DNA of 64,000 nt, from positions 62,001-126,000 of the forward strand of contig MU626275.1 in the NCBI GenBank assembly GCA_025603075.1, in the 5' to 3' direction. The notes beneath the pieces are model-generated. The model had not been told where the DNA came from. It saw nothing but the letters and a program-made list of their open reading frames with translations, and made no database searches. The first letter of the stretch is position 1, and the number at the start of each line of letters is the position of its first letter. Source of the stretch: Neoconidiobolus thromboides FSU 785 (taxonomy: Eukaryota; Fungi; Entomophthoromycota). The translations under genes were made by a program, and so were the position numbers. Positions 1 through 64,000 of the stretch are shown here, piece after piece.

Positions 1-2268
1 GAATATATTTTATTTAAATTAGTAATAAGAACTTCATTATTGAGGGTCTGAATAAAATCCTATAATAGAAACTATTTTTTCATCTTTTAAAAAGTTAGTA
101 TTTCTAACTCTCATCTTTTATTAGTTGATATTTTTTGTTAACTTTATAGCTACGCCTCTTTACGTATAACTTTTGAAATGAATATAATGAAATAATTATG
201 AACAAAATAAATCTTATTACTGAAGCATGTTAAATTGTGAACAAATTAATTGATTTTTTTCAAACCCATAGAATATTAAAGAAGATTCATTATACCGCTA
301 TCCTATAGTGCGGAACTACAAGTATAAGAATCATAGAATCTTTTAGGAAAGTATCCTCTATTCAGTAAAAATTCAATAGGAAATTTAATTAATTTTGACT
401 AAATTTATTATATAATAGTACATTATTTTAAGTATACTTAGAGTAAAACTTCAAATAAATTTATTTGGCTTTTATATTTGATAAATAAACCTTTTTAACT
501 TGGTTTTGAATAAGAAATAATATTTGAAATTCATTTAAAATCGCTGTCAAGAATGGGCAAATCCTTATTCTTTATATAAATCCTACTCTCTTATTAAATT
601 GTAGTATCTTACTACATCACTTCATTTTATAATATCAATATCTTAAAAAAATACATTGATTCTTTTCAAAAATTAACGGATTTTTGAGATAAGAGATCAT
701 TTATAAGAACAATATTACTTTATTTTAGTTATTGATAATAGAAAGATAATGAAACACAAGCTAAATTAGGAGAGAGTATTAAAGGAACACGAAGGATTTT
801 ATTATTCCAGGTTTTACAAATAGTCACGCCTTATTATTTAAAACAAAATTTTAATAAGGGTAAAGTGAAATAACATTTAAAAACTCTGAGTATCTAGGAA
901 GAATCAAAATCATTAATAAAATAGCCTTGTTTTACAAAGAAATATGATTTAGTAATTATAATATTTTATATTAGGATCGCTTCCACAAAGTATATAATAT
1001 GGCAATAGCTTTCTATTCAAATCATTATATATGAGAGAAAGTCATTTTATAGTAAATTTTTATATAAATTAGTTTATTAAAACGGATAAAAATTATACAT
1101 TTGTTTCTGATATTAAGATTCTAAATCAGACAGTTTAATTTAGCAGAGATATTGTATAAGAATAAAAAATTATTATAAATACTGTTCAATTTCAAAGTAT
1201 TTGCTTGTTAAATGGAATTTAAGAGCTCCTAAATTTAGAGCCAAATAAGACTTTCTTTGACTATTTGTATGTAATCCATAGCTCTTAATTTTTTTTATAT
1301 TATTAGCTTTAGGTTTTATTTCAAAATCATCTTTGCTTATTGTCATTCTTTGTTAAATATTATTTATCTTCGTATATTATAATATTTTGATTTTATTTAA
1401 TTAAACTGTATTTCCTTAGCCAGTATTATTTTAAAATATATTTTTTTAATTTTGTACCATAATTCACTGATTTATAACCATTTTTGATGTTAATAATTAG
1501 ATTTTACTATAGTCATGTTAAAATATCTCAGCTAACAAAATCGATTTTTTAAAACAAATGATAATTAACATGAATCTTTGTTTTTTTGAGTTTAATACTT
1601 TGTGATATTTAAATGTCCCTTTTTTTTGGCTGAATCTTGGTTTTTTACTTAAGCCATATGTATATGTATATTAGAATCTTTAACGTTTTAGTATTGCGAT
1701 ACCTTTTGATTTATTATAATTTTCTTAAATCAGTGTCAGAAACATTGTGTTTTATTGTATAGAAAAGGAAAAATCCGGCTTAACCTGGAGAGAAGTCAAA
1801 AATAGAAAGGTCTTTCAACCTGAGGTTTAAAGCTATGTTAAAGGGTAATGAGAAGCAATTGGTTATAGATGAAGTTAAAGCCTGAGGTTTAGGAGATTTT
1901 TTGGGTTGGAGTTTAAACAGAAGGAAGGTCACTTCCTTTTTAGAAGACTCATACCAAGTGAAAGTAAGTAAGAAAGGTAGAAGGAGAGGAGAACTGGAAA
2001 ACAGTCTTTCTGTATGTACTGGTAGTAGAGCTAAAACTGTTGAACATACTAATAGAGAGAATCGCTGTAGGGAACATTGATGAGAATTGATCAAACCAAG
2101 TAAGGCCGACAAGAGAAGGTGGGATGAAGCTAAAAGTAACATCAAAGTAACAAGAAATGATATAGGCCCATAACCTTTGATTTATTATAATTTATTTAAA
2201 TTAAAATTTTACTGAGATCTAGTCAGTTTTCAAGAATTAATTTTATCAGCTAAATATTTATACTATAT

Positions 2269-2366
2269 AGGGATGTATTTTTTTGCTTGAGGATTTTACT
2301 AACAATTTTTCTACTCAAATAATGCTTAAAAAATGGAAAAGTAATGAAACCAAAAAAAACATCCCC
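2269..2366 (+). mobile_element. ~98-bp MITE copy M1
   Basis: AGGGATGT...ACATCCCC termini, family core TTTTACTAACAA..CTCAAAT..GCTTAAAAAATGGAAAA, ATAT on both flanks. Confidence 0.85.
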
Positions 2367-3287
2367 ATATAGTGATTAAATAAAGTTAAGAAAGGTAGTG
2401 GACATAACTTGTCAAAATGAAGGAATGGGTTAATAAAATTTTGAACAAGGCTTACTTTTTTCCTATCTATTTTGAACTTCCAACCATTTTCTTTATTATT
2501 ATATTTAAGCTTTAAAAATTCACTTCCTCAAATAATATATATAACTTTAGCTTGAAGTTGAAATACAATGTAGTCTAAAGACTATTTTTAACTCATGGTT
2601 AATATAACTTAGCTTTTGACTTAGGCTTTAAGATCTTTTTTGTCAATTTCATTTATGAATTCCACACTGTATCTTTATTAATTTGCAAAATGTAATTAAA
2701 AAAATCAATACAAATTACATTGTCAACATCAGTTGTGAAAAAGCTACTTATATATTTGCAATAAAATCATGGTAATAGCTCATATTTTTAATTTTTTAAT
2801 ATGCAGTGCTTTAACCCAAAGTTACTGGTTTTGTAAAACTTTTGCCAGCGATTCTAAAAACTTCTGACCAGCTTAATAAATATACGGGAATATTTTTTAC
2901 CAATAATCCTTTTTTGCTATTTAAAATTTAGAAATAAACTAATGCAACTATTTAAGTTCGAATGTGTGCTGGTAAATGATAAATTTTATAAATGACTATT
3001 TTTTCTATTATACTAATTTAAGATTATTAACTTAATTTTTACTTTAAAATGAATAATTAGCTAGTACACATCTAAGTTTGGACAGCATACCAGTTAATTA
3101 ATTTCGAAATTTAAAGATAGCAAAAAAGAATTATTGGTAAAAAACATTCCCATGTATATTATCCATAAATTAAGCTACTTATACTAGTTAGATAATTAAG
3201 GCTTATATTATTTAGACCGTTAAAAATAATAAAAGCAATAGTTTATATTGAAAATAGTGTACAAGGCTCTTGTACAATTGACTATAT

Positions 3288-3381
3288 GAGGATGTGTTTA
3301 AGGATTTAAGGATTTTACTATTTTTCGATACAAATAACAGTTAAAGATAGAAAAAATGATAAGTCCAAAAAAAAACACCTC
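3288..3381 (+). mobile_element. MITE copy M2 (diverged)
   Basis: GAGGATGTG...ACACCTC termini, ATAT/ATAT flanks, diverged core. Confidence 0.75.
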
Positions 3382-4608
3382 ATATTATAGAGCAGTAAGT
3401 AGGAATTTTAAATAGCAGGGTTCTACCTTTAAATAATTATATAAAATTTTATAACATAATACTATAAATCATTGATCAGGCGTAGTGCTCTAATAGAGAT
3501 TTATTTTGTTTAAATATATTGGCTAGTTTTAATTAATAGTTAAATGGTATTTTATTACTTATACAAACTTGATAGCAATTTATTAGTTTTATATAATAGT
3601 AAAATATAAAAGCAAAAAGTTGATTTTTTAATGATGGATTTATTTATATTAATTATGTGTAACATGATAATAATGATTTGATAAGTTTTATTATATAAAA
3701 GCAATAAAAATTGACACTTAACTCAGAAGTGGTGTCAATTTTAAAATTTGTAAGAATTCAGCACTATAAGTTGTTATAAAATATTTATAATTTAAAAAAT
3801 ACAATAAAATTATAATTGTGTAATTTATATTAAAAGTTGATTATAAATAGCAAACGTTTAATATATTACTTTACCTTTAATTAGAAAAAATATATTGAGT
3901 AATAATCTAAAAAGCGTTACAAGTAAAAAATAAAAAAGTTAATTAAAAGTATAATTTGTAATTAATTTAAATTAATTTGTACAGTTTACTTTTTGCGTTT
4001 TATAATCAAAATTTGTTTTCCATTTATAAAGTTATTCTAAGTATCATATTGATTTTTTATTTCTATTATATATAAGTCACATCTTTATTTGATATCTATT
4101 ATGCTTGTAATAATATATAATATTTTGGATTACAATAATAAATCTTTGATACTTTATCTTGTATTGTAAATTTTCTTCTATTTCCTTTATAAATTAATAT
4201 ATCAGGCTCCTTTTATGGAAAATACATTATGCAAATTTTCTGTAAATAGTAAGATAATAAACACAACCTTATAACAATAAGCAGGATTTTAAGCAAAATA
4301 ATATGCTAGCAAGTTGAATCACAAATCGGTATTTAAAATAGCAAATAATTCACTCACCTTATAAAATAAATAACTAAATCTTTTGATCCGTCTTAAACCA
4401 CAAATTATAAAGAAAAATAAACTTCTCGTAAATTTTATTTTAAAAAAGATATTTTATTACTAAACTTGGTACAAAAATGATCTAAACATTATACTGGGAC
4501 TTATAGGTTAATAGGTTAAGAATTATCTTTTGGATCGAGAAGTATATAAACAAATTAAATTTACAAAGAGCTTCTTTTATCTTTTAATTAAATATTAGTA
4601 AATTTATA

Positions 4609-5376
4609 ATGTATTGCGTTTCATGCTTTGATCGAAACTCGGATGAAGCGACTGCTAATATCTTAGAAAAAAGACAATCGAGTGAGTCCTTGGAAGAATT
4701 GATAAGAAAATATCGAGAAAAGAATAAGATAGATGCAAGTATATTTGAGGGTATAAAAGTAAGGACAGTTGATGGTAATGAGGTGTTATTAAGTGACATA
4801 TGGAAAAAGAGACCTGTGATTTTGAAAGTATTAGCTAGATTAGGTTGTACCCTTTGTAAACATGAAGCTAAAGTAATGTCTGATTTACAACCATTTTTTG
4901 AAAGACAAGGTATTGGATTAGCTGCTGTTGTATTTGAAGATGTAGATTTGAAATCATTTTTATCTTGTGGTTATTGGAGATGGGATATTTATATTGATCC
5001 AGAGAGGAATGTGTATAAAGCTGCTGGACTAACGAAGGTTACAAGAATGTATCATATGTCATGTATGGTGAATAAATATTTTATGAAGCTATTAATAGGT
5101 TTAAATCTGAATGGTATTATTAACAACGCAAAAGGAGACCTTCGTCAGCTTGGTGGGCTATTTGTTATCAATACAGATGGTCAAATAGTTTATGATTTTA
5201 GACCCAAGAAGTTTGCAACTTATCCAAGTATGAAAGAACTTTATGCTTCTGTTGGGGGGGATCCAACTGAAATTGATGAAGAACTTTCTGATGAATATAT
5301 CTACACTCAATACAAGCTAGCTGAAGATACAGTTAAAAGTAGAGCTTCTTCTCTTTCTTCAGCTTCTACGCTATGA
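4609..5376 (+). CDS. Peroxiredoxin-like 2 / AhpC-TSA_2 (PRXL2/FAM213) family protein, paralog A, 255 aa
   Basis: Intronless ORF; RLGCTLCKHEA active-site CxxC, VFED..F..GYW..IY.DP and LRQLGG.FVI motifs typical of the family. Confidence 0.85.
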   Translation: MYCVSCFDRNSDEATANILEKRQSSESLEELIRKYREKNKIDASIFEGIKVRTVDGNEVLLSDIWKKRPVILKVLARLGCTLCKHEAKVMSDLQPFFERQGIGLAAVVFEDVDLKSFLSCGYWRWDIYIDPERNVYKAAGLTKVTRMYHMSCMVNKYFMKLLIGLNLNGIINNAKGDLRQLGGLFVINTDGQIVYDFRPKKFATYPSMKELYASVGGDPTEIDEELSDEYIYTQYKLAEDTVKSRASSLSSASTL

Positions 5377-6550
5377 TATTTTACTCTTAATTTATTAAAC
5401 ATTCCAATATATTGAATATTTGGATTATGGTAATTCCAATTTTTTTGTTTTATCCATCAATTGAACCATAATAAATGGTAAATTCCAGTCGTTTGGTGTG
5501 ATTATAAAATTACAAATAAAAGTGATCATCTAACTTTTATAGCATATTTAAACCTTTCATGTTATTTTTCTACTTCTTTTAGGATAAAAAGCGAGTCAAT
5601 TTATTGTCTAATTTCTTCTTTAAATTGATCACCTGGAATTATTTAGTTTTATTCTTCGATTCGAATGTCTGGATAAATTTGAATATCCAGTTGAAATTCG
5701 AAATAACTTTTTACTGTTTAATTTAGGTCTATATTTGCAAAATTAAGCAAGGAAACAGTTATTTTCATAATACTTTGCTGAACGCAACTTTTATCATAGA
5801 TCAAAACTATTAAAAAAACTATACCTTGGATTTAAAGTAACCAAATCTAAAATATTAGAGAATATGACTGAATAAATTAATTAAATTTTCAAGTTATAAA
5901 TTATTAAAGAATACTTATAATACCGCTATCCGTAATATATGATTAAAAGAAGAGTATACATAGTCTCTCGGTTTTAGCATAAACATAACTCTTGAAAAAT
6001 ATACGAGGTCATTGTAAATAAAAAGTAAAAAGAATGTTTTTTAAAGCATCATAGCTTTTGCTTTTTTTTCTAGCTCTAAATGATTCTTATCATTATTATA
6101 TACTAGGATATGAGCACTTAAAGTAGGAAGAAATCCATCACTTTTTAAAACTACAGATTATTTGAGAAATTTTTGTAAATCTAATTATAATTATCAGGAT
6201 AAGATAAGGTCTCTTCTGCCTCATTCTATATCTAAACAAGTTAATTTGCAGTGTTTTAGAAGAATTTTAATTCTAAGCTTAGTAAGCTGTTCTAATTTTG
6301 TTTAATTTTTGAACTTTTGATCTTATTAAAAGTGGACAAAACAAAGCAAAAATTACACTAATTTGCATATACTCAAAATCGGATGTTCTTTTTAAAACAA
6401 TTCAAATAAGCAATTAGACGCTTATTTTAAAACAGAAGGAATGATGAAATATTAGATCAATTTAATCTAAAAGGCTTATTATAAGAAAACAAAAATGTTT
6501 ATTAAATAAAAACAATATTTGGTTATTAAAAACGCTTAACGAAATATCAA

Positions 6551-7936
6551 TTATGAGCTTCTAAACTTAGAGCCAAATAGAACCAAAAATATTAAAATTC
6601 CAATTCCAGCTATTTGGATAAGCGAAAACATTGTAAATGTCCATCCATAATCTAAAGTGTCTAAAATAATAGAGTTAACTGTAATAATAACACCAGCACC
6701 TATCATACGTACTGCATTAGAGACAGATGTGATTGAAGCACCAAATTTAGGATACAAATCAACCAAATAAGTTGAGATACATCCAAAAGCATAAGTCATA
6801 CCAAAACCAACTAAGAATTGACTAAATAAAACTAAACCCAAATGGAGTTGATAATGAATAAACCAGCCATCCAACATTAATCCTATTAGTATTGCTATTG
6901 CCCCAATGAATGAAGAATGTAATCTTATTTCTGGTTGTACTTTACTGTCTTTTGATTTTGCAACTGCCCTTCTCAATATTATATCTGATATTCTTCCTCC
7001 ACATACTGAACCCACAATATTACCTACTCCTAATGAAATGAAAGTTAATCCCGTCTTTGAAGAATCTAAATGATAAAATGTGAACATTGCTCTATTTTGA
7101 GAAATTGAAACTGAGTAATAAGCAGCAAAAATAATAGCAGAGTAAAAAGATCCCAATGCAACATTGATATATCGAAGATAGTATAATGGTTTCAAAGGAT
7201 TGAAAAATTTACCATTAGAAGTAAATTTTAAGGGGCTAAAGCTTAATTTTACTGGAAATGCTTCAGTTCTATTCAATGGTAGAGTCTCTTTTAAGAAAAA
7301 AAAGATGATAAGCACAATTAAACCAGATAACCCAGTCATCAACCAAAAAATAGATCTCCATCCTAAATATTCTGCTAAAAATCCTCCAATGATAGGTCCA
7401 ATAACTGGTCCGATTAATGGGCCAATAAAGAACAAACCTAATGCTGTACCCCTTTGTTCACGTGGATAAATATCACTGATAGTACCGATTCCAACTACCA
7501 ATGGAGCAGAAGAACCAATGCCTTGGAACACCCTCATAATAATAAATACATTTACGTCTGGGGATAAAGCACAACCAATACAAGATAAAAAGAATATCGA
7601 TTGAGAAATGATATATACCCATCTTCTACCATACAAATCAGAACTCGTACCCCATACTAATGGGGCAAGAGCTAATATAAAGATAAAGATAGAAACGGTG
7701 ACATCAATTAAAGTATCAGTAGTTTTGAAATCTTTTTTGATTTGTAATAGAGCAGGAAAAAAGATAGTTGAAGCCATTGGAGCCATTAATCCGCTTAATC
7801 CTACCAAAGCCAAATAAAACCTTCTTTGACTATTTGTATATAATTCATAACTCTCAACTTCTTTAGTATTATCAACTTCGAGTTTCATTCCAAAATCTTC
7901 TTCTTTAATTACCATTTCTTGTTGACTGTCGTTCAT
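6551..7936 (-). CDS. MFS multidrug transporter, DHA1 family (Qdr/Dtr1-like), 461 aa
   Basis: Intronless ORF, ~12 hydrophobic segments, WGTSSDLYGRR (MFS motif A), GPLIGPVIGPIIGG (antiporter motif C). Confidence 0.9.
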   Translation of the reverse strand: MNDSQQEMVIKEEDFGMKLEVDNTKEVESYELYTNSQRRFYLALVGLSGLMAPMASTIFFPALLQIKKDFKTTDTLIDVTVSIFIFILALAPLVWGTSSDLYGRRWVYIISQSIFFLSCIGCALSPDVNVFIIMRVFQGIGSSAPLVVGIGTISDIYPREQRGTALGLFFIGPLIGPVIGPIIGGFLAEYLGWRSIFWLMTGLSGLIVLIIFFFLKETLPLNRTEAFPVKLSFSPLKFTSNGKFFNPLKPLYYLRYINVALGSFYSAIIFAAYYSVSISQNRAMFTFYHLDSSKTGLTFISLGVGNIVGSVCGGRISDIILRRAVAKSKDSKVQPEIRLHSSFIGAIAILIGLMLDGWFIHYQLHLGLVLFSQFLVGFGMTYAFGCISTYLVDLYPKFGASITSVSNAVRMIGAGVIITVNSIILDTLDYGWTFTMFSLIQIAGIGILIFLVLFGSKFRSS

Positions 7937-10189
7937 TTTTTTATATTAAATAATTCTAGTTTTATCTTATTTTTTAATCAATATTTGTTTAAAATAGTTA
8001 CTTATTTATACTTTCAATTTTTTATGATTTAATTATAATTCATTTAAAATAAACTTTCATTAATAATCATAATAATTTCTTTCAACTTTCCTACCTTGAT
8101 GGAATTTCGGAGAATGCTTAATTTTTTAGCATCACTTTAAATATGTAATGTCCCCTTTATTACAACTGCTACACTTCTATTTAAACTAATTTGCGCTAAC
8201 TTTTAGAGCCATTTATTCATTTGTTTCAGTTCTTTAATGGTTGACATTTATATTCTAGCTGGTTTCGAGGAGTTTTGTCGTAAAATGAACAGTTAATTAA
8301 GTCGCAATAAAGTCATAATAGTTGTATAGCCTAAAGACTATTTATAGCTTTTAATCAAGGAGAAACTTCGCGTTTAATTAAAATTTCCTCAAGAATTTCT
8401 TGATATATTTTCACTTAAAAACTGTATACTTCGATTTTGAAAACTATTAGCAGCATGTATTTGAAATAAACTTAGCCCAATTTCATATTACTAATATCAA
8501 CCATAAAAATAATTTTCAGTGATTATTTGAGCGATAAAAGTATAGGAATACATGTTGATTTCTAACTTAAACAATACTTTACTTTAATTAGATATAGAGC
8601 GTATCGGTGGATGGAATTTTTCTTAAAAATAATGGGGTTCAATCCTTAAGCTATTTAATTGGATAAGTTTATATAGTGTAGTATTCTAATGAAGGATTTA
8701 TTATATCTAAGCATTATTATTTGTATCGGCTAATAGTTTATTTAGAACTTATCATTTATGTAAACTTAATTCTTATTCAATAATCTTTATATATAATAGT
8801 AAGATATAAAAACAATTTTACTTATTTTAATACAGAATTATTTTAAGATTTTATACAAAAATCAAGTATAAATGCTTTAATAAGTTTTATTATAAGAGTT
8901 CAAGTACTAATATCTGATCTAGAAATTTTGTAAAAGCTAGTTTGTTCTATTGTTCATTAAAGTTCAATATACCAATTTAAGCATAAAACATTTCAGGACT
9001 TATTTATTTGAATTAAATTGATATAAAATACTTTATCTTAACATTTGCAAAATAGTAGCGATTAAACCTTAAATTGGTATAATAACGACGTTTGAAATAA
9101 CTTGTAACTATTCAGTATATGTGTCATTATTTTAAAAACTTATATTTAGCCTAATCATTATTATTTAAGTAACAGCTTTACTTAAATACACAGTGTTTTA
9201 ACATTATAACTCAACTGTTGACGATTTAATTATTAGTATTTATATTAAGGTTTAATTATAAAAATGACATAATAAAGTATAAAACTATTTAATGATAGAA
9301 ATTATGCCGAAGTGCTTTTTATTTATTATTTTTAAAATTTAATATCACATAAAAAACTCTACTTTTTATATTCATGTTATTTGACAAGTTTTATAGTTAT
9401 AACTTTTTTTGATAATACATTCGTATGGAAGATTCTTTAAACTGTTTTAAGGAATCAAAGAGTACTGATATGGAATATGTAAAGAAAATTTAAATATTTC
9501 AGAATAGTTTAATGGCAATCGAAACTTTCACACTTTAACTAGTTATCTTATGTTTTGCTAAACTCAAACCAAACTTTAATAAATATAATTTTAATTATTA
9601 AAATAAAGTGAAAAAATCACTGAGATACTATGCTAATATAAAATTTATTTATAATTCATGTATACCAACAAACTACTAGAGCTTTATAGCCATGTTTTTT
9701 AATTAAAAGCTCAACTTTAATATCTTTTAGACAGCTTAAAGAATGAATAAACATAATTTAACTCTTTTTTATGGCGCAAGTGGCAAGAGTAATTAACTGC
9801 AACTATGGAATCAATTATAAAATTCAGTCTAATTATCAAAATTAATTCCAATCAAAAAAATATTATCTAAAAATTTTTAATTTACTTTCACTATAAATTA
9901 GTTTATTTTACAATCATCAATAATAAACCATTGGCTATTTTATATTGGTTAAAAACTAATACTATAGTGGAAAGAGTTATTTAGCTGTCTTAATCTAATC
10001 AATAAAAATATCTTATAATAGTCTAATATACTAAATAAGATTGAACGTAAACGTCTTTATTTTTTCCTATTTAATTCATAAATTATTTGCAAATAATACA
10101 TAACAAAAGTAAAAAACTTACACCTTTTAGAATACGTAGCTAATTAATCACCATACAGGCAAGGAATTACTAGTCAAAAAGTAATATTA

Positions 10190-10261
10190 CTCTCGAGCGG
10201 GGAATTGAACCCCGGTCTCCCGCGTGACAGGCGGGGATACTCACCACTATACTACCCGAGA
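10190..10261 (-). tRNA. tRNA-Asp(GTC)
   Basis: 72-nt cloverleaf TCTCGGG...CTCGAGA-G, anticodon arm CCCGC-CT-GTC-AC-GCGGG, GGTTCAATTCC T-arm, downstream T5 terminator. Confidence 0.97.
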
Positions 10262-10578
10262 TTCGATATATTGTTAATTCAGAAAAAAAATATATAATAT
10301 TAATTAGATACAGTATTTTAGTACCCTTTATGTAGTTTACTATAACTAAAATTTTAATTATACTATTTACCACATATTTTTAAAGCAGTAGTTTTATTTC
10401 ATGGTACAAAATATTTCTAGATACAAAATAAAAAACTAATTATATTTATCATGTCTTTGTAGATATTTAACTACCAATAAATATAAAATAGTATTATAAG
10501 CAAGATTCTTTATTATAAAACAATTAACCATATTTAAAAATTCGTTTAAATTGTACAATTTAAACATTTTGTAGATAT

Positions 10579-10675
10579 AGGGATGTTTTTTTGATTTCAT
10601 TACTTTTTTCATTTTTTAAGCGCTATTTAAGCGGAAAAATTGTTAGTAAAATTTTTAAGCAAAAACTATAACCCC
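10579..10675 (-). mobile_element. MITE copy M3
   Basis: Reverse-orientation family core, ATAT/ATAT flanks. Confidence 0.85.
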
Positions 10676-10944
10676 ATATGGATTTTAGCTTACTCCCCAG
10701 CTCAAAAAAATTAAATTATATCTCAGAGTACTCAGACCTAGCCAAGTAAAAATTAAAGAAAGTTAAATAAAATCAATTTTCAAATTGAAATTTAATTTAA
10801 CTAATGAATTAAGGTATTTGACCTAATAACAGATATTATTAGGATAATTGGTGCCGTTTTATATAAATATAAATACTGGGGCTCTATACTTCTTATTATC
10901 AAACAGGATTATTTAAGTTCAGTATAATTTTATTTTTAAATTAT

Positions 10945-11043
10945 GAGGATGTTTTTTTTTGATTTCATCACTTTTTCCATCTTTCAAGCACTATTTGAAT
11001 GAAAAAATTGCTATAAAATTATTAAACCCAAATATATGTCCCC
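10945..11043 (-). mobile_element. MITE copy M4
   Basis: GAGGATGT...GTCCCC, reverse core; flanks TTAT/ATGT (imperfect). Confidence 0.8.
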
Positions 11044-11102
11044 ATGTATTGGATAGTTTATTTTTTTGTCTTAAAGTGATATTGGTAAAATATGATGACA
11101 GG

Positions 11103-11729
11103 ATGTATTGCGATAATAGCATCTATAAAAAGAGTTACGATGACACTCAGTGTAAAACTTCCAGTGATTTTAGGATCAACTTTGATGCAGGTGTTTTCAA
11201 TGGAATAAAAGTAAAAACTATTAATGGAGATGAAATATTATTAAGTGATACATGGAAAAATAGGCCAGTAATTTTAAAGGTTTTAGCAAGTTTAGGATGT
11301 GCTTTATGTAAATATGATGCAAAAGTATTTTCTGAGTTACAACCTTTATTTGAGCATCACAATGTTGGATTAGTTGCAGTAGTATTTGAAGATGTAGATC
11401 TATACTCTTTTTTGAGCTCTGGATATTGGACTTGGGATATTTATCTTGACCCAGAACGAGATGTTTACAAAACTGTGGAGTTGACTAAAGTATCAAGGTT
11501 GTATCAACTAAAACTATTAACATATATCATATATAAAGGTCAAAAGCCAAACATAAGTGGTGGTTTGAGACAACTAGATGGAACGTTTGGAATTTATCCC
11601 AACAATAAAGAGGTTCGTAGCTTCAGGCCTAAAAAAGCTGCCATGCATCCTAGTTTTAAAGAAATATACTCATTAGTTGGTGATGGTCTAGAAGATACTG
11701 AAGAACAGCTTCCTTCTAAATATATATAG
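11103..11729 (+). CDS. PRXL2/AhpC-TSA_2 family paralog B (208 aa from ATG 11103; C-terminally truncated, possibly decaying)
   Basis: GCALC motif; the track start at 10959 is a TTG inside MITE M4, first paralog-like ATG (MYCDN) is 11103; TAG at 11727 falls where paralogs have Tyr. Confidence 0.75.
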   Translation: MYCDNSIYKKSYDDTQCKTSSDFRINFDAGVFNGIKVKTINGDEILLSDTWKNRPVILKVLASLGCALCKYDAKVFSELQPLFEHHNVGLVAVVFEDVDLYSFLSSGYWTWDIYLDPERDVYKTVELTKVSRLYQLKLLTYIIYKGQKPNISGGLRQLDGTFGIYPNNKEVRSFRPKKAAMHPSFKEIYSLVGDGLEDTEEQLPSKYI

Positions 11730-12423
11730 TATCAAGAAAAACCAAAAAACAGCGCCACCAAACCGAATTTAATGCTATCCACGGATCAATATTGTCTATA
11801 GATTAACATATTCAATATGTTTATTGTTAATAGAGAATATTCAATAACGAAATCATAGCAAATCATTCTGTATATCATATTATACGTTCTTGACATATGC
11901 CGCTTCATATTTAATTAATTCTAATCTCACTTTTAAAGTTATATGATAAACTTAATTTCTTTTTATTGCTATTTTTTTATAAATCTAACATACAAAACTT
12001 AAATTTTGCCCAGCTCTATATACTTTACAAATTATATTATTGTAAAAAATAGGAATCCTTATTAAAAAACTTTATCATTAAAATATATATTCAAGTAAAC
12101 ATAGTGCAGTATTTAATATTCTAATATAATTCTAAAAACTATCAAGATCAAGGAAAAATTATAATTGGTGAAAAATAAGCTATGTGTTGGAGCCCAATAT
12201 TTAACTTTGCAATAATAATTTAAGTTAATTATTAGATAAATTGAATGGGGCTTCTTTAAACTGACAACAGACTCTCATCAACTATTTGAAGTATATTAGT
12301 TAATAAACTACTTAAGAGCTTAGATCTTTCAAAAACATAACGAAGTTAATAATAAATAGTCTAAAAAGCTTCGTTGTCAAATATCAAAAATGCTTTGATG
12401 TAGTGATTATAAATCGGTGATAT

Positions 12424-12522
12424 GGGGATGTTTTTTTTGGCTTCATTATTTTTTCGACTTAAAAAGTGCTATTTGAGTAGAATAATTGTTAGTAAAATTC
12501 TTAAATACAAAAATACATCCCC
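12424..12522 (-). mobile_element. MITE copy M5
   Basis: GGGGATGT...ACATCCCC, reverse core; flanks ATAT/ATGT. Confidence 0.85.
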
Positions 12523-12887
12523 ATGTTATTATATGGATTCCGATTTTAGTTCGGGATTGATTTTAAAATGAGAAGAAACTTTGAGAAATTATTTTTATTT
12601 TATCCTTGAAAATCATAAACAGGTAATATATATATTTGTATAATCATACTTAGCTCGAAAGGCTTTCATTTGAATTTATACTCCAATCATACTTCTGTCA
12701 TGATAGTTATGGTTCATTGTGATTAATCATTAATTGGAAAATAAATATTAAATACTAAATTATTAAATATCTACTATTGTTATTACTAAACTGAGTCAAA
12801 TTAAAACTTAATGTGAGAACTCTACAACTAAAATTTATATAAAGTAAACTTTAGGATAAATTTTTCATTTTATTTTTAGTTATTAAT

Positions 12888-13652
12888 ATGTTTACCTACA
12901 GCAACCAAAGTTATTGCACGAAATGTCCCCAAAAAACAAGTATTCAATTTATGGATGATTTCTCTCCCACTCTCAACGAAAAGCGAAGGAATAGGAATGT
13001 TAGAAGGTTTGATGCAAGTATATTTGATGGAATAAAAGTAAAAACTATTAATGGAGATGAAATATTATTAAGTGATACATGGAAAAATAGGCCAGTAATT
13101 TTAAAGGTTTTAGCAAGTTTAGGATGTGCTTTATGTAAATATGATGCAAAAGTATTTTCTGAGTTACAACCTTTATTTGAGCATCACAATGTTGGATTAG
13201 TTGCAGTAGTATTTGAAGATGTAGATCTATACTCTTTTTTGAGCTCTGGATATTGGACTTGGGATATTTATCTTGACCCAGAACGAAATGTTTATAAGGC
13301 TGCTAAATTAACTAAAATATCAAGAGCATATCAGCTGAAAGCATTCTTCTCTAAACACATTTTAAAAATGGTAAGGTATATTAAGACTAAAGGGCTTAAA
13401 CTAAACATGAAAGCTGATCTTCGTCAACTTGGGGGAACGTTTTTAATTAATCCCAATAATGAAATAGTTTATAGTTTTAGACCCAAAGAGCTTGCGATAT
13501 ATCCTAGTATTAAGGAGATATACTCATTAGTTGGAGGTGACCCAGGGGAAATTGATGAACAACTCCCTGAAGAATATGTTTATACACAGAAAAAATTAGA
13601 AGAAAAATCTATCAGCTCAAGTTCCATCCTAACTGCAGGTTCTTACAATTGA
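12888..13652 (+). CDS. PRXL2/AhpC-TSA_2 family paralog C, 254 aa
   Basis: Intronless ORF; SLGCALCKYDA, LRQLGGTFLIN, N-terminal CTKC, Ser-rich tail. Confidence 0.85.
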   Translation: MFTYSNQSYCTKCPQKTSIQFMDDFSPTLNEKRRNRNVRRFDASIFDGIKVKTINGDEILLSDTWKNRPVILKVLASLGCALCKYDAKVFSELQPLFEHHNVGLVAVVFEDVDLYSFLSSGYWTWDIYLDPERNVYKAAKLTKISRAYQLKAFFSKHILKMVRYIKTKGLKLNMKADLRQLGGTFLINPNNEIVYSFRPKELAIYPSIKEIYSLVGGDPGEIDEQLPEEYVYTQKKLEEKSISSSSILTAGSYN

Positions 13653-13818
13653 TTTTGTTATATTGTAAATTTCCACTATTCCACTCTAAATATTAGTTAC
13701 TGCAATTTTTTCCAAAATGTTTTTCCTTTTTATTAAATGTTATTTTGTACTTATTTATGTATATAGAGTAAATTTATTTTTATAGTTATACTTTATTTCA
13801 ATAAAGTCATTAACATAT

Positions 13819-13913
13819 GGGGATGTATTTTTTTGAAGAATTTTACTAACAATCTTTCCACTCAAATAGCGCTTAAGAAATGGAAAAAGTAATGAAATCA
13901 AAAAAACATCTCC
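13819..13913 (+). mobile_element. MITE copy M6
   Basis: GGGGATGT...ACATCTCC, ATAT/ATAT flanks. Confidence 0.85.
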
Positions 13914-14573
13914 ATATATTTAAGCTTTTAGCCTATAGTGCTTGCTTTTTATTTAATATATCATTAAATATAAATACTTATTGTTTAGTAAACTTGGTCT
14001 GCATTTTGTAATTTCCAAATAGATATAAATTCAAAGTAGGCTTATAGAAGCTTAAATTAATATGTGACTTTACCTAATAATAACATTGGCTTTAGGATTT
14101 ATTAATGTTCGCAAATAAATCTTAATAAAATCATTAAAATCATTAAAATTACAAAATAAAAGCTTAAAATGATATATGAAAATACCTAATAATAGTAATA
14201 GCTTATTTTAATTAATTAATTTATTAATGTTTGCAAACAAATTTTGTTGAAGTAATTAAACTATAGAATAAAATCTAACATTCAAAGTAGGAATAACAAA
14301 TATTATTCGTCCATAGTGAGTATTTAATACTTATATAAAACAAGATGTCAATACTATTATAGTATCTTTTATCTTTGACATTTGCTTAATAACATACTAT
14401 TTTTGATCATTTAGGTGTTTTTTAATAAATTGTACATTCCTAGATTTATTTTACATTTAATTTTAATACAACATAATGTAAGCCCTACGCAACATCTTTA
14501 CAAATAACAATAAAATAGATTAATAAAAATTCGATTATTTCAAAACTTTCAAATAAAGTTTGAGGAAACATTT

Positions 14574-14671
14574 GAGAGTGTTTTTTTGACTTCATTATTT
14601 TTTCCATTTTTTAAGCGCTATTTAAGCGGAAAATTTGTTAGTAAAATTTTTAAACACAAAAATACATCCCC
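14574..14671 (-). mobile_element. MITE copy M7
   Basis: GAGAGTGT...ACATCCCC, ATTT/ATTT direct repeat flanks. Confidence 0.88.
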
Positions 14672-15514
14672 ATTTGGTAAATTTTATTCCAATTTTATAA
14701 CTAATTTAATTTAATTTTTATATTGAACACATTGAAATAAGCCTTAAATAAAAAAGAATATACGGAAATAAAAGATTTATATTTTCTTTTCTTTCAAAGC
14801 ATCGAACTTTTTATAAAAACTTAAAAAGTTAGTTATCACTAAGTTTTTAAAATCCATAATTTTAGTTATTTGTTTTATTTTTATTCTTATTTTTATTTTT
14901 AATTATAAGACAATTTATGAATCTTTTTTAAAATTGATAAATTATTGAGACTTATTATTTGAAAACATCTGATTCAATTTACAGTATTTTGAGTTTACTT
15001 GATTGATCTTATTTAATATAACATAATACAATATAATGCATACACTATATGTAAAATTCATAAATGTGGTGCTGTACTTACTAAAATTGAGTTTGGCTTG
15101 CTTGTTTCGTTTTTTTACTATATATTTTATACAGTCATTTAGAATAAAGCTATAATTAACATAGTTAATATATAGTTAAATATATCAATATAAAAATTAT
15201 TTGTAAGATTACATTTATAGATTAACTTAAATAAACTTGGTAACTTTAAAACGATAGACTTTGAAATACAAACTCTGATTATGGCTGAAAGGCTAAAAGA
15301 AACATTGTAGTTATAAAATAAAATTTTAAATATTGATCAACATGCTTTTTTGAGCAATATAAAAAACTTTTTATGACGTTATATTTTTATGTGAAATACA
15401 TGAGATTTAATTCAAAGTTTGAAAATATTACTACAGTAATAGATGATAGCTAAAGTTACAATAGCATTTATTATGAAAACCAGAACATGAAGAATCACAG
15501 TAAAGTAGGATTTG

Positions 15515-16612
15515 TTAGGGAGTAGATTGATAATTTGGGTTAGTTGTATGAATTTTAAGTTGAATAGGGGTGGAGGCAAGGTTAGTATCTGAAGAGAAGG
15601 AAGGTTTATAAGAGCTATCATCTGAAAAGAAGGAGTTAACATTGTGCTCGTTTATTAATGTGTTTTTATTAGCAATATTCCAAGGCTTTGGTGTTTCGTC
15701 AGTTTTACCATCTTCAATTTGATTTAGCATTCTTTCAGTTTCAATTGAATTAGTGACATTGCTTCTTGAATACAATATAAATTGATAAAACAGTATACCA
15801 TCTGCCCACATTGTTCCTGCACTTCCTATTATAAAGGGTAATGAAGGGTACAATAATTCTAATTGAAATTTGGCTCTTAATATAATTGATAATGAATAAG
15901 TTAAATTTCCGAAAAAAGCAAATAGAAACAAATTTAAACTAAGCCCTTCTACAGATTTTCTTTTAAAATTCTTGACAATTTGTGGGAATCGACTTAAAAC
16001 ATATAGAAAAGTACATGTCCATGATATTATTACACCAATGTTATATGAGGCCTTATTAGTGATTTGTAATAATATTACTGGTGGAATATTAGGTAATGGG
16101 GATAAATCGTAGAATTGGAAATAAATGACTGTTAATGTAATAAATGATAGCCCTACACCTAATATTACATTACGCTTCATTGCATTATTATATACTATTC
16201 TACGTGGTATTAAACTTCTTAATAGTGTTGGGCATCCTTGATGATTATTGTACCTTGGATGACTGTCTTTATTATAAAAATAATTGTAATAAATACATTG
16301 TATAACAGTTAATATGTCCATTAGAACAAAGTAAGCAGCCAAATAAATTTGAAATGGCAATTGATCAGTTAAAATACCACCTACTAAATTTGTAGAATCG
16401 CCTAAAAACCATATCGTCAAAAATGAATAACTTAATGATTCTACCGATTTTCTACAGTAATTTTCCCATAGCTGTGGAAACAATACATTAATCCAAAAAC
16501 ATATCGATATATATCCTAATATTATACTAAGCCCATCCATCGAATCATAAGCACATTCTTTAAATATATTATAAAATATAGGTATAAAGTTGGGTTGACA
16601 AACTGAAGCCAT
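15515..16612 (-). CDS. PQ-loop vacuolar/lysosomal cationic amino-acid exporter (Ypq/PQLC2-like), 365 aa
   Basis: Two PQ-loop repeats (FPQLWENYCRKSVESLS; FPQIVKNFKRKSVEGLS), 7 TM segments; intronless. Confidence 0.9.
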   Translation of the reverse strand: MASVCQPNFIPIFYNIFKECAYDSMDGLSIILGYISICFWINVLFPQLWENYCRKSVESLSYSFLTIWFLGDSTNLVGGILTDQLPFQIYLAAYFVLMDILTVIQCIYYNYFYNKDSHPRYNNHQGCPTLLRSLIPRRIVYNNAMKRNVILGVGLSFITLTVIYFQFYDLSPLPNIPPVILLQITNKASYNIGVIISWTCTFLYVLSRFPQIVKNFKRKSVEGLSLNLFLFAFFGNLTYSLSIILRAKFQLELLYPSLPFIIGSAGTMWADGILFYQFILYSRSNVTNSIETERMLNQIEDGKTDETPKPWNIANKNTLINEHNVNSFFSDDSSYKPSFSSDTNLASTPIQLKIHTTNPNYQSTP

Positions 16613-16847
16613 TGTAAATTGTTTATGATTGTAAAATAAGTTTAAAAAAGATCTAAGGATATTAACTAATAAAAATGTTAAATACGCGGTCTAGAATATA
16701 TATCGAATATAACTCTAAAATTTAAATAAAAAAATAATCTTAAAACTTTTTAATTAAATCTCCTTTATTTTGTTTATATACTCCAAGTTATGATTTTTTT
16801 TATAAGTAACAGTTATCAGGTTGGGTGGAAAAAATTAATATTACTGG

Positions 16848-16859
16848 TGAGTCATATTG
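16848..16859 (-). promoter_or_regulatory. Candidate Gcn4/CpcA(AP-1)-type site CAATATGACTCA upstream of PQ-loop gene
   Basis: TGACTCA core ~236 bp upstream of ATG; same 12-mer occurs upstream of IleRS; second TGACTCA at 17089-17095. Confidence 0.4.
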
Positions 16860-18148
16860 ATCCATGCCTTTTAATTTCCTTTTTTGTGTTAATCAGATGA
16901 TCTATAACTAATTGATTGAAATTTCGAATAGAGCTCAGATCATTTAACTATACAATTAAGCCATCTTTAAAATATGGTATTAAGCTTACAAATTGGTTTT
17001 ATTAACAACAAACTTTGTATTATGATATATAGTAACTGTAGATGGCTTAAAGAAATATAAATAATTTTGAATAAATTATGGCAAATTTTGACTCAGATAA
17101 ATAGAATTGATTGGTTAATTAATTAAATTTTGATTAAATTTTTTCAAATTGCTCCAATTAAAGCAATTCTTATTATAATGAGGATTTGAAAGTTATCTGG
17201 TCTTTTACTATATTAAGTCTTGCTCTAGTTATCTTACATACTAAGTAAAGCCCTTAAGGAAAGGAGATAAAGATCAGGCTAATGATCAGGTCAAATGTGA
17301 ATTTACTAAGCTTTCTTGTTTGACAGTCCTAACTTTTTTGTGAGTGATACCAAATATTTAAAATGTTTTATTTGTTTATTAATACATTTAATTAGGTTAA
17401 ATCTGATAGTTATAATATAATCATGATATTATCAATAAAATCACCAGTTAACTATTCCTACTTTCATTTTAAGCTTACATTAAAGCCATCAAACAAATAT
17501 TTACTTAAATTATAATTTTATAATAATTAAATAATTAGCGTATCCATTTTGTCATTTATTTTTACCTCTCTTCTTGATTCCCTTTAACTTTAAACAGTAA
17601 AGTAAAATTGAGTATTTTTTAAATGTTCCCACGCTCTATAGACCAGTACTCTAATTATAATACCAGGTTTCAGTTTTAAGAAAGTTCTTTAAAAAATCAA
17701 GCCTCTCTTTTTATATCCTAAAACCTCTCAATTTTAGCCCTTTATAAATCATGAATTAAAATCAGCGAGTTTTTATTTACTGATATTTGATTGACTTCAG
17801 TAAATTTAAAATATCATTTATCAGTAAGTCAAATTTAACTTAAGATTAAGCAATAATTATACTATTATATTTAAATCAAATAGTTAAAATGAAAATTATT
17901 AATTGATTTAACAAAATAATAAATTTTTATATTAGCTTTATATTATCTAATTTTAATGACTAAAAATAACGCAGCTATAGCTAGCATAGAAGAAAGAAAC
18001 AAAGAAAGAAATACAAGTCTTTTCAAAGCTATAAGCCCTTGTAAGAAAAAGTTATAGCAACTGCAAAATAAAGAAAGCTCCACTTTTGAAGCATTGATTG
18101 ATAAAAATAATAAAGGGAAGCGAAATGGTACCGCTAATAAGAATAAAT

Positions 18149-18927
18149 TTAAGCATTTGAATAGTGATTCTTAGGTGGAACACGGGAGGTAATAGTGGCC
18201 TTTAAAGTATCAGGCCTGGTCTTGTTTTTTGAATAACCATCTTCTGATTCAATATAGTATGCTGAAAAATCCAGAATATCATCTACTATTTTAGGATTAT
18301 CTTGATTAAGTTTGGCAAATTGATAAGCAAACTTGGTATCAGGGCCGTTTAAAGCAATAGCATTACCTTGTTCACAAACTGAGAGACAACGAGTAGGTCT
18401 TATCTCAAATTTTTTACGGAATTTCCTTGTTGGACTATTAGGTTTGCCGTGGGCTTTAACCAATTTATGATACAATATTTCTCCACTTTTAAGTTTAACT
18501 CCTTCTTTTTCTTTATCTGCTACTAATTCTTCCATGTCTTGATCTATGATTTTATTTTCAGGGTGTTCTAATTTACAATCTATTAAACTTCCGCAATTCG
18601 TTTCTTTGTAAGTGCATCTCATACACACAAATAAAACATGTCTATCCTTTAATTCTTTTTCTAATTCATTCTCTCTTATTTCTTCTTCTTTACTATCTTC
18701 ATCTTTTCCAATTATTATATCTGGTTTTCCATTCCCTTTTTCAATTTCCTAAAATCGAATGTTATAAAACTAAATATGAAATAATAAAATCTTACCTTTG
18801 GTTTAATTGAGTAAGTTTTTCTAAATTCCCTAATCTTTAAATCCAAAATAATTGTAGCGCCAATAGCAAATCCACCAAAAATAATAGCAGGTAGAAAGTT
18901 GGTTATTGATATATCCTTCAAAGCCAT
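18149..18927 (-). CDS. DUF1636-family (bacterial-type, Cys-rich thioredoxin-like fold) protein with N-terminal membrane anchor; 2 exons (18927-18796, 18748-18149), 243 aa
   Basis: 47-bp GT-AG phase-0 intron 18749-18795 joins track ORFs 18715..18927 and 18149..18628; HVLFVCMRC ... CLSVCEQGNAIAL ... ILDFSAYYIESEDG...RPDTLKATITSRVPP follows the DUF1636 pattern as I recall it. Confidence 0.75.
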
Positions 18928-18980
18928 TTTAGTTGTTTATATTTAACGATGAGAGAGATAAAATAGATAAATTCTGGATT

Positions 18981-19153
18981 TTATCAGATGAGTTATCAGA
19001 TAAATGATATCATTCTTTAGCTACTTAAGCTCAGTCAACTATTGGCTAAATTTTAATATTAATTATGAGTAAACTATGAGAACAGGTCTATTTTGTCAAA
19101 TAAATTTAATATTAAATCCTCATGAATATTTTTTTTGTACCCTTATCTGATAA
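18981..19153. promoter_or_regulatory. Cluster of three ATCWGATAA boxes (SreA/Fep1/Urbs1-type GATA sites)
   Basis: TTATCAGAT 18981-18989, TTATCAGATAA 18993-19003, TTATCTGATAA 19143-19153, 54-226 bp upstream of the DUF1636 ATG; further GATAAG pair near 19227-19240. Confidence 0.6.
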
Positions 19154-19647
19154 TGATACAGTCAATCATAAGAATATTGAGTAAACCCTTTTAATATAAA
19201 AAAGTCGACAATATTCATTATATACCGATAAGGCTGATAAGTAAAATAGTTTAAAAAGAAAACAATAATAATAATATTGAAGTAGTAATCCAACAAATCA
19301 AACTTTTAAATGAAATGTAATTAATTTCGATAATGTTACTATTATAGGGCATTATGGCTTAATAGTTAAATTATTGCTTATATTGAAAGAATATTTTGAA
19401 AAATGCAAGTTCATTTTCAAAACTCAATATTATCAAAGTATAAATTCTTTGATTTAAAACCTTAATATTTAATTTGTAAAACGAAATTCTCAAAATTTAA
19501 ATAATAATAAAGTCATTAAAAAAGGTTTAGTAATTCTTATTATAAAAATAACAGATAAACTATTGTTATAGGATTATAAATTTGTGAAGCAACAAAATAC
19601 AAATTTAATACAGGGCTTTTGTTTTATAATATAGTTAGTATATTTTG

Positions 19648-20283
19648 CTACTTTCTAGCAAAAGTTTGAAGGTTAGTATAACTACCGTTAAAGTAATCTT
19701 GGTCACCAGGGTTTGGACCACTATCAGCATATTGCCAAAAAGTATGAAAGTACCAACCAGCTGGCAAAGCTCCGGGAGAGCTCGCCTAACGGGTAACCCA
19801 TAATGAATTAGTATTCCCAAAACTAGCATTATTACCAGTACATTGTTGCCACCAACTTGTAGTAGTATAAATTACTGGATATCTACTAGTTTTAGCACAA
19901 TAAGTGTTACTAAAACCTCGAATACAATCAAGTATAGCTGCTTAAGATAAATTTCTACAATCAGCTTCGAGATCAAGGGTATTAGATAAAGTTCTACCAT
20001 CATTACCCATTCCCCACCATTAGCTATAAAATAATTAGCTTAAGCAACACCAGAAGAGGATCTACGACGAGCAAAATGTCAAGCAAAATGAATTAAATCT
20101 ACATCTATTGTACCAGTATATCGAGAATTAAATTGAAGGTTTTTATAAGTAGTGCCTTTAGTAGCTTTAATACATACAAATTGAATTTCAATTAACATTG
20201 GGTTGAGAACTACCAACATCTATTCCTTTGGGATTTGCTGCTAATACTATCTTATTAAATATAGTAACGATAAACAATTTTAT
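19648..20283 (-). pseudogene. GH25 muramidase (Chalaropsis-type lysozyme) pseudogene
   Basis: Manual translation: (ATA)KLFIVTIF signal-like, PKGIDVGSSQPNVN*, IKATKGTTYKN, HFAR, ANYFIANGG, LDLE, YPVIYTTTSWWQQCTGN, LPAGWYFHTFWQYADSGPNPGDQDYFNGS; five in-frame stops and at least two frameshifts. Confidence 0.88.
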
Positions 20284-20367
20284 AATGTAAGATAAATGAG
20301 TGGTAAAAAAATGATGACATTCAATAGTAAATAAAAACTTTAAAGATAAGAGGATAATTTAATAAAT

Positions 20368-20465
20368 GAGGATGTTTTTTTGGCTTCATTATCTTTTCCA
20401 TCTTTTCAGCACTATTTGAGTGGAAAAATTACTAGTAAAATTCTTAAACACAAAAATACATTCCC
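20368..20465 (-). mobile_element. MITE copy M8
   Basis: GAGGATGT...ACATTCCC, AAAT/AAAT direct repeat flanks. Confidence 0.88.
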
Positions 20466-21836
20466 AAATATAAGTAATGTATGTTGGTCCTATTTATATT
20501 TTTATCAATATAAGACTTAGACATTTAAGTTGGGTAAGTCGTCGATTTGAAATTTTGTTTACCCTTTACTTATTTCTATCAACATTCTATTTTTTAGCTT
20601 GAGTAATGCAATGTATATTCTAAAATATTGATAATGAGGTTTAGTTTATTAAGTAATTGATACATGACAATAAGGAGCTTAAAAATAAAGCATACTTCAA
20701 TCAAGGAGGGAAATTAAATATTTCAATTAGTTGATAACTTGGTATCTAATTAAGATAGAATACATCTTATAAATCATAACAAGTTACACCAAATGTCATA
20801 ACCGTAATATTTTAATACCATCTCAATCTAGTTTATTGAGTAGCAAATTAAGAAATAAAGGATTTTTATTTTTATTTTAGAAAAATAAAAGTTCTTGATA
20901 AAAAATAGCATGACAAAATGTTCAATTGCTCATATTTGAATTCAAGTTAAAAAATAGTTTGTATATACACTATTTAATATTACTATTTTTTAGTCACATT
21001 TTGATTTTTTAAAATTTAAAATTCCAGCTCTACTTGGCCAAAAAAAATCCCAATTCCAACAATTTCAATTCAAATATATTTCACTATTTTTTTAAAATCA
21101 AATTAGTTTGTACTATGATATTAATTGAAATGATCCTATTCATGTTTTGGCTTTAAAGTGAGAGAGTGTTGATATTATGATTGATAATCCAAGCAAAACT
21201 GATATTATAAAAACATAAAATAGATAATGGAAGATTGATATTGATAGCAATGGACTGGGATAATAAGATAAAAATCCTAATATTCGATCAAGTTTTTATT
21301 ATTAAATAAGAGTGAATGATTGCTAATATTTTATTATTTAATGACGTTAATATAAAATTAAGTGGCTTAAGTTCTTTGAATTTCAATCAAAATTAAGATA
21401 TTAGAGATGATAAAGTTGTATTTACAAATAAAAACAATTCAACTTAATTTTAGAACATTATTAAATTGCAATTTCTTTATTAAATACATCTTTTTTTATA
21501 TTGAAATTCATTAACTAATAAATAAAACTATATATTTATTAAACTATTCCAGTTCTTAATTTTAATAATTTGTAGTAATAAATCTTTTTCTAAATTAATT
21601 GATCCTTTCTAATTTATACAATAAAGGATTTTTGAAATCAATTAATAAACCATTTCTAACTAGCATCATGGATAAAGATAAAGGAAATAAATCAAAATGA
21701 TAAGTACTAAAAAAATTATCTTAAAAAAGTATAAAAAAAGCTTAAAATTTAATTTTCAAGACAGTATTAGAACTCTTTCGTGGAGTCCAATTTAAGCTAG
21801 AGAAAAAAATGTTAGTCAATATAATTATACTTTAAT

Positions 21837-22028
21837 TCAAACCTTACCTTCTTTCTTTTCTGCTTTTTGTTGGTCTAATTTGACATAGAATTCAGAGATC
21901 TTATTTTGAGTTGGTAAATGGTAATTATTCCAATAAAAATAACCAAACACTAATCCTAAGGAGATCGAACCTACAATATCGTTACGTATACTACGTGCTA
22001 ATTTTCCGCGAATTGGGGCAATGGCCAT
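21837..22028 (-). CDS. COX9: Cytochrome c oxidase subunit 9 (fungal Cox9/COX6C family), 63 aa
   Basis: MAIAPIRG...DIV.S.SLG...YW..H....KI.EFY..L resembles yeast Cox9 (MTIAPITG...DIVLGFSLG...WW..H...KREKFYAEL). Confidence 0.85.
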   Translation of the reverse strand: MAIAPIRGKLARSIRNDIVGSISLGLVFGYFYWNNYHLPTQNKISEFYVKLDQQKAEKKEGKV

Positions 22029-22156
22029 ATTTGTTGATTTTTTTTAAAATAGGTTGGGTATGAAAAGATTCAAATTTCAAGATTGATGGTAAGATTTACT
22101 CAAACAATTCCTCAAATGGAATTGAAGGATTTGTGGGATAGAGTTTTCAAATTTGG

Positions 22157-22169
22157 CCAATATGACTCA
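22157..22169 (+). promoter_or_regulatory. CCAAT box abutting TGACTCA in the 224-bp COX9/IleRS divergent promoter
   Basis: CCAATATGACTCA read directly; function inferred from HAP complex and Gcn4/CpcA consensus. Confidence 0.4.
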
Positions 22170-22252
22170 TTTTCTAATTTTAGGTCAAAAAAATCAAAAA
22201 AGTCAAAAATCAATATTAAAGTGTAACTGGATTATTTTAATTATATTTTAAT

Positions 22253-25067
22253 ATGTTATTCAATCGGTTCCATTCATTAAATAAACAGGGGTTAATCCAA
22301 TCTGTATCAAAAAGAAGCATTAAATTCTATTCAACTCTTAAAGATGATAATAGCAATAAAAATTATTCGGATACATTATTATTACCAGAAACTTCATTTA
22401 AATTAAGATTCGATCCCTTGATGGAAAAAAAATATAGAGAAAAAAGTACTACAGAGGTTTATCAATGGCAGGTAAATTACATTGAAAAAAATTAAAAATA
22501 GCAAAAAAAAATTCTTCCGCATCATATTTTAATTTGATATCATGGATGATAAAGAGTTCATTAGAATTAAGAGTATTAATCATTTTATCTTTTAAATAGT
22601 TGAAAAAAGAAAACCGACCCAATTTTATATTGCATGATGGGCCACCGTATGCTAATGGTAAATTACATTCGGGTAAGTTTAGTTGAAAAAAAAATTAAAA
22701 TAATTTTTATGAATTAATTATTTAGGTCATGCTATGAATAAAATATTAAAAGATATAATTAATCGTTACAAATTATTACAAGGTTATAAAGTTAAGTAAG
22801 TTATGACATAATAGAAAAATAGATAAAATGAATTAAATGATGATTCTCGTTTTTTTTAGTTATATACCAGGTTGGGATTGTCATGGTTTACCTATTGAAT
22901 TAAAAGCATTAGAAAAATTTAAAGTAAATGTTTTTTATTATAATAACATTATCAATAGCTTGATTTTTTACAAAAGAAAGGGCATTTTTTTTTCATTCAT
23001 TAACAATATAATTTCATTGACAATAGAAACAAAAATTAACACCCGTTGAGATACGTAAAGAAGCAAGAAAACTAGCATTAGAGACAATAGAAACACAAAA
23101 GGAAGATTTTAAAAAATTTGGTATAATGGCTGATTGGAATCAAGTTTATAGAACTTTAGGTAAGTCATAGAATAATTTAAAACAAAGATTTTTACACTAC
23201 TATTTTTCATTAAATTAATTATGAAATTTTATTTTAGATACTGATTATATAGTTCGTCAATTAAACGTATTTAAAAAATTTATTGAAAAAGGTAAATTAA
23301 TTGAAATTTCATTACAAATTAAAATATTAAATATATTAAATATATTAATATTAAAGGTTATGTCTATCGTCAATTTCGTCCTGTTTATTGGTCTCCATCA
23401 ACACTGTAAGTGAAATCAATAACCTAATTAATTTAAAAAAATAGTTAAAGATATTAAATATATTTATTAATTATTAATTAGTACTGCACTTGCTGAATCT
23501 GAATTAGAATATAAAAATGACCATAAATCAACAGCTGCTTATATTAAGTTTAATGTTGAAAGTGAGTTATTTTTATTTACTAATATATAATTAATAAATT
23601 TTACATTTTCAATAAAAATAGAGAATCATTCGTTATTCAATACATTACCAAAAGAAGCAGAAGTTAATGTTATCATTTGGACTACTACCCCTTGGACAAT
23701 TCCTAGCAATCAAGTAAGTATTGTTTTATTTTTATAGTTATAAAATTCAAATGTTAATATTTAATAGTTATTTATTATTGTTATTTTCTAGGCCATTTCA
23801 GTTCATCCTGAAATTAATTATGGATTATTTAAAGAAAAGAATGTAGAAAAATATTTTATTATAGGTGAAAAAGGAGTGGAAAATGTCAAGGAATTTATGA
23901 ATTCATTAGAATTAGTAAAAATAATCAAAGGTATCAATAATATAGAATAATTCATATTTAAAATATTAATTAATTATTAATAGGAAAGGAACTAGAATTA
24001 ATAAATTATTATCATCCAATTAATAAAGAAAAATTGAAGATTATATTGGCTGATTATGTATCTGAAACTTCAGGCACTGGTAAAATATTAATTGAATCTA
24101 CAAGTTAAAAAAGAATGTATTCATATTAAATTTAAAAATTTAAAAAATAGGATTAGTTCATTGTGCCCCAAGTCATGGCATGGATGATTATCGTACTGGT
24201 CAAAAATATGGAATTACTGGAAAGAATTTAGGTAATTTTTAAAAGAATTGAAATCAATGTTATAATAATAATATTATTATAATATCATCATGTAAAAATA
24301 ATTAATTTTAATTTAATTATAGTGGATCAATATGGTAAATTTACTTCTGAAGCAGGTGAATTATTAGCTGGTAAAGCTGTTTTGAGAGAGGGCAATACAC
24401 TGGTATTAGGATTATTAAAAGAAAGTAATAATCTAATTAATTCATATGATTATATTCATTCTTATCCATATGATTGGAGATCAAAAAAACCTGTTATTCA
24501 AAGGTAAATTAATATTAATATTAATATTAATATCATAATTAATTTATAATAATGATATACTAATGATGTATTAAACTAATTTTATTTTTAGAGCTACTGC
24601 TCAATGGTTTATTAATGTTCAACAAATTACTAAAAATGCAATTAATAAATTAAATCAAGTTACTACAATACCATCTTCAGGTAAAAATCGATTAATTCAA
24701 TTTTTAAATGGAAGAGAAGAATGGTGTATATCCAGACAAAGATCATGGGGAGTACCAATTCCTGTATTCTATGATAAAAATGGTAAATTAATAATAATAA
24801 TAATAATATAATAATATAATATTAGTTAATTAATTTTACATTTTATTATTAAATATAGGCAATCCTTTATTAGATAATAAAGTTATCACACATGTAATTA
24901 ATATAATAAAAGAAAAAGGAGTAGATAGTTGGTTTGAATTATCAGTGAAAGAATTGTTACCACTAGAATATGATAGTCAATCATATACTAAAGGAATGGA
25001 TACTATGGATGTTTGGTTTGATTCAGGAACTAGTTTTAGTTTAATTGAAGAATTAAAAGAAAAAGAA

Positions 25068-25121
<54 letters not shown>

Positions 25122-26495
25122 TATATTTCTGATGTTTATTTAGAAGGATCAGATCAACATCGAGGTTGGTTTCAATCTTCAATATTATTAGCTACAGGTG
25201 CTTATGATAAATTACCATATAAAACCTTAATTACACATGGGTTTTTATTAGATGGAAAAGGAATCAAAATGTCTAAATCAATTGGTAATATAATTGAACC
25301 ACAAATAATTATTGAAGGTGGGAAAAATAAGCAATATCAACCAGCATATGGTATTGATTTATTAAGATTTTGGATTGCTAGTTCGGATTATTCAAAAGAT
25401 GTATCATTAGGAAATGATATATTAAAAATGAATAATCAAGCATTATTTAAAGTTAGAAATACTATTCGATTTATATTAGGCAATGTTAAAACAAAAAGAG
25501 AAATATCATATAAACAATTATTTCCTTTAGATCAATATATATTACATGAATTATTTCAATTGCAAATCAATTGTCAAAATTATTATGAAGATTATCAATT
25601 TCATTTAGTAATTGCAGAAATATTAAAATTTTCCAATTTTTTATCCAGTTTCTATTTGGATTCTATAAAAGATCGAGTTTATGCAGAGAAAATAGAATCT
25701 CAATCTAGAACTAACGTAGAATATGTATTATTACAAGTATTAGAAACTTATTTAAGTTTACTTGCTCCAATTACCCCATTAATGATTGAAGAGGCTTATG
25801 ATTTAAGTAAACAGCTTTTGAAAGATGAAAAAGAATCAGTGTTTCATAGAGAATTTGTTAAATTAGTAAGATTTATTTGTACAAGTTTTTTTAAAAATAA
25901 TATTGTTTTAACAATCATTTTTATTTTAGAATCAAGAATTTCATAATATACAATTAAAACAAGAATGGGAAATAATTTTACAAATTAAACAAAATATTTA
26001 TTCGTCAATTGAAAAGTTTCGAATTGAAAAGTAAGTTTATTTTAATTTTAATTATTATTATTTAATGAATATTAATTATATTATTATTTAAATTTAGTAA
26101 AATTACCAATAATTTACAATTAAGATTAAATTTTTATAATTTAAATAAAGATATGGAGGATTGGTTATTGAAATTAGAATTGAATCATCATCAATTATCT
26201 GATGTATTATTAATATCAGATATTCAATTTAAACAAACAGAAGATCTCAGTGAATTAAATTGTTTTGATATTAAAAATATTAATGGTAAATTTATTAATA
26301 AGAATATTTAATAATTATGTATTAATATATTAATTTTTATATTTTATATTCTAATTAGATTCAAACATGAATAATAAAATCTATTTTCAATTACAAAAAA
26401 TTGAAAATCAATTTAAATGTCCAAGATGTTGGAAATATCATAGTTTAATTGAAAATCAATTATGTCAACGATGTGATCAAGTAATTAAATATTAA
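22253..26495 (+). CDS. ISM1: Mitochondrial isoleucyl-tRNA synthetase, many short introns
   Basis: Presequence-like N-terminus, [15 protein letters not shown] (HIGH), [43 protein letters not shown]-terminal CPRCW...CQRC zinc finger; stop at 26493-26495. Confidence 0.93.
25068..25121 (+). repeat. (AAT)18 microsatellite encoding poly-Asn inside IleRS exon
   Basis: 18 consecutive AAT codons in frame. Confidence 0.95.
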
Positions 26496-26641
26496 AAATA
26501 AAATCAATAAAATATATTAGACAAAATAAAAAATGAAATAAAAAAAATAAAAAAAGATTAAATATAATTTAGTTATTATTATATTATTATATTATTGTAT
26601 CACCTTTTATTGTTATTATTAATATATTATTGAAATTATTA

Positions 26642-27044
26642 TTAAATTAATAATTCCATTTTATTATTTAACTTATTTTTAATATTAATACAAGTCAAAT
26701 GAAATTTCAATTCATTATCTTTCATTAGAGGTAAATAACATACATTACAACAATGATTTGGATTAATATTTTTAGGTAATTTTGGGATTTCTTTATTAGG
26801 CTAAAAAAAAGAAATTAATGTATATTATTAATAATCAAAACTAGTATATTGTTATTATTAAATTAATTAAAACTTACAATTGTTAAACTTAATCTCATCA
26901 TTAATTGAATTATTGTTGAAAATAAATTTTCTAATAATCCCGTATTATTACTATTATTATTGTCCAATTCCAATTGTAACTTATTATAATTAATAGACAA
27001 TTCCAAACGTTCAATCACAACTTTAAATTCAAATAAAGCTAAAT

Positions 27045-27075
<31 letters not shown>

Positions 27076-27976
27076 ATATTAAATTTACCTTTTAAATAAA
27101 AATTTAATGGATTGTATTCTAACAAAATTAATCTCTCATTATTATTTAATATTAAATCTAATTGTTTTAATTTTTCAATAGCTAATTGAAATTGATTTTC
27201 AATATAAGAATACATCTTAAACCAAGGTTCAATATCTAAATGACTATTATAAAATTATAAACATACAATATTCTAATAAAATTATTATTTTAATATATTA
27301 CCTTAATACTTTTAATGCTTTAGTAGGGGTTGATGAATCTAAAACATGAAAAATTAAACATAATAATAATAATAATAAAACTTACCTTTATTCCAACTAT
27401 TCTTTCGATTTTCTTTCTTTTTTGTTATAATTTTTGGAAAATAATTTTTATCTAATAATTCAAATTCATCAATTTGATGATTATTTAATTTTTGTTTAAT
27501 ATCTAAAGATAAACTTTTGTGATGTGTTTTGTAATCCATTAATTGACTTTCTTTATCTTTATCTAACATCATTGTTTTTGAGCGTAAAATTGGACGACTG
27601 TTATTTGTTAGTGTTAGCTCTGTATTATTATTATTGTTATTATTATCCTCAAGTTCCGCTGTTACAAAATCTCCATACAAATCTTGATCATTAGTATTTA
27701 CATTTATATTATTATTGATATCTCCATTACTTTCTTCAAATTGAGTAAATAAATTGAATTCATTCCATTCATCTTTATCATCTTTTTTATCGTTCTTTTG
27801 TTCATTTGTATTATTAGCAAAATTATCAAAATCATCTAATAAATTATTATGTTTGTTAAAATTATGATTTATATTTTTATTAATGTCTTTATTTCCATTT
27901 GCACTACTACTAGTAAACCCTTCAAATTCATCTAATAAATTGATTGTATTTACATTGCTCTGTTTTTTATCCATAA

Positions 27977-28022
<46 letters not shown>

Positions 28023-28699
28023 GCTATTCGTTGCCATAAAATCAGCAAACTCATCTATCAACACCTCATTCTTTGAGCTCTGCTTCTGTATAGTTTTATT
28101 GTTATTATCATTATTACTATCCGCGGTATTCATAAAATCACCAAAACCATCAAATAGGTCCCCTTTAGTTGTACTTTGTTGATTTCCTTCTTTGTTATTG
28201 TTGTTATTACTTGTACTCATAAAATCACCAAAGCCATCAAATAGATCCTTACTACTTAATTGATTTTGATTCTTATTATTTCCTTCAAATTCCCCAAATA
28301 AGTCCGCTTGTTTCTTTTGGTTTTTTTCATACTGCTTACCCTCATTTAACACATCAAATAAATCCATTTGAACTCCTTTTTTCCCATAATTACTATTAAA
28401 ATTCGATTCACTAAACAAAAAAGGTATATAAATAAATCATTAATTGGTACCATTCAAGTTAAAATATTAACAAAAATTTCCATTTACCTTAATTTACCCA
28501 TACCTATACTCCTACTACTCTCCTCTTCTTCCATTTCTTGAAATGCTAATTCGTTATCAAATAAATTAGCCACTCTATCTTCGCTAACTGTTCGCTCATT
28601 GCTCATTGCTGAAACCGGTTCGTCATCATCAAAGAGTAATGACCGATTCTCTTCTTTTTTTTTGAAACCTAAACGGAAACCAAAATTACTAAAATTCAT
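26642..28699 (-). CDS. Synergin-gamma-like AP-1/clathrin accessory protein, 6 exons
   Basis: Spliced manually; low-complexity region with repeated DLFDGFGDF/DEFADF/DEFEGF/DDFDNF motifs, helical C-terminal region, terminal CNVC...FHLTC motif resembling the SYNRG C-terminus. Confidence 0.55.
27978..28022 (-). repeat. (AAT)n poly-Asn tract in synergin-like exon
   Basis: TTA/ATT trinucleotide run on plus strand. Confidence 0.9.
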
Positions 28700-29155
28700 A
28701 TTATGTATATTCTACAATTTTTGTATTGTTATTGATATTGCTGTTATAGTTATTATCGTTAATACTATTGATATTATTGGTACTATTAGTGTTTAGTTGC
28801 TAGTTAATCTATTGAGAAAGAATATTAAGTGGCTTTTTTTAGTCACAATAGTTTTTTAAAGTTTCCAATTTTAAGATAAGGAATTAATGGAATATTTATT
28901 GCTAAATTTAAAAAGAATTAATAGAAAATAAATACAGAGTTAGAATTCAAGTTGAATATCATTTTTCAAAAACTAATAATGTATATTTGAACTCATATGG
29001 AATTATATAGCATTTTGCCAAAAGAAAATGAAAGACATATTAGATATGTTTCAAACAAACTAAAGTTGTAAAGAAATAAATATTTTTTTAAAATTTTATT
29101 ATAAAAAATGAAGTCAAAAAAACATCCTGATGTAATAAAAAAACAAATATTATAT

Positions 29156-29252
29156 GGGGTTGTTTTTTTTGGCTTCATTACTTTTTCCATCTTTTAAGCA
29201 TTATCTGAACGGAAAAATTGTTAGTAAAATTCTTATACAAAAATACATCCCC
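29156..29252 (-). mobile_element. MITE copy M10 (a 3-prime fragment M9 lies at ~29085-29129)
   Basis: GGGGTTGT...ACATCCCC, ATAT/ATAT flanks. Confidence 0.85.
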
Positions 29253-29371
29253 ATATTGTGTTAAAAATATAGTAAATTAATCAATATTTTTAAGCTAAGT
29301 TAATAAAACACTCTAATTACTAGTTATTAAAATACTAGTTCAAAATATTTTCAAGTTAAATTTAATTATAT

Positions 29372-29465
29372 AGGGATGTATTTTTTATTTAAGAGTTTTA
29401 TTAACAATCTTTCCACTTGAATAGCGCTTAAAAAATGGAAAAATAATGAAATCAAAAGCATTACT
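29372..29465 (+). mobile_element. MITE copy M11 (right terminus eroded)
   Basis: AGGGATGT start, intact core AATAGCGCTTAAAAAATGGAAAAA. Confidence 0.8.
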
Positions 29466-30373
29466 ATATATATTATTATATTTTAATTAAATTTTGATAT
29501 TAAATTTTAAAATAATAGCAACATCTATACAATTAAAGTTGCTGTTAAAATTAAAATCCTTTATTTTTATCTTTAATTAACATGTTATATAATAAAAGCA
29601 ACAACATATCATAACTAAATAAAGTAATGTTACTAAGTCACTTTTTTAATTTATTTAGTTAATAAATAGGTTCTAGAACCAAATGCATGATAAATTCATT
29701 TATATATGTTTGAAAATCGATATATTAATGTATATTCTTAATATTTCATTTTATTATTATATAATTGAATTCAATATCTAGTTTGAACATTAATTCTTGT
29801 AGTTTTTTTAAAATATTATTTATTTTTTCATTCAATATAAGAATTATCCTAGTTTTTTTTTAATCTATTTATTAATATTTTATTTTATTTGAAACATAGG
29901 AATAATAACTTTATTTGATATTAAAAGTGGTATAAAATTTAAAGTGATAAATAGGTTAAATAAGGGGGTAAATATAATAAAAAATTTATAATTTCAATCT
30001 TATTTTTTTATAAAATATAATATAAAAATTGAACTTTATTTTTAAAAGTGAGATGAAAAGAAGACAGTAATTAACCAAAAAAAATAAAAATAAAGATATT
30101 TTTTAAATGTTATAATTAAATATAAAAAAACAACTTAAGTCTATTAAACTAATTTTTATCAATACAAAGTATTAAAATAAGTATTAAGATCATTTTTGTA
30201 TTAAAATAAAAAGTAATGATCAATTTTATTATAATTATTTTATTCTTTTTATTCCTTTTTATAAATAATTATCGGGTAAATCAAATATCCAAAATCAAGT
30301 TAAAAAAAGCAAAATAAATAAAAGGGGGGATAATTTTCAAATAAAGGGTTAGAAATGATATACCTGTCTAGAA

Positions 30374-31120
30374 CTATAGGGAGTAATTTGATGACGAAGG
30401 TGAACTAATATTATATTTTACATTATATATCAATTCATCTATTTCATCCATATCTGCATTTAGTAAATTAAGTATATATTTAATATCTGGGAATGGGGAT
30501 TGTTTTGAGGGTTTAAAAGAGTATAATATTTCACTATTTGAATTGATTAAATAAGTTTCACCAGAATAAGTATCTTGTTTAGTATGACTATGACTTAATA
30601 AGGACTTAATATTGGAATATTTAAAAAATTGATTGAATTTGGGTAATTTTGTAGAGTTTAATATAGATTCGGATGCTTTAAATACTTTACTTGTAGGATC
30701 TAGATATAAGTCCCATTTCCAATAACCTGAACTTAAAAAAGTAGTTAAATCTAAATCTTTTAATACTACAACTATCATCTTTATATTATTTTTTTCAAAA
30801 GAAGCTTGAAATTCGGATAACATTTGGGCTTCATGATGAGCTAATTTACAATCTAAGTGTGGCAATACCTTTAATATTACTGAATTGTATTTCCATAAAT
30901 CACTAAGATAAATTTCTTCTCCATCTAATTTTTTGATTATAATCCCATTAAACATCTTTGCGTTATCTTTGACAATACCACTATTATTAGATGAGCTACT
31001 TAACAAGGAAGAGCTAATATTTATTAGATTGGACTCATAATATACATCTCGTTTTGACTTAGAAATGTCATGTAACTGTGGATTAATTTGACAATAAATT
31101 TTATTTCGAGTAGTATTCAT
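30374..31120 (-). CDS. PRXL2/AhpC-TSA_2 family paralog D (active site CxxA), 248 aa
   Basis: LSDLWK...ILKVL, FLSSGYWKWDLYLDP, YSFKP conserved; HLDCKLAHHEA replaces RLGCxLC. Confidence 0.78.
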   Translation of the reverse strand: MNTTRNKIYCQINPQLHDISKSKRDVYYESNLINISSSLLSSSSNNSGIVKDNAKMFNGIIIKKLDGEEIYLSDLWKYNSVILKVLPHLDCKLAHHEAQMLSEFQASFEKNNIKMIVVVLKDLDLTTFLSSGYWKWDLYLDPTSKVFKASESILNSTKLPKFNQFFKYSNIKSLLSHSHTKQDTYSGETYLINSNSEILYSFKPSKQSPFPDIKYILNLLNADMDEIDELIYNVKYNISSPSSSNYSL

Positions 31121-31486
31121 TTAAAATTAAGTTGGAATGTTAAATTGAATTGAGATTTATATTTGAAGCTATTTTTATACAACTCCAATTAAACATTCAA
31201 CTTTATCATCAATTTCTCCACAGACTAAATTTACCCCAAAATAGTCTGGGGGATTTTATCATGGAATAAATTAGATTTATTTGAAAAACTAGTAAATTTA
31301 AACTAGTTTATAATCAGAATACAATTTCCGTTTTAAAAATGCTTTAAAATCTTTTTTTTGAAATTAGAACCCAATTCAATTACTATACATTAAACATAAT
31401 ATGTATTATAAATTAATATTTTAATTTTAAAAATAGGCTAAAGTAAAAGAAAAAATGATTATATATTTATTAATATAAAACTGAAT

Positions 31487-32227
31487 TTAAAAGGTACGTG
31501 AGCTTAATCTAGAACTTGAACTAAAGCTTTCTTCTTCGTTTAACCTTTCCCTTGTATAGACATATTCTTCAGGTGTGTCATCATGAATTTCATCTGGATC
31601 ACCACCAATCAACCCATAAATTTCTTTAATACTTGGAAATTGTCCAAATTTTTTTGCTTTAAAACTATAAATTATTTCACCACGTGGATTGATTACAAAA
31701 GTGCCACCAAGTTGACGAATACTACCTTTTTGAATGGTATTAGGGATCCCTTTATCTCTTAAAAATCCCACTAAAGATTTTAAAATCCTTTTTCTCAATA
31801 CATAAAATATATAAGATAATGATACTTTATGTAAGCCAGCAGCTTTATATACTTTTCGTTCATAATCCATATAAATATCCCAGTTCCAATAACCAGAAGT
31901 TATAAAAACACTTGAATCAACATCTTCATGTGTAATAGCAACTAAACCAACATTATGTTTTTCAAATAAGGGTTGCATCTCGGATAGCATTTTAGCTTCT
32001 TGTCTACATAAACAACATCCCAACCTTCTTAATACTTTAACTATCACTGTTCTTTCTTTCCATAACTCTTTGACTTTAATATCGTTACCAAATCGATCTT
32101 TAACTACAATATCTTCAATCACTTTGGATAATTTACCATTTAATGTATAATGATGATTCAAAAATGGATCTTCCTTTCTATCACTGTTTATTGAGGTTTC
32201 ATAATGCTCACAAGAAGTACACTGCAT
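31487..32227 (-). CDS. PRXL2/AhpC-TSA_2 family paralog E, 246 aa
   Basis: RRLGCCLCRQEA (closest to canonical RRxGCxxCR), IRQLGGTFVIN. Confidence 0.88.
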   Translation of the reverse strand: MQCTSCEHYETSINSDRKEDPFLNHHYTLNGKLSKVIEDIVVKDRFGNDIKVKELWKERTVIVKVLRRLGCCLCRQEAKMLSEMQPLFEKHNVGLVAITHEDVDSSVFITSGYWNWDIYMDYERKVYKAAGLHKVSLSYIFYVLRKRILKSLVGFLRDKGIPNTIQKGSIRQLGGTFVINPRGEIIYSFKAKKFGQFPSIKEIYGLIGGDPDEIHDDTPEEYVYTRERLNEEESFSSSSRLSSRTF

Positions 32228-33395
32228 TTAAAAAAAGTATAAAAAAACAAAAATGCAAATTAATTAATTTTTAAAATTGTTTTATACCTCGAGTTGACCC
32301 CATACTCAATAATCTAAAGTTCTAAACACTAAAATCGAATAAAAGATTCATAAATTCGAATAACTTATTTTATGCTTCTATATAAAAACTTATTTTAAGC
32401 TAATTTTTTTCCACTTGATTTGGCTATGGTTTTTTCAATATTTACTACATAAACTATCTATTTAATTTTATTTCATGTGTAAACTATCTATTTATTGTTA
32501 CTCCCCTTATCAGCCTATTTATAAACATATCTGATTTAAATAAGTTTTTCTATTTTTGTTATAATTTTTTAAGCAATATGAAATAATTGTTGAAAATGTT
32601 CATTGTATTGTTTTGTTGACTATTTAATTACACTTAATCATGTACACTTAATTTCTCTGTTACCAGTAATATTGTGATCGAACTTATATTTGATTTTTGG
32701 ACTTATTGTCTAATTTTACTATTTAATAAAAAGTTTCCTTTAATTATTATTTATTTCATAATTATAAATAGTGATAGTTTCAAAATTTACTTTACTTGTC
32801 ATTACAGTTGTATAATAAACTCGCTATTAAAGTTTACTAATTATATTAGTTTCTAATATTTTACTTGACTTGATATACATCATTGAATCAAGATAATTCT
32901 TTACTAGAGAATATTTCAAACTAATATAATTAGCATTTAGTTATTTAATGAATATTAATAATATAAACAATTTTTGATATCTACTTTATATATATATTGC
33001 TTATTTCAAACCTTAAATTTTTGTGTAAATTGAACTAATATTTAATATTTAGCTTTAATAATATTATTCATAATTCATTTTTTTTTAAAAAAAATATTTT
33101 ATTAAATTTTATTTTCAAGAATAACGGTTCAAATAATACAATTTATATAGTTTTAATATACTTGAGAATAAAGTATATAAGGTTTTAATCTTTAAAATAT
33201 CCAAAGTATCCAAAATATGGTTTTATTACTGTCAAAGTTTAGTCATTTCATTATTAAATTGTAATAAATATAATAGTTTTAAAGATTAAGTCTTATCTTT
33301 ATAGCGATAAACTTTAGAATGTTAATACTATTTTGACATTGTAAAAACTGTTGAATAAAGCTTTGCTATAAAGGTATAATTTTTGCACTATTATT

Positions 33396-33491
33396 GGGGA
33401 TGTATTTTTTTGTCTAAGAATTTTACTAATAGCTTATTCACTCAAGTAGTGTTTAAAAAATGGAAAGCAGTGAGACCAGAAAAACACCGCC
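33396..33491 (+). mobile_element. MITE copy M12 (diverged)
   Basis: GGGGATGT...ACACCGCC, family core; flanks imperfect. Confidence 0.78.
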
Positions 33492-33659
33492 ATTATTAGA
33501 TTCATTTTTTGTAAAATTTACTCAGTAGCATGAAATAAATTGAATAAAAATAGCTGGAATAAAAATTACTATTAAATTACTTTAAAACCATCTAAATCGC
33601 ATTACATTGATATTGCTTCTGAAAGAAATTTAAATATACTAATTACTATTTAGTTTCAA

Positions 33660-33731
33660 TCTCGGGTAGTATAGTGGTGAGTATCCCCGCCTGTCACGCG
33701 GGAGACCGGGGTTCAATTCCCCGCTCGAGAG
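33660..33731 (+). tRNA. tRNA-Asp(GTC), identical to 10190-10261
   Basis: Same 72-nt sequence; T5 terminator at ~33737. Confidence 0.97.
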
Positions 33732-33779
33732 TATAATTTTTCATTATTTGGTTTTTTATTTTTCACTCTTTCATTATAT

Positions 33780-33878
33780 GGGGCTGTTTTTTTTGGTTTC
33801 ATAACTTCTTCCATTTTTCAAGCGCTATTTGAGCAGAGAGATTATTAGTAAAACTATTAAGCAAAAAAATACATCCCC
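33780..33878 (-). mobile_element. MITE copy M13
   Basis: GGGGCTGT...ACATCCCC, ATAT/ATAT flanks; near-twin of M23. Confidence 0.88.
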
Positions 33879-34399
33879 ATATATTGTCAATTATTTTTTT
33901 AGAAATTGGACATCGGTGATAGTGTTTATTAAGATATAATAATAAATAATAGAGTTTATATCAATTTCAGTTGTATATCATATAAATAGAGTATTAGGAC
34001 TAAAGGAGACATTATCTAGGATCTTAGAATTAATCGACTAATTTAAGAACGTACTTGTAAATTATTATAGTGTTTTTGATGAATTCAATGTATTGTATGT
34101 GAGATGATAAATAACTCAGACTTAAAATATTGTTATCATCTAAATTATTACATTGTAACTAGAATTATTAACATCTGTATTTAAAATAATAAAATGAAAT
34201 AAACGTATCAGTGCTATGTTTTATCAACCATGAATTCAGTAAGTTAATAGAAGATTCTTAAACTACAAAAGTAATCTAATGGCACCACATTACACAACAT
34301 TATTATTTTTATTATGAAATTAAGAAAATGAGATAAAATATTAATAGATAAAATATGAAGTATTATCGATACTGTTATAATTAAAATTCTTAAAAATAT

Positions 34400-34495
34400 G
34401 GGGATATATTTTTTTGTTTAAGAATTTCAATAACAATCTTTCCCTTCAAATAATGCTTAAAAAGGAAAAAATGATGAAGCCAAAGAAACAGCCTC
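34400..34495 (+). mobile_element. MITE copy M14
   Basis: GGGGATAT...ACAGCCTC, ATAT/ATAT flanks. Confidence 0.82.
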
Positions 34496-34741
34496 ATATG
34501 TTTTAGTTTAAAAGCTAGCCTTTATAAATATTAGCTTCTATCTGAGTTCATTTTATATTTCATTTAAAAAAAATCAATTTCAATATTATCTTTATCAAAT
34601 ACAGTAACTTATAACATAAATATAGCTCGAGCCTAAGTATCAAAGTAAAAATTTCACACTTTAAATATTTATTTAATAGGCATAATAGTATGATAAAATA
34701 ATTAGAATAGGATTTCAAACCCTTTTTTTAAATAGTAAAGT

Positions 34742-35515
34742 TTAAGATGTATCACCAGATAAAATGGAACTTGAGCTAATGCTTGAATCGCCGCTCAATC
34801 TTTTTCTAGTGTAAATATATTCTTCAAGGAAGTCTTCATTGATCTCATCAGGGTTACCGCCGATCACCTTATAAATTTCTTTAACACTTGGGAATTGCCC
34901 AAATTTTTTTGCTCTAAAACTATAAAGGATCTCTCCATTAAGGTTTATTACAAAAGTACCACCAAGTTGTCTAAGATCGCCTCCTTTAATGCTATTAGTC
35001 ATCCCTTTATCTCTTAAATAAGCAAATAATTTTTTAAATGATCTTGTGGCTAATGCTGATAATAAATAAAATACAGACACTTTGTTTAACCCAGCAGCCT
35101 TATACACATTCTTTTCTGGATCAAGATAAATATCCCAATCCCAATATCCCGATTCTAAAAACGCCTCTAAATCAATATCTTCAAAAGCAATTGCCGCCAT
35201 TGTAACATTATGCTTATCAAAAAGTGGTTTCATATCCGATAACATTTTAGCTTCTTGTTTACATAAACAGCATCCTAGCTGCCTCAGTACTTTAATAACA
35301 ACTGTCTTTTCCTTCCATAACTCATTTACTGGGACCTTTTCACCAAACCTATTTTTTACTAGAATATTATCAAACATTGTGATGCCAATGTTTCCATTAA
35401 TAGTCGATCTGCTAGAATTTGAACCACTATAGATACCCTTTTCCAAATCAAAATGGGTACTGGACAGATAGCTTTCTAATCCAGAATCATCAAATCTGCA
35501 GGCTTCACAGTTCAT
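34742..35515 (-). CDS. PRXL2/AhpC-TSA_2 family paralog F, 257 aa
   Basis: RQLGCCLCKQEA, DLRQLGGTFVIN, N-terminal CEAC, Ser-rich tail. Confidence 0.88.
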   Translation of the reverse strand: MNCEACRFDDSGLESYLSSTHFDLEKGIYSGSNSSRSTINGNIGITMFDNILVKNRFGEKVPVNELWKEKTVVIKVLRQLGCCLCKQEAKMLSDMKPLFDKHNVTMAAIAFEDIDLEAFLESGYWDWDIYLDPEKNVYKAAGLNKVSVFYLLSALATRSFKKLFAYLRDKGMTNSIKGGDLRQLGGTFVINLNGEILYSFRAKKFGQFPSVKEIYKVIGGNPDEINEDFLEEYIYTRKRLSGDSSISSSSILSGDTS

Positions 35516-36587
35516 TTGGACTAATTTGAAAAGAAAAGAAAAAAAAAATAGTTTTATTTGATTATTTTATCCTTGGTATTTATACTTTTGGTCTTCCGCG
35601 GTGGATTCAATAATGCTTGATGCTATAATCTATCCCTGTATTTGTTCTATAAAATTATTTTGCTTTTAAGAATAAAATATTATTAAATCATCATATTTGA
35701 AATTGAACCATATAAATTATAAGTAATTTAACTATTTACTTTAATTTAAAGTTAAAAGTAGTTTATCAGCCTTTGTTGCCATTACACACGAATACTTGAA
35801 ACTATATATCAACTTTTATCTTACTAAAATTTATTGCACTAGAATATAAACTGTATGGATATAAAAAGTCAATAAATTTAGTGATTTTTGGTCAGATTTT
35901 GGAATTTAATTTTTAAATTATAGTGTATTTAGAACAAATCAGTGATTCAATTGAAGTTTCTATTAACCACTAATATTAATATCTAATGAAAAAGTCCTGC
36001 TGGTTTAATTTATATTGATTAAGTAGAATTTAAGGAGATACGCTTATTACATTCAATTGAAACTTTGCAGTTAAGTTTTATAGCTTTGGTACCCATACCT
36101 AACAGTAGGCTCTATTTAGATATTTTCTAATTTTATTCCAACATAATGTGAGTTAATTCGAACCAGTGTTTTTTCTACCACATCACATTTTTAGTTAAAA
36201 GCGAATATTACTTTTAAAGGAACATGGGCTATTTTATCTAAAATTAAAAACTAAGACTTATGAGTTTCTTGTACTTAAAATAGACAATAAGCAAATAAAG
36301 TTGAATCAAACAGGAAAATAATTTACAAATTATAATATAGAATATTTTTATATTCTTGGAAGTCTTACTTTAAGTCCAAGTATTTTAATAGATGAATAAA
36401 CTTAAAGCTTAATAAAAAGCTTAAAGGATGAGTTTGAAAAGGTGATTGTGGAATAACAACCTTTTAGGAAGGATTTTTATCAAGTATTAATTACTATCCC
36501 GATAACTTGGTTTACTCTCTATAAGCGATATGATAACATTTCACCCAAGGAACTTGGAACTATTAATGAGTTTATCCACATCAATAT

Positions 36588-36686
36588 GGGGATGTATTTT
36601 TATATTTAAGAATTTTGCTAACAAATTTTCCACTTAAATAGGGCTTAAAAAATGGAAAAAGTAATGAAGTCAAAAAAAATACTCCC
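36588..36686 (+). mobile_element. MITE copy M15
   Basis: GGGGATGT...ATACTCCC, ATAT/ATAT flanks. Confidence 0.88.
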
Positions 36687-37278
36687 ATATGTTGATTTAC
36701 AATTACCACATGATAATGTCTATTTTCTATTTATTTGATAAAAAAATAGAAAGCATTAGCGACTTTTTTAAATGTACTCTGTGCAGTATAATTTAAACAA
36801 GCTAATATTATATATAGGCATATTAATACTAAATTGATTTAAAACAGTTAGTAACCCCTTTCCGAGTAAACTTCTGATTTTACTAAGTCGAATAGACTTT
36901 ATGTAATGGTTCTAAACCACTAGTAATTAATTGGCAGTTACTGATTTCATTTTAATATAATATGTATACAGTATTTTCAACCTATTATGACTATAACAAG
37001 AGAAAATTCAACAAACTGAAAGAAAGATTTTGACGATGATTTCTAACAAAAGTAATCAAAATTTCTAATTTTATAGCGGAGTTTCTTAATTTTATCCATT
37101 TTTTTTGAACTTATTATTGAAATTTTTTACCTGTTTATTAAAAATTTTCTCTTCCTATTACCGCAATGCGTTAGAAATACTGTATGAAAAATTGTCCTTA
37201 ATAAGAAAATGCCAAGGTGTTCATTTTTTTATCGCAGTATTAATGTTTGGTATAATGATGTATTGGATAAAATGGTAT

Positions 37279-37370
37279 GGGGATGTCTTTTTGTATTTAA
37301 GAATTTTACTAACAATTTTTCCACTCAAACAGCGCTTAAAAGATGGAAAAAATAATGAAAAAAACACTAC
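37279..37370 (+). mobile_element. MITE copy M16
   Basis: GGGGATGT start, intact core, right end eroded; flanks GTAT/ATAT. Confidence 0.8.
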
Positions 37371-38480
37371 ATATATTAGCTAAAATTATGCATTTAATAA
37401 AATTGGCTTGGATTTCATCAAAAGCATTCTTTGGTCATAAATAACTTCATTAATTAACCTTGTAATATATTATGATAGTTATACTCAACTTTAATAATGG
37501 ATTTTGATATCATTGTACATATATAAAATATCCTGAACACTATGAGAATTATAGTCATGGTATATGGAAAAATTGAGCACGAAAAACATACTGATTGATC
37601 AAACATTTAGCTTTCATTATGTTACTTTTGTGTTGCAAAGTATAACATGTATTACCAATGAATATGAATCAACCTAGAATATAATAAATGGTTTCAAGTC
37701 CTTTGATATTCAAATCGGTATTTATTTTTTTCAGCTCCTTTTTATTAATATTGCATGATAAACTATCGTTGTATAGGCAATTGATACTATTATTAAAGTA
37801 AAAAGAGATAAAAAATTAAAAAATATATACTAATACGCAACATCTTTTTTTAGAGCATATATACAGATATTTTCAGTATTAGTTTTATTAAGTATTGTAA
37901 ATAGCACCCTTAATATTAAAAAGATTAATACTAAAACTATAAAAATAAAATATTTGATAATTTTATCATTTTATATTGATATTTTATGTTTAATAGATAT
38001 ACTGAAGTTATTACTGTTAAATGTGTTACTGAGGTAGAAACACTAAATAAATTGAGCCATTGAAATAGATAACAAATCAACAGTAAATCCTTTTTATTAA
38101 ATAATAATTCAAATAATATAGATCTAATATATAACTTTTTTTAACAGTATATAAACTGTTGGTGTTATTTTTATAATAATTACATATATTATTATGGCTA
38201 TTATTTAGTCGATTTATTATTTTTTAGATATAAATCAACTGTTAGCTCTTCGATTATTTACTGAATTCACTAATGTAAACTAACTCAATAAAAATATCTA
38301 TTAAATACAAGTCCATCTTGTTAAAAAGTATTGTCACTAAATTTTATGATTTTGCAGCTATAAGCTGAGCCAAAATTTCCTTTTTAAGCAATAATCTCAT
38401 TCTTAAACCAATAGTTCTCATTTTGTAAAAATAGGTTAAAAATTATAATTGAGTAAAATTTACTTTGATATTTAGTTAAG

Positions 38481-39659
38481 ATGGAGACAGATGATGAGAG
38501 AATAAAGCGTCAAAAATATTTACTTAAAAATTATCTTGGGGGAGAAGAAAAAGAAAAAAAGAAGAAAGTCAAGTCAAATCAAAACAGTTCAAAGAACTCA
38601 AGAAGAAAAAGAGATACTATCATTGATGAAGATATGGATGGTTTTTTAGATATTGATGATCAAGAAGATGGTATATATTTTATATTGAAATTAATTGAAT
38701 ATTAATAAAATTTAGATGATCCTGTTATAATACCACCTACTCAACAAAAAGTGCCTAAAATTTTCAAAAATAAGAAAGATTCTGGTTGGAAAACAGTTCA
38801 AGGAGAAGATTTAGAATCAGAAAATGAAGTAGATACAAATAAAATAGACAAAGATGAGCAAGATGAAGGAGGAATCGGTATTTTTATTTTAATTATAGTT
38901 AATTAGTAACCATTTTTAGAACAACGTATGACAAATGGTGCTAGAGTTGGATTACAATCAGGTAAACAGGTTGCAGCAGATATTAGAAGGCAGGAAATCA
39001 TGATCAAAAAGAAATTAATGCAATTAAAGCCTGAAGAAATTGGAAGAGATGCAGAAACTATTTATCGTGACGCTAAAGGGAAAAAGATAGATATGGAATT
39101 AGAAAATGCCAGATTACAAGCTGAGCGCCAAGAAGAGGAAATGATTGAAAAGGCAAGAACCGAAAGGAACAAGGGTATGGTCCAACAAGAGCTTGCACAA
39201 AGAAGAAAAGAGGAATTTTTAAGGAATAAAGATGGACCAATGGCAAGGTAAATCAGTTTGAAAGAGATTGAGAATAAATTGTAATTTAAATTTAGGTATG
39301 CCGATGATGATGAGATCAACAATGAACTTAAACAGAAAGAGCTTTGGAACGATCCAGCAGCTAAATTTTTAACAGTAATTTTATACAAAGTTTACCTTAA
39401 AATGGTTTAATTGTTTTTTATAGAAAAAAAAGAGCAAGCTAAGATATCCACAATACCAAGGCAGAGCACCACCAAATAGATATAACATTCCTCCTGGATA
39501 TAGATGGGATGGGCGAGGTAAACGATTTGTTTCTATTTTGGTATTTTTATTAATATTTTAGATCGCTCTAATGGTTTTGAAACCAAATTATTTGAGAAAT
39601 TCAATGCCCAGAAATACAAATTACAAGAAGCTCACGCCTGGTCCACTGAAGACATGTAA
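38481..39659 (+). CDS. BUD13: Pre-mRNA splicing factor Bud13/Cwc26 (RES complex), multi-exon
   Basis: [30 protein letters not shown]....[38 protein letters not shown]. Confidence 0.92.
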
Positions 39660-40539
39660 TTCAACTAAAAATCAATTCTTTTTAAATCTCAGTTAATTTA
39701 ATTATGTATTTTATTATAAAAAATTATGTTTTCGTTCCTTTCTGTTTTATAATTCTCAATACAAAATAAAACAACCTTAAGTTCTTAATTAAACCAATAT
39801 ATTAATGGTTTGTGAATTAAACATTTATTGCAACAACCATTTTAAATTAGTTATTTGCGTCAAAGTATAAATCTGTTAGTATTGCGTATAATCTTGTGGA
39901 TATAACACTTATTAATTACAAACCTTTAAATATAAATATTAACAAGAAGTATAATGTTTTAGATTTTTTGAATGTTATATAATATGTAATAAATTTGGCT
40001 AATACAATACATCAAATATCATTTTAACTTCTGACTTCGTAATTTTAATATTTTCTGGATCCCTGCATACTTTTGTCTAGTATGAAAAATAGTTTATTTT
40101 ATTTTATTTTATTTTAGAGTATTATTTATATGACTTAAATAAATACAATGTCACTTATGATTTCAACTAGAATAGAAATAACACAGTCATGATAATAATG
40201 AAAAAGATTTGGAAATGAATGAAAAATAATAAACAAAAAAGTCAAGTTTAGTATTGAATTTTCACATAAGGATATAAAAACAATCATAAATTGTTGTATA
40301 ATTAAAATCAGTAATAAGCTCTAAACAATATAAAATGTAAAAGTGGCATAATAGTTGTTTATATATATTGTTTGGTAGGTCATATTTTCATTAAAATTTA
40401 TAAGTCAAATGTTGATTTAAGTCATTGCACTTAGGGTTTAGCTAATAAATTTACTATTTTTTCAAATTGTAACATCCAATGAAATAGTATTCAAAATAAA
40501 TACCAAAAACTTCATTTTTTCAATTTCAATTAAATTAAA

Positions 40540-42517
40540 ATGGGAAAGGCGAAAAAGAAAGCTCAAGCTCCACAAAAGGTATGAGAAATTTAGCTAAAAT
40601 GTAAAAGATTACATTATTAACTTTTTTCTATTTTCTTACCTTTAATTTTAGAATCAAAACAACAATTCAAATAACAATCAAAAAGAAGCTCTAAAGCCAG
40701 TTAAAGAATCTACCGCTTTCATTTTAATTGACGAATTTAAAGACGAAGAGCTTGGATTAAATTTTAAGTGGGAGGATAAAACCAGCACCACAGCAAAGTA
40801 TGGATTAGATCCAGCTACGGTGCTCGATGAACTTTTAGCAGCAATGACAATTGACCCTGAGGCAAACGATCTATTTGATTATATAAAAGATAACAGAAAT
40901 TTACCTAAAGGTAAAAAAGACAAGATATTGGCAGACATTGAAGAGAACCGAAAAAAAGGGGATGAAGATATTAATTTTACACCGTTACCAGTTTTAGAGG
41001 AAGGAAAGCGTACTACCCATTTTTTTTATGAAATGTTATCTAAAACGAAAGGGTTTGCGACAGAAGTAGCAACAGAAGGTTGGTTCAAAATAGTCGAATT
41101 TATAGCTTTTTATAAAACTTATTAGGAGAAGATTATGATAATGACAATAGCGATCAATTATTTGTTGGTACTATAAGTCATATAGCGTCTGAATTGAATA
41201 GTATAATCGAAAATCAGCCTACTTATGAAGACAAATATTTAGCAATATACCAAATTTGTGTAGAAACGGTTAGACTTTTTAAAAGATATAAAAATTGCAA
41301 CTAAATATTTAGATAAATGAAGCATCTAAACTTGAAGCAGAACTTAACGAAATAAAGGTCAAGTACGATTTATGTAAAAAAAGGACATTGGAAGATAAGG
41401 CAGAAATTGCTAACCTCTTGGAAAAACGAGCTGCGCTTGATATTTTAGTTAAACAATATGAAAACCAAAATAAGGAGCTAATAGTAAATTAGATTGCTTT
41501 GATTTAAGGTTATATATTAATATATTTGTAGGAGGTATTGATTTAATTCACAGTCAAACTAGGATTTATTCTGTTTTTACTTTTAGATTAAAAGAAAACT
41601 AGAACAAGAAAAAGATAAAAAAATACCGCCAACTGTTTACATAAATGAGTAATATCAATCAATCAATTTATTTATTCATTTGTCGATTAATTTGTTAATA
41701 TAGATTAAAGAAAAGAATTAAGACTATTTGGGAATTTTATACACTTAGAGATAAGCATGTTATGGCAGTTAAAGAATCCAGGGAGTTACAACTTATAATT
41801 CTCAGAGAGAAATTCAAAGCTGTAAAAGAAGCTCACGAGAATGATCTCAAAGAGGTAGAATACTAAATTTATTACTTTGAATACATTGACAATTTATAGC
41901 TTGTACAAGCGAGGGCGAATATCAAGGAATTAAAAAAGACAGAAGAAGGATTAAAATCGACAATTGTAGATAATCATAACAAACTAAAGGAAATGGAAAA
42001 CACATATAATCAACAAAATATGCAAATAAGTAAATTAAAAGAAGAATATATTCAAGTAATTAATTCAAGCATTTTTTAAAATGAATCTAATAATATTATT
42101 AGATTAAGAAAAAGAAAGACAAATCGGAAGCTGATAATAAAATATATGTGGAACGACTTAATGCAGCAAATGATAAGAATATAGAGTTAGAAGCCAGGGT
42201 AAATTTTTATCGTTTTTGTTAATGAGCTTTTTCAAAGACATTTTTAGCGTGAGGCTCTAGAAAAAGAATCAGCAATCTACAAAACACGATCAGAGAATGC
42301 AGAGGTTATTATGAAAGAATTAAAGGTATTTTTACTTTCATTTTAAAAATCAAATATTAATGAAATAGGCTAAAGCTGTAAAAGCGGAAAAAGAAGCTGA
42401 GTTCATTCGACGACATTTGGCAGAATTTAGAAAGTAAACTGGAATTGAGGATTTAAATTTTAGATTCTAAACTATTTTAGGATGAAAGGTATTGAGTCAC
42501 CTACGTCTAATGATTGA
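40540..42517 (+). CDS. Uncharacterised multi-exon coiled-coil protein
   Basis: ATG MGKAKKK at 40540, series of GT-AG introns keeping K/E-rich heptad frames open to TGA at 42515; no family recognised; exon boundaries not all verified. Confidence 0.6.
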
Positions 42518-42803
42518 ATTTAGTTTAATGCTTTGAAATCGAAGGCACTTCATAATGAACAATATCTTATTGTTATTATGACTCTTTATTAAATTTTAAT
42601 CAAAATTTGAGCAAGTCCTACAAATAATTTTAATAAAGTATTAAGAATAGTTTCGCTTAAGAGTATAAATATCAATAACAGTTATGTTTCAAAGACTCAT
42701 ACAGTGAATTTTTACTTTTTAAGCATTGTCTTACTCATCTAAGTTTAAAAAGTTTATAAAACATGCTTTAATTTATTAGGTTTTTATAATATAGCTATTA
42801 TGT

Positions 42804-42893
42804 GAGCATGCATTTTTTGTTTAAGAATTTTACTAACTTTCTCACTTAAATAGCACTTAAAAAATGGAAATAGTGATGAAACCAAAGAAAACC
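42804..42893 (+). mobile_element. MITE copy M17 (diverged)
   Basis: Core GTTTAAGAATTTTACTAAC..CACTTAAATAGCACTTAAAAAATGGAAA; eroded termini. Confidence 0.72.
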
Positions 42894-43136
42894 ATATATT
42901 GAATATTATCCTTGCTTTTTCTTATAATATATTTTCTAAACCCTCTTTTAACGTAATTTTTACCAAAAACCCTATTATTTAACTAAAATTTTATTAAAAC
43001 AATTGCAATTCAATATAAATTTCACTTAAATCTATGCTATCCAGTTTATAAATTTATGAGTAAAGTAAAAACCATTAAATATTTTAATCTTATTGATAAA
43101 TTACATCAACTCTTCTATTAATATTAGCATTGTACC

Positions 43137-43791
43137 TTATTCAATTGCTAATTCATGAGCTGCCCAATCCTCATAAGATCCATCAGGTAAATAACGTCTT
43201 ACAACAAAAGGAATAGTTCTTTGCTCTAGTTCTTTGCAAGCAATTTCATATGCATCAGTTTCGCCATGTAATTCAACTAATACTGGAGCATTCAAACTAA
43301 AAAATTAGTAAAAAAAAATAGCATTTGACTAAACGCTTACCTTAATTGAAGAGCCCTAGTACCAATAATACGTGCTTTTTCATATTTAGTCATATAGGGG
43401 GTGGTCAATCTTTCCTTTTGTTCTTTAGCTTCTGCTGTTAATAAACCTTTAGTGAAATAAGCAACGGAGTCGTCCACTACTGACTCAATAAGAAAAGGCT
43501 CTCTTGCTTCACTTTGAGTTGTGTCTCTTACAATTGGCTTCTTGGCATTTGGGTCTTTAGTTTCTCCTACTCTTAATTCATGAGGCCTATATTGATCATT
43601 GAGATCATTTGGCCCGTCATCAAGGTCATCTAAAAAGTCCTATTTTGGTTATTAAAAAATCTTAAAAGAATAATAATAATACATCTTCGATTTCATTATC
43701 ATAACTATAAATCAAAAAATTAGATTAAAATAACATATGTAATTTGTTTTATTTACTCGTCTTCATATCTATTGCTTTCAGCGTCCGACAT
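43137..43791 (-). CDS. RPB6: RNA polymerase I/II/III common subunit RPABC2 (Rpb6), multi-exon
   Basis: Acidic N-terminus; [30 protein letters not shown]...TDAYEIA.KEL....[16 protein letters not shown]. Confidence 0.95.
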
Positions 43792-44712
43792 TTTTATAGA
43801 ATAACCTGAGTTTATTTTTAAATTTTAAGTTTGAATATTTTAATATTGAGTTGGGATCCCATAAGAGTTCATGATTCAAGGATTGAATAATACTCTAAAA
43901 GCTTGATTAAATTTAGAATAAGCTAAAATAGTGAAGCTATAGCAATTTGCTATAAAAAAATTGCATTAGAATTTCAATTTGTTATTTCGGAACATGACAA
44001 AGATATGCAGATGTATTTTCAACTTCAAGTAGTCGCTTGTCTTTATTAATTATTACCAGTTAAAACATCCAAGTTTTTACTTTTTGGGGGTTTAAAGAAA
44101 CCATCTGTTCACTTTTTAAGCTTGAATTTTGAATAAACTATTAGTATTAGTTAAATTGACAAAAAAATTAATGCAAGACAATTTGGGTTCTATAAACTAG
44201 TTCTATTAATAATAAATAAAACCTCAACTATTTGTATTTACATATAAAATATTTTATCTTAAACTTTAAACTGTTTGAATTTTGTAAAATACTTTTTTCT
44301 ATATGAAAAGAAATAAAAGAAGCACTTTCTAAAAATACCTTATTACCTTTACATCCAGATACTATTTAAAGCATATATGGAAATTTAGAAGGTTTCAAAA
44401 ACAAATTAAAACTTTGAAAGGTCACTTTCCATGTAGAACTGCTGATACGTATTTTGGAAACAAAGTGCTGTTTTTTCAGCATAAGTTGTTAAAAATTATT
44501 CTTATAGACAGGTTGTTATTTTTGAAATTAATTTTGTAAAAATAATATATGCCTAACTTAAACAACTAATATTCAAAAGTAGCAATTTCAATTGTTAAAT
44601 TTTCAAATGTAACGTTAAACTAATTAGGCCCAATGCATGATTATTTGAGCCCCTTTACGTCATAAAAAGTATAAAGAAAAAAGAAAGAAATTTTTTTTAA
44701 ACATTTTTAAAC

Positions 44713-45718
44713 ATGTCTGTCAACGTTGAAGGTTATAAAGCAAGTGAATATTTCTCAAAAATTGATAAATTCTTAAAGAGTGTTGATGCCAGCAAAAAAC
44801 AAGCTCTCTTAAAAAAGGTAATAGTAAAGTTAGTTTATTCGTTCAAAATATAACTTTTGAAAAAGAGTGCTGGCGTTTACCAATTTGATATCAAAAACGG
44901 TGGTAACGTCCAAACTTGGACTTTAGACTTTAAGAATGATGGTACCGTATCAACTAGCAAACCAAAGAAAGCCGATATTACTATTACTTTAGACGACAAC
45001 GTATTCGTTGAGCTCGCTTCTGGTAAAATTACTGGTAAATTATTATATATATATATGTGATTTTATTGACTATTTGTTAAGGACAAAAAGCTTTCATGAC
45101 CGGTAAACTTAAGGCCAAGGGTAACCTCAACTTGGCAACTAAATTAGGTAAAAAATTCATAGTACTTTTAAGTTTTACCTCATATTTCAAAAGATGCCTT
45201 TTTCACTGAAGTACGTAAGAATGAAGGTGCTTCAAGCAGTACAAGCTCAAAAACTGAAGCAAGTAAACCAGCTGCTGCCTCAAGCGGCTCAGTTGAAGTT
45301 GAAGGCTTTAAAGCAAGTCAAGTATTTAAACAAATCGATGCTTGGTTAAATAGCTTACCAGAAGCTGAACGTAAGAAACAAGTCAGTCAAATTAAAGGAT
45401 TATTCCAAATCGATATTAAAAACAGTGACAAAGTACAATCATGGACCCTTGACCTTAAGAATGGTAGTGGAGAAGTTTATGCTGGAAAAGCAAAATCAAA
45501 GGCTGATGCCACTTTATCTCTCACTGACGATGTCTTTGTTTCTATGAGTCAAGGAAAATTAACTGGTAATCAACTTTTACAGCCTTAAATTATATAATAA
45601 CATTATGTTTTTAGGTCAGAAAGCTTTCATGACTGGTAAACTTAAGGTTAAAGGCCAAATGATGTTAGCTACCAAATTAGATGCTGTTTTCAAGAAACTT
45701 CCATCTTCTAAACTTTAA
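44713..45718 (+). CDS. Peroxisomal tandem SCP2 sterol-binding domain protein, 5 exons
   Basis: Two SCP2 repeats (W.LD.KNG...AD.T....D..F.....[16 protein letters not shown]...LATKL); C-terminal SKL PTS1. Confidence 0.88.
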
Positions 45719-46027
45719 ATAAATTATAAATTAACTTTTGATAATTTCATAAATATATTTTTTACGATAGCTTATAGCTTTTATTAAAATTTTGGCAACT
45801 CTTGTTTCAATATCAGACCCTATTTTGCCAGATTTAACTATTATCAAAAACTTATAAGTAGTAGCATTTATCAAACTTGTTATGTTTATCAGCAGAAACA
45901 AAACAACTTAAATGGATATTGAAAGCAATAGCCAATCATATTGACCTTCAAACTATCTAATTGCCAACGTAATACCAAATTTATTATAACAAGGAAATTA
46001 ATTTCTAATTATATTCAACCAAAAAAG

Positions 46028-46881
46028 ATGAATAAAGATACATTAGTAATAGGGATAAGGTAAATTAGTTCAACAAACTACAATGATAACTATTTAAAAT
46101 TAACTAGCGGATGTTCATGCTCTGGAAAAACAGTAATACAAGGCTAAATTAAAACTACTTTATTATTTATTTTTATAGTCAATAGGTAAATTATTAAATA
46201 GCTTGTTGAACAATAGTGTCGTGATACATCAAGATGAGTATTATAAGTTAGACCAATACATTCCAAAAGATAGTGAAACAGGATACGATAATTGGGATAT
46301 ACCTGAAGCTATTGAAATGGACCAGTTTTATAATGAAATTGTAGAAACTATAAATAGAGGTCTTAATAATAAAGGCTCAACAAAAAATGAGTCTGTCAAC
46401 AGTGAAAATTCTACAAAAGCTGGAATTATAGAAGAAATAAAGTTAAGAAATAAAGAGGTTTTGACCACGTTAAATAAACAGTATAAAAAAACTGTTATTG
46501 TTGAAGGATTTCTTTTCTTCCATGAAGAACGCTTTCTTAAATTGATTACTAAAGGCTTTTTAATATGGACCAACTTTGATACCCTACTTCAAAGAAGAAA
46601 CTCAAGGGATGGTTATGAAACAAAAGAGGGTAAATTATTAAAGTAAATAAGTTTCTGTTTTTTATTTGTACCACATTTTCTTAGGCTTTTGGAAAGATCC
46701 AGAAAATTATTTCGAAAAAATTGTATGGCCTTCTTTCCTCAAATATTATTCCAAGTTCATAAGATATAACCAAAATGATATTTCACACAATCATGAACCT
46801 TTTGGATTGGCCTTAGTTGATACTAATCCTCCACATACTGTTTCAGATTCTGTTACATCTTTATTAAATCAATTAATTTGA
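46028..46881 (+). CDS. NRK1: Nicotinamide riboside kinase, multi-exon
   Basis: LVIGISGCSCSGKT P-loop, IHQDEYYK, NWDIPEAIEM, IVEGFLFF, RR.SRDGY.T..GFWKDPENYFEKIVWP. Confidence 0.85.
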
Positions 46882-47197
46882 TTTGTACATTGCTTATGTT
46901 TGTGAATTTTATGACTTTTATTCTTGAAAATGTATGTTTCCTAAGTTGTCTATGTGATTAATATTTTGACTATTACTTATATAAATACTTGATACAATAT
47001 GTCGTAGATGATTTTAGCTTTAGAAAGTAAATATAGTCTAATATTACTGTTAAGTTGCGAATAAATGTAGAGTAATCGTACTTTAGTATTATAGCCAGTG
47101 TAGCAAATTCATGTTCTTTTGTTTTTAATCTTCAAATAAAAAATATTTATTTATTTATTTAAATTTTTGAACTTTTATCTTTATAATTAATACATAT

Positions 47198-47296
47198 GAG
47201 AATGTACTTTTGCGTTTAAGAATTTTACTAACAAATTTTCCGCTTAAATAGCACTAAGAAAATGGAAAAAATAATGAAGTCAAAAAAAACACCCCC
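47198..47296 (+). mobile_element. MITE copy M18
   Basis: GAGAATGT...ACACCCCC, ATAT/ATAT flanks. Confidence 0.85.
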
Positions 47297-47462
47297 ATAT
47301 TTAAAAGCATAAGGTATAAATGGGCGATATAGCCTGCATCATCAAGCATTAATCGACCACCGCCCTTATGCTTAAATGCTACTTTGGCGCCCTTGTACAA
47401 TATACTAACTTTGGACTAAATGATATATTGGGCTAAAGGCTATGAGTATATTTTTATTATAC

Positions 47463-47560
47463 GGGGATATATTTTTGTGTCTAAGAATTTTGCTAACAAA
47501 TTTTCCACTTAAATAGCGCTTAAAAAACGGAAAAAATAATAAAATCAAAAAAACACTCCC
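47463..47560 (+). mobile_element. MITE copy M19
   Basis: GGGGATAT...ACACTCCC; flanks ATAC/ATGT. Confidence 0.83.
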
Positions 47561-48350
47561 ATGTTAAGATTTTGGAAATTTAATAGTTTTAAACCAATGA
47601 TTTTAATAGACTTTTTATAGACTTATAATTTTCTTAAAATTATGAAAAAAACTAAGCAACATTGAACAATAAATTATAGTAGACTATCGGTTGTATTTCA
47701 GCTCAATATAGCAAATGTATGCATATAGATTAAGCCTATTGAATCCACTACTTATCATATAGCGTTGAGTTTATTTTTTGTATTTGTATTATATTTTCAA
47801 AATTTAATTCAAAAATTCTCAAATCATCAATCAGCCAATAATATTTAAAGTAATTTTCGAAATAGTATTTCTCCCACAACTTTAAAAATCTCCACACCTA
47901 CGGCAATCTATAAAAACAATTATGTACTCCTCGAATTCTTTAGTCCTTTCCTTTATTCAGTTTTCAAACGAATAGATCCCTCGCCTTTTACTAGAGATCT
48001 CCGTGGATGAAGGAACTTTAAAGGACTTTGCCAATCTTTGGAAACCCTTTGGGTATAATCCTAATAATAATTTAAAAATTCTAAAAAAGTAGCAAAGGTC
48101 TATTATTTGACGATGCTAATGTTCTCATATTAAAACATGAGGGAAAGTTGGCTTATCAGAATAGTATTACTTTGAAAGCATCCATTTTTAATTAGAAAGA
48201 TTCATGATTAACTTAACTTTTAATGAATAAAAGTTCGATTTTCCAATAGAGTATGTATTAAGTAAACAACTTTTAACAATTGCAGGATTTGATGAAAAGG
48301 ACTAATGAATTAAGACAAAAATTGAGATGTTAATTTGTATTCTAGTAAAT

Positions 48351-48448
48351 GGGGATGTATTTTTATGTTTAAGAATTTTACTAACAAATTTTCCACTTAA
48401 ATAGCGCTTAAAAAATGGAAAAAATAATGAAGTCAAAAAAACACTCCC
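48351..48448 (+). mobile_element. MITE copy M20
   Basis: GGGGATGT...ACACTCCC, AAAT/AAAT flanks. Confidence 0.9.
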
Positions 48449-48587
48449 AAATGTTTTTATTTTAAAAGCTATTATAAAATAGTTGATTAACTTCAAAGTA
48501 AAATAATTTGAATATAAGTACATCAAGGTTTAGATTATTATGAATCACATTTCATCATAAGTTATAAAAACGGTATAAGAAATACAT

Positions 48588-48685
48588 GGGAGTGTTTTTT
48601 TTGACTTCATTATTTTTTCCATTTTTAAGCGCTATTTAAGCGGAAAGTTTGTTAGTAAAACTTTTAAACAAAAAAATACAGCCCC
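48588..48685 (-). mobile_element. MITE copy M21
   Basis: GGGAGTGT...ACAGCCCC, ACAT/ACAT flanks. Confidence 0.9.
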
Positions 48686-48812
48686 ACATGGTCATTTTCA
48701 AGAGATGCTTTCTATCAAAAAAACCCTCAATTTTTTGTAATATCATTTATTAAAATAAATACTAGGCTTAAAAAATATTGTATTTTATTTTGCATTCAGA
48801 AGTGTCGATCAA

Positions 48813-49892
48813 TTAAATTCCCTTACTATGAGAAAATCTATTATTTAAATTACCAGAACCTTTGACGATTTCAGCTTGGCGTTTTGGATCTAATCCATTT
48901 ACAGCCATATCTTTTTCACGATCGAATTTTCTATTTCTAGGATCATCATCAACTATACCTTTTTTGTTTTGAGATGATTGATGCATTTCTAACAATGAAG
49001 CTTGTTTCTCCTCTCTAAATTTTACTTTTAAAGCCTTTTTCTCTTCTTCTAGATATGGATTAGCATTGATTGGTTTACTTTTAGCTTTGATAACTCCATG
49101 TTTAAGCCTTTCTTCTCTTTCCTGTGGTGTTTCTGTCCATAAGCTATTATCCAACTCTTGGTTTTCTACTTCCCGAGTTCTAAATTGCCTTGCTTTTAAC
49201 TTTAATGGATTCCCAATAAGCTTTGATTCAGGCGGTACTGTCATCCATTCGCCACGCTTTAAAGTTTCTTGTTCCTAAATCGTAGTTTTAATAATAACCA
49301 AAATAAAGTTAAATACCTACCTTTTGTGGTCGTGCTCTTGCTTCAACCTCTCTAGCTATTCTCGAAAGATTATCATTCTATTTATTATCAGTATATTTTG
49401 TTAGCAATACTTATTTTACTAACCTCGTTGTGATCTGGATCTACAGGCATTGGTCCTATTACACCATCGTCCGACTCTTCTTTTTCTGAATCTTGATCAT
49501 TTGGTTCCTCTATCACTGTTCTTTCTAAATTAGATATTGGATATAAATAATAGATAATAAATAATAGATAAACAAAGCTATACTTTCTACATGAGGCATT
49601 TGAGGCCCTATTGATACACTATGTCTTACTTTAGTTACCTTTTGACCTTTTTCTTCTTTTTGCTTATCCTCTATTAGTTATTTCAATATTTAAATCTACT
49701 TTTTAAATCATGTTTGGATTAGAAATTACTTTTAAATTGTGAAGGTAATTGAGGCCCTATGCTTGACTTGTTTTTGTTTTTTGAATTGTCTTGATGAGAG
49801 GGTGAGTTATCTGTGTTTTTTTCTTTCTCATCATTTCCATCTTCACTTTGTCTTCTTCTCTTTAAATGGGGTGGTAATGTTGGTCCAATCAT
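48813..49892 (-). CDS. GPALPP-motif / DUF3752 family protein, multi-exon
   Basis: MIGPTLPPHL, IGPQLP, IGPQMP, IGPMP repeats; GEWMTVPP, SLWTETPQER, SLLEMHQ, FDREKDM. Confidence 0.8.
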
Positions 49893-50191
49893 TATAAAAA
49901 AGAAGTAAAAATATTTTTTTGAAGCATTTATTTTGTTTTAGTGTGTTTTAAAGCAAGCATATAATAAAGGAAATATTTCACTAAAATTTTACAAATGATT
50001 TAAATAAAAATAAATTATCTGATTATTTGATTTTTATATAGCTTTTATTTTACGATATATATGTAGTTTATGATCTAGTTATAAATTTAATAGTATTCTA
50101 TTTTTTTGAAAGTTTAAGATAACAACTAGGTAATTTAATTACAAAATCTACTAAAAACTAAATATTCCTTTTATTTTGATTAGTACTGTTA

Positions 50192-50833
50192 TTATACGCA
50201 TTCAGTAGATATATCAACAGTATCGGACGGACAGGGTTCTCCAACCCTATTATAAAAGCAAGACCATTCCCCCAAAAAGAAGCTAGGGTCTCTCCAGCAA
50301 TTTGGTGCAAACTTTTCGGCCACAATAAACGTTTTTCCAAAATAAATACAAGCATGGATTTTGGGCTGACAATCTTTAATTCTCCTATATCCATTATTGG
50401 AGCCATACTGACACTGTTGGATATCAACACCACCCTCATTTTGACATTGTAAACTCTTTCTACATTGCCATTTCAACTCAACATCCTTTCTTAAAAATAG
50501 ATCTGGGTTTGTTTTAGGTTCAGTGGGTGGAATCCAACAATTAGGTCCTTCACTACCTAACGACGTCATGGCTTCATATTTTTTACCATCAAAATCACAG
50601 TGTTGTGTTGCTGGAGGACAAGGTAAAGTATCGTAAATGTTTTTTACATGTAACCCATTTCTCCTTCTTAATTCTAACTGCATTAAAGCAAACATATTTA
50701 GTGGTTCAATGGGCTTAGGAGATTCTATTGTCGTTGTATCGTTTGCTTTTTTATACTCATTTTTATTATGTTTTTTCGAGTTAATAACTGTAAGTTGTAG
50801 AACAAAAATTAAAATTAATTTATTAAATATCAT
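50192..50833 (-). CDS. Secreted cysteine-rich protein with two 6-Cys modules, 213 aa
   Basis: Signal peptide MIFNKLILIFVLQLTVINS, RRR site, 12 Cys in two aligned repeats; intronless. Confidence 0.75.
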   Translation of the reverse strand: MIFNKLILIFVLQLTVINSKKHNKNEYKKANDTTTIESPKPIEPLNMFALMQLELRRRNGLHVKNIYDTLPCPPATQHCDFDGKKYEAMTSLGSEGPNCWIPPTEPKTNPDLFLRKDVELKWQCRKSLQCQNEGGVDIQQCQYGSNNGYRRIKDCQPKIHACIYFGKTFIVAEKFAPNCWRDPSFFLGEWSCFYNRVGEPCPSDTVDISTECV

Positions 50834-51225
50834 TGTAAGTTGAATAAAAAATATTCTATATGACTTTAAATAAAATTTGAGTTTTATTTAATGAGAATTT
50901 AATTCCTCCTTAAATTAAACTGATCTTCAATTTTGGACTTTGAAATTTATTTCTCTATCAACTAAAACTTTAGAATTGTTTTGTATATTCTGATCTTTCC
51001 TACAATAGAAGGAAAAGAGTGTATTAATGAACTTATTAAATTTGAAGCTTTTGATATTTGAATATTCAAATTAATTTATTTACTTGTTTATAAATAGATA
51101 AATCCTATATTATCAAAATATTCGAATTTTTCAATAAAATTGTAAATATTAATTTATCTTTAGTTTTCTTTCAATTATGTCTTAAAACCACTGTACTTAA
51201 TATTTACAATTGTCATTCACTATTT

Positions 51226-51318
51226 GGAGACATATTTTTTAAGAGTTTCAAACAATCTTTCCGCTCAGATAGCACTTAAAAAATGGAAAAAGTGATAAAA
51301 TCAAAAGGAAATATAACC
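51226..51318 (+). mobile_element. MITE copy M22 (diverged)
   Basis: Core CAATCTTTCCGCTCAGATAGCACTTAAAAAATGGAAAAAG; flanks ATTT/ATAT. Confidence 0.72.
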
Positions 51319-51793
51319 ATATGGTAGGATCAAAGTTAAGGTAAGGACAGGAGCGTTTACTTTTAATTAGTTAAAATAGATTAATCGATTTATATTCCTT
51401 TACTGCCTAAGGATTAGTCCTTTTTTAAAATAGATAAAAATTTGCAAACAAGTCCTTATTGTTCCTGACTACCACTGTTATGATTGAGATTTAAATATCT
51501 TTTTATACAGTATTGAAGCAGTAAACAGTGAAGTAAATCAAATAGAACAGGATGAAAATAGGTGTAAAATAAAGAAAAAGTTGTTATCTATTGATAATTC
51601 AATGCTTAAGATTAAAATGTTTGTTAATACAAATTAATGATCATACTACAATGATAATAAATTAAACTACTAAAAGTAAAAACAAAAGACTAACCCATTT
51701 TAATTTATTAAATTTGTATTCAAAACAACAGAATATTTAATATTATTTATTTCATTTATATTTTTTTGATTAACATAGAACTGTTTTATATTT

Positions 51794-53278
51794 TCAATTA
51801 ATCTTCTTCACACTATCTGTTATTAACAAAGTCTCCGGTTTAAAAATATTTCCTTTAAACATACAATTATTCTCACATGGAGTTATATAATTTCTTACAT
51901 GTTGAAAGTAATTGTTACAATGTTTAGCATCTCCAACTTTATTTTGAACTTTTAATATATTTTTAATAACATCTGAATTTTCACAATGTGGTAATTTATT
52001 CACCCCTACTTTTAATTCATTAAAAAACAATTCGATTGGGTTTAAGAATACAGAATATTCAGGTAAAATTAATATAAATGAATTGGAGTATCTAATGGCT
52101 TCTTTTAGTTCATTAGGGATAACATGAGGATTTGTGCTATTGAATACATACACAATTTGTTTATGTCTATTTTTGGAATATAAATCCATTATAAATTTAT
52201 TGAAATCCTCTTGATTATTGGTATTCGTTTTTTTCTTATCAATTATTTTAAATGTTTCAATTTGAAATTGAGATATAGCTCCAATATAATTAATACTTTT
52301 AGGTGTTGATTCTGGTGTTAATATAATTCTTTGTCCTTCAGATGCAAACTCACCTTGATTAACAGCATGACGATTGAAATAGATTTCATCAATGTAAATA
52401 AATTCACATGTCATTAATATTTTATATTCTTCAATATATTGTTTTCTTTTTAATATTATATCTTTATCATTCCATCTATTTCGAATTTGTATTTTTTGTT
52501 TATATGTAATATCCAAATTATTTTTAAGTCGACTTATTGTGGATTTAGATATATCAATTTGTTTTGTTAACAAGAAATCTCTTACTTGTAATAATGTAGT
52601 TTCATGATTTCTCGATATATAATCATAGATAAAATCATTTGTTTCTTCATTGACTTTTTTGTTATTCCCATTTTTTCTTAAATCATCAATACCAATATTA
52701 TTGGCTATCTTCTTTTTTTTCCTACAAATTCTTGTATGAAATGTATTATAACTTAAACCTAATATTTCAGCACCCGTTTTGATTGGTATTTTTCCATCTA
52801 AAACACCATTAATGATCATATCATCATTACTTTTTTTAATTAATTTATCTTCACTTGAACATTCTTTCTTTTTACGTTTTAATAATTTCACTTTTTTTGA
52901 ACCAAATAAACTATTGAATTCAACCATTTGTTTATTAATGTCAATTATCATTTTTTTTAATTTATTATATCTTTCTTTGAGTTCTGAATTGGCACTAATT
53001 AACTTTAATGTTTCTGTTTTGTTAAGAACATCTTTACTAATTTCGTCATATATCTTTAAATCTCCAATCTCTACTTTATTAAATACATAGAATTCATTAT
53101 TCATATTATTCTGCTCGTTACTTACATTATCATATTGGCTCCTTTCAAAAATATCATCATTCATTATAATTTGATTAATACTATTGATAGATATATTATT
53201 ACCTCCCATTATATATTTTGCAAAAGAAACAAAGAAATAAAGAATAAAATTGAAATTATTTTTATACATTTGAATCAA
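51794..53278 (-). CDS. IS630/Tc1-type (DDE_3) transposase-derived ORF, up to 494 aa, second catalytic Asp replaced by Asn
   Basis: Two HTH-like segments, FIYIDE, VYVFNSTNPH (canonical DNAxxH), LPEYSVFLNPIE; real start may be a downstream ATG; no TIRs recognised. Confidence 0.82.
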   Translation of the reverse strand: MIQMYKNNFNFILYFFVSFAKYIMGGNNISINSINQIIMNDDIFERSQYDNVSNEQNNMNNEFYVFNKVEIGDLKIYDEISKDVLNKTETLKLISANSELKERYNKLKKMIIDINKQMVEFNSLFGSKKVKLLKRKKKECSSEDKLIKKSNDDMIINGVLDGKIPIKTGAEILGLSYNTFHTRICRKKKKIANNIGIDDLRKNGNNKKVNEETNDFIYDYISRNHETTLLQVRDFLLTKQIDISKSTISRLKNNLDITYKQKIQIRNRWNDKDIILKRKQYIEEYKILMTCEFIYIDEIYFNRHAVNQGEFASEGQRIILTPESTPKSINYIGAISQFQIETFKIIDKKKTNTNNQEDFNKFIMDLYSKNRHKQIVYVFNSTNPHVIPNELKEAIRYSNSFILILPEYSVFLNPIELFFNELKVGVNKLPHCENSDVIKNILKVQNKVGDAKHCNNYFQHVRNYITPCENNCMFKGNIFKPETLLITDSVKKIN

Positions 53279-53417
53279 TAAAAGTATTAAATTAGGTTAC
53301 GCAATCATTGCATTTAAATGAAACGAATCAGTAATTAAAATTATCATTTACATTTACTAAAAAATACTAAATTCATGAAATTATTATAGGTTTAAATAAA
53401 ACAAAAACTATTAATAT

Positions 53418-53514
53418 GGGGCTGTTTTTTGGTTTCATAACTTTTTCTATTTTTCAAGCTCTATTTGAGCAGAGAGATTGTTAGTAAAACTATTAAGCAA
53501 AAAAATACATCCCC
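53418..53514 (-). mobile_element. MITE copy M23
   Basis: GGGGCTGT...ACATCCCC, ATAT/ATAT flanks. Confidence 0.88.
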
Positions 53515-53721
53515 ATATCGACTTATAAAAAAATATTTTTTTGCTTTATTGTATTAAAATAATATTTTAAATTTTAAATTTTAGATGCTATATATAAAGT
53601 TGTACTGGTTTATGATAATTAGATCAAATTTTAAAAACAATATTATACATCTCTTTTATAAAGATGAAGTTAATAAAAATATAAAATTGAATTGATAAAT
53701 TCTTTTATACCAATTTTAAAT

Positions 53722-53809
53722 GGAGATGTCTTTTTAAAGATTTTACTGACAATCTTCCACTCAAATAGTGCTTAAAAATGGAAAAAGTAATAAAACTAAA
53801 AACATCCCC
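53722..53809 (+). mobile_element. MITE copy M24 (short)
   Basis: GGAGATGT...ACATCCCC, AAAT/AAAT flanks. Confidence 0.85.
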
Positions 53810-54034
53810 AAATATCATAAATAGAAAGTTGATTATTAGAAATATTAAAAATAGTATTGTAACAAAATATTTTACTATTTTGATTGTTTGGTATTACTAT
53901 TTTATATTACTATTAAATACATAATTTAAAATTTAAAAATTGTAAGTTATATAAACAAATAATAAACAAATAGTGACTTAATGTTATTAAATATAGTTAA
54001 ATATAGTTAAAATAAATATATTCAAATTCCATAT

Positions 54035-54133
54035 GAGAATGTATCTTTGTATTTAAGGATTTTACTAACAAATTTTGCAGTCAAATAGTGCTTAAAAGAT
54101 GGAAAAAGTAATGAAGCCAAAAAAAACATCCCC
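54035..54133 (+). mobile_element. MITE copy M25
   Basis: GAGAATGT...ACATCCCC, ATAT/ATAT flanks. Confidence 0.88.
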
Positions 54134-54960
54134 ATATTTTCAACTTATTTTTTATTTTTTTACTAATATAAATTTAATGCTTAAAGTTAAAACCTTAAAC
54201 TAATAAACTAGATATAAATTAGTAAGTTTTGGCCTATATAACTAAGATAAACTTAAATCATAAAAAATAACTTAGAAAAAGAATTGTTATATCAAAAAGT
54301 TTTTATAGTTTGCATTGGGGTGTCATGCATAAAAAGTGTATTTAATTCATTAGTGCAATTATCTGAATTTAATTAAATCTATCATATAAATTATGATTAA
54401 ATTGGTTATAAAAGTATAGCTACTATTATGATTATAAAGCTAATAGAGCAATATTTCATATTAATAAGCATCGTTTTAGAAAATTAACTTAAGCCAGTAT
54501 TAAAAGTAGAAAAATAAAAGGTAGTTGTATAAATTTAAGCTTCTAATATAATAAAATCTAAGTCTTTAGCTACTACTAGAGCTTTTTATAGATGATATCA
54601 TAAATAAATATTTTATAATGTTAAGTTATAAACATAGGTGATATTAAACAATAATTTTTTTATTTTTATAAACCTTTTAAAAACCACCCTAAAATAATAT
54701 TTGAGGGATACTTTATTAGTTTCTTTTTTTTGAAGTCATGTGTTGAAAGTTGGTAGAGTACTAATTTAAATAAAATTGTTCCAAATGGGTCGGTTTGGAA
54801 TAGTACTTATTAATTGATTATAATATTAAAACTTAATTCTTTTTTTAAGTTTGCTCATAATAAAAACATTATTGTTTAACTAATAATAAGTTCATAATAA
54901 AGGTATCATTTAGTAGTGTAATTCGATTTTAAATATAATTTAATGGTAATAATATTAGGA

Positions 54961-56445
54961 CTACTTTTTAAAGTAACCTTTGGTTAAAAAATAAACAAAC
55001 GAAAGTGTACTTAATAAGAGAACACTACAACCCTTTCTAAAATGGGATTTGCGAGCGGATAATACCTCTGAATAAGGAATTGAAGTTTGAGAAAGTAAAT
55101 GCATAACATTAGGTTGAATGATACCGAAAGGCAATAATCGAACTAAAATATTACGAATAATATCAAATACCATTCGAATTTCGAATGTTCTTGTATGACG
55201 TTCAAGGACATATTGTTGTGATATAATTTGGATAGCTTCGGTTTCTTGTTTTCTTTGTTTAGTAAACATAGCTGGTGCCTTGGTCCAATCGTCCTTAGTT
55301 TGGTCTAATATTTGATTTAATTCGAAAACATCTTCAAAACCACAATTGATCCCTTGGCCAACAGTTGGTACCATAGTGTGAGCAGCATCACCAATTATCA
55401 TAGCAGAAGAGGTAGGATGATGAAATTGAGAATAATAAATCGTTTCAAATCCATGTTTAGGAACGGTCAATTGTTCGGCTGATTCCTTGGTTTTGTAGGA
55501 ATCTAAATTTTTCACACCGAATCGCTTTGCAAAATTTTGATACATTACCTCTCCAATATTGGGAAAATTAGCGATAAAAAAGCGATATAAATCATTACTA
55601 TCTTTCATTGTGTGACAGCATTGATATAAATCACTTTGTTTTTGTTTTTGTTTTTGTTTTTCAAGTTGGCACCATGGATTAAGTGCAAATCCAAAAGAAT
55701 CATGATTTGGTAAAATAATAATGTTACCATTGTTAGATCTTGGTTGTACGGTATACATACAATCTTTTTCAAATGATAACCCATGCTCAGTAAAATCAGA
55801 ATGTGAGATGTTTACTGAAATATATGGCTCAACCTCGGATGTACACTGATACTTAATTTCTGGGCATTGATCCCTTAATGCTTTACCAACCCCAGAGCGA
55901 GCACCATCACAACCAATAAGTATATTAAATTCAACTGCTTGATTCTTTCCATTCTCTTCATTAGCATTGTTATCTAAAAAATGAACTATTTTATTTTCAA
56001 AATCAACATCAATCACTTTTTTTAAATATTCTATTTGAATTTGGTCTTTATAATTTTGTTCAATATAATCTAACAATACAACTACTACATCACTCCTTTG
56101 AATGGACAATCTTTCTCCACGTATGACTGCCTTCATACCCTTACCAAGATCATCTACTCTAATACAATTGATGATTTTTTTGATAATTATACCAGAGTTT
56201 ATTACCTTATCCTTTAATGTTGAAATTTGAGCAAGTGCATTCAACCCTCTATGGCTCAATGTCAAATTGTAATTATGGCTATCTTCTTTTTGGTATCGGA
56301 TATTTTCAATGGCTCTTTTCTCATACACTTTTATTTGAGGGTATAGCTTGTTTCCGTTGGAGTCTTTGCGTTTTGCTAAATAAATTGCAGTTAATAATCC
56401 TACTGGACCAGCTCCAATAATCACTGTTTTTTCGTTAATTGACAT
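54961..56445 (-). CDS. FAD-dependent monooxygenase, kynurenine 3-monooxygenase-like, 494 aa
   Basis: GAGPVG Rossmann motif, YNLTLSHRGLNAL, LIGCDGARS, IIGDAAHTMVPTVGQGINCGFED; C-terminal hydrophobic tail; intronless. Confidence 0.82.
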   Translation of the reverse strand: MSINEKTVIIGAGPVGLLTAIYLAKRKDSNGNKLYPQIKVYEKRAIENIRYQKEDSHNYNLTLSHRGLNALAQISTLKDKVINSGIIIKKIINCIRVDDLGKGMKAVIRGERLSIQRSDVVVVLLDYIEQNYKDQIQIEYLKKVIDVDFENKIVHFLDNNANEENGKNQAVEFNILIGCDGARSGVGKALRDQCPEIKYQCTSEVEPYISVNISHSDFTEHGLSFEKDCMYTVQPRSNNGNIIILPNHDSFGFALNPWCQLEKQKQKQKQSDLYQCCHTMKDSNDLYRFFIANFPNIGEVMYQNFAKRFGVKNLDSYKTKESAEQLTVPKHGFETIYYSQFHHPTSSAMIIGDAAHTMVPTVGQGINCGFEDVFELNQILDQTKDDWTKAPAMFTKQRKQETEAIQIISQQYVLERHTRTFEIRMVFDIIRNILVRLLPFGIIQPNVMHLLSQTSIPYSEVLSARKSHFRKGCSVLLLSTLSFVYFLTKGYFKK

Positions 56446-56714
56446 ATTGTTATTGCTTCTCTCGTCTTTATTTTTTGGTTTTGTTACTTTAATTTATATA
56501 TATAAATTGGAATTTTATCTTTAACGTTTTCTATCTGATTTTATGCTTTTTAAAATGATTTGTTAATATGGAGAGAACACGTAACCAATTGATATCAAAC
56601 TAAATAACTATAAATGTCAATTTACAAAATAAACCTGTTGTAGTCTACAGTATTTGCCCAAATTTCAGGAATGTTTGTAATGAGCTAGCAAACAGATTTA
56701 TTAAATAAATATAT

Positions 56715-56813
56715 GGGGATGTATTTTTGTGTTTAAGAATTTTACTAACAAATTTTCCGCTTGAATAGCGCTTAAAAGGTGGAAAAAGTAATGAAATCAA
56801 AAAAATCATCCTC
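56715..56813 (+). mobile_element. MITE copy M26
   Basis: GGGGATGT...TCATCCTC, ATAT/ATAT flanks. Confidence 0.88.
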
Positions 56814-58147
56814 ATATCTTAATTGCTAATAAATCAAAAAGTTAATATTGTGTATCACTTTAAAATCATACACTTATTGTCATTTGCTATGTATTAAACT
56901 TGTAACAGATTGTAACATGTTATATACATTTAAAAGTGTTTTAAATATGTAATTTTACTAAGTTAGCTTCAAATCCCTTATCAATTTCAAAGATCTTGCT
57001 CATCTCCCCAAACTCCCAAACTCGGTTTAATCTTTTTCCTTGTTATAGAAGCAATTGAATATTTAAGATTTGTAACTAAGGTGCTCTTTATTAACTTTCA
57101 AACTTAGATGACTGCCCAATTAAAATACAATCTAAAAGATATTTATTTTTTTAACAATTTTAATGCTATGGCTCTATTTAAAATAAGTAAAACTATTTAC
57201 TGATCATCTCTTATTGAAACACTCTCATTTATTTGGAGTAGAGTTATATAAGGTTAAAATATTTACAAACAGTGAATGGTAGTGGTCAAAAATAGTAGGA
57301 ACCTTTTTACAAATTTTTATTCCTTTTGATAAAGAATTAATTTTTAACATTAAGTGAACAGAAGCTGATTAATTCATTAACTAATTAAAAGTTAAATCCT
57401 ATCCTAACCTCCCTAATTCTAATTCAACCCTAATATTTACTGTATACAGGTTATTTTTCTAAGCTTTTAATCTATTTGATTGTTTTTGATTACCATTTTT
57501 TTTAACTATAGAGTAATAAAAATCTGCAAAAGATTTTTACTGTCCTTAAGCATCACCTTACTTTATTCACATTTAATGAAGCAAGTAATAATAAAATACT
57601 TCTTTTGCATCTAAACGCAATGCATGATGACATTAATCAATTATTTTAATTTATTAGTCTATTAATAATCTTTTAAATCGTTATTTTGGTATATTTGATA
57701 AATCCTTGTTAATTTATCACATAATCAAAAATGATGGATTATTAAGAATTTAACCTACATAATTTAAAAAATACCTTCGCTTTTTATGTCTTTATTTGAA
57801 ACTACATTTTGGCCTTTAGAAATGATACTTCGCAGTATTGGCTATCTTGTAGTTTATAATCAATATTGATAGCCAACCATAAAGTTATGATCGAAACAGT
57901 CACCGTATCGTCAAGAAAATTGATCATAGCTAGGGGTACCATAGAAAAGAAGTAGAAATCAAGAAAACAAACAAAGAAATAATATAAACAATATCGTCCG
58001 TAAACACCTATAAATCCCCCCAAAACAACTTAACATTATCCAATAAATTAAAATTTCAAATCCATAGACTAAGTAAATTTTCAACCTCAATAATAAAAAG
58101 TATACAAAGTTTATTTATAAGAGCCATCAACCAACCCCATTTATTCA

Positions 58148-58993
58148 TCACTGCCACAAAAAGCAACTAAGCAAACTAAAATTAACTATGAGTAAGAAAT
58201 GATTTACATTACAATATGTTGTTCCAGAGATCAAGCTTCCAATATCAAACTCGGGCTCATCATTATTTAATTTATTATTAGGCGTTAAAGTTTCTGTATT
58301 CACTTTTGTGCTTTTGGTTTCTGTTTCCTCATCCGTACTGGTTGATTCTGTTGTTTTTGTAGGTTCATCATCACTTGATGTTTCTCCTGCACTTGATGTT
58401 TCTTCAACACTTGTTGGTTCCTCCGTTGGACTAGCTTCTTCTGTTGAATGCTCTTCTTCTGTTTTACTTTCTTCCTCTTTTTCACCATCAGTTGAAGTTT
58501 CACTTGTCTCCTCAGTTTGACTTGTCTTTTCAGTTTGATTTATATCTGTCGGCGTCAATTCAGCATTAACTGGTTCCGTGATCTTAGAATAAAAACTGGA
58601 CTGACAGTTTAATAAACAGCCTGACACATCTCCGCCTCCTGCTTGACATGCAACTGAACAATCAATGTGCTCTTGGGCTAAAAAAGGGGATTAATTTAAT
58701 TTTTTATATTATCTAACTGAGCGTTAACTTACCTTGCGTCAGTATTCTACCCTGAATACACTGAGTAATGCACAGGAAGTCGGAATCGCTACATGCGCAT
58801 CCCAGACCAGCTATTATTTTTATTAATAAAACTTTCAATCAAATTAACTTTTGAAATTACCTTTAACTAATTTAGATAGTTCATTTTTATCAATTTTGTT
58901 TACATGTTTATTGATGTTACTCGCTTTTTTCTTGGTGTTACTGGCTTGAATTAGAAACAAAAAATAGAATAAAAGTGACAAGTTAATTATCAT
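58148..58993 (-). CDS. Secreted, probably GPI-anchored Ser/Thr/Glu-rich surface protein with N-terminal 8-Cys domain, 3 exons
   Basis: ATG 58993 MIINLSLLFYFLFLIQAS signal; spliced GCACSDSDFLCITQC...DCSVAC...GCLLNC; TEE-rich stalk; hydrophobic C-terminus. Confidence 0.7.
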
Positions 58994-59773
58994 TTTATTT
59001 TTTTAGTAGAATGATTATTTGATTATGAATTTCTGTATTAAATGTTCTTATTCAAGTTTTAAAGGTTATTTCATGTAAATAAAAATTTGAAAACTAAACT
59101 TGATTTAATTTTTTTTCAACCTTTATTTATAACCTCTATTCACTCTTGCTTCTCTTTCTCTCTATTGATAATTAAATGCCAACGTATTCACTTGATTAAT
59201 AATATCAATATCATTGGTGTTATTCTCATTCTCTCATTCAATCCTCACTAAGAGGTTTAAATCTACTAATAAACCCTTATTATATTCTAAAATTCACACT
59301 ATTTAATTCAATTCTTTGTTTGAAATGAATTTTTAGAATTTCTCGATTGATGATCAAATATCTCCCATTCAATTCAAACTTTAAATGAGTCCCATTTCAT
59401 TGGTCAGTTTGCTATATGCTGCATTAAAAATTATAGCTAAAGTTACAATTTGGAAAGTGTGAAATGATTGGCTAGCTGGGCTTAAAAATCTAGACAAGGA
59501 AAGTTTAGTAGGAGGTATGGACTAACTAGCCTCCTTTTGGATTTTTAATAATAATATAATAATGAAAGCGCATATTTCCTATTCGCTTAATTAAAATACT
59601 ACACTTATCACACTGTTTTCATCATACATAAAATTACATTCAAGAGATCAAAAGCGGTGCTCAAAATTTGCACTAAAACAGAAAATCCAAAATATTCCTA
59701 TTTCATTGGCTTAAATTCCAATATCATTATAAACCCAATTTTCTATTAACTTTATCTTAACAAGTTCATAATC

Positions 59774-60654
59774 ATGAACCCAAACCAAGCTAATTTATAT
59801 CAGAGACTGAACACAAACAGTAAACCAAAGGTAGCCCAATCTCGAACTAACATTTAATATCATCTAATAACTACGTAAACTAGGAAGATGAAGGCAATTA
59901 TTTAAAAACCTGGGTAAAGCAAACGCTGTTACAAACAGATGAATTTGAAAAGATGTTTAAAGAAAAAGTAGAAAATAAAATAGTGCATCTCAGTGGGATG
60001 AGCTTGATTAAAAGTAAAGAGAAGAAGCGAATACTTGCAATAGTTAAAAGGATGAAGAAGGCAAAGCCATTGACGTGTAAAGAGAAGAGAGAGTCAGGGA
60101 TCTATGAGATACCAGAGGAAGCTAAAAAGTAAGTTTGAATATAGGAAATAAGAAGTTAAATTTTGATCTTAGCTTTAAATAGATATGAGTATTTTGTCCC
60201 ACTGAACAAACTGTGGCAGCAATATGTAGATGAGCTGGTTTGTAATGAGGGGAAGGAAAAAATAAAAAATCAGTTACTAAAGATGGATTATCATGGATCA
60301 ATATTAAAAGGTAAATCAGAGCCTATATATTGGAAATGACAACAGCTTATTATTTATTAGTCATAAGGTCGACGAATCCAAGTTTAATTGGGAAACAGGG
60401 GATTGTGATTCAAGAAACTAAAAATGTATTTAAGATGATACAAAAGGATGATAAAGTTGTTAGTAAGAAATATATTATTTTTTATTTCTTGATTTTGTTT
60501 AATCTTTATTTTAGTAATACCAAAAAATAACAGTGAGTTTGAGATTCAAGTTAAATCTTTTAGATATAGAATCATGGGCTCTAATTTCTGTTATAAGCCA
60601 TATGAACGAGCAAGTAAAAAGTTCAAACTTAAAAAGAACAATCCATTTTGTTAA
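59774..60654 (+). CDS. POP4: RNase P/MRP subunit Pop4 (Rpp29), multi-exon
   Basis: FVPLNKLWQQY, LLKMDYHGS, VIRSTNPSLIGKQGIVIQETKNVF, VIPK, YKPYERASKKFK. Confidence 0.9.
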
Positions 60655-60750
60655 AGTATAGAAGAAAATAAATTTAATTTATAAATGATGTTGAATTTTT
60701 TTAATTAATTTATTTGTAAAAAAGATCAATTTAGAAAGAACTTATTATTG

Positions 60751-61405
60751 TTATTCTTCAATATGCTTAATAACCTTGGCTGGATTTCCAGCCACTACTA
60801 CATTATCTGGTACATCTTTAACTACGACTGATCCTGCTCCAATAGTTACTCCATTTCCAATAGTTACCCCAGGACAGATGGTGACATTTCCACCAATCCA
60901 ACAGTTATTTCCGATCTTAACTGGTTTAGCAAACTCAAACTCGAGTCTTAACTTAGGCTCGATAGGATGGGTAGCTGTATATATATGTACGTTTGGTGCG
61001 ATAAAACAGTTATCACCAATGGTTACAGTAGAAACATCTAAAATGATACAGTTGTAATTCATTTGAAAGTTGCTTCCTAATAAGAAAAATAAGCTATTAG
61101 GTCGAGTTAGATAGTAAATCAGCTATTTTCTTACCTACGAATATATTGTATCCATAATCGACCTTAAAGTCAGGTTCAATAAAAGCGTTGTTGTCTTTGA
61201 CGCTACCAAAGAGTTGGGATACCATCTTCTTACGTAACTCTATATCCTTAGCTTCAGTAGTATTGTATTTTTTCATCCATTCGCGTGCTTTGAGGCGATC
61301 TTCGCAAAGTTGAGGATCACTAGGTTGGTATGGATACCCCTTGATCATTCTTTCCTTTTCATTCAAGCTATCGAATTCAGCCTTGTCTTTGATATAGTTT
61401 TGCAT
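60751..61405 (-). CDS. Maltose/galactoside O-acetyltransferase-like (Mac domain + hexapeptide repeats), 2 exons
   Basis: [25 protein letters not shown], intron ~61079-61133, [52 protein letters not shown]. Confidence 0.9.
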
Positions 61406-61993
61406 GTTTGAAATTACTCTGTGTTAGTTTATATCAATTTTTACTTTTTTATTGAGTTTATATAGGTTAGTGATATTATGGATTGTTAATTAAACTGTTT
61501 GCTTTTGACATTATTTGTGAAATGTGGTACCAATCATTTATTTCCATTTTATAAAGTTATTTATATTTATGATTTCAATGCTTTAATATTTTGATAAAAA
61601 AATATTTCAAAGGATAGTTAGAAGTCACATTGTCTTATAGCTCTAAATAGAATTAAGAATTCTGGACTATTTTTAGATTTGTTAATAAAAGACAAAGCTA
61701 TCTTTAAAATAGGAGGAAGGAAATAGTAGAGCTATTATTTTGTTCTGATTTTTTTGTTTTAGGTATTTTCTAAAATATTATTGACCTTCACACTTGAACA
61801 AATTTTTCAGTTTTTAATAATTAAATTTTAGGCTGTATTTAGCACATTAAAACTGAATAAAATCCTGGATACAGGCTAATCCATCTACCAATAGACCAAG
61901 GAATATCAAAGAATAGCCTAAAATCTAAAATAAAGCCAAAAAATATAAAATACTCTCATAATTTTCTTTCTTATTTTTGTTTTTCATACAAAA

Positions 61994-63078
61994 ATGTTAC
62001 AATCTATTCCATTTAAGCTACTTGAAACAATGCTCTACGAGTCTGATAAAGATGGTATTATAATAAATTCAATATCGAACCATTAACTAACATCTTTCAG
62101 ACATCGAACTCTGGCCATATCATCTAGCTAGATTACAGAAGAGTATTGCTAATTTCCAACTGGGAGTAAAACTTGATTTTATTAAACTTCGTCAAGCTGT
62201 TGATGCTAAGGTTAAAGAATTTAAATCTCAAGAATCCAATTTAGTCTACTATTCTTTCTATAAAGATGGGCAAGAAGTAAAAAAAATACTGAGATTTAGA
62301 GTAAGTGGAAATAAGTTAAGAAATACAATCAGTTAATACAATACTAATAGATAAGGTTATTACTCTCTCACGATGGCACTTATGAAATTCAAGTTGCTAA
62401 TCAAGAGCCAATGAGTAATGGTGGGATTAATTACACAGCATATTTTTTAAAATTCAATAACATTAAAATAAAATAGAACTTGGTAAACTCCCAACAGTCA
62501 ATGTGAAACTGGATTCTGCTCCAATAGACAAAGATAGTCCATATTTATATTATAAAACCACTTTAAGAGATGTTTATAATCAATCTAGAGAAAGGATGGG
62601 TAAGTTATATTTAACTAAATGATATATTATTATATTATTAATTTATACCACTTTTATTCATTAGGTATTAATAAACCAGAGAATGGATTATTTGATGTCA
62701 TCTTGTATAATCATAATAATGAAATTACCGAAACAAGCATCGCCAATTTGGCTTTAGAAGTGGAAACTAATGGTCAAAAGAAGTTCATTACACCTAAATT
62801 AGAATGCGGTGGGTTAAAAATTTATTCATTTAAGTTTAGTTGATTTATGATTTTGTTATTTAGGGCTACTTATGGGAACTAAAAGGGCATATTTATTGGA
62901 GAATAACAAAGAGTTCCAAGAAGGGGTAATTGGCAAAGAGCAATTGGTAGAGGCAGTAAAGGTACGGTTTATCTTTTTTGTTTTTATTTTGTTGATTGAG
63001 TGCTTTCTTTAGGATGGTAAACAGCTAATTGGCTTTAATTCGGTACGTGGCGTGTTTAAGATGAATTTAATCATTTAG
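61994..63078 (+). CDS. Aminotransferase class IV / 4-amino-4-deoxychorismate lyase-like (Abz2-like), multi-exon
   Basis: LLETMLY, HLARL, YKTTLRDVY, DVILYN..NEITETSIANLA, TPKLECGLLMGTKR, NSVRG. Confidence 0.82.
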
Positions 63079-64000
63079 TAAAGCTATTGTTAAAGTATTT
63101 TATTATATTAAAATATTTTTTGCATTTGTAAATAGCTGCTTTTATTTGATTCAGATAAATTTTTGCTTCTAATGTTATTTTTTAATTTTTTATAAAATTA
63201 TTAAACATTAACTAAAAAATCTAAATTATTTTCTGAAATCTAGTAACAATAAAAATCGTAAACATTCTCGTTTAAATATAATTCTAAATTATCCTTATCA
63301 AAAAACAGCCCCTTATTACAATTGATAGTATATAGGCCATTTTATGAAATTATATATAATTATTATATATAGCTAACTCCTAAGTTCCAGGCTTGAATTT
63401 CTTAGGAAGCCTAAATAATTTTTTCAAAATTGCAAATCTTATTAGTATCTAGTTTTAAATTATAAAAATTAGAAAAGTATTTCTTAATTGTGGTTTATTG
63501 TTGTAAATTATTATAACTAGAGCTTTTTGTTATATTTTATATTATATAAAATTTAACAGTCCTTTTTGCCATAGAATTTTTGATGAAAATGAATATTGTT
63601 TAATAGTTTTTTTAATGGAAAAAGACATATTAACCTGGATGGAATGGAAATCAAACTTGAGTTCCATAAATAGTCAAATGAAGTGTGCTCTGTATTTACA
63701 TGTTGTATTTATATATACTATAAACTGTGAAATTCGATCATTAATGTATTTATGTTTTTTTACTCTAGTTTCTAAAAATGATTTAAATTCATTATTGTAT
63801 TGATAAAATTTACTTTTATTCAAGGGATAAAGAAACAATTCGGTTTCATAAACAAATAAACTTTGATGTAATAAATAGGATCTTTTAAATAAAGGTAGAG
63901 GTAAAGCTTAGTTAAAGAAAAAGAGATAAAGATTAATAGGATCACAATTTTTTTATAAAGAGTGTCTTCCTCATTTAACTATTATTACTTAAATTAGTTT

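Follow-up and report, generated by a model that had tools for sequence, protein, structure and literature searches.

The DUF1636 gene of Neoconidiobolus thromboides FSU 785 is preceded by a tight group of GATA-type boxes, and the question raised by this locus is whether the boxes form a genuine regulatory element of the gene and, if they do, which class of factor is likely to read them. We examined the locus within its window, the whole 64-kb stretch of N. thromboides FSU 785 DNA analyzed here (~25% GC), together with the genomic loci of orthologues from other fungi.

The three ATCWGATAA sites lie exactly where the original prediction had placed them, and the accompanying GATAAG pair occupies 19226-19241 (Table 1). 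Two of the three are full palindromes (TTATCWGATAA). The proximal and distal palindromes share a composite layout, with an extra GATA half-site following directly or one base on. A TATATAA sequence is found at about -290 relative to the start codon. The statement that the window holds only two other perfect copies also stands: We recovered them at 26195, where the site is isolated, and at 50015, where it is placed 3′ to one gene with the next gene about 770 bp away, and neither is informative.

The gene itself has two exons. Its second exon (199 codons) is 100% identical to the 243-amino-acid N. thromboides FSU 785 protein K502DRAFT_323117, and the full-length protein analyzed below is this database record, which is identical to the two-exon model. 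The modeled splice is reproduced exactly by RNA contigs of four runs belonging to two studies, so the gene is both transcribed and spliced. In the mRNA (18197-18347 and 18829-18844), the RNA contigs of runs X2-X4 differ from the window at 9-13 single bases, and in the exon 1 part two variant contigs stand side by side within one run; these single-base differences point to a second allele or strain.

Upstream lies a GH25 lysozyme-like gene, also on the minus strand (19468-19700 and on to about 20465), whose transcript 3′ end at 19468 is covered by a separate RNA contig (run X1), showing that this gene, too, is transcribed. Between the two transcripts is a 530-bp gap without RNA contig cover (18939-19467), and this gap holds all of the boxes. 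Since the DUF1636 contigs end at 18938 and the GH25-like transcript, on the same strand, ends at 19468, the gap is an inter-transcript region and not one shared with a divergent gene.

Elsewhere in the 64-kb window we found no iron-related genes. The genes seen encode a PQ-loop transporter, COX6C, a FAD monooxygenase, a DUF3752 protein, a DDE transposase, an MFS transporter, and a peroxiredoxin-like protein. The transposase domain (DDE_3) is carried by a 494-amino-acid open reading frame on the minus strand (51794-53278), probably an intact Tc1/mariner-like element. A 159-amino-acid open reading frame of matching length at 58148-58627, considered as a possible paralogue of the DUF1636 gene, encodes an unrelated acidic protein.

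Table 1. Features of the N. thromboides DUF1636 locus (positions in the window) and perfect ATCWGATAA sites at orthologous loci (centers relative to the annotated ATG)
Feature	Position	Strand	Remarks
Exon 1	18796..18927	minus	44 codons; start codon and N-terminal hydrophobic membrane helix
Intron, 47 nt, GT..AG	18749..18795	minus	removed in RNA contigs of 4 runs, 2 studies
Exon 2	18149..18748 (coding 18748..18152, then stop)	minus	199 codons plus stop; acidic linker and DUF1636 domain
mRNA extent in assembled RNA contigs	about 17920..18938	minus	minimum extent; transcription start not fixed by contigs
Two simple AGATAA cores	18956-18961, 18965-18970	plus	between boxes and ATG
Perfect ATCWGATAA site ATCTGATAA	18981..18989	minus	center 59 bp upstream of ATG
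Full palindrome TTATCAGATAA	18993..19003	both	ATCWGATAA on both strands; center -71
GATATC half-site	19006-19011		one base beyond palindrome TTATCAGATAA
GCCAATA (CCAAT box in gene orientation)	19040..19046	minus	between proximal and distal boxes
Full palindrome TTATCTGATAA	19143..19153	both	ATCWGATAA on both strands; center -221
TGATAC half-site	19154-19159		directly after palindrome TTATCTGATAA
CGATAAG and TGATAAG pair	19226..19241	plus	distal simple GATA cores
C. coronatus	-257, -211		sole two in 10.7 kb
Basidiobolus ranarum	-205, -185		sole two in 6 kb; plus two ATCWGAT cores
Piptocephalis	-636		sole one in 8.3 kb
Furculomyces	-487		
Dimargaris	-556; also -1596, -1836		
Zancudomyces	-763; also -737		palindrome at -763
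Smittium culicis	-1177, -1112, -1094		three perfect ATCTGATAA sites within 85 bp (locus L016 3313-3396)
Coemansia	-312		
Tieghemiomyces parasiticus	only at about -2 to -2.2 kb		present in both locus copies
Entomophthora muscae	none		none in 12.8 kb

Assembled contigs cannot show where transcription starts, and the boxes could therefore in principle lie within a long 5′ leader, or in some other unannotated transcript, rather than being promoter operators of the DUF1636 gene. The TATATAA sequence at about -290 would fit such an arrangement, as would the several orthologues in which 0.5 to 2 kb separate the sites from the annotated ATG. Against it, the contigs of all four runs end at or before 18938 and none extends over 18939-19467, neither the open reading frame list nor the RNA contigs place another open reading frame or transcript between the boxes and the gene, and the Conidiobolus and Basidiobolus sites are found at -185 to -257, as in N. 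thromboides. We consider a leader or unannotated transcript improbable and treat the boxes as lying in the promoter.

How surprising is the cluster? The window contains five physical ATCWGATAA sites, three of them within 163 bp. Counted by strand over the window, the motif occurs seven times against 3.5 expected from shuffled sequence, a number reached in eight of 100 shuffles and thus not significant alone. The clustering is another matter: At least three sites within 200 bp were produced by none of 1000 Markov simulations (500 of order 1 and 500 of order 3), and two full 11-bp palindromes arose in only 1.6-3.8% of them (P = 0.02-0.04). Nowhere in the window are WGATAA, HGATAR, and GATA cores denser than in the 300 bp around the boxes, which hold eight WGATAA (P = 0.002), and nine HGATAR cores fall within 285 bp. 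HGATAR density over the whole window is at chance level. Under a Poisson model with local composition, 0.005-0.02 such promoter clusters are expected genome-wide among ~8,867 promoters (gene number from bioRxiv 10.1101/2023.09.13.557621). The claim that three such close boxes make up a real cluster is borne out by these figures.

A functionless origin, either by chance in AT-rich intergenic DNA or by local duplication, draws what support it has from the composition of the window, which at 25% GC carries a GATA core about once per 90 bp with both strands counted, and from the unremarkable window-wide count of the 9-mer. It must be set against the simulations, none of which reproduced the cluster, a genome-wide expectation of at most 0.02, and the lack of any underlying repeat. 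We looked for a local duplication, MITE, or transposon remnant as the source of the sites and found no repeat longer than the motif linking them; since only the 11-12 nt motif is common to the sites, the cluster is neither a duplicated stretch nor the remnant of a transposon. The decisive evidence comes from other species and requires a description of the protein and its relatives.

The protein encoded downstream from the boxes matches Pfam PF07845 (DUF1636) with 65.6 bits against a gathering cut-off of 31.6 (E = 7e-18). We know of no organism in which DUF1636 has an experimentally defined role, nor of any description of its eukaryotic branch. An AF2 model built with 48 family members (mean pLDDT 83) begins with a confident hydrophobic N-terminal helix (residues 12-38), followed by an acidic linker modeled with low confidence and by a compact alpha/beta domain. 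The best Foldseek match of the model is 9jn8, the thioredoxin-like ferredoxin of Rhodobacter capsulatus (E = 2e-8, target TM 0.84-0.87). Next in rank come the Aquifex [2Fe-2S] ferredoxin (1F37/1M2A, target TM about 0.6) and then NuoE-type subunits. Sequence comparison also returns 9jn8 (E = 8.5e-8), the only solved relative found in this way. A search with its PDB molecule name, ORF378, gave only unrelated proteins.

In an alignment of fungal and bacterial members, Cys86 and Cys89 are each kept in 39 of 40 sequences, and Cys165 and Cys169 each in 48 of 48. These four conserved cysteines agree with a published prediction for DUF1636 (PMC4520260). The fungal protein thus resembles 9jn8, itself a DUF1636 protein, and the Aquifex aeolicus ferredoxin in its fold and in its CxxC...CxxxC cysteines. 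It differs from them in adding the N-terminal membrane helix and the acidic linker, and it has two further cysteines (Cys96 and Cys102) that are common to only some members of the alignment. The fungal gene is nuclear and contains an intron, whereas the bacterial members are soluble proteins of ~130 amino acids, often heading cobalamin operons (bioRxiv 10.64898/2025.12.19.695462). The model points to a membrane-anchored thioredoxin-like [2Fe-2S] ferredoxin as the predicted product of the gene.

Word-based protein searches, with a single sequence and then with a three-sequence profile, returned only three proteins, so an exhaustive search was needed to find orthologues. This yielded 122 relatives. 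Among the 20 next-best representatives examined, all 16 named proteins are from Zoopagomycota, and a protein atlas contains a 59-member Zoopagomycota cluster. Members come from Entomophthoromycotina (Entomophthora, Conidiobolus, and Basidiobolus), Zoopagomycotina (Piptocephalis and Syncephalis), and Kickxellomycotina (Furculomyces, Zancudomyces, Smittium, Dimargaris, Tieghemiomyces, Dispira, Spiromyces, and Coemansia). Among eukaryotic matches, the orthologue family is confined to Zoopagomycota. One 269-amino-acid orthologue (52-62% identity), presumably from an entomophthoralean fungus, is expressed (transcript contigs L002-L005; runs SRR1825860-62 and SRR1822328).

We took the genomic loci of ten orthologues and located perfect ATCWGATAA sites relative to the annotated ATG (Table 1). 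The motif is present upstream of the orthologue in eight of the ten other species. With the discovery locus left out, per-locus Poisson probabilities combined by Fisher's method give P = 4e-8. Of 21 sites in the 106 kb of sequence, 13 fall within the 12 kb immediately upstream, which make up 11% of the DNA (P = 4e-8, binomial). Controls with 300 letter-permuted motifs had a mean of 0.43 upstream sites and a maximum of four, the best control being one that overlaps with the true motif.

When every 7-, 8-, and 9-mer in the eleven upstream regions was counted blind, the same motif emerged. The top 9-mer is ATCTGATAA, present in seven of the eleven species (P = 4e-10), followed by ATCAGATAA in six of the eleven (P = 4e-8), and the ATCWGAT core occurs in nine. 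The species thus share the extended partial palindrome rather than the bare GATA core. Lack of conservation in orthologous promoters had been given in the original prediction as a refuting result; the check gave the reverse, with ATCWGATAA as the most conserved word upstream of DUF1636 orthologues across three subphyla of Zoopagomycota. GCCAATA is present in seven of the eleven DUF1636 promoters, at a P value (2e-4) that does not survive correction, and may be a partner site of the CCAAT-complex/HapX type.

The cross-species test, with its clean permuted-motif controls, effectively refutes a chance or duplication origin of the cluster, to which we now give almost no credence. Because the boxes are conserved upstream of orthologues across Zoopagomycota, we take them to be a real, selected regulatory element of the DUF1636 gene. 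On this comparative evidence the element is judged to be functional and ancient, about as old as the phylum.

Two features of the comparison count against so simple a picture. The first is that E. muscae, which has the closest sequenced orthologue (59% identity), carries no ATCWGATAA site in 12.8 kb; judged by its sequence, this orthologue has lost the motif. Instead of the ATCWGATAA boxes, the E. muscae locus (L001) carries a different, 10-bp palindrome, CTGATATCAG (5955-5966, about -45), and by eye a transposon-like inverted repeat can be seen 360-545 bp upstream (5455-5640). The second is that the assignment of the sites in Tieghemiomyces (~2 kb) and Smittium (~1.1 kb) to the DUF1636 gene depends on uncertain gene models. 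Several models in Kickxellomycotina may be without 5′ exons, so the distances to the ATG in this subphylum are uncertain. In Smittium culicis no gene is called in the 1.1 kb between the sites and the annotated ATG, and here the gene model may be without a 5′ exon or the leader may be long. Tieghemiomyces parasiticus has two diverged copies of the whole DUF1636 locus (L013 and L018) with the same neighbors. Despite substitutions in the flanks, both copies keep the ATCWGATAA and two ATCWGAT cores ~2 kb upstream, as well as another site 350 bp downstream from the gene.

Which factor, then, would read the boxes? The ATCWGATAA consensus was derived from the SreA regulon of A. fumigatus, where it is 5.4-fold enriched, and the in vivo sites of Urbs1 (Ustilago) and Fep1 (S. 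pombe) conform to it, according to a study whose authors also set it beside the two-finger GATA-1 palindrome (PMC2610380); the identification of the motif as the extended site of fungal iron repressors is therefore in line with the literature. In factors of the SreA class, two zinc fingers flank a four-cysteine region that binds [2Fe-2S] (PMC4992955). SreA homologues are present in the early-diverging Rhizopus as the GATA factors Znf4 and Znf8 (PMC12638772), and the motif has been seen in silico upstream of the Mucor rhizoferrin synthetase gene (PMC9226013). A literature search for SreA in Zoopagomycota, or for iron regulation in Conidiobolus, turned up nothing specific. To our knowledge, a SreA-type system has not been described in the phylum Zoopagomycota.

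On motif identity and this literature, we think it fairly likely that the boxes are operators for a two-finger GATA factor of the SreA/Fep1/Urbs1 class, in the promoter of a Zoopagomycota-wide gene whose predicted product is a thioredoxin-like [2Fe-2S] ferredoxin anchored in the membrane. The operators of SreA, Fep1, Urbs1, and Sre1 in Ascomycota and Basidiomycota have the identical 9-bp consensus, including the ATC extension that makes a partial palindrome, and they, too, occur as several proximal sites per promoter. The boxes described here differ from them: In N. thromboides two of the three sites are perfect 11-bp palindromes, the factor and its iron dependence are putative, and the target is a ferredoxin-like protein absent from Dikarya rather than a known uptake gene. 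The same inverted double-GATA architecture is found in the palindromic ATCWGATA of vertebrate GATA-1, which, as reported second-hand in PMC2610380, is bound by both zinc fingers (Trainor et al. 1996). This architecture implies a two-finger reader. GATA-1 is an animal developmental factor without iron input, and the analogy is mechanistic only.

The GATA core is common to all fungal GATA factors. The boxes might therefore be functional and conserved and yet be read by a factor with another input, such as nitrogen (AreA/NIT2 type), light (white-collar type), or a lineage-specific tandem-finger factor, in which case the ferredoxin-like gene would not be regulated by iron. The promoter indeed also holds simple HGATAR cores without the ATC extension, bacterial DUF1636 genes are tied to cobalamin operons rather than to iron uptake, and in Rhizopus DAP-seq experiments all GATA factors bound similar regions (PMC12638772). 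However, conservation falls on the extended partial palindrome, with the ATCWGAT core kept in nine of the 11 species and the full 9-mer ranked first among the words, and not on bare HGATAR. The ATC extension is reported as a hallmark of sites for the SreA class and for two-finger GATA-1 (PMC2610380), and HGATAR density over the window is at chance level. AreA/NIT2 sites consist of at least two close HGATAR cores and need no ATC extension; nine such cores lie at the boxes, and the conserved word is the extended ATCWGATAA. We therefore regard another input as a less probable reading that nonetheless deserves serious attention.

For a reader of the SreA class, the following scheme can be proposed. 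When iron is sufficient, an iron-loaded repressor would sit on the palindromes, one GATA half-site per finger, and block initiation 60-220 bp from the ATG. On iron starvation the repressor would leave, and the DUF1636 gene would be derepressed. Its product could then serve the acquisition, mobilization, or sensing of iron; it might, for instance, be tethered to the membrane and donate electrons for the reductive release of siderophore iron. Since the gene would be induced when iron is scarce, we infer a role of this kind rather than one in bulk iron use, and a housekeeping function, with the protein as a consumer of iron, is less likely under SreA-type control.

Derepression of the DUF1636 gene on iron starvation is, in our analysis, the best-supported reading, plausible and well motivated. 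It has to contend with the fact that Fe-S proteins are usually switched off, not on, in iron starvation. A precedent for a thioredoxin-fold protein under SreA control, serving iron sensing rather than iron use, is offered by A. fumigatus GrxD, an iron-sensing monothiol glutaredoxin that is repressed by SreA (PMC6762210). GrxD belongs to another protein family and is cytosolic, so the parallel is functional only.

Taken together, the observation of clustered boxes made in the original prediction is confirmed and considerably strengthened, and its iron interpretation is plausible: The boxes are conserved and match the SreA class exactly, and membership of the gene in the iron-starvation regulon continues to be argued from that match.

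What is new here is the protein family across Zoopagomycota and the motif that recurs upstream of its orthologues. A phylum-wide cis-element ties the DUF1636 gene to a specific class of regulator and so provides a direct functional lead. More tentatively, and with somewhat less confidence than doubt, we suggest that a SreA-type ATCWGATAA switch predates Dikarya and works throughout Zoopagomycota, with a phylum-specific, membrane-tethered [2Fe-2S] ferredoxin of bacterial type among its oldest conserved targets. If this is true, the ferredoxin would be an undescribed part of how fungi acquire or sense iron, without equivalent in model fungi, perhaps an electron donor that releases iron from rhizoferrin-type siderophores. 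Zoopagomycota include insect pathogens and the agents of human entomophthoromycosis, and the results provide evidence, at the level of sequence, that the ATCWGATAA regulatory code reaches this poorly studied phylum.
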